Translations under genes and position numbers: made by a program | In this document: positions 1-6,197 of the stretch, one piece after another | How positions within the stretch are numbered: the stretch's first letter is position 1 | Layout of the letters: every line of letters begins with the position of its first letter | Virus record (IMG/VR): IMGVR_UViG_2537562019_000017 | Length of the DNA: 6,197 nucleotides | Source of the DNA: a virus | Lineage: Monodnaviria > Loebvirae > Hofneiviricota > Faserviricetes > Tubulavirales > Inoviridae | Reading direction: 5' to 3' (one strand) | Notes under the pieces: generated by a model | What the model was told of the DNA's origin: nothing | The model's input: the letters and a program-made list of their open reading frames with translations, nothing else | The model's database searches: none

Positions 1-286
1 ATGAAATGTTATAAGTTACTCCTTCCCTCCCCTCCATTGACCAGACGCGAACATATACAGGTATCTGGACTAACTTACCGATAAAATTATTTGCCTGATT
101 CATTACACCGGCATTAACAAGAGCCTGAGATACACGAATAATAATCTGGTCTTGCTTAGTGCCACCAAAACCATCAGGAATCTCTAAGCCAACACCAATT
201 TCATTATAGTATCCCTGACCATTGACCTTATTACGCTGGCGAGCACCAAGCATTTTACCTTTTACAAAAAGACCATAATTAGACAT
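1..286 (-). CDS. Small phage protein, partial (C-terminus lies left of the window); position suggests a filamentous-phage ssDNA-binding protein (gV/RstB-like), function unconfirmed
   Basis: Minus-strand ATG at 284..286 preceded by a strong RBS (AAAGGAG, 287..297) that overlaps the rep stop codon. The frame stays open to the window edge (at least 95 aa, MSNYGLFVKGKMLGARQRNKVNGQGYYNEIGVGLEIPDGFGGTKQDQIIIRVSQALVNAGVMNQANNFIGKLVQIPVYVRVW...). Small, Gly-rich, directly downstream of rep and translationally coupled, as for gV/rstB in inoviruses. Not in the supplied ORF track; translated by hand. Confidence 0.5.
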   Translation of the reverse strand, partial: MSNYGLFVKGKMLGARQRNKVNGQGYYNEIGVGLEIPDGFGGTKQDQIIIRVSQALVNAGVMNQANNFIGKLVQIPVYVRVWSMEGREGVTYNIS

Positions 287-297
287 ATCACTCTCCT

Positions 298-1350
298 TTA
301 ATGCCAGTTACTGGCATGTGAAATACGGTTATAATCGAAAATTAAACCTTTCTCATAAACCCATGATGGAATTTTGGCTGGTTTGGCTTCAAGAGTACGA
401 ACCAACGGAACAACGTTATTAGAATCCGGTGACTCACAATAAAAGTTAATATCTATTCCGAAAGAAAGTAATTCTTTACGGTGTCGGTAGAATGTAGGTT
501 TCGGTAACATCTCTTTCATGTTCGCGCCCTGCTTCCACAATAAATATGTAGACTGTATTTTTCTTGGGAGATTAATTATTTTTTCATCAGTTAATATGGT
601 ATTTTGATTCATTTCTATTCTCCCTACATAGTCAGAGAATAATTTATTGGGCGTCTCAATATTCCAGCTATTACCAAGCGTAAGATTCAAATCAATTAAT
701 TCAGTTGTTCTTAATGTTAATTCAATGCGTAATTTATCTTTTGACCAGTCCAGTAAACCAGCTTTAACGAATTCGTCTGCCATCTGGTGCCCTTTTTTGC
801 CAGATGTATGCTCATCATATTTTGAATAAAATTTCAGGCTCCAACGACGGGAGTTTTTCCCTAAGTAAACAGTGCCACCTTTACCACAGGCGCGACCGTG
901 GCGAGTTTTAGCTTTAAATTCTGCGGCATATAGCCATGCGCGGACATTTTCTAATGTTGACAATGAATACATATAGTTGATATCAATACGCGAGATCTTA
1001 AATTGCCCTGCCATTACCTGTCGATAGGATGAAAGATCATGAGGAATATGCAGTAATGCCAATATTCTGGCATAAGCTGTTAATACTAACCCTTGCAAAT
1101 CATCGGAACCGATAACAGAGTGACCTTGCAAAAACTTTGACGGATTGCCGTCAATATAGAGATGTGTTGCCCGACCTTCGCCATCAGATCCAACAGATCT
1201 TACTTTCATAGTGGATTCATACGAACCGCGAACAGTCAACCGTTTTACTGTTTCCCACTCCACTGCACCGTCAGCATCAACGCTGACGACACTACCAGCC
1301 GGTAATGGTCGGTGTATGCAAGGTAGGATCCCGGTAAACCAGTCAATCAT
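298..1350 (-). CDS. Rolling-circle replication initiation protein, filamentous-phage gII/RstA-like (Phage_CRI-type), copy 1
   Basis: 350-aa ORF with ATG at 1348..1350 and a GAGG RBS 6 nt upstream on the minus strand. The block ...HLYIDGNPSKFLQGHSVIG... and the Tyr-containing LKFYSKYDE segment resemble, from memory, inovirus Rep proteins. Sits between a divergent HTH regulator and a small ssDNA-binding-like gene. Confidence 0.7.
   Translation of the reverse strand: MIDWFTGILPCIHRPLPAGSVVSVDADGAVEWETVKRLTVRGSYESTMKVRSVGSDGEGRATHLYIDGNPSKFLQGHSVIGSDDLQGLVLTAYARILALLHIPHDLSSYRQVMAGQFKISRIDINYMYSLSTLENVRAWLYAAEFKAKTRHGRACGKGGTVYLGKNSRRWSLKFYSKYDEHTSGKKGHQMADEFVKAGLLDWSKDKLRIELTLRTTELIDLNLTLGNSWNIETPNKLFSDYVGRIEMNQNTILTDEKIINLPRKIQSTYLLWKQGANMKEMLPKPTFYRHRKELLSFGIDINFYCESPDSNNVVPLVRTLEAKPAKIPSWVYEKGLIFDYNRISHASNWH
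301..317. other. 17-bp perfect palindrome ATGCCAGT-T-ACTGGCAT at the 3' end of rep (copies at 2132..2148 and 3963..3979)
   Basis: Read directly from the sequence; 8-bp arms around a single central base. Overlaps the last six codons of rep and lies 15 nt upstream of the RBS of the small downstream gene. Confidence 0.6.
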
Positions 1351-1517
1351 GTATCGCCTCAGAGAACAATTTTGTGACCAGAAAGCCTGTCAAGAGCTTA
1401 TTAGTACCAATTCAGTCACACAAATGTACAACCCAAGATCTTACCTCTCAAGTGATTTTGTACTGGATAAGTGACATATTTGTTCTTTTGAAATGGAGCA
1501 AAAAAGTAGGATATAGA
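1351..1517. promoter_or_regulatory. Divergent control region between rep and the repressor-like gene (candidate promoters, operators, possibly replication origin), copy 1
   Basis: 167-bp non-coding gap between two divergently transcribed start codons. Contains three GTAC cores (1404..1407, 1426..1429, 1460..1463) within TTAGTAC / TTGTACA(rev) / TTGTACT motifs, three GTGAC/GTCAC motifs (1374..1378, 1415..1419, 1471..1475) and the 8-bp palindrome AAGATCTT (1435..1442). Exact -35/-10 elements could not be assigned confidently. Confidence 0.5.
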
Positions 1518-1970
1518 ATGAGCAACAACTTCAACAGTAATGGCTACCCGGAAGAAATGGCAGAAGACATAGACTTACAGCGGGCAGAAAGGATAAAAAA
1601 AGCGATCCTAAGCAAATTCACATACGAAAGGATGGAAGAACTGTCTGGCATCAACATTGGCACACTGAAACGGATCGCAAACGCACAGAGGGATGCGAAA
1701 ATCAGTGAGCTGGAAAAAATTGCTGAAATCACTCAGACAGACATATTTGAACTGATTTTTGGCTCCAGTAGCAGTGATATCTACGATTCCAGCAAACGCT
1801 TCTTTGAGACGAGAAGTAAAGATGCGGCTCAGGCGGCTCAATTCATCATCTACAATCTTCGTACCCTTGATGATGAGGACATCCTTTGTTTGGGGAGGGT
1901 TTCGAGTGCCTTGCAAACAGCAACAACATCAAGAAAATGGGATGAGCTTTTCGGGAAGAAGAAAGGCTGA
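1518..1970 (+). CDS. XRE-family (Cro/cI-type) helix-turn-helix transcriptional regulator, phage repressor-like, copy 1
   Basis: ATG at 1518 with AGGA RBS 6 nt upstream; 150 aa. Residues about 21-80 (RAERIKKAILSKFTYERMEELSGINIGTLKRIANAQRDAKISELEKIAEITQTDIFELIF) fit the XRE HTH pattern. Followed by a Ser-rich linker and a roughly 60-aa C-terminal region of unknown function. The track's longer ORF from GTG 1374 would run through the control region and lacks an RBS, so the ATG at 1518 is preferred. Confidence 0.75.
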   Translation: MSNNFNSNGYPEEMAEDIDLQRAERIKKAILSKFTYERMEELSGINIGTLKRIANAQRDAKISELEKIAEITQTDIFELIFGSSSSDIYDSSKRFFETRSKDAAQAAQFIIYNLRTLDDEDILCLGRVSSALQTATTSRKWDELFGKKKG

Positions 1971-1973
1971 GTC

Positions 1974-2117
1974 TCAGAAATGAGACAAACGTGCAGTATT
2001 ACCATCAGGAATCTCTAAGCCAACACCAATTTCATTATAGTATCCCTGACCATTGACCTTATTACGCTGGCGAGCACCAAGCATTTTACCTTTTACAAAA
2101 AGACCATAATTAGACAT
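1974..2117 (-). pseudogene. Junction-truncated chimeric copy of the small gV-like gene (47 aa), copy 2
   Basis: Same start and RBS as the gene at 1..286, but after codon 39 the reading frame crosses the repeat junction (2000/2001) and ends after 8 junction-derived codons (NTARLSHF, stop at 1974..1976). Confidence 0.5.
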
Positions 2118-2128
2118 ATCACTCTCCT

Positions 2129-3181
2129 TTAATGCCAGTTACTGGCATGTGAAATACGGTTATAATCGAAAATTAAACCTTTCTCATAAACCCATGATGG
2201 AATTTTGGCTGGTTTGGCTTCAAGAGTACGAACCAACGGAACAACGTTATTAGAATCCGGTGACTCACAATAAAAGTTAATATCTATTCCGAAAGAAAGT
2301 AATTCTTTACGGTGTCGGTAGAATGTAGGTTTCGGTAACATCTCTTTCATGTTCGCGCCCTGCTTCCACAATAAATATGTAGACTGTATTTTTCTTGGGA
2401 GATTAATTATTTTTTCATCAGTTAATATGGTATTTTGATTCATTTCTATTCTCCCTACATAGTCAGAGAATAATTTATTGGGCGTCTCAATATTCCAGCT
2501 ATTACCAAGCGTAAGATTCAAATCAATTAATTCAGTTGTTCTTAATGTTAATTCAATGCGTAATTTATCTTTTGACCAGTCCAGTAAACCAGCTTTAACG
2601 AATTCGTCTGCCATCTGGTGCCCTTTTTTGCCAGATGTATGCTCATCATATTTTGAATAAAATTTCAGGCTCCAACGACGGGAGTTTTTCCCTAAGTAAA
2701 CAGTGCCACCTTTACCACAGGCGCGACCGTGGCGAGTTTTAGCTTTAAATTCTGCGGCATATAGCCATGCGCGGACATTTTCTAATGTTGACAATGAATA
2801 CATATAGTTGATATCAATACGCGAGATCTTAAATTGCCCTGCCATTACCTGTCGATAGGATGAAAGATCATGAGGAATATGCAGTAATGCCAATATTCTG
2901 GCATAAGCTGTTAATACTAACCCTTGCAAATCATCGGAACCGATAACAGAGTGACCTTGCAAAAACTTTGACGGATTGCCGTCAATATAGAGATGTGTTG
3001 CCCGACCTTCGCCATCAGATCCAACAGATCTTACTTTCATAGTGGATTCATACGAACCGCGAACAGTCAACCGTTTTACTGTTTCCCACTCCACTGCACC
3101 GTCAGCATCAACGCTGACGACACTACCAGCCGGTAATGGTCGGTGTATGCAAGGTAGGATCCCGGTAAACCAGTCAATCAT
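2129..3181 (-). CDS. Rolling-circle replication initiation protein, filamentous-phage gII/RstA-like, copy 2
   Basis: Identical 350-aa translation to copy 1, offset by 1,831 bp. Confidence 0.7.
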   Translation of the reverse strand: MIDWFTGILPCIHRPLPAGSVVSVDADGAVEWETVKRLTVRGSYESTMKVRSVGSDGEGRATHLYIDGNPSKFLQGHSVIGSDDLQGLVLTAYARILALLHIPHDLSSYRQVMAGQFKISRIDINYMYSLSTLENVRAWLYAAEFKAKTRHGRACGKGGTVYLGKNSRRWSLKFYSKYDEHTSGKKGHQMADEFVKAGLLDWSKDKLRIELTLRTTELIDLNLTLGNSWNIETPNKLFSDYVGRIEMNQNTILTDEKIINLPRKIQSTYLLWKQGANMKEMLPKPTFYRHRKELLSFGIDINFYCESPDSNNVVPLVRTLEAKPAKIPSWVYEKGLIFDYNRISHASNWH

Positions 3182-3348
3182 GTATCGCCTCAGAGAACAA
3201 TTTTGTGACCAGAAAGCCTGTCAAGAGCTTATTAGTACCAATTCAGTCACACAAATGTACAACCCAAGATCTTACCTCTCAAGTGATTTTGTACTGGATA
3301 AGTGACATATTTGTTCTTTTGAAATGGAGCAAAAAAGTAGGATATAGA
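3182..3348. promoter_or_regulatory. Divergent control region, copy 2
   Basis: Copy of 1351..1517 offset by 1,831 bp; identical in spot checks. Confidence 0.5.
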
Positions 3349-3801
3349 ATGAGCAACAACTTCAACAGTAATGGCTACCCGGAAGAAATGGCAGAAGACA
3401 TAGACTTACAGCGGGCAGAAAGGATAAAAAAAGCGATCCTAAGCAAATTCACATACGAAAGGATGGAAGAACTGTCTGGCATCAACATTGGCACACTGAA
3501 ACGGATCGCAAACGCACAGAGGGATGCGAAAATCAGTGAGCTGGAAAAAATTGCTGAAATCACTCAGACAGACATATTTGAACTGATTTTTGGCTCCAGT
3601 AGCAGTGATATCTACGATTCCAGCAAACGCTTCTTTGAGACGAGAAGTAAAGATGCGGCTCAGGCGGCTCAATTCATCATCTACAATCTTCGTACCCTTG
3701 ATGATGAGGACATCCTTTGTTTGGGGAGGGTTTCGAGTGCCTTGCAAACAGCAACAACATCAAGAAAATGGGATGAGCTTTTCGGGAAGAAGAAAGGCTG
3801 A
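3349..3801 (+). CDS. XRE-family HTH transcriptional regulator, phage repressor-like, copy 2
   Basis: Identical translation to copy 1; ATG at 3349 with the same RBS. Confidence 0.75.
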   Translation: MSNNFNSNGYPEEMAEDIDLQRAERIKKAILSKFTYERMEELSGINIGTLKRIANAQRDAKISELEKIAEITQTDIFELIFGSSSSDIYDSSKRFFETRSKDAAQAAQFIIYNLRTLDDEDILCLGRVSSALQTATTSRKWDELFGKKKG

Positions 3802-3804
3802 GTC

Positions 3805-3948
3805 TCAGAAATGAGACAAACGTGCAGTATTACCATCAGGAATCTCTAAGCCAACACCAATTTCATTATAGTATCCCTGACCATTGACCTTATTACGCTG
3901 GCGAGCACCAAGCATTTTACCTTTTACAAAAAGACCATAATTAGACAT
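3805..3948 (-). pseudogene. Junction-truncated chimeric copy of the small gV-like gene (47 aa), copy 3
   Basis: Copy of 1974..2117 offset by 1,831 bp. Confidence 0.5.
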
Positions 3949-3959
3949 ATCACTCTCCT

Positions 3960-5012
3960 TTAATGCCAGTTACTGGCATGTGAAATACGGTTATAATCGA
4001 AAATTAAACCTTTCTCATAAACCCATGATGGAATTTTGGCTGGTTTGGCTTCAAGAGTACGAACCAACGGAACAACGTTATTAGAATCCGGTGACTCACA
4101 ATAAAAGTTAATATCTATTCCGAAAGAAAGTAATTCTTTACGGTGTCGGTAGAATGTAGGTTTCGGTAACATCTCTTTCATGTTCGCGCCCTGCTTCCAC
4201 AATAAATATGTAGACTGTATTTTTCTTGGGAGATTAATTATTTTTTCATCAGTTAATATGGTATTTTGATTCATTTCTATTCTCCCTACATAGTCAGAGA
4301 ATAATTTATTGGGCGTCTCAATATTCCAGCTATTACCAAGCGTAAGATTCAAATCAATTAATTCAGTTGTTCTTAATGTTAATTCAATGCGTAATTTATC
4401 TTTTGACCAGTCCAGTAAACCAGCTTTAACGAATTCGTCTGCCATCTGGTGCCCTTTTTTGCCAGATGTATGCTCATCATATTTTGAATAAAATTTCAGG
4501 CTCCAACGACGGGAGTTTTTCCCTAAGTAAACAGTGCCACCTTTACCACAGGCGCGACCGTGGCGAGTTTTAGCTTTAAATTCTGCGGCATATAGCCATG
4601 CGCGGACATTTTCTAATGTTGACAATGAATACATATAGTTGATATCAATACGCGAGATCTTAAATTGCCCTGCCATTACCTGTCGATAGGATGAAAGATC
4701 ATGAGGAATATGCAGTAATGCCAATATTCTGGCATAAGCTGTTAATACTAACCCTTGCAAATCATCGGAACCGATAACAGAGTGACCTTGCAAAAACTTT
4801 GACGGATTGCCGTCAATATAGAGATGTGTTGCCCGACCTTCGCCATCAGATCCAACAGATCTTACTTTCATAGTGGATTCATACGAACCGCGAACAGTCA
4901 ACCGTTTTACTGTTTCCCACTCCACTGCACCGTCAGCATCAACGCTGACGACACTACCAGCCGGTAATGGTCGGTGTATGCAAGGTAGGATCCCGGTAAA
5001 CCAGTCAATCAT
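3960..5012 (-). CDS. Rolling-circle replication initiation protein, filamentous-phage gII/RstA-like, copy 3
   Basis: Identical 350-aa translation to copies 1 and 2. Confidence 0.7.
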   Translation of the reverse strand: MIDWFTGILPCIHRPLPAGSVVSVDADGAVEWETVKRLTVRGSYESTMKVRSVGSDGEGRATHLYIDGNPSKFLQGHSVIGSDDLQGLVLTAYARILALLHIPHDLSSYRQVMAGQFKISRIDINYMYSLSTLENVRAWLYAAEFKAKTRHGRACGKGGTVYLGKNSRRWSLKFYSKYDEHTSGKKGHQMADEFVKAGLLDWSKDKLRIELTLRTTELIDLNLTLGNSWNIETPNKLFSDYVGRIEMNQNTILTDEKIINLPRKIQSTYLLWKQGANMKEMLPKPTFYRHRKELLSFGIDINFYCESPDSNNVVPLVRTLEAKPAKIPSWVYEKGLIFDYNRISHASNWH

Positions 5013-5179
5013 GTATCGCCTCAGAGAACAATTTTGTGACCAGAAAGCCTGTCAAGAGCTTATTAGTACCAATTCAGTCACACAAATGTACAACCCAAGA
5101 TCTTACCTCTCAAGTGATTTTGTACTGGATAAGTGACATATTTGTTCTTTTGAAATGGAGCAAAAAAGTAGGATATAGA
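5013..5179. promoter_or_regulatory. Divergent control region, copy 3
   Basis: Copy of 1351..1517 offset by 3,662 bp. Confidence 0.5.
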
Positions 5180-5632
5180 ATGAGCAACAACTTCAACAGT
5201 AATGGCTACCCGGAAGAAATGGCAGAAGACATAGACTTACAGCGGGCAGAAAGGATAAAAAAAGCGATCCTAAGCAAATTCACATACGAAAGGATGGAAG
5301 AACTGTCTGGCATCAACATTGGCACACTGAAACGGATCGCAAACGCACAGAGGGATGCGAAAATCAGTGAGCTGGAAAAAATTGCTGAAATCACTCAGAC
5401 AGACATATTTGAACTGATTTTTGGCTCCAGTAGCAGTGATATCTACGATTCCAGCAAACGCTTCTTTGAGACGAGAAGTAAAGATGCGGCTCAGGCGGCT
5501 CAATTCATCATCTACAATCTTCGTACCCTTGATGATGAGGACATCCTTTGTTTGGGGAGGGTTTCGAGTGCCTTGCAAACAGCAACAACATCAAGAAAAT
5601 GGGATGAGCTTTTCGGGAAGAAGAAAGGCTGA
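5180..5632 (+). CDS. XRE-family HTH transcriptional regulator, phage repressor-like, copy 3
   Basis: Identical translation to copies 1 and 2; ATG at 5180. Confidence 0.75.
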   Translation: MSNNFNSNGYPEEMAEDIDLQRAERIKKAILSKFTYERMEELSGINIGTLKRIANAQRDAKISELEKIAEITQTDIFELIFGSSSSDIYDSSKRFFETRSKDAAQAAQFIIYNLRTLDDEDILCLGRVSSALQTATTSRKWDELFGKKKG

Positions 5633-5651
5633 GTCTCAGAAATGAGACAAA

Positions 5652-5676
5652 CGTGCAGTATTACCAACACTGCACG
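5652..5676. other. Inverted repeat / hairpin (8-bp stem CGTGCAGT...ACTGCACG, 9-nt loop ATTACCAAC) spanning the right array boundary
   Basis: Read directly from the sequence. The left arm lies inside the repeat unit (also at 1990..1997 and 3821..3828); the right arm exists only in the right flank. The ACCA junction microhomology (5663..5666) is in the loop. Lies 20 nt downstream of the repressor stop; no adjacent U-tract. Confidence 0.6.
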
Positions 5677-5716
5677 TTCTGGATTGAGCGATTTTTAAAC
5701 ACCAGAAAAAGGGTAA

Positions 5717-6115
5717 ATGATGAACAAAACAGTGTATGTACCAAGCTACTTCCAGCCTATCTACAAAGAAGTAACCATCAAAGTTCCTACCGGAAACACA
5801 AAACGATTCCTGGGTCTCATCGACATTGAAGAAAAAATCCGAAAAAGAGAAGTTATTCAGGATGGCTGGTCTGATTGCCAGATTGACGGGGAAAGACTCA
5901 ATGAAGATGTTGGTCGAGCCATTAATAAACTTAATCGGGAAGGGTATGAGGTTATTTCAATAACCCCTGCTACCTCAGGAAGCTGGGCTTATAAATATAA
6001 ACAAAACAGTATTCGTAATGGAAACGGTGATGGCAGTTATGGATATGGTTACGGTTATTCATACACCGAAGGCGTTATGATTCTGGCAAAGAAAATTGAG
6101 AAAGAGGACGTCTGA
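5717..6115 (+). CDS. Hypothetical protein, 132 aa, with a Gly/Tyr low-complexity segment (GNGDGSYGYGYGYSY)
   Basis: ATG ATG start at 5717/5720 with an AAGGG RBS upstream. No N-terminal hydrophobic signal sequence. The C-terminal part (REGYEVISITP...GVMILAKK) is vaguely reminiscent of small DUF4177-like proteins, but I cannot confirm this without a search. Confidence 0.6.
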   Translation: MMNKTVYVPSYFQPIYKEVTIKVPTGNTKRFLGLIDIEEKIRKREVIQDGWSDCQIDGERLNEDVGRAINKLNREGYEVISITPATSGSWAYKYKQNSIRNGNGDGSYGYGYGYSYTEGVMILAKKIEKEDV

Positions 6116-6117
6116 TA

Positions 6118-6197
6118 ATGGATTTTATCCGTAAAACTTTGGGTGGATTAAAAGCAAGTTATTATATCCGTCACTTCGTTTTTGGTGCATTAATTTC
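6118..6197 (+). CDS. Hypothetical protein, N-terminal fragment (runs off the window); hydrophobic N-terminus suggests a membrane protein
   Basis: ATG at 6118, two nt after the TGA stop of the upstream gene, with a GAGGA RBS about 10 nt upstream (translational coupling). Translation MDFIRKTLGGLKASYYIRHFVFGALI... Confidence 0.45.
   Translation, partial: MDFIRKTLGGLKASYYIRHFVFGALI

What the first reader, a model, noticed from the sequence alone, without database searches (positions are those of the whole stretch)
170..5666. Perfect three-copy tandem amplification of a 1.83-kb Rep + repressor module
A 1,831-bp unit carrying a rolling-circle replication initiator, its divergent control region and an XRE-type repressor is repeated head-to-tail three times with no divergence I could detect. 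Tandem arrays of filamentous prophages and satellites are known (CTXphi/RS1 arrays in Vibrio cholerae), but there the unit is bounded by dif-like attachment sites. Here the boundary falls inside a coding gene and only the replication/immunity module is amplified, not a whole phage. Zero divergence implies either a very recent, possibly unstable and selected, gene-dosage amplification (triple repressor and Rep dosage, with consequences for superinfection immunity or phage production) or a concatemeric replicative intermediate captured in the assembly.
Basis: partly seen in the sequence, partly recalled or inferred. Interest (0 to 1): 0.85.

Follow-up and report, generated by a model that had tools for sequence, protein, structure and literature searches.

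The report
Replication-origin-anchored triple repeat in filamentous prophage
The perfect three-copy repeat is real and inherited in a diarrhoeal E. coli lineage, and its boundary lies exactly where the phage replication protein is predicted to nick the origin, as do six independent partial duplications in related phages.

Summary
Confirmed. Window 170-5666 is 3 x 1,831 bp plus 4 bp (ACCA), with the copies 100% identical. The window is a whole draft contig from E. coli. It lies in a CUS-1/YpfPhi-type filamentous prophage integrated at dif. The same array occurs in two PacBio-finished ETEC O114/CS7 genomes from Bangladesh (isolates of 1988 and 2006). A third (2010) keeps the junction beside a 7-kb deletion, and the junction ORF is on at least 24 public contigs. 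It is therefore neither an assembly artefact nor a captured replication intermediate.

The right boundary lies in the loop of the plus-strand origin hairpin, at GGT|AATACTG. This column aligns with the M13 gene II protein nick (GTTCTTT|AATA). Six further independent partial tandem duplications share this endpoint, with periods of 754 to 3,865 bp. Each joins a different upstream sequence ending in GT to AATACTG. This fits Rep-mediated mis-termination of rolling-circle replication, followed by recombinational expansion.

One SNP is present in all three copies of this isolate only. The copies are therefore being homogenised, and zero divergence does not date the event.

This is a new natural variant of a known kind of event. 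Interest is moderate.

The parts
170..5666 (.). Tandem array: three identical 1,831-bp units (170-2000, 2001-3831, 3832-5662) plus the 4-bp microhomology ACCA (5663-5666)
   Evidence: Offset comparison and repeat finder. The same array is in CP024240, CP023349 and APXC01000191.
298..1350 (-). Rep (gene II-type rolling-circle initiator, 350 aa), copy 1. Identical copies at 2129-3181 and 3960-5012.
   Evidence: Pfam Phage_CRI 1e-72 and G2P_X_C 3e-34. PHROG 702. 58% identical to phage I2-2 gene II. 23% identical to M13 gIIp (E 3e-7), with a Tyr aligned to the catalytic Tyr197.
1518..1970 (+). Divergent RstR-like regulator (150 aa), copy 1. Identical copies at 3349-3801 and 5180-5632.
   Evidence: PHROG 3557 transcriptional regulator 1e-68. 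Pfam HTH_3 is below its cut-off. It occupies the position of YPO2273/rstR (PMC4266046).
1..286 (-). Intact gene V (ssDNA-binding protein G5P). It runs off the window start. The pseudo-nick site used for the duplication is at 169|170 (phage strand CCTGATGGT|TTTGG).
   Evidence: Pfam Putative_G5P 9e-48. Parental-site comparison.
1974..2117 (-). Truncated gene V' ORF (47 aa: 39 aa of G5P plus a read-through tail) created by the hybrid junction. A second copy is at 3805-3948.
   Evidence: This exact 47-aa product is on at least 24 public contigs.
5650..5678 (-). Authentic plus-strand origin hairpin (arms 5651-5659 and 5669-5677). The predicted Rep nick on the - strand lies between 5663 and 5662 (GTGTTGGT|AATACTG).
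   Evidence: DNA fold z = -4.2 to -5.5. The block is conserved in phage I2-2 and in 24 origin variants whose flanks are unrelated. MAFFT places the M13 nick at this column. M13 nick: PMC11962056, PMC5405960.
5633..5648 (-). Second inverted repeat, GTCTCA-n4-TGAGAC, immediately 3' of the nick. It is in the position of the Ff gIIp-binding repeat. Copies at 1971-1986 and 3802-3817 are kept at both hybrid junctions.
   Evidence: Folds. It covaries with GTACCA..TGGTAC in relatives.
1997..2004 (-). Hybrid junction 1 (phage strand ...CCTGATGGT|AATACTGCACG). Hybrid junction 2 is at 3828-3835. Each keeps the whole 3' side of the origin and the TGGT 5' of the nick. Each lacks the left hairpin arm.
   Evidence: The junction does not fold into the hairpin.
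1430..1430 (.). C>A SNP private to this isolate (and AQDY01000018). It is present in all three copies (1430, 3261, 5092), in the rep-regulator intergenic region.
   Evidence: It lies 2 nt upstream of a promoter-like -10 on the - strand.
5717..6115 (+). 132-aa accessory ORF of the phage's attL-side region. It is outside the array.
   Evidence: PHROG 15841, function unknown. Annotated as hypothetical.

Best explanation
The array is a real, chromosomally inherited structure. It sits inside a dif-integrated CUS-1/YpfPhi-type filamentous prophage of an ETEC O114/CS7 lineage.

Proposed origin (inferred). The phage Rep, a homologue of Ff gene II protein, nicks the plus strand at GTGTTGGT|AATACTG in the origin hairpin. 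By analogy with Ff gIIp it stays bound to the 5' end (AATACTG...). In one replication event that end was not rejoined at the origin. It was joined instead to a 3'-OH made at a look-alike site in gene V (CCTGATGGT|TTTGG), 1,831 nt downstream. This could happen in two ways. Replication could read through the origin for more than one round, giving a genome with the nick-to-gene-V segment duplicated. Or a 1,831-nt circle could form and recombine back into the phage. Both give the observed order: authentic origin, unit, hybrid junction, unit continuing into intact gene V. Homologous recombination then took the array from two copies to three and keeps the copies identical.

Consequences (inferred, not tested). 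The cell carries three copies of rep and of the regulator. It also carries three direct repeats of the 3' half of the origin. The two hybrid origins keep the GT that is invariant among authentic origins, and all sequence 3' of the nick. They lack the left hairpin arm. By analogy with Ff they may still initiate but terminate poorly.
For: The structure is real.
- The same array is in CP024240 (strain 90-9280, isolated 1988) and CP023349 (E2264, 2006). Their 30-kb regions differ by 3 SNPs and 1 indel, none in the array.
- E2980 (2010) has the junction plus a deletion.
- E2264 and E2980 were assembled from PacBio reads (PMC5784243, PMC8085198). PMC8085198 also lists the 90-9280 plasmid among PacBio-sequenced ETEC plasmids.
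- The junction ORF is on at least 24 contigs, including a 1,861-nt looped unitig (1,831 + 30).

The boundary is the origin nick.
- Rep belongs to the Ff gIIp family and has the aligned catalytic Tyr.
- The 45-nt origin block is shared with phage I2-2, whose gene II is 58% identical.
- It is conserved in 24 variants, with compensatory changes in both stems.
- MAFFT aligns the M13 nick GTTCTTT|AATA to GGT|AATA, which is the array junction (PMC11962056, PMC5405960).

The endpoint recurs. Six further independent partial tandem duplications end at the same position.
- L018: period 754.
- L060 (E. coli AB_24_S34): period 763.
- L059 (E. coli LSN03-016011/A): period 776.
- L055 (metagenome contig): period 2,419.
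- L006 (Klebsiella spallanzanii): period 3,826.
- L073 (E. coli STIN_95): period 3,865, three copies.
These use five further pseudo-sites, in rep (two sites), gene VIII, gene III and gene IV. All read ...GT|AATACTG.

Controls.
- A self-BLAST of the loci held at that point (L001-L058) found no partial tandem duplication ending elsewhere. Whole-phage arrays are dif-bounded.
- All events extend downstream of the nick, in the direction of replication. No reciprocal junction was found in IMG/VR.
- The part of the origin that is kept is the 5'-end side, to which gIIp is covalently bound in Ff (PMC5405960). The shared bases (GT, GGT, TGGT) lie on the other side of the nick. Cleavage-joining by Rep predicts this layout.

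Homogenisation: a private SNP is present in all three copies.
Against: - No biochemistry. The nick site is assigned by alignment and by the recurrent junctions. It has not been mapped.
- Several of the extra events were found with patterns anchored on AATACTGCACG, which can only find this type of junction. The less biased finds are the given array, L006 (found through Rep), L018 (the origin pattern would also have shown other duplications) and L073 (found through an odd hit count).
- Pseudo-sites share little beyond GT. Upstream resemblance to the left arm of the origin is significant for two of the four pseudo-sites tested and absent in the other two.
- The step from two to three copies, and why both resolved multi-copy arrays have exactly three, is not explained.
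- Tandem 1.8-kb repeats are expected to be unstable in RecA+ cells, yet the copy number is the same in isolates 18 years apart.
- Raw reads were not available, so copy number rests on the deposited assemblies.
Confidence: 0.72

Rival explanations
1. Ordinary microhomology-mediated tandem duplication (slippage or template switching on the 4-bp ACCA) that has nothing to do with Rep. RecA-dependent unequal crossing-over and selection for higher repressor or Rep dosage would follow.
For: There is a 4-bp microhomology at the junction. The copies are identical. Amplification by unequal exchange is the standard route. The private SNP in all copies shows that recombination does act on the array.
Against: It does not explain why seven independent duplications, of different lengths and hosts, all have one end at the same nucleotide in the origin loop. 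It also does not explain why all extend downstream of it. By chance, one endpoint falling within 5 nt of a given site in an 8.8-kb phage has a probability of about 1e-3 per event.
Confidence: 0.08
2. The event depends on the Rep nick but the joining is done by the host. A chromosomal or RF replication fork collapses at the nick, and the broken end is repaired by microhomology-mediated break-induced replication, giving a duplication that ends at the nick.
For: This also predicts an endpoint at the nick and short microhomology. The prophage sits at dif, in the chromosome terminus region (role of dif: PMC4266046).
Against: The shared bases (GT, GGT, TGGT) lie 5' of the nick. They are therefore not on the DNA end that is kept in the hybrid (AATACTG...). 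Annealing of that end would need homology on the other side. GT is invariant at all six pseudo-sites and in all 24 authentic origin variants, while positions -3 to -5 vary. This looks like an enzyme's cleavage requirement.
Confidence: 0.12
3. Assembly artefact, or a free concatemeric or circular replicative form mis-assembled into the chromosome.
For: The window is a stand-alone 6,197-bp draft contig. A short-read unitig of 1,861 nt closes on itself. That would also be expected of a free 1,831-bp circle.
Against: Finished chromosomes from separate projects, at least two from PacBio reads, place the array or its junction between unique prophage sequence on both sides. Two of them show the same three copies (PMC5784243, PMC8085198).
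Confidence: 0.02
4. An RS1-like satellite element (regulator plus Rep) that integrated repeatedly by XerCD recombination at dif-like sites, as in CTXphi/RS1 arrays.
For: The gene content resembles rstR-rstA. The host phage uses dif, and whole-phage arrays occur in relatives (PMC4266046).
Against: There is no dif-like sequence at the unit boundaries. One boundary is inside gene V and the other is in the origin loop. The unit is a contiguous piece of the resident phage.
Confidence: 0.02

Closest known systems
Illegitimate recombination at the Ff (M13/f1) origin, and Ff miniphage/defective-interfering genomes with duplicated origins (Michel & Ehrlich 1986; Horiuchi and co-workers). Recalled from memory; the papers were not retrievable here.
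   Same: A gene II-family initiator is involved. One end of the rearrangement is at the nick site and the other at a look-alike sequence. The origin-proximal module is multiplied and structural genes are not.
   Different: Those were laboratory plasmid constructs or high-multiplicity phage passages, giving free replicons. Here the products are fixed inside integrated prophages of natural isolates. They recur in several species and one has been inherited for more than 20 years.
CTXphi/RS1 arrays of Vibrio cholerae
   Same: Tandem arrangement of a regulator plus Rep module next to a dif-integrated filamentous prophage. Directly repeated origins could act as initiator and terminator. This part is from my own knowledge of Davis & Waldor 2000 and Moyer et al. 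2001.
   Different: RS1 units are bounded by attachment (dif-like) sites and arise by integration. Here the boundaries are the origin nick and a site inside gene V, and no dif-like site is present.
Whole-genome tandem arrays of YpfPhi, CUS-1 and UPPhi prophages at dif
   Same: The same phage group. Two to four copies, with copy number thought to change by recombination (PMC4266046, PMC7307601). Seen here in DA33137 (two copies) and FDAARGOS_1303 (three copies).
   Different: In those arrays the repeat unit is the whole phage (8.6-9.1 kb) and the junction is an imperfect dif. Here it is a 1.83-kb sub-genomic segment.
Engineered Ff two-origin cassettes (initiator ori1, truncated terminator ori2) used to make short circular ssDNA and nanorods
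   Same: Direct repeats of a plus-strand origin in one replicon, one of them truncated (PMC11962056).
   Different: In the engineered cassette the truncated origin lacks the 3' side and so only terminates. The natural hybrid origins lack the 5' side, so the opposite behaviour is expected. No circle production has been shown.

Membership tests
Ff-type gene II protein (Pfam Phage_CRI / G2P) rolling-circle initiators | N-terminal G2P domain and C-terminal G2P/X domain | tested here: met
   PF05144 1.2e-72 (residues 1-231) and PF05155 3.5e-34. PHROG 702 2e-119.
Ff-type gene II protein (Pfam Phage_CRI / G2P) rolling-circle initiators | [quoted passage not shown] | tested here: met
   MAFFT of M13, I2-2 and window Rep aligns a Tyr (SLKFYSKYDE) with M13 Y197. 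Role of Y197: PMC5405960.
Ff-type gene II protein (Pfam Phage_CRI / G2P) rolling-circle initiators | Cognate origin: nick in a hairpin loop, followed directly by a second inverted repeat | tested here: met
   Folds. Alignment with the M13 origin has 18 invariant columns, including T|AATA. Conservation and covariation in 24 variants.
Ff-type gene II protein (Pfam Phage_CRI / G2P) rolling-circle initiators | Site-specific nicking-closing activity at that site | not testable with these tools
   Only indirect support: seven independent rearrangement junctions at the same position.
CUS-1/YpfPhi-type dif-integrating inovirus prophage | Gene order regulator / rep-gV-coat genes-zot-secretin, with an intact dif at the 3' end of the prophage | tested here: met
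   Annotation of L001-L003. A perfect dif is at L001 6125-6152. Rep is 99% identical to that of the Y. pestis prophage. Organisation as in PMC4266046.
CTXphi/RS1-type satellite array | Repeat unit bounded by dif-like attachment sites (integration by XerCD) | tested here: not met
   No dif-like sequence with 7 or fewer mismatches anywhere in the array. The boundaries are in gene V and in the origin loop.
CTXphi/RS1-type satellite array | Unit is mobilised and packaged as a satellite | not testable with these tools
   No data. By analogy with I2-2, whose morphogenetic signal lies upstream of the origin, the unit probably lacks a packaging signal.
Filamentous miniphage / defective-interfering genome | Sub-genomic segment that keeps the origin side and lacks structural genes | tested here: met
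   The unit holds the 3' half of the origin, the regulator, rep and the 5' part of gene V.
Filamentous miniphage / defective-interfering genome | Exists as a free replicon dependent on a helper | tested here: inconclusive
   All resolved copies are chromosomal. A self-closing 1,861-nt short-read unitig fits either a collapsed array or a circle.
XRE (Cro/C1) HTH repressor | Cro/C1-type helix-turn-helix domain | tested here: inconclusive
   Pfam HTH_3 20.0 bits against a 23-bit cut-off; HTH_26 18.8 against 22. PHROG 3557 'transcriptional regulator' 1e-68. Some sources name it as XRE-family. Repressor activity is untested (PMC4266046 says the same of YPO2273).
Generic microhomology-mediated duplication and amplification | Endpoints set only by short chance homologies, so scattered between independent events | tested here: not met
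   Microhomology is present (2-4 bp), but one endpoint is the same nucleotide in 7 of 7 independent events.

The most novel reading that the evidence does not exclude
The hybrid origins are functional, and the array acts as a natural initiator/terminator cassette. Rep would start at one origin copy and close at the next. This would continuously shed 1.83-kb circles carrying rep and the repressor, a self-made satellite of the prophage. These circles, or their dimers, would recombine back into the array. That could explain both the rapid homogenisation of the copies and the recurrent copy number of three in two unrelated arrays. More widely, Rep mis-termination would be a general way for dif-integrating filamentous phages to generate RS1-like modules.
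Probability: 0.15. Interest if true: 0.75.

Novelty: new variant of a known kind. Interest (0 to 1): 0.55.

Why it matters
- It gives a sequence-level, experiment-ready prediction of the plus-strand nick site (GT|AATACTGCA) for the I2-2/CUS-1/YpfPhi replication module. This group includes the Yersinia pestis phage and prophages common in pathogenic E. coli. I found no mapped origin for this module in the papers I could search.
- The origin-nick recombination known from laboratory Ff systems appears to reshape natural prophages repeatedly. It produces partial arrays that short-read assemblies collapse and annotation pipelines list as pseudogenes.
- It corrects a tempting inference. Perfect identity of tandem copies does not mean a recent event, because the copies are homogenised.
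- The triple rep/regulator dosage and the extra origins may affect immunity or phage production in a globally relevant ETEC lineage. This is untested.

Tried and rejected
- Tandem Repeats Finder found nothing, because its period limit is 500.
- Megablast of the window against GenBank phages found nothing. Only a protein search linked Rep to I2-2.
- I could not retrieve Michel & Ehrlich 1986 or Gonzalez et al. 2002. Statements about them are from memory.
- A dif-like sequence at the junction was searched for and not found.
- I tested whether pseudo-sites resemble the left arm of the origin. The gene V site shares GTGTTGG (p about 0.02) and the rep-a site shares GTGCAGTG (p about 0.01). The other two tested sites show nothing, so the result is inconclusive overall.
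- Patterns HAATACTG..., HTAATACTG... and ACGTGCAGTGTWGGTB in IMG/VR returned chance 16-mers or an unrelated conserved gene of small marine phages. They gave no reciprocal junctions.
- FDAARGOS_1303, picked for an odd hit count, proved to be an ordinary whole-phage triple.
- The promoter/terminator scan found no more sites than in shuffled sequence.


Full report
**1. The observation**

Comparing each base with the base 1,831 positions later gives a single unbroken identical run, 170-3835. Window 170-5666 is therefore three identical 1,831-bp units plus 4 bp (ACCA). ACCA is present at both parental ends, so it is junction microhomology. Each unit holds four things:
- a 350-aa Rep on the - strand (Pfam Phage_CRI 1e-72 and G2P_X_C 3e-34);
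- a divergent 150-aa regulator (PHROG 3557 1e-68; Pfam HTH_3 just below its cut-off);
- the intergenic control region;
- the first 39 codons of gene V (Putative_G5P).

The intact gene V continues leftwards from the first unit. The two internal copies are 47-aa stumps.

**2. Where it comes from, and whether it is real**

The window is the reverse complement of a complete 6,197-bp draft contig, APXB01000037.1. The same 6,197 bp, differing at three bases, lie in two finished chromosomes. These are E. coli O114:H49 90-9280 (CP024240) and ETEC E2264 (CP023349).

The array sits in a filamentous prophage with the gene order regulator / rep-gV-coat genes-zot-secretin. The prophage lies next to hipBA, with a perfect dif at its 3' end. 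This is the CUS-1/YpfPhi organisation (PMC4266046). Rep is 99% identical to that of the Y. pestis prophage.

E2264 was assembled from a 10-kb PacBio library (PMC5784243). PMC8085198 groups the 90-9280 plasmid with PacBio-sequenced ETEC plasmids. The two strains were isolated in Bangladesh in 1988 and 2006 (PMC8085198). Their 30-kb regions differ by 3 SNPs and 1 indel, none in the array.

A third CS7/O114 strain, E2980 (2010, PacBio), has the same hybrid junction once, next to a 7-kb deletion. Only these 3 of 5,426 complete E. coli genomes have the junction. The junction-specific 47-aa ORF is nevertheless on at least 24 public contigs. One is another three-copy contig (APXC01000191). Another is a self-closing 1,861-nt short-read unitig, which equals 1,831 + 30.

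At least eight other genomes have the single-copy arrangement (2,535 bp). In DA33137 and FDAARGOS_1303 the whole phage is tandemly repeated, with dif-type junctions. An artefact or a captured concatemer is therefore excluded as far as deposited assemblies allow.

**3. What the boundaries are**

Phage genes are on the window's - strand, so that strand is the phage plus strand. Read on that strand, the right boundary is GAACGTGCAGTGTTGGT|AATACTGCACGTTTGTCTCATTTCTGAGAC. This is a perfect 9-bp hairpin, extendable to 13 bp. The junction lies in its loop, and a second inverted repeat follows.

Phage I2-2 has a gene II product 58% identical to this Rep. It carries nearly the same 45-nt block in its intergenic region. 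Twenty-four origin variants from genomes, IMG/VR and metagenomes keep GTGCAGTG-nnn-GT|AATACTGCAC, although their flanks are unrelated. Both stems show compensatory changes: C-G to T-A at the base of hairpin 1, and GTCTCA/TGAGAC to GTACCA/TGGTAC in hairpin 2.

Rep is a homologue of M13 gIIp (23% identity, E 3e-7; a Tyr aligns with Tyr197). MAFFT aligns the M13 origin GTTCTTT|AATAGTGGACTCTTGTTCC with GTGTTGGT|AATACTGCACGTTTGTCTC. [quoted passage not shown] Its recognition sequence begins only 4 nt 5' of the nick (PMC11962056, PMC5405960, PMC11765958). The aligned nick column is exactly the array boundary.

The left boundary, in gene V, is CCTGATGGT|TTTGG. It shares TGGT with the origin.

**4. 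The endpoint recurs**

| Locus | Host or source | Period (bp) | Copies | Pseudo-site |
|---|---|---|---|---|
| window | ETEC O114/CS7 | 1,831 | 3 | gene V, CCTGATGGT\|TTTGG |
| L006 | Klebsiella spallanzanii | 3,826 | at least 2 | gene IV, AAGTCCCGT\|ATATG (complex, with an internal deletion) |
| L018 | IMG/VR contig | 754 | 2 | rep, GGGAAACAGT\|AAAAC |
| L060 | E. coli AB_24_S34 | 763 | 2 | the same rep site, in a phage with a different regulator |
| L059 | E. coli LSN03-016011/A | 776 | 2 | rep, CGTTCGCGGT\|TCGTA |
| L055 | metagenome contig | 2,419 | 2 | gene VIII, GCATCAAGT\|GGTGT |
| L073 | E. coli STIN_95 | 3,865 | 3 | gene III, GCTGCCGT\|TAATG |

Every one of the seven events joins '...GT' to 'AATACTGCACG'. 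Every one extends downstream of the nick. A self-BLAST of the loci held at that point (L001-L058) found no partial tandem duplication with a junction elsewhere. A search for the reciprocal junction (origin left arm followed by foreign DNA) in IMG/VR found none.

There is a caveat. L055, L059 and L060 were found with probes that contain the origin sequence. The given array, L006, L018 and L073 were not selected for this endpoint.

**5. Mechanism**

*Shown.* The boundary is the conserved origin hairpin loop. The position aligns with the Ff nick. The same endpoint has been used seven times. GT is invariant at pseudo-sites and at authentic origins, while positions -3 to -5 vary.

*Inferred.* Rep, bound to the 5' end AATACTG..., rejoined that end to a 3'-OH produced by cleavage after a GT at a pseudo-site. 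In other words, rolling-circle replication mis-terminated. Read-through of the true origin followed by mis-termination gives a genome carrying the duplication. Alternatively a unit-length circle recombines back in. The sequence cannot tell these two routes apart.

The layout favours enzymatic cleavage-joining over repair of a collapsed fork. The 5'-end side of the origin is kept, and the shared bases lie on the other side of the nick. Repair of a collapsed fork would need homology on the retained end.

Going from two to three copies, and keeping the copies identical, is most simply explained by homologous recombination.

**6. Age and stability**

The window's array differs from every other array, and from single-copy phages, by one C>A change. 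That change is present in all three copies (1430, 3261, 5092) and also in contig AQDY01000018. A mutation arises in one copy, so it has since spread through the array. The copies evolve in concert, and 'zero divergence' carries no date. Together with the 1988, 2006 and 2010 isolates, this contradicts a very recent, transient amplification. Why three copies recur, in four resolved ETEC assemblies and in the unrelated STIN_95 array, is unexplained.

**7. Function**

Everything here is inferred. There are three copies of rep and of the RstR-like regulator. The net effect on Rep expression is unknown, because the regulator's role is itself unproven (PMC4266046).

The two hybrid origins keep hairpin 2, everything 3' of the nick, and TGGT 5' of it. 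They have lost the left arm and no longer fold into the hairpin. In Ff the recognition sequence for nicking starts at -4. Domain A, which is required for both initiation and termination, starts at -12 (PMC5405960). From memory of Dotto and co-workers, the part from -5 to -12 is specific to termination. By that analogy the hybrids may initiate but terminate poorly.

The ETEC strains carry one full prophage only, so there is no downstream authentic origin for CTX-like production of full-length phage DNA from the chromosome.

**8. Comparison with known systems**

This is not a CTXphi/RS1-type array, because it has no dif-like boundaries. It is not the whole-phage tandem array typical of YpfPhi and UPPhi (PMC4266046, PMC7307601).

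It works like the origin-nick illegitimate recombination and origin-duplicated miniphages described for Ff in the laboratory (from memory). Miniphages are also reported for Pf (PMC11996451). The new element is that the products are fixed in natural, integrated prophages. They recur across E. coli and Klebsiella, and one has been inherited for decades in an epidemiologically important ETEC lineage. None of the papers my searches returned describes this.

**9. Verdict**

It is wrong about recency and about a captured concatemer. It missed the origin nick. This is a new variant of a known kind, and interest is moderate (0.55).

Noticed in passing
window 1430, 3261, 5092: One C>A SNP separates this isolate's array from all other arrays and from single-copy phages. 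It is present in all three copies. It lies in the rep-regulator intergenic region, 2 nt upstream of a promoter-like -10 (TACATT, - strand). It changes TGG-TACATT to TTG-TACATT, removing an extended -10 TG.
   Followed up: partly
L004 12001-12002 (= L001 8206|15200): The 7-kb deletion in ETEC E2980 has its gene IV endpoint at CCCGTAT|AT|GCTAG. This is 2-4 nt from the pseudo-site used in Klebsiella spallanzanii (CCCGT|ATATGC). It may be a second hot spot, or a coincidence (post hoc p about 0.01).
   Followed up: no
L073 13671-25271 and window 170-5666: Both partial arrays resolved with more than two copies (ETEC, period 1,831; STIN_95, period 3,865) have exactly three copies. All four resolved ETEC assemblies also have three.
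   Followed up: no
L028 1-18 and 7011-7030: An IMG/VR contig from an isolate genome begins exactly at GT|AATACTGCACG and ends inside dif (GGTGCGCATAATGTA). Contig breaks at repeat boundaries would be expected if that genome also has an origin-anchored repeat.
   Followed up: no
L014 2550-2580; L053, L054, L056-L058 upstream of the origin hairpin: Phage I2-2 and I2-2-like metagenome phages carry an Ff-like element about 25-100 nt upstream of the I2-2-type origin hairpin. It reads GTGGACTCTTGTTGCGATTTGCAAC; compare M13 GTGGACTCTTGTTCCAAACTGGAAC. These intergenic regions therefore hold two origin-like modules.
   Followed up: no
L003 6138-23622; L072 7703-32001: Whole-prophage tandem arrays with dif-type junctions: DA33137 has two copies (period 8,849) and FDAARGOS_1303 has three (period 9,145). 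These contrast with the partial arrays.
   Followed up: partly
L001 758-5979: In the ETEC lineage an island lies immediately beside dif and the prophage end. It has IS100, a nucleotidyltransferase-domain protein, a HesA/MoeB/ThiF-family protein and two integrase genes. This gene pair might be a defence-type module.
   Followed up: no
L027 8503-8520, L035 3446-3463, L043 2598-2615, L045, L050: The 16-18-mer (G)TAATACTGCACGTTTGT also occurs in contigs unrelated to this phage, in two small groups of related contigs. This is probably chance at this database size, but it was not examined.
   Followed up: no
window 1974-2117: PHROG 19122, a 47-position profile of unknown function, matches the first 39 residues of G5P. 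Truncated gene V' ORFs of this kind may already be present in phage protein collections.
   Followed up: no

Follow-up and report, generated by a model that had tools for sequence, protein, structure and literature searches.

A predicted divergent promoter/operator region between rep and an XRE-fold regulator gene in a triplicated segment of a CUS-1/Ypfφ-like prophage of Escherichia coli

In the filamentous phage CTXφ, the 138-bp intergenic region ig-2 contains adjacent divergent promoters and three binding sites for the repressor RstR (PMC4762005), which acts as a dimer of dimers in repressing the rstA promoter (PMC8402870). A comparable layout has been assumed for filamentous prophages of the CUS-1/Ypfφ family: the intergenic region between YPO2273 and YPO2274 is "believed to be involved in transcription initiation" and YPO2273 is termed an RstR homologue, while the role of the CUS-1/Ypfφ regulator, according to the same 2014 review, "awaits experimental demonstration" (PMC4266046). 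In E. coli K1 and Yersinia pestis, prophages of this type have been associated with fitness and with virulence. In the present work, we describe the corresponding region of a further prophage, together with the promoter, the repeated sites, and the regulator that would constitute its switch.

The DNA analysed (6,197 nucleotides; IMG/VR record IMGVR_UViG_2537562019_000017; hereafter the window) is part of a CUS-1/Ypfφ-like filamentous prophage in an E. coli chromosome. Positions 1-2100 match the chromosome of E. coli O114:H49 strain 90-9280 at 100.0% identity (rounded), with an equal match in ETEC-2264, and over the full 6197 bases the 90-9280 sequence differs at 1430, 3261, and 5092 only. A megablast search of 1-2100 against deposited phages returned no match, and an Rfam search of the same stretch (E<=1) gave a single match at chance level. 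The genes of the prophage are arranged in the order secretin, Zot, DUF2523, a large gene in the gpIII position, small coat genes, G5P, and rep, followed by the regulator gene in the opposite orientation and two small ORFs, with hipBA adjoining the prophage; the leftmost gene of the window, which is partial, encodes the G5P ssDNA-binding protein (gV). UTI89, NU14, and other strains carry related prophages with 98% identical rep DNA, and these represent the CUS-1/Ypfφ family (PMC4266046).

Most of the window (170-5666) is a perfect tandem array of three copies of an 1831-bp unit, without mismatch and with a 4-bp microhomology (ACCA) at the junctions. Each unit carries part of gV, rep, a spacer, and the gene for a helix-turn-helix (HTH) regulator. 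The rep start codon lies at 1350-1348 on the minus strand and that of the regulator at 1518-1520, so the spacer measures 167 bp, as given in a preliminary description of this DNA, which was also right that the spacer is present three times: it is identical in the three copies of the unit. Rep matches the Pfam families Phage_CRI (1.2e-72) and G2P_X_C (3.5e-34). The features discussed below are collected in Table 1.

Table 1. Coordinates of genes, predicted sites, and variant positions in the window
Feature	Positions	Strand	Basis
Intergenic control region, three identical copies	1351-1517, 3182-3348, 5013-5179		ORF coordinates, repeat comparison
Rep, gpII/X-family rolling-circle initiator, first gene of the leftward operon	298-1350, 2129-3181, 3960-5012	-	Pfam
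150-aa regulator	1518-1970, 3349-3801, 5180-5632	+	PHROG, structure model
Predicted operator O_A, AGAACA-ATTT-TGTGAC; in rep leader	1363-1378, 3194-3209, 5025-5040	+	Repeat pattern
Predicted operator O_C, GTCACA-CAAA-TGTACA	1415-1430, 3246-3261, 5077-5092	-	GWACAWWTNTGTSAC copy, conservation
Predicted operator O_D, GTGACA-TATT-TGTTCT; regulator side	1471-1486, 3302-3317, 5133-5148	-	Repeat pattern, conserved block
15-mer GAACAATTTTGTGAC	1364-1378	+	Shares 10 invariant columns with the other two
15-mer GTACATTTGTGTGAC	1415-1429	-	Shares 10 invariant columns with the other two
15-mer GAACAAATATGTCAC	1471-1485	-	Shares 10 invariant columns with the other two
Predicted rep promoter, TTGAGA (1451-1446)-17-TACATT (1428-1423)	1423-1451	-	Consensus scan and PWM
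TGTCAAGA, TTGACA in rep sense, also conserved in heteroimmune alleles	1388-1395	-	Allele comparison
Predicted (+) origin; hairpin 1, GTCTCA-GAAA-TGAGAC (5633-5648); hairpin 2 (5650-5678)	5633-5678	-	ssDNA fold, conservation
Single-base difference, A here, C in relatives, T in L009	1430, 3261, 5092		Sequence comparison

The limits of the region are sharply drawn by comparison with L003, the CUS-1-like prophage of strain MS8345. The DNA of the two types is 98% identical up to the last base of the rep start codon, shows no detectable similarity over the spacer and the regulator gene (620 bp), and becomes similar again, for 81 bp, at the last base of the regulator stop codon. The two regulators are homologous (40% identical; both PHROG 3557), and the sharp boundaries of similarity on either side therefore mark the spacer and the regulator gene as a discrete, exchangeable cassette of 620 bp. 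The identical cassette type is present in L004 and L009, which are phages with other virion modules, and rep faces the regulator gene in most of the regulator loci examined (L003, L009, L018, L019, L021, and L022); in L023 two small ORFs stand between the two genes, and L011 and the locus of protein P0010 (L024) have no neighbouring rep. The 167-bp spacer very probably acts as the control region that turns a dormant filamentous virus of E. coli on and off, a switch of an ordinary kind. The fuller reading, in which it is the divergent promoter/operator (immunity) region of the CUS-1/Ypfφ-like prophage and works by the mechanism proposed below, is given a probability of roughly 0.7.

A consensus scan of positions 1200-2150 yielded a sole promoter-like match, TTGAGA-17-TACATT on the rep strand. 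The same element was the best match in the window to a position weight matrix (PWM), the scores of which, derived from σ70 frequencies, serve as a ranking only. An element of the form TTGNNN-17-TA..(A/T)T was also the top rep-strand match in L003, L008, L009, L017, L018, L021, L022, and L023, a recurrence that includes heteroimmune alleles with diverged spacers. Between the window and L009, the -35 element retains TTG, the -10 element and the spacing are the same, and the 17 bp in between, including AAGATCTT, have diverged. Transcription of rep is predicted to start near 1416, with a leader of ~65 nt. The expectation of the preliminary description that a rep promoter would be found in the spacer thus agrees with this predicted σ70 promoter, which faces rep and recurs in all alleles. 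The TTGACA-containing TGTCAAGA may represent a second -35 element or a host-factor site. For the regulator's own promoter, the PWM scan produced no clear assignment, as GTGATT-17-CATATT and TTGAAA-18-TATAGA were weak or unconserved; the better-placed candidate is the former (GTGATT at 1452-1457, 17 bp, CATATT at 1475-1480), which would stand back to back with the rep promoter, an arrangement also seen in CTXφ.

The preliminary description had singled out three sets of words in the spacer, and every one of these was located there: GTAC at 1404, 1426, and 1460 (within TTAGTAC at 1401, TGTACAA at 1425, and TTGTACT at 1458), GTGAC at 1374 and 1471 with GTCAC at 1415, and the palindrome AAGATCTT at 1435-1442 with a GATC inside at 1437. 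When the spacer was shuffled 2000 times with dinucleotide composition retained, the named words were rare by chance (at least three GTAC in 15/2000 shuffles; at least three GTGAC/GTCAC in 8/2000), and the equivalents that could have been chosen post hoc were common, as some 5-mer class reached at least three copies in 1968/2000 shuffles, some palindromic 4-mer did so in 702/2000, and a palindrome of at least 8 bp arose in 885/2000. After allowing for post-hoc choice, the motif counts are at chance level. GATC showed no enrichment in the 1831-bp unit (8 occurrences).

Conservation was assessed over 8 distinct spacer variants. AAGATCTT lies in the least conserved stretch: 6/8 of its positions vary, and L009 and L017 lack the palindrome. 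The conservation of the GTAC heptamers does not exceed that of the remaining spacer (p=0.14); GTAC at 1404 is lost in L009 and GTAC at 1460 in L008. The opposite-strand TTGTACA is unique to the window, as it depends on the A at 1430, where the relatives carry C (T in L009). The GTGAC/GTCAC words gave a borderline result (p=0.06). A switch in which the GTAC heptamers and AAGATCTT are the operators, and which is modulated by Dam methylation of the GATC, is consequently very unlikely in our view. In its favour are the presence of the motifs, the rarity of three GTACs for that particular word, the placement of GATC within the rep promoter spacer, with another GATC at a near-equal spacer position in the heteroimmune L003 promoter, and the positions of the GTACs at 1404 and 1460, each 7 nt beyond a predicted operator (O_C and O_D, respectively), where they could serve as auxiliary half-sites; the variability of AAGATCTT, the background-level conservation of the heptamers, the dependence of TTGTACA on a private base, and the chance-level counts all speak against it.

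A different repeat is better supported as the operator sequence. The spacer holds three imperfect 15/16-bp dyads of the form GTSACA-N4-TGTWCW (designated O_A, O_C, and O_D; Table 1), and the GTGAC/GTCAC words are the strong half-sites of these 16-mers. O_A is inverted with respect to the other two and lies 14-28 nt upstream of the rep ATG, O_C covers the -10 element and the predicted start of the rep promoter, and O_D overlaps the -10 element (CATATT, 1475-1480) of the candidate regulator promoter. The underlying 15-mers share 10 invariant columns, a level met by 0/150 and 1/200 shuffles, and matches to the derived pattern GWACAWWTNTGTSAC with <=1 mismatch are confined, in the whole window, to the spacer sites. 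Each site in the window combines one good and one poor half-site, departs from the ideal dyad by 3 mismatches, and falls short of a true palindrome. Of the sequences highlighted in the preliminary description, the GTGAC/GTCAC set thus retains a predicted role, as dyad half-sites; AAGATCTT is unconstrained, and among the GTACs that at 1426 alone falls within a predicted site, in the weak half of O_C. The motif assignments were thus mostly wrong.

The dyad consensus was derived from the sequence that it describes, and its independent tests are the conservation test and a palindrome in another allele (L018; see below). Among the 8 variants, 10/48 positions are variable inside the 16-mers and 60/119 outside them (one-sided Fisher p=0.0003), with the N4 spacers holding 5/10 of the variable dyad positions. 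L009 is the only well-diverged partner of this immunity type: its regulator is 86% identical to that of the window, third-codon identity is ~0.49, and spacer identity is 0.675. Identity between the two spacers is concentrated in blocks that coincide with O_A, O_C, and O_D (16/16 over 1414-1429; 25/27 over 1459-1485) and falls to 30-45% in a trough at 1430-1458. In L009, O_A and O_D form an exact 12/12 inverted repeat (7/200 shuffles), and the three-copy signal is weaker (9 invariant columns; 22/150 shuffles). A stretch GTCACA...ATGTA around the rep -10 element is also present in the heteroimmune L003, and part of the conservation of O_C may therefore be due to the core promoter and not to an operator. 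When metagenomes were scanned with a 22-base pattern for site D, no spacer variants emerged beyond those already compared.

The regulator itself is assigned to PHROG 3557 (1.4e-68) and falls below the cut-off for Pfam HTH_3 (E 7.3e-4; 20.0 against 23 bits). Its AlphaFold2 model (pLDDT 81) contains helices at residues 20-33, 36-43, 47-54, 62-72, and 76-81, which make up a five-helix HTH domain (residues 20-81), followed by three C-terminal helices, and the N-terminal domain superposes on SinR, C.AhdI, P22 c2, and 434 Cro with a TM score of 0.8 and an rmsd of 1.2-1.5 Å. The modelled five-helix domain is thus recognisable by fold as an XRE/Cro-C1 HTH. Translation of the protein may begin at 1518 or at a further ATG at 1557. 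The family is small: a word index gave 6 matches, and a search of 1.84 billion representatives gave 39 clusters at E<=1e-3.

In a comparison of alleles, the dyad sequence tracks the recognition helix of the regulator. The regulator of L018 is 49% identical to that of the window and has the same recognition helix (NIGTLKRI), and the L018 spacer contains a perfect dyad, GTCACA-GATT-TGTGAC, that matches the idealised GTSACA-N4-TGTSAC; the estimated chance probability of an exact match to the ideal dyad in ~140 bp is ~3e-5. A 3-mismatch copy of the dyad lies over the rep -10 element of L018, and a similar site can be seen by eye beside its rep ATG. Regulators with the helix S(V/I)STLVRI (L003, L021, and L022) are accompanied by dyads of the type TGCTCA-N4-TGAGCA, present in three copies in L003 and perfect in L021, and L019 (helix NITTLKRI) has the dyad GTGTCA-N4-TGGCAC. 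The locus of P0010, with the helix NIGTLRRI, contains no GTSACA-type dyad.

These comparisons bear on whether the 16-mers could instead be targets of Rep, whether as iterons of an origin or in autoregulation, or of a host protein, in the manner of RovA, which binds Ypfφ DNA in the putative YPO2274 promoter region (PMC4266046). The rep DNA is 98% identical in the window type and in L003, and the repeats of the two are wholly different (GTSACA... versus TGCTCA...) and change with the recognition helix; the dyads therefore follow the regulator, not Rep or the host. Searches of 1331-1540 for host factors recovered no LexA box (CTGT-N8-ACAG) at <=1 mismatch, the sole 2-mismatch match overlapping the rep start codon, no CRP site better than 3 mismatches, and no SlyA-like site at <=4 mismatches, that is, no LexA, CRP, or SlyA-like site at reasonable stringency. 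What can be said for such a protein is that the same interval contains a single IHF-like site with one mismatch (1388-1400), the L003 equivalent of which misfits the consensus by eye, and that TGTCAAGA, being conserved across heteroimmune alleles, cannot be allele-specific. Binding of the 16-mers by Rep or a host protein accordingly has, in our estimation, only a slight chance of being correct.

A sceptic might hold that the spacer contains just two ordinary promoters, that its repeats reflect chance and shared ancestry, and that the regulator acts elsewhere or is not the rep repressor. Pairwise repeats in the window alone are at chance level (12/15 matches in 75/200 and 43/200 shuffles), and the role of the regulator is undemonstrated in the CUS-1/Ypfφ family (PMC4266046), both of which are compatible with that position. 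The three-copy statistic, the conservation test, the perfect dyad of L018, the co-variation of helix and half-site, and the exact exchange of the cassette count against it, and we consider it unlikely.

For the promoter/operator reading, the following mechanism is proposed. The σ70 promoter TTGAGA/TACATT would fire leftward into rep, gV, and the virion genes, and the 150-aa XRE-fold regulator, transcribed rightward, would bind the three 16-bp dyads as a dimer. Occupancy of O_C would cover the rep -10 element and start site and thereby switch off replication and virion production; O_D, which overlaps the regulator's own weak promoter, would provide autoregulation; and O_A, in the rep leader, may assist by cooperative binding with O_C, the centres of the two being 52 bp, or ~5 helical turns, apart. 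The gene arrangement, the limits of the cassette, the recurring promoter, and the conserved, non-random triple repeat with its co-variation with the recognition helix are direct observations on the sequence; binding to the dyads, repression, and the role of each site are what we infer from these patterns. Each 1831-bp repeat would comprise a complete switch together with rep and the regulator gene, so that amplification would scale repressor and operators together and the prophage would stay repressed. The preliminary description had raised the possibility that the extra copies alter the switch through titration; derepression by this route seems unlikely, because each extra set of sites comes with its own copy of the repressor gene and promoter, in a ratio of 1:1. 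Amplification does alter rep dosage, and it adds two hybrid origin junctions.

The closest parallel is CTXφ. In both phages, a repressor gene and a gpII-family rep diverge over a short spacer (138 bp in CTXφ, 167 bp here), and the three repressor sites of CTXφ have a counterpart in the three predicted here. In both, the spacer and the repressor gene form a variable cassette, which in the window type would set the heteroimmunity type. The parallel extends to the (+) origin, a double hairpin lying past the 3' end of the repressor gene and nicked in the loop of the second hairpin (predicted here), and to a prophage located by hipBA in the dif region and organised in tandem arrays. The two systems differ in that RstA production is under SOS control in CTXφ and no LexA box was found here. 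They differ also in their sites: those predicted here are 16-bp dyads, and the footprints of RstR are much larger. Searches of 50,697 phage records by tblastn with the regulators of the window (E<=1e-3) and of L003 (E<=1) gave no CTXφ among the matches listed, from a collection in which CTXφ may or may not be represented. The preliminary description had likened the locus to the rstR-rstA switch, and the cassette limits at the rep ATG and the regulator stop codon, the predicted rep promoter, and the allele-specific dyad in three copies are consistent with that likeness; its broader assignment of the spacer to divergent control of rep and an XRE regulator is likewise supported, by evidence of the same sequence-based kind.

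The alternative comparison that it offered, with a cI/cro-type switch, does not hold. The locus does resemble λ, 434, and P22 in having an XRE-fold HTH repressor and three related sites between divergent promoters, one of them over the lytic-side -10 element. However, it has no cro-like antagonist, that is, no second small regulator facing the repressor: the first leftward gene is rep, and the ORFs of at least 40 aa that touch the spacer are only read-throughs overlapping rep or the regulator gene. Moreover, the C-terminal domain of the modelled repressor is helical, a peptidase-like domain is absent from the model, and the sites are dispersed over ~120 bp instead of lying directly next to one another.

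CUS-1 itself, as represented by L003, shares with the window DNA that is 98% identical through rep, a gV product with the same protein accession, the origin hairpins, the position by hipBA (dif region), the gene order, and the homologous regulator. It differs in the immunity allele, with its unrelated spacer and predicted half-site (TGCTCA, as opposed to GTSACA here), and in two different cargo ORFs after the origin. The window thus appears to contain a new immunity allele of a known switch type, and the general reading matches the existing assumption of the field. For one immunity type, the analysis predicts the rep promoter, three 16-bp sites, and a half-site code that varies across alleles according to the recognition helix; such a code would make it possible to predict, from sequence, the immunity groups of these prophages. 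The switch is of conventional design, and its significance in broader terms is therefore modest.

The origins of Ff phages are situated in the intergenic region adjoining gene II, and by analogy the spacer might be, or contain, a replication origin or packaging signal; a possible origin had been suggested for it, and the spacer does contain inverted repeats. The spacer is unrelated in L003, however, despite 98% identity through rep, and as viral-strand ssDNA it folds no better than shuffled sequence (z=+0.68). An origin-like double hairpin is found instead downstream of the regulator gene (5633-5678), where it folds strongly on the viral strand (z=-4.74), is conserved across heteroimmune phages, including L003, and carries three independent junctions in a loop. 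An origin or packaging role for the spacer is therefore highly improbable.

The loop in question is that of hairpin 2, which reads GGT on the viral strand. The junction between repeats of the window (...GTGCAGTATTACCA|TCAGG...) lies within it, and the two further origin copies (1971-2004 and 3802-3835) are cut there. In strain LSN03-016011/A, an independent 776-bp duplication has its junction (...TATTACC|GCGAAC..., inside rep) in the same loop, and in Klebsiella spallanzanii two copies lose similarity at the same place (...TATTAC|GGG...). The three junctions are compatible with a break at G^T of the viral-strand GG^TAAT. The Klebsiella locus (L006/L007) also contains a 1271-bp unique segment after the origin loop.

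The 1831-bp unit resembles the RS1 satellite and Ff miniphages: it is a sub-genomic element with rep, the repressor gene, the switch, and origin sequences, it stands in tandem with a complete prophage, and one of its ends is at the predicted origin nick site. It differs from RS1 in lacking an rstC-like antirepressor and in ending inside gV. We tentatively suggest, as a possibility that remains doubtful over its whole course, that the unit is an RS1-like mini-replicon made by the phage Rep rather than a passive duplication. Rolling-circle synthesis would begin at the origin nick (viral strand GG^TAAT, 5663/5664) and terminate at a look-alike site in gV (GATGG^TTTT, 170-173), a 1.8-kb circle with a hybrid origin, rep, the switch, and the regulator gene would be released, and the circle would return to the prophage via homologous recombination. 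LSN03-016011/A (776-bp unit) and Klebsiella spallanzanii would represent independent events with the same right-hand end, and, if this route is correct, the origin loop would be a recurrent hotspot for rearrangement.

A final feature of the window is the private base at 1430, a C to A change that occurs at the same spacer position in each of the three copies. All complete E. coli genomes with the spacer (15/15) matched a 191-base query at 99.5% or 99.0% identity, and none at 100%; A at 1430 was likewise absent from the viral and metagenome contigs searched. Were the mini-replicon route true, this change, shared by the three copies, could be read as adaptive, as a retuning of the amplified switch. 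Position 1430 corresponds to -14 of the predicted rep promoter, where the change converts TGG-TACATT to TTG-TACATT and the extended -10 motif (TGn) is lost, and it is also the outermost (last) position of O_C, where it raises the number of mismatches to the ideal dyad from 2 to 3.

Rearrangement breaks recur in a single hairpin loop, both within the window and in two relatives (see the table). In strain LSN03-016011/A, an independent 776-bp duplication has its end in the same loop as the junctions of the window, and in Klebsiella spallanzanii the similarity between the two copies likewise stops there. This recurrence suggests that Rep nicks the viral strand in this loop, at GG^TAAT, and that the amplification arose when rolling-circle replication terminated aberrantly. 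Each internal repeat junction carries one truncated gV frame, made up of 39 N-terminal G5P residues and 8 junction-encoded residues and situated behind a complete rep gene.

A perfect dyad, GTCTCA-GAAA-TGAGAC, occurs at 1971-1986, 3802-3817, and 5633-5648, its first base directly following the regulator stop codon. The dyad has the 6-N4-6 geometry of the predicted operators; unlike those allele-bound elements, it is kept in the heteroimmune, CUS-1-like locus L003. It may serve as a terminator stem or Rep-binding element, or represent the first hairpin of the origin.

Positions of junctions, reading frames, and the additional spacer element (window coordinates unless a related locus is named)
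Feature	Position	Strand	Remarks
TGTCAAGA	1388-1395; 3219-3226; 5050-5057		perfect TTGACA on rep-sense strand
Internal repeat junctions	1991-2004; 3822-3835
Intact hairpin (second hairpin of the predicted origin)	5650-5678
Proposed gV-side site of amplification	170-173
Rearrangement junctions in relatives	L005 (LSN03-016011/A) 10991-11004; L006 (K. spallanzanii) 3474-3486		same loop
Truncated gV reading frames	1974-2117; 3805-3948	-	47 aa
132-aa ORF	5717-6115	+	PHROG 15841; weak DUF4177 match
120-aa ORF (start)	6118-6197	+

Several array types are found in this prophage family: SW070919 (L030) contains whole-prophage tandems, with 5 spacer copies in the genome, and DA33137 (L002) has 2 copies. 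E. coli ERP001 harbors a deletion derivative (L031, 10840-13732) reduced to rep, spacer, regulator, and the two cargo ORFs; lying next to a damaged full prophage, it resembles an RS1-like element. Compared to the related locus L001, loci L004, L005, and L009 combine the same immunity cassette and rep type with different virion modules, namely a set of DUF5455, attachment, and major coat proteins in L004 and L005, and an Ff/If1-like set of Phage_DNA_bind, coat gp8, and G3P pilus-binding proteins in L009. The association of one cassette and rep type with differing virion modules indicates that enterobacterial inoviruses exchange modules. Two small ORFs lie between the origin and hipA, a position occupied by different ORFs in L003, L004, and L009; this variation recalls the variable cargo ORFs described at the same end of Ypfφ and CUS-1.

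Within the spacer, the rep ATG is preceded at a distance of 38-45 nt by TGTCAAGA. The heteroimmune loci L003, L021, L022, and L023 have TGTCAA(G/T)A at a similar position, and the TGTCAAGA element is thus not allele-specific; no good -10 follows its rep-sense TTGACA. A GATC inside AGATCT occupies nearly the same place in the predicted rep-promoter spacer of the window (1437-1440) and of L003 (10426-10429), two unrelated immunity cassettes, and is absent from L009, a diverged cassette of the same type, and from the related locus L017. The shared position may reflect coincidence or a dispensable Dam input.

The closest public genome differs from the window solely at 1430, 3261, and 5092, the same position in each of the three copies, where the window has A and all relatives compared have C or T; this A variant was not found in viral or metagenome collections. 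In the predicted rep promoter, 1430 falls at -14; it also forms the margin of O_C, one of the predicted operators.

Most regulator homologues start at a Met aligned with M14 (MAD/MID...; codon 14, 1557-1559), so translation could begin at 1557 besides or in place of 1518. The ATG at 1518 is preceded, 6 nt upstream, by a conserved AGGA.

Follow-up and report, generated by a model that had tools for sequence, protein, structure and literature searches.

The window analysed here, a whole stretch of 6,197 nucleotides, matches at 100% identity the chromosomes of two ETEC strains from Bangladesh, O114:H49 90-9280 and ETEC-2264, and its host DNA is an E. coli chromosome with a filamentous prophage of the YpfPhi/CUS-1 type integrated at dif. 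The prophage measures 8.8 kb, adjoins hipBA and bears an exact 28-bp dif at its distal end (positions 6125-6152 of locus L001), about 11.5 kb from the hairpin described below. Its minus strand carries rep, gV (PF17426), the coat genes, zot and the secretin gene, and its plus strand an RstR-like repressor gene divergent from rep, followed by two cargo ORFs (5717 onward) that belong to the phage and lie outside the array; this is the gene order of YpfPhi/CUS-1 (YpfPhi layout from PMC4266046). The features of the window are the following, the origin and its nick being predicted.

1..286, minus strand: intact gV, ssDNA-binding protein of 105 aa, running off the left end of the window (PF17426, E = 1e-52)
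170..177, minus strand: partner pseudo-site in gV, viral strand CTGATGGT^TTTGG, a 6/8 match to origin -8..-1 (GTGTTGGT)
170..2000: repeat unit 1, 1831 bp, with the 5' part of gV, rep, the divergent promoter region, the repressor gene and the origin right half
298..1350, copies 2129-3181 and 3960-5012, minus strand: rep, rolling-circle initiator of the gpII/G2P family, 350 aa (domain and blastp matches)
1518..1970, copies 3349-3801 and 5180-5632, plus strand: RstR-like helix-turn-helix repressor, 150 aa, divergent from rep
1997..2008: hybrid junction 1, TATT-ACCA-TCAG, origin left arm lost and no hairpin regenerated
2001..2117, second copy 3832-3948, minus strand: truncated gV joined to origin sequence (a pseudogene in the annotation)
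2001..3831: repeat unit 2, a perfect copy of unit 1
3828..3839: hybrid junction 2, with the same sequence as junction 1
3832..5662: repeat unit 3, again a perfect copy of unit 1, ending at the predicted nick of the sole intact origin
5633..5648: small hairpin GTCTCA-GAAA-TGAGAC, right after the repressor stop codon
5643..5679, minus strand: conserved 37-nt origin block GAACGTGCAGTGTTGGTAATACTGCACGTTTGTCTCA, near-invariant from E. coli prophages to phage I2-2
5650..5678, minus strand: intact putative origin hairpin (folding, M13 register homology, stem covariation)
5663..5666: ACCA (viral strand TGGT), the 4 bp of microhomology where the array ends on the right
5717..6115, plus strand: first of the two cargo ORFs, function unassigned, near the prophage end by hipA

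The Rep protein (WP_001386054) matches the profiles PF05144 (E = 1e-72), PF05155 (E = 3.5e-34) and TIGR01629 (E = 2.5e-77). Its closest phage relative is gpII of I2-2 (58% identity), which was reached by protein search only, a megablast of the phage collection giving no match, and M13 gpII is a distant homologue (23% identity, E = 7e-7, blastp). The repressor has a weak HTH_3 match, under the Pfam cut-off, and takes the position of YPO2273 in YpfPhi, where YPO2273-75 are repressor, rep and ssb in the same order as here (PMC4266046).

From 170 to 5666 the window is identical to itself at a period of 1831 with zero mismatches (repeat search and script), and the array consists of three 1831-bp units, 100% identical, plus the 4 bp ACCA, just as the earlier note had described and placed it. 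Tandem Repeats Finder did not detect the array because its maximum period is 500. Both internal junctions read GCAGTATT-ACCA-TCAGG and the left partner reads GCCACCAAA-ACCA-TCAGG, with its ACCA at 170-173 inside a genuine gV-type gene by its PF17426 match, in agreement with the earlier proposal that the ACCA of a hairpin loop had been joined to an unrelated ACCA in a gV-like gene; by chance, 1.6% of random junctions would have microhomology of at least 4 bp. On the viral strand the word GTGTTGG lies upstream of the gV partner site, its 3' end about 20 nt before it, and junction 1 folds at -5.3 kcal/mol (z = -0.5). The array is real, recent and of single origin in its lineage. Its junction is present in independent assemblies and is therefore not an assembly artefact, and of 5426 E. 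coli genomes only three have it (90-9280, ETEC-2264 and E2980), with identical flanks in all, which indicates that it arose recently and once. Three units are present in 90-9280 and three in ETEC-2264; E2980 is a deleted derivative in which a separate deletion, running from gIV to the promoter region and lying away from the hairpin, removed gIV through rep. No attachment repeats, which would mark a discrete RS1-like satellite, bound the units, which carry repressor and rep but have as their edges the predicted origin nick and a site inside gV.

A single-copy form of the locus exists, with an intact hairpin and both ACCA sites. In twelve E. coli genomes the 120-bp region of the intact hairpin is matched at 100%, and strain DA33137 holds two whole-prophage copies (period 8849), each with the gV ACCA site and the hairpin; the 8-bp-stem inverted repeat that had been postulated for a single-copy ancestor is thus found intact in these genomes, and setting the array junctions against DA33137 as a single-copy homologue bears out the ancestry proposed for them.

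On the plus strand the hairpin is made of CGTGCAGT (5652-5659), ATTACCAAC (5660-5668) and ACTGCACG (5669-5676), and its stem grows to 10 bp through A-T pairs (5650-5659 with 5669-5678). The rep-sense (minus) strand reads AACGTGCAGT GTTGGT^AAT ACTGCACGTT, and the element as a whole on this viral strand is GAACGTGCAGT GTTGGTAAT ACTGCACG TTTGTCTCA. Folded as single-stranded DNA, the minus strand reaches -16.2 kcal/mol (z = -5.1, 0/200 shuffles as good) and the plus strand -15.5 kcal/mol (z = -4.75). The small hairpin behind the repressor gene overlaps with its 3' arm the conserved TTTGTCTCA of the block, and its helix is 66% paired across relatives. The intergenic region of I2-2 holds the same block (2668-2705) with all flanking sequence diverged, and the sole non-coding DNA similarity between the prophage and I2-2 is a 48-nt origin block (87.5%; rep genes 64%). 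The block is also kept in more than 100 E. coli prophages with a different repressor allele, in which the alignment begins just past the repressor stop codon, and it occurs in Y. pestis YpfPhi, where it is identical (L027, L035), in Klebsiella, and in prophages of Sulfuritalea and Marinobacterium, the Reps of the latter two being 40-46% identical. In 53 of the 61 viral loci that were anchored on Rep and had at least 700 nt of upstream sequence, the rep-sense strand has one such hairpin at 37-660 nt upstream; in L094 it lies 1405 nt upstream of rep, a longer distance explained by duplication B (see below). Four stem pairs have changed on both sides, with compensatory changes such as TGCAG/CTGCA to TCGGG/CCCGA and C-G to A-T, G-C or T-A, and 94.8% of cells are paired as against 33-45% with slid partner columns, in a covariation set of which part was chosen with a hairpin filter and several members came from nhmmer free of that filter. 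The loop GT^(A/G)ATAC is nearly always kept in the intact origins found by scans and nhmmer, with L065 (TT^AAT) as the exception, and the downstream TTTGTCTCA is largely kept in them. An Rfam search of the window and of small plasmids gave no match. Small Rep_1 plasmids bear the same hairpin with no G2P Rep.

The conserved block, the linkage to rep, the stem covariation and the match to M13 in register are the reasons why this hairpin is best read as the (+)-strand replication origin of the YpfPhi/CUS-1-type prophage, the viral strand being the minus strand of the window. M13 pII cuts GTTCTTT^AATA (PMC11962056), a site that sits in the loop of the hairpin AGTCCAC...GTGGACT. With the two hairpins aligned at T^AATA, origin +1..+20 (AATACTGCACGTTTGTCTCA) agrees with M13 AATAGTGGACTCTTGTTCCA at 14/20 positions, and a search of 12,814 M13 20-mers at 14/20 or better gave one match, exactly pII +1..+20, where about 0.4 such matches would be expected by chance anywhere in M13 and about 3e-5 for a single pre-specified register; the comparison with known inovirus origins that the earlier note had suggested thus led to the M13 pII site. 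The gpII-family Rep is predicted to nick GGT^AATAC on the minus strand, between window positions 5663 and 5662, a prediction that draws on the M13 homology and on the junctions themselves. Unit 3 has its right boundary at this position, which, within the 4-nt ambiguity, also coincides with both internal junctions. Upstream of the hairpin, I2-2 and the prophages still have a degenerate core of M13 type (ACTCTTGTTGC...GCAAC), and a nick there instead is a formal alternative. The linked G2P initiator, the T^AATA loop of a hairpin homologous to a mapped origin and, in a set that was in part hairpin-filtered, the co-conservation with the initiator and the maintained structure together suggest a new member of the Ff-type origins, with its nick predicted. 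No mapped origin was found for the I2-2/YpfPhi/CUS-1 module, and the YpfPhi review describes none and never uses the term 'origin of replication' (PMC4266046).

Besides the window, the same breakpoint is found in at least four other independent duplications of related prophages. The partial duplications are listed here with their partner sites and with the range of possible break positions relative to GT^AA.

A, this window: partner in gV, CCTGATGGT^TTTGG; period 1831; copy identity 100%; break range -4 to 0
B, E. coli-like prophage (L010): partner in rep, AAACAGT^AAAACGG; period 754; copy identity 99.6%; break range -2 to +2
C, Klebsiella spallanzanii (L029/L033): partner at the gI/gIV boundary, GTCCCGT^ATATGC; complex mosaic, copy identity not applicable; break range -2 to +1
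D, metagenome contig with a different repressor type (L048): partner in gVIII, ATCAAGT^GGTG; period 2419; copy identity 100%; break range -2 to 0
E, E. coli AB_24_S34 with a UTI89-type repressor (L092): partner at the rep site of B; period 763; copy identity 99.87%; break range -2 to +2
F, E. coli LSN03-016011/A with different structural genes (L093): partner in rep, CGCGGT^TCG; period 776; copy identity 100%; break range -3 to 0

All six, from E. coli, Klebsiella and a metagenome and with five distinct partner sites, have the form X-GT|AATACTGCACG and start at origin +1, from which every duplicated segment extends along the direction of rolling-circle synthesis. Their break ranges have only -2..0 in common, an interval that contains the predicted nick; the junction microhomology is 2-4 nt throughout. 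Duplication E shares the rep partner site of B but has a different repressor allele, and in F the B/E site reads CACT, not CAGT, the break lying at the next GGT, 24 nt downstream. The partner ends in GT in 6/6 cases, at a GT frequency of about 6% (522 in 8849 nt). The partners of A, B, E and F also have 7-8-nt words of the origin left arm upstream (GTGTTGG; GTGCAGTG), and only 1.3-2.1% of the 522 phage GT sites score as well as these four; the partners of C and D resemble the origin in the terminal GT only. One endpoint thus lies at the predicted nick in 6/6 cases and the second is variable and nick-like, by its GT in 6/6 and by left-arm words in 4/6. Junctions B/E and F rebuild with the right arm an origin-like 8-bp hairpin, and junction A regenerates none.

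The hybrids were sought by pattern scans with the origin right half and by BLAST with junction sequences, and came mostly from the right-half patterns and the junction-B query, which favours finds of the form X|right-half; the E. coli genome BLAST lists one place per record, so that the survey of hybrid junctions there is biased. A scan with the left half (ACGTGCAGTGTTGGT) in viral contigs returned normal origins, mostly chance 15-mers and one odd remnant, L073, the only apparently real left-half remnant. In a self-comparison of all collected loci, every partial tandem repeat whose junction could be read begins at origin +1; L033 has a 225-nt repeat whose junction is masked by N, and the remaining repeats are whole-phage tandems. 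A deletion in L010 also lies away from the origin and, with that of E2980, indicates that not every rearrangement is nick-anchored.

We consider it likely that the first duplication goes back to the gpII-type Rep, through aberrant termination or a strand transfer, and that homologous recombination then led to three copies. In normal termination by Ff chemistry, the regenerated origin is cut and its ...GT-3' end is joined to the 5' end (PMC11962056). In the aberrant event, Rep would nick the origin, the 3'-OH would be extended and the old strand, starting 5'-AATAC, would be displaced, after which the origin 5' end (5'-AATACTGCACG...) would be joined by Rep to a 3' end within gV, 1831 nt downstream (...CCTGATGGT-3'), at a site whose sequence mimics the left side of the origin. 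Premature termination could free an 1831-nt circle that later recombines into the prophage, or the displaced 5' end could be religated straight to the growing 3' end; both routes would produce a tandem duplication from origin +1 to gV' with the hybrid junction TGGT|AATAC, and they give the same product and are indistinguishable by sequence. A third identical copy would most simply be added by unequal homologous recombination or by integration of a multimer. That Rep nicks here, that it does the joining and that the third copy arose in this way are points we infer from the sequence.

The earlier note had placed the event with replication template switching or illegitimate recombination and had offered a Rep nick or termination site, with aberrant rolling-circle termination, as an alternative. 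Its description as an illegitimate event with short homology stands, but template switching at a generic hairpin is not favoured, and the alternative appears to fit better, because the hairpin, conserved together with Reps of this family, is the in-register homologue of the M13 pII site, and because six breaks fall within 2 nt, run in one direction and have partners ending in GT. Slippage or template switching independent of Rep, in which the hairpin stalls the fork or exposes its loop and RecA amplifies the product afterwards, is the standard model of bacterial duplications; the nascent gV 3' end in TGGT would re-anneal to the loop ACCA and so produce the duplication. The hairpin is stable, left-arm similarity upstream of four partners could stabilise mispairing, and the 2-4 nt of microhomology seen at every junction would also be expected from such host-driven switching. 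We nevertheless regard this route as unlikely, since it predicts no fixed nucleotide and no directional bias, whereas the six events, with five partner sites, converge on one 2-nt interval that is the M13-register nick, the duplicated segments all lie on the rolling-circle downstream side and no junction falls in the stem or the loop centre, the ascertainment bias noted above being acknowledged. Duplication D, moreover, has 2 nt of homology only and uses the second GT of the loop GTTGGT, not the first.

A mixed route, in which Rep nicks and the host joins, would have the chromosomal fork collapse at the nicked origin and be mended by microhomology-mediated repair. It accommodates a breakpoint at the predicted nick and short homology, and in CTXphi hybrid plasmids a fork meeting the RstA nick has been proposed to yield a double-strand break (PMC4439123). 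It seems quite improbable here, given that RecBCD resection would shift the breakpoints, all six of which lie within 2 nt of the predicted nick, that an end terminated at the nick lacks the TGGT/GT common to every partner, and that partner sites mimic the origin left arm. Recombination by XerCD at a dif-like site, a phage integrase, or a terminator hairpin broken by chance we hold to be very improbable. The prophage is integrated at dif and relatives contain whole-phage tandems, but the array has no site within three mismatches of dif, the sole such site being the exact dif of L001, some 11.5 kb off, which excludes Xer recombination at the junctions, as the earlier note had anticipated in setting XerCD and integrase aside, and the partners are unrelated coding sequences. 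A scan calls the hairpin terminator-like; it does so on the minus strand only, the plus-strand tail is not T-rich, and the block is kept in I2-2, where no repressor gene adjoins it, so that termination was rejected as its main function. A breakpoint falling there by chance is at odds with the recurrence at one nucleotide position. A complementary-strand (primase) origin was likewise considered and rejected: priming by DnaG at CTG would leave a 5' end near +6, as against breaks at -2..0, and an Ff-like (-) origin is already present in I2-2 and in the small plasmids.

The rearrangement is best explained as a natural instance of a known process, initiator-mediated illegitimate recombination, whose dependence on Rep we infer here. 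Michel and Ehrlich (1986) reportedly saw the same behaviour in hybrid plasmids, at the origins of M13 and pC194, with one endpoint of the illegitimate event fixed at the initiator nick and the other variable, with a short resemblance to the nick region, and Ff miniphage show the same pattern. The duplications described here share the fixed endpoint at the (predicted) nick and the variable endpoint with its short resemblance; however, those cases were laboratory deletions and defective phage, whereas these are natural tandem duplications and an amplification in chromosomal prophages, found repeatedly across several lineages and with one pseudo-site in rep as a hot spot. The likeness to Ff (M13/f1/fd) extends to a hairpin cut, here by prediction, in the 3' part of its loop at T^AATA with 14/20 positions shared after the cut, to an initiator of the G2P family and to an origin on the rep-sense strand. 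On the other hand, Rep and M13 gpII share only 23% identity, the stems are unrelated in sequence, the repressor gene lies between origin and rep, integration is at dif and the nick is a predicted one. In Ff, two tandem origins release the intervening segment as a circle (PMC11962056).

CTXphi RS2/RS1 and the tandem prophage arrays of Vibrio cholerae resemble the present array in the divergent rstR-like repressor and rep, in integration at dif and in extra copies of the repressor/rep module beside the prophage. The CTXphi origin adjoins the repressor gene, as in the window prophage, and RS1 is a separate Xer-integrated element that is bounded by attachment sites and carries rstC. The CTXphi origin hairpin is nicked by RstA in its apical loop (PMC4439123), as is predicted here, but RstA is an HUH enzyme of a different family and the units in the window are bounded by the predicted nick and, in this and related prophages, by a site inside gV or rep. 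The arrangement is therefore only loosely like CTXphi RS1/RS2 and, since attachment repeats are absent, is not an RS1-like element. For YpfPhi, with its module in the same order, only whole-genome tandems have been described, which sets it apart from the present array. I2-2 has neither a repressor nor integration (PMC7307601), and its intergenic region carries the origin block.

It is conceivable, though we think it improbable, that the array is the footprint of a 1.8-kb mini-replicon and that duplications of the B, E and F type serve a single prophage as built-in terminators and so tame it. Such a mini-replicon, composed of the origin right half, the repressor gene, the promoters and rep, would have been excised by premature rolling-circle termination and then recaptured. 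The origin-like hairpin that B, E and F rebuild 0.75 kb downstream of the true origin may terminate replication, and terminators of this kind may divert the Rep of a single prophage otherwise devoid of a terminator into harmless minicircles, doubling the repressor dose. If this were true, filamentous phages would have a general way of becoming tamed, or of giving rise to RS1-like satellites and small rolling-circle plasmids.

Most of what is known of initiator-driven illegitimate recombination comes from plasmids in the laboratory, and here it appears to remodel the prophages of pathogens (ETEC, Klebsiella), in which the immunity/replication module has been duplicated repeatedly. The useful parts of these observations are the natural recurrence, the hot pseudo-site in rep and the prediction of a nick at nucleotide level, as the natural junctions would put the nick of the I2-2/YpfPhi/CUS-1 module within 2 nt, a prediction that is directly testable. 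Annotators are otherwise liable to read such arrays as misassemblies or pseudogene clutter. From the point of view of the host and its phage, additional copies of repressor and rep, together with origin-like sites, could alter immunity, prophage stability and the stability of the genome near dif.

Whole-prophage tandems were found at dif, the prophage integration site, in DA33137 (L002), SW070919 (NZ_CM129861) and YZB902 (NZ_CM135960). The DA33137 tandem comprises two copies with a period of 8849 and spans the record start, and match counts suggest that SW070919 carries five prophage copies and YZB902 three. A complete CUS-1-like filamentous phage genome from E. coli TUM14759 (L007, NZ_CP128883.1, 9565 bp) has been deposited as an untypable plasmid under the name 'pMTY14759_untypable1'; because the TUM14759 chromosome also matches, this record is presumably the replicative form.

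Deletions have also occurred in these prophages. E2980 (NZ_LR882978, L005), which belongs to the lineage of the window, carries as a second rearrangement a deletion with its junction at 6598/6599; the lost segment begins within the secretin gene and reaches the intergenic region between rep and the repressor, and the two ends overlap by 2 nt. The breakpoints do not lie at the origin, and the prophage that remains is defective and retains one hybrid junction, i.e. X-GT joined to the right half of the origin. The prophage in L010, which carries the partial tandem repeat with a partner site in rep (duplication B), is likewise defective, ~1.9 kb having been deleted at 418/419, including the secretin gene and adjacent sequence. 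The cargo that lies between the origin and the prophage end on the side of hipA differs among prophages:

Window, 5717-6197: two ORFs without a family match, with only a weak sub-threshold match to DUF4177
UTI89: ORFs other than those of the window
E. coli AB_24_S34 (L092), 7359-8288: a gene of the abortive-infection family

Sequence resembling the origin was also met as a partial stretch, and full origins in a tandem repeat. A 17.9-kb viral contig that is otherwise unrelated (L073, IMGVR_UViG_3300030382_000881) contains at ~2858-2888 a stretch of 31 nt with 90% identity to the left flank and left half of the origin. The similarity stops exactly at ...GTGTTGGT, beyond which the sequence is unrelated; this stretch may be a left-half/Y junction or a captured fragment. 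In Klebsiella spallanzanii (L033, 3546-3925), each copy of a 225-nt tandem repeat carries a full origin, and the junction is masked by a run of N.

Both in phage I2-2 and in the prophages, the M13 core and pII-binding repeat survive in degenerate form upstream of the conserved hairpin; the I2-2 copy reads CTTCTTTTTTTGGGGGGTGTACTCTTGTTGCAAAATCGCAAC. This degenerate copy, which lacks the hairpin of the M13 core, may have been left behind by an older origin of the Ff/IKe type adjoining the present one. It is located as follows:

Phage I2-2 (L004), 2535-2580: degenerate M13-like core
Window, 5680-5716, minus strand: degenerate M13-like core

Small circular plasmids of ~2.1-2.4 kb (L031, L034, L036, L040, L057, L059 and L069) encode a Rep_1 initiator of the pC194/pKYM type (PF01446, E = 1e-85). 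They lack a Rep of the G2P (gpII) family, to which the prophage initiator belongs, yet they carry an Ff-like intergenic module with the following parts:

M13-like (-) origin, 81% over 135 nt
M13-like (+) core, intact, TGTTTAATAGTGGACTCTTGTTGC
packaging-signal fragment, I2-2-like
hairpin of the I2-2/YpfPhi type, ~55 nt beyond the other parts

One member, L059 (a metagenome contig of 3080 nt), has two hairpins of the I2-2/YpfPhi origin type; in the stem of the second (CTGTGCAG...CTGCACAT), a C-G pair has been replaced by T-A in a compensatory change. Another, the 2357-nt Kluyvera sichuanensis contig L031, has a 95-nt overlap between its termini, and 27 plasmid records from E. coli, Klebsiella, Salmonella and Mixta each cover at least 80% of it. 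These small Rep_1 plasmids with an Ff-like module look like natural phagemids or satellites.

Follow-up and report, generated by a model that had tools for sequence, protein, structure and literature searches.

A variable slot of an Escherichia coli filamentous prophage encodes a protein distantly homologous to the colicin E1 immunity protein

Introduction

What does a filamentous prophage carry in the short stretch between its regulator gene and its attachment region, and what might such genes do for the phage and its host? The question is raised by a piece of viral DNA of 6,197 nucleotides (IMGVR_UViG_2537562019_000017; hereafter the window, meaning the whole stretch analysed), in which three copies of an 1831-bp unit are followed by a stretch with two genes, ORF A and ORF B. 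The slot and its unassigned ORFs are already known, as a review describes two ORFs beside the RstR-like regulator that vary between YpfPhi and CUS-1 and lists their function as unknown (PMC4266046). Phages of the CUS-1/YpfPhi type bear on the fitness of both pathogenic E. coli and Yersinia pestis, and the slot ORFs are listed without a function. The databases, records and literature that we searched contained no description of a link between B and colicin immunity, of the spread of B without a toxin gene, or of the A family motif. An earlier note on this DNA had read positions 5717–6197 as a translationally coupled two-gene operon of phage accessory cargo, with a low-complexity Gly/Tyr stretch in the first protein and neither gene recognised; we followed up these claims by computational analysis.

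Results

ORF A and ORF B are genuine protein-coding genes under purifying selection, as indicated by dN/dS values of 0.05–0.11 for ORF A and 0.10–0.16 for ORF B against copies with 69–83% nucleotide identity. ORF A occupies 5717/5720–6115 on the plus strand and encodes 132 aa from 5717 or 131 aa from the ATG at 5720. The spacing of its AAGGG Shine-Dalgarno sequence (5709–5713) favours this second ATG and every ORF A homologue begins with MNK, so the product is probably 131 aa long. The stop codon TGA of ORF A lies at 6113–6115 and ORF B starts two bases later, at 6118, on the same strand; its first 26 codons (6118–6197) lie in the window before the gene runs off the end. The Shine-Dalgarno sequence of ORF B, AGAGGA as read from the sequence, is at 6103–6108 within the 3′ end of ORF A. 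The gene pair and its close spacing are confirmed, with the first product probably one residue shorter than the 132 aa first given. Window positions 5600–6197 are 100% identical in 12 complete E. coli chromosomes. The complete ORF B (120 aa) and the prophage context were taken from a 100% identical E. coli record, NZ_CP024240.1 (L001; ORF B at 12519–12881), which supplied the full downstream sequence that the earlier note had called for, including a third ORF and an attP pair. In RefSeq, both ORF A (WP_000981410.1) and ORF B (WP_000345758.1) are named "hypothetical protein".

The operon is larger than the two genes first proposed, for a third small gene, ORF C, lies directly 3′ of ORF B beyond the window (L001 12893–12961). 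It has 22–24 codons, a single hydrophobic helix and its own purine-rich Shine-Dalgarno sequence, and it accompanies the locus in E. coli, Pectobacterium, Brenneria and Photorhabdus alike. Its sequence is MSMETGVAIIILLVIVGKLIGL in E. coli, MALETAVGIIFLLVIVGSYIGIGK in both Pectobacterium and Brenneria, and MDLSTGIVIIILLVLVSNYLGIGK in Photorhabdus; the reading frame is kept across 67% DNA identity, and RefSeq has no annotation for it.

A and B are carried by a filamentous prophage of the CUS-1/YpfPhi type, which is inserted at dif in E. coli, beside hipA. Its gene order in L001 is secretin, Zot, DUF2523 (pVI-like), a pIII-sized gene, coat genes, G5P, gII, the regulator array, A and B, followed by hipA, and the gII/X rep, G5P, Zot, DUF2523 and secretin genes all lie between the prophage ends. 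RefSeq annotation and Pfam matches thus give the inovirus gene set together with an RstR-like regulator. An intact, exact 28-bp dif marks one end (L001 526–553), and at the other end an inverted dif-like pair follows ORF B and ORF C (L001 ~12971–12998 and 13039–13066). As single-stranded DNA, the region of this pair (L001 12950–13080) folds into a forked hairpin (z = −5.06), so that both the folded attP of the CTX type and integration at dif are found in this prophage. An intact dif with an inverted dif-like pair is the layout expected of an integrated CTX-type, Xer-dependent filamentous phage. With dif on one side and the folded attP pair on the other, A and B lie within the prophage ends. 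The YpfPhi/CUS-1 phage group and its XerC-dependent integration at dif have been described (PMC4266046). The A-B pair replicates along with the rest of the phage genome; E. coli 82.0312 has two tandem copies of the complete prophage, each with a diverged A-B (~78% DNA identity). The same layout of rep, regulator, A and B occurs on short IMG/VR contigs and on a 9.3-kb Brenneria contig that has the gene set of the phage.

Sister prophages differ in what they amplify. In ERP001 (L064 10242–13134), the full prophage is followed by a short element that consists only of an 81-aa ORF, rep, regulator and cargo and is reminiscent of RS1 of CTXphi. Strain 82.0312 (L004 1–10842) has the whole-phage tandem, and the strain of the window amplifies only rep, the truncated G5P gene and the regulator. 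In E. coli SCU-101 (L065 10855–11175), hipA at the prophage end is cut down to its N-terminal domain, which suggests a deletion at the phage-host junction.

Two hairpins separate the regulator from ORF A. On the minus strand, each 1831-bp unit has a replication gene of the gII/X family together with a truncated G5P gene, and its plus strand encodes an HTH regulator; the last regulator copy ends at 5632 and is the sole copy that adjoins the A-B operon. Hairpin 1 (GTCTCAGAAATGAGAC; 5633–5648, plus strand) lies directly 3′ of the stop codon of this copy, and its sequence is kept across four E. coli prophage variants with different regulators and different cargo. Hairpin 2 (ACGTGCAGT-ATTACCAAC-ACTGCACGT; 5651–5677, plus strand) is a conserved cis element and possibly an origin or a terminator; its loop (ACCA, 5663–5666) is also the right-hand boundary of the 1831-bp array. 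Folding of 5625–5725 as RNA gave z = −4.0. A consensus scan additionally picked up a weak terminator-like stem followed by ATTTTT at 5675–5690 on the plus strand (L001 12076–12091). Transcription from the regulator into A must pass the hairpins and this weak terminator-like site, which counts against co-transcription. A scan of the 85-nt gap between regulator and A found no sigma-70-like promoter.

The junctions of the array all fall at a 4-bp ACCA microhomology (170–173, 2001–2004, 3832–3835 and 5663–5666), of which one partner lies within the G5P gene (170–173) and the other in the loop of hairpin 2. This loop, AGTATTAC, resembles the nick-site nonanucleotides of HUH rolling-circle Rep proteins. 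Given this likeness, the array may be the outcome of faulty initiation or termination at the plus-strand origin of the phage.

The slot that holds A and B, between the RstR-like regulator with its hairpins and the attP hairpin, is variable. Sister prophages at the same dif carry other cassettes 3′ of the same conserved hairpins. These cassettes encode a 140-aa multi-transmembrane protein and, behind it, either a 110-aa or a 363-aa one (L064 9122–9933; L065 9090–10714); the 140-aa protein is 99% identical between the two strains and the 110-aa partner is soluble. None of the three proteins received a Pfam or PADLOC assignment. The conserved intergenic element is matched by 138 records, and the A-B cassette occurs in 14 of 5426 complete E. 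coli genomes. A housekeeping or core-genome gene, the finding that the earlier note had named as fatal to its proposal, was rejected on this count.

Outside E. coli, the cassette is found both with phages and with their remains. In Kosakonia, the A-B pair closes a tailed prophage, directly behind its tail-fibre genes, where morons are classically found. Pectobacterium (L005) and Photorhabdus (L007) have kept A, B and the attP half; gII fragments are all that remains of the phage in Photorhabdus, and phage genes were not detectable at the Pectobacterium locus. On the Pantoea plasmid pAR24_B (L002), A-B adjoins a secretin fragment. The persistence of A-B(-C) with an attP half or a secretin fragment after loss of the prophage suggests that the cargo is retained for its own sake. 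A DNA search of a phage collection gave no match, and a protein search of the same collection matched one Pseudomonas phage. The proposal of phage accessory cargo is thus borne out by the position of A-B inside the prophage ends, its tandem duplication with the phage, the variable slot and the tailed prophage of Kosakonia.

ORF B, which the earlier note did not recognise, is by profile comparison distantly homologous to the colicin E1 immunity protein (ImmE1). The B of the window itself has no Pfam match. Among 30 members of the B family, seven match colicin K immunity (PF17500; best E 0.0029) and four match colicin E1 immunity (PF03526; best E 0.013), all below gathering thresholds. We took a reference ImmE1 encoded beside cea on a ColE1-type plasmid and built an alignment of 10 ImmE1 sequences. 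Against this alignment, the B family scored 95.2% in hhalign (E 2.9e-8) over 93 columns (B 12–110, Imm 2–107), and against the single ImmE1 sequence it scored 94.5%; BLASTP of B against ImmE1 gave E 8e-6 over 56 aa. The aligned motifs include YY.(K/R), FG, (C/Y)PY..(F/Y)..E.I, AK, LC and A.P.GL. The score of the B-ImmE1 match was 49.8, compared with 13–15 for reversed alignments and at most 21.2 for 30 column shuffles; the failure of these controls indicates that the match is not merely one of hydrophobic composition. The alignment spans nearly the whole of both proteins, with the signal mainly in the N-terminal two thirds. B is therefore a distant branch of the E1-type immunity superfamily, outside the curated families PF03526 and PF17500.

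The predicted structure of B is consistent with such a placement. An AF2 model (pLDDT 76) has three long helices (13–35, 43–71 and 76–119), and with 120 aa and three predicted transmembrane helices B has the size and the predicted helix number of the E1 type. This type comprises three-transmembrane inner-membrane proteins that give immunity to colicins E1, Ia and K and to pyocin S5, and immunity proteins to pore-formers work through helix-helix contacts in the membrane (PMC10906532). Two other roles for B were considered and rejected: that of a holin, as a filamentous phage does not lyse and the B-carrying tailed phages have their own holin, and that of a small transporter of the GtrA or SMR type, for which there was no Pfam match.

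At least 141 homologous clusters belong to the B family, and all are unnamed or "hypothetical" except one Xenorhabdus homologue, called "colicin transporter" in UniRef. This label was rejected as a function and served only as a lead. Several NCBI plasmid records give the name "colicin transporter" to genuine ImmE1 proteins, which explains the odd label on the B homologue; the misleading name spreads to distant homologues. RefSeq also gives a shortened ImmE1 CDS (228 bp) at a locus where the full 113-codon ORF is intact (L151 546–887).

The B family travels as cargo on mobile elements without a toxin gene beside it. We inspected about 15 contexts for a colicin-like gene, in E. coli, Pantoea, Pectobacterium, Brenneria, Photorhabdus, Xenorhabdus, Variovorax, Pseudomonas, Kosakonia, Salmonella, Providencia and Xylella. 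No pore-forming toxin gene adjoined B in any of them, so that the E1-type arrangement, in which the immunity gene stands beside that of its cognate pore-forming colicin, was not seen in these contexts. A B homologue is encoded on 66 viral contigs in IMG/VR, mostly of ~20–70 kb; in the contigs that we read, B lies between replication and lysis genes and the contigs have the appearance of tailed prophages. B also occurs in a Pseudomonas temperate phage and in three inovirus lineages (E. coli/Brenneria, Xenorhabdus and Salmonella), where it is always downstream of the small regulator and divergent from rep. In the Salmonella inovirus, B follows an unrelated 109-aa protein. Conjugative plasmids and one ICE carry further copies, several of them directly 3′ of an HTH regulator, and the Variovorax B adjoins a two-partner-secretion locus. 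Homologues are additionally found on Bacillus plasmids, where colicin-type toxins are not expected, and the function of the family may thus be broader than, or other than, bacteriocin immunity.

ORF A is predicted to be a soluble, beta-rich protein, and no signal peptide or membrane segment was seen on reading its sequence. The Gly/Tyr stretch pointed out in the earlier note is present, but it is a conserved motif rather than a low-complexity run. Across 31 homologues from several phyla, G111, Y112, G113, S115 and T117 of the GNGDGSYGYGYGYSY stretch are invariant, and Y114, Y116, E118, G119 and V120 are nearly so. This near-invariant GYGYGYSYTEGV motif is the most conserved part of the family, and short family members have little beyond a helix, a strand and the GYGYGYSYTEGV hairpin. 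A matches phrog_15841 (E 3e-92), a PHROGs entry without an assigned function. The family comprises 128 close clusters; an exhaustive search by profile raises this to 472 (clustered at 50% identity), and the family spans Gammaproteobacteria, Betaproteobacteria, Bacteroidota and others.

Family searches gave little to assign a function to either protein. For A, no informative fold or family match was found in Pfam, NCBIfam, PADLOC or PHROGs; for B, Pfam, NCBIfam, PADLOC and PHROGs returned only matches to unassigned families or matches below threshold. Searches of PDB sequence profiles gave no match, and no component model of PADLOC 2.0 matched A or B at E up to 1. Fusions are few in the A family and tell little about it (to a zinc ribbon and, in one homologue, to a C-terminal membrane segment). 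Residues 49–88 of A (helix and strand) weakly match DUF4177 (PF13783) in 7 of 31 family members (best E 0.0036), and one homologue bears the name DUF4177 in UniRef; the match reaches 16.7 bits against a gathering threshold of 25, which leaves A outside the family, and hhalign of A against PEG 446, a published DUF4177 protein, gave 1.6%.

A is a stand-alone family that occurs on mobile elements and in defence-island-like neighbourhoods. Across 59 genome loci with A, no conserved partner was found and no other neighbour was common; B is adjacent at three loci only (Pectobacterium, Brenneria and Photorhabdus), so that A and B, presented as a pair in the earlier note, are not an obligate one. More than 50 genomes have A without B, and A is encoded by 5 of the 66 viral contigs with B. 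An obligate toxin-antitoxin pair was rejected, as A and B occur apart. In Aeromonas, A lies beside HEPN together with a Gabija-like ATPase or with Thoeris ThsA/ThsB; in Elizabethkingia, type I RM and a YhcG nuclease accompany it on a conjugative transposon; and in Castellaniella, it is on an integrative element with TacAT. The NgoMIV RM system neighbours A in Pseudomonas viridiflava, DUF6602 and DUF4145 do so at other loci, and the Paraburkholderia copy is in another inovirus. By association with such neighbours alone, a role of A in defence or counter-defence is suggested.

Discussion

The A-B-C genes may form a lysogenic-conversion ("moron") cassette in which B is an orphan immunity protein against a pore-forming toxin, a reading to which we give an even chance. 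As a predicted three-helix protein, B would reside in the inner membrane and, by analogy with E1-type immunity proteins, would neutralise the membrane-inserted channel helices of an incoming pore-forming toxin, for which a colicin E1/K/Ia-like bacteriocin or a similar effector is the candidate. Lysogens would then survive attack by competitors, and the phage would gain by protecting its host. Because no promoter-like site was seen in the 85-nt gap, B probably owes its expression in the lysogen to read-through from the regulator gene. A would be a separate cargo gene, possibly defence-related, that is only incidentally coupled to B in Enterobacterales.

A wider proposal goes beyond bacteriocins, and we consider it unlikely. 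According to this proposal, the B family would make up a large class of so far unrecognised membrane "shield" proteins, carried by all kinds of mobile elements without a cognate toxin and guarding, not against a single colicin, but against membrane-inserting invaders in general, including phage entry proteins; in Enterobacterales, B would have been coupled to A, whose GYGYGYSYTEGV beta-hairpin is without a known counterpart, as a new repressor-linked exclusion system of two or three components.

The arrangement of the locus also recalls lambda cI-rexA-rexB, and A and B, perhaps with C, could form a repressor-linked exclusion or abortive-infection module, although we find this rather improbable. 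A would serve as a cytoplasmic sensor and B as a membrane effector that collapses the membrane potential or blocks entry on infection. Such a module would fit the co-directional position of A-B behind the phage regulator with hairpins between, the 2-nt gap with the Shine-Dalgarno sequence of B inside A, and the movement of the pair as a unit between inovirus and tailed prophage. The neighbours of the A family (Thoeris, Gabija-like, HEPN, NgoMIV RM and DUF4145) and the C-terminal membrane segment fused to one A homologue point the same way. However, A and B are mostly found apart (B beside A at 3 of 59 loci, A on 5 of the 66 contigs with B), the Salmonella inovirus places B after an unrelated 109-aa protein, and neither RexA/RexB nor PADLOC models were matched in Pfam and PADLOC searches.

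B alone might instead exclude superinfecting filamentous phages, and possibly other invaders, by blocking membrane insertion of the pIII C-domain or a Tol-dependent step shared by filamentous phages and group A colicins, much as its homologues bind colicin helices inserted in the membrane; we regard this as improbable. Filamentous phages and group A colicins share TolQRA, and this common route speaks for exclusion by B, as does the occupation of the same slot in three inovirus lineages (E. coli/Brenneria, Xenorhabdus and Salmonella). Phage-borne B genes nonetheless lie mostly on contigs of ~20–70 kb that look like tailed prophages where read, and others are on plasmids and ICEs. The partial protection of YpfPhi lysogens from superinfection would agree with exclusion, but the review credits the repressor with this immunity, and the YpfPhi slot has different ORFs (PMC4266046).

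It is very improbable that A is a toxin or bacteriocin-like protein and B its cognate immunity protein in a self-contained toxin-immunity or addiction pair that keeps the prophage stable. The order and close coupling of the two genes do resemble toxin-immunity pairs, B is homologous to an immunity protein and a 66-aa DUF4177 protein has been reported to have antibacterial activity (PMC11322243), which the weak DUF4177 matches of A bring to mind, but the wide occurrence of A without B (more than 50 genomes and 472 stand-alone clusters), unexpected for a toxin that needs B, makes this the least likely of the rivals, A has no signal peptide or membrane segment that we could see in its sequence, the DUF4177 likeness is below threshold (1.6% in hhalign), and E1-type immunity targets helical channel domains and A is predicted to be beta-rich.

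With B read as orphan immunity, a colicin-immunity homologue in the cassette would be a concrete benefit, as lysogens may resist pore-forming bacteriocins in the gut. The B family is widespread on phages, plasmids and ICEs, with no toxin genes beside it where we read the context, and this points to orphan immunity against membrane-attacking toxins as something that mobile elements commonly carry. Its partner family, A, has an invariant Gly/Tyr motif and defence-island neighbourhoods and offers a clean candidate for functional screening.

Comparison with known systems places the cassette near several of them. A shares a weak, sub-threshold likeness with DUF4177 and differs from it by long beta-hairpins and the GYGYGYSYTEGV motif. 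Like lambda rexA-rexB, A-B combines a soluble protein with a small multi-helix membrane protein, encoded co-directionally downstream of a prophage regulator (cI in lambda), but there is no sequence similarity between the two systems and A and B are not an obligate pair. B resembles ImmE1 in length (120 versus 113 aa), in its three hydrophobic helices, in the collinear profile alignment and in common motifs. It differs in lying below Pfam thresholds, in its ~28% identity and in having no colicin or lysis gene adjoining; ImmE1 is found on Col plasmids, whereas B is found on phages, conjugative plasmids and ICEs across Proteobacteria. YPO2271/2272 of YpfPhi and orf1/orf1a of CUS-1 are alike to A-B in phage type, in the regulator-side slot and in number, being two ORFs (PMC4266046). 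They are different genes; the review describes them as ORFs without database homologues (PMC4266046), whereas large families exist for both A and B. Finally, ctxAB of CTXphi and, on our reading, A-B are both cargo that benefits the host, and each lies next to the attachment region of a filamentous phage that integrates at dif and has a folded attP of the CTX type (PMC4266046). The toxin genes ctxAB follow zot at the other end of the phage genome and encode a secreted toxin, whereas A-B follows the regulator and encodes a cytoplasmic protein together with membrane proteins.
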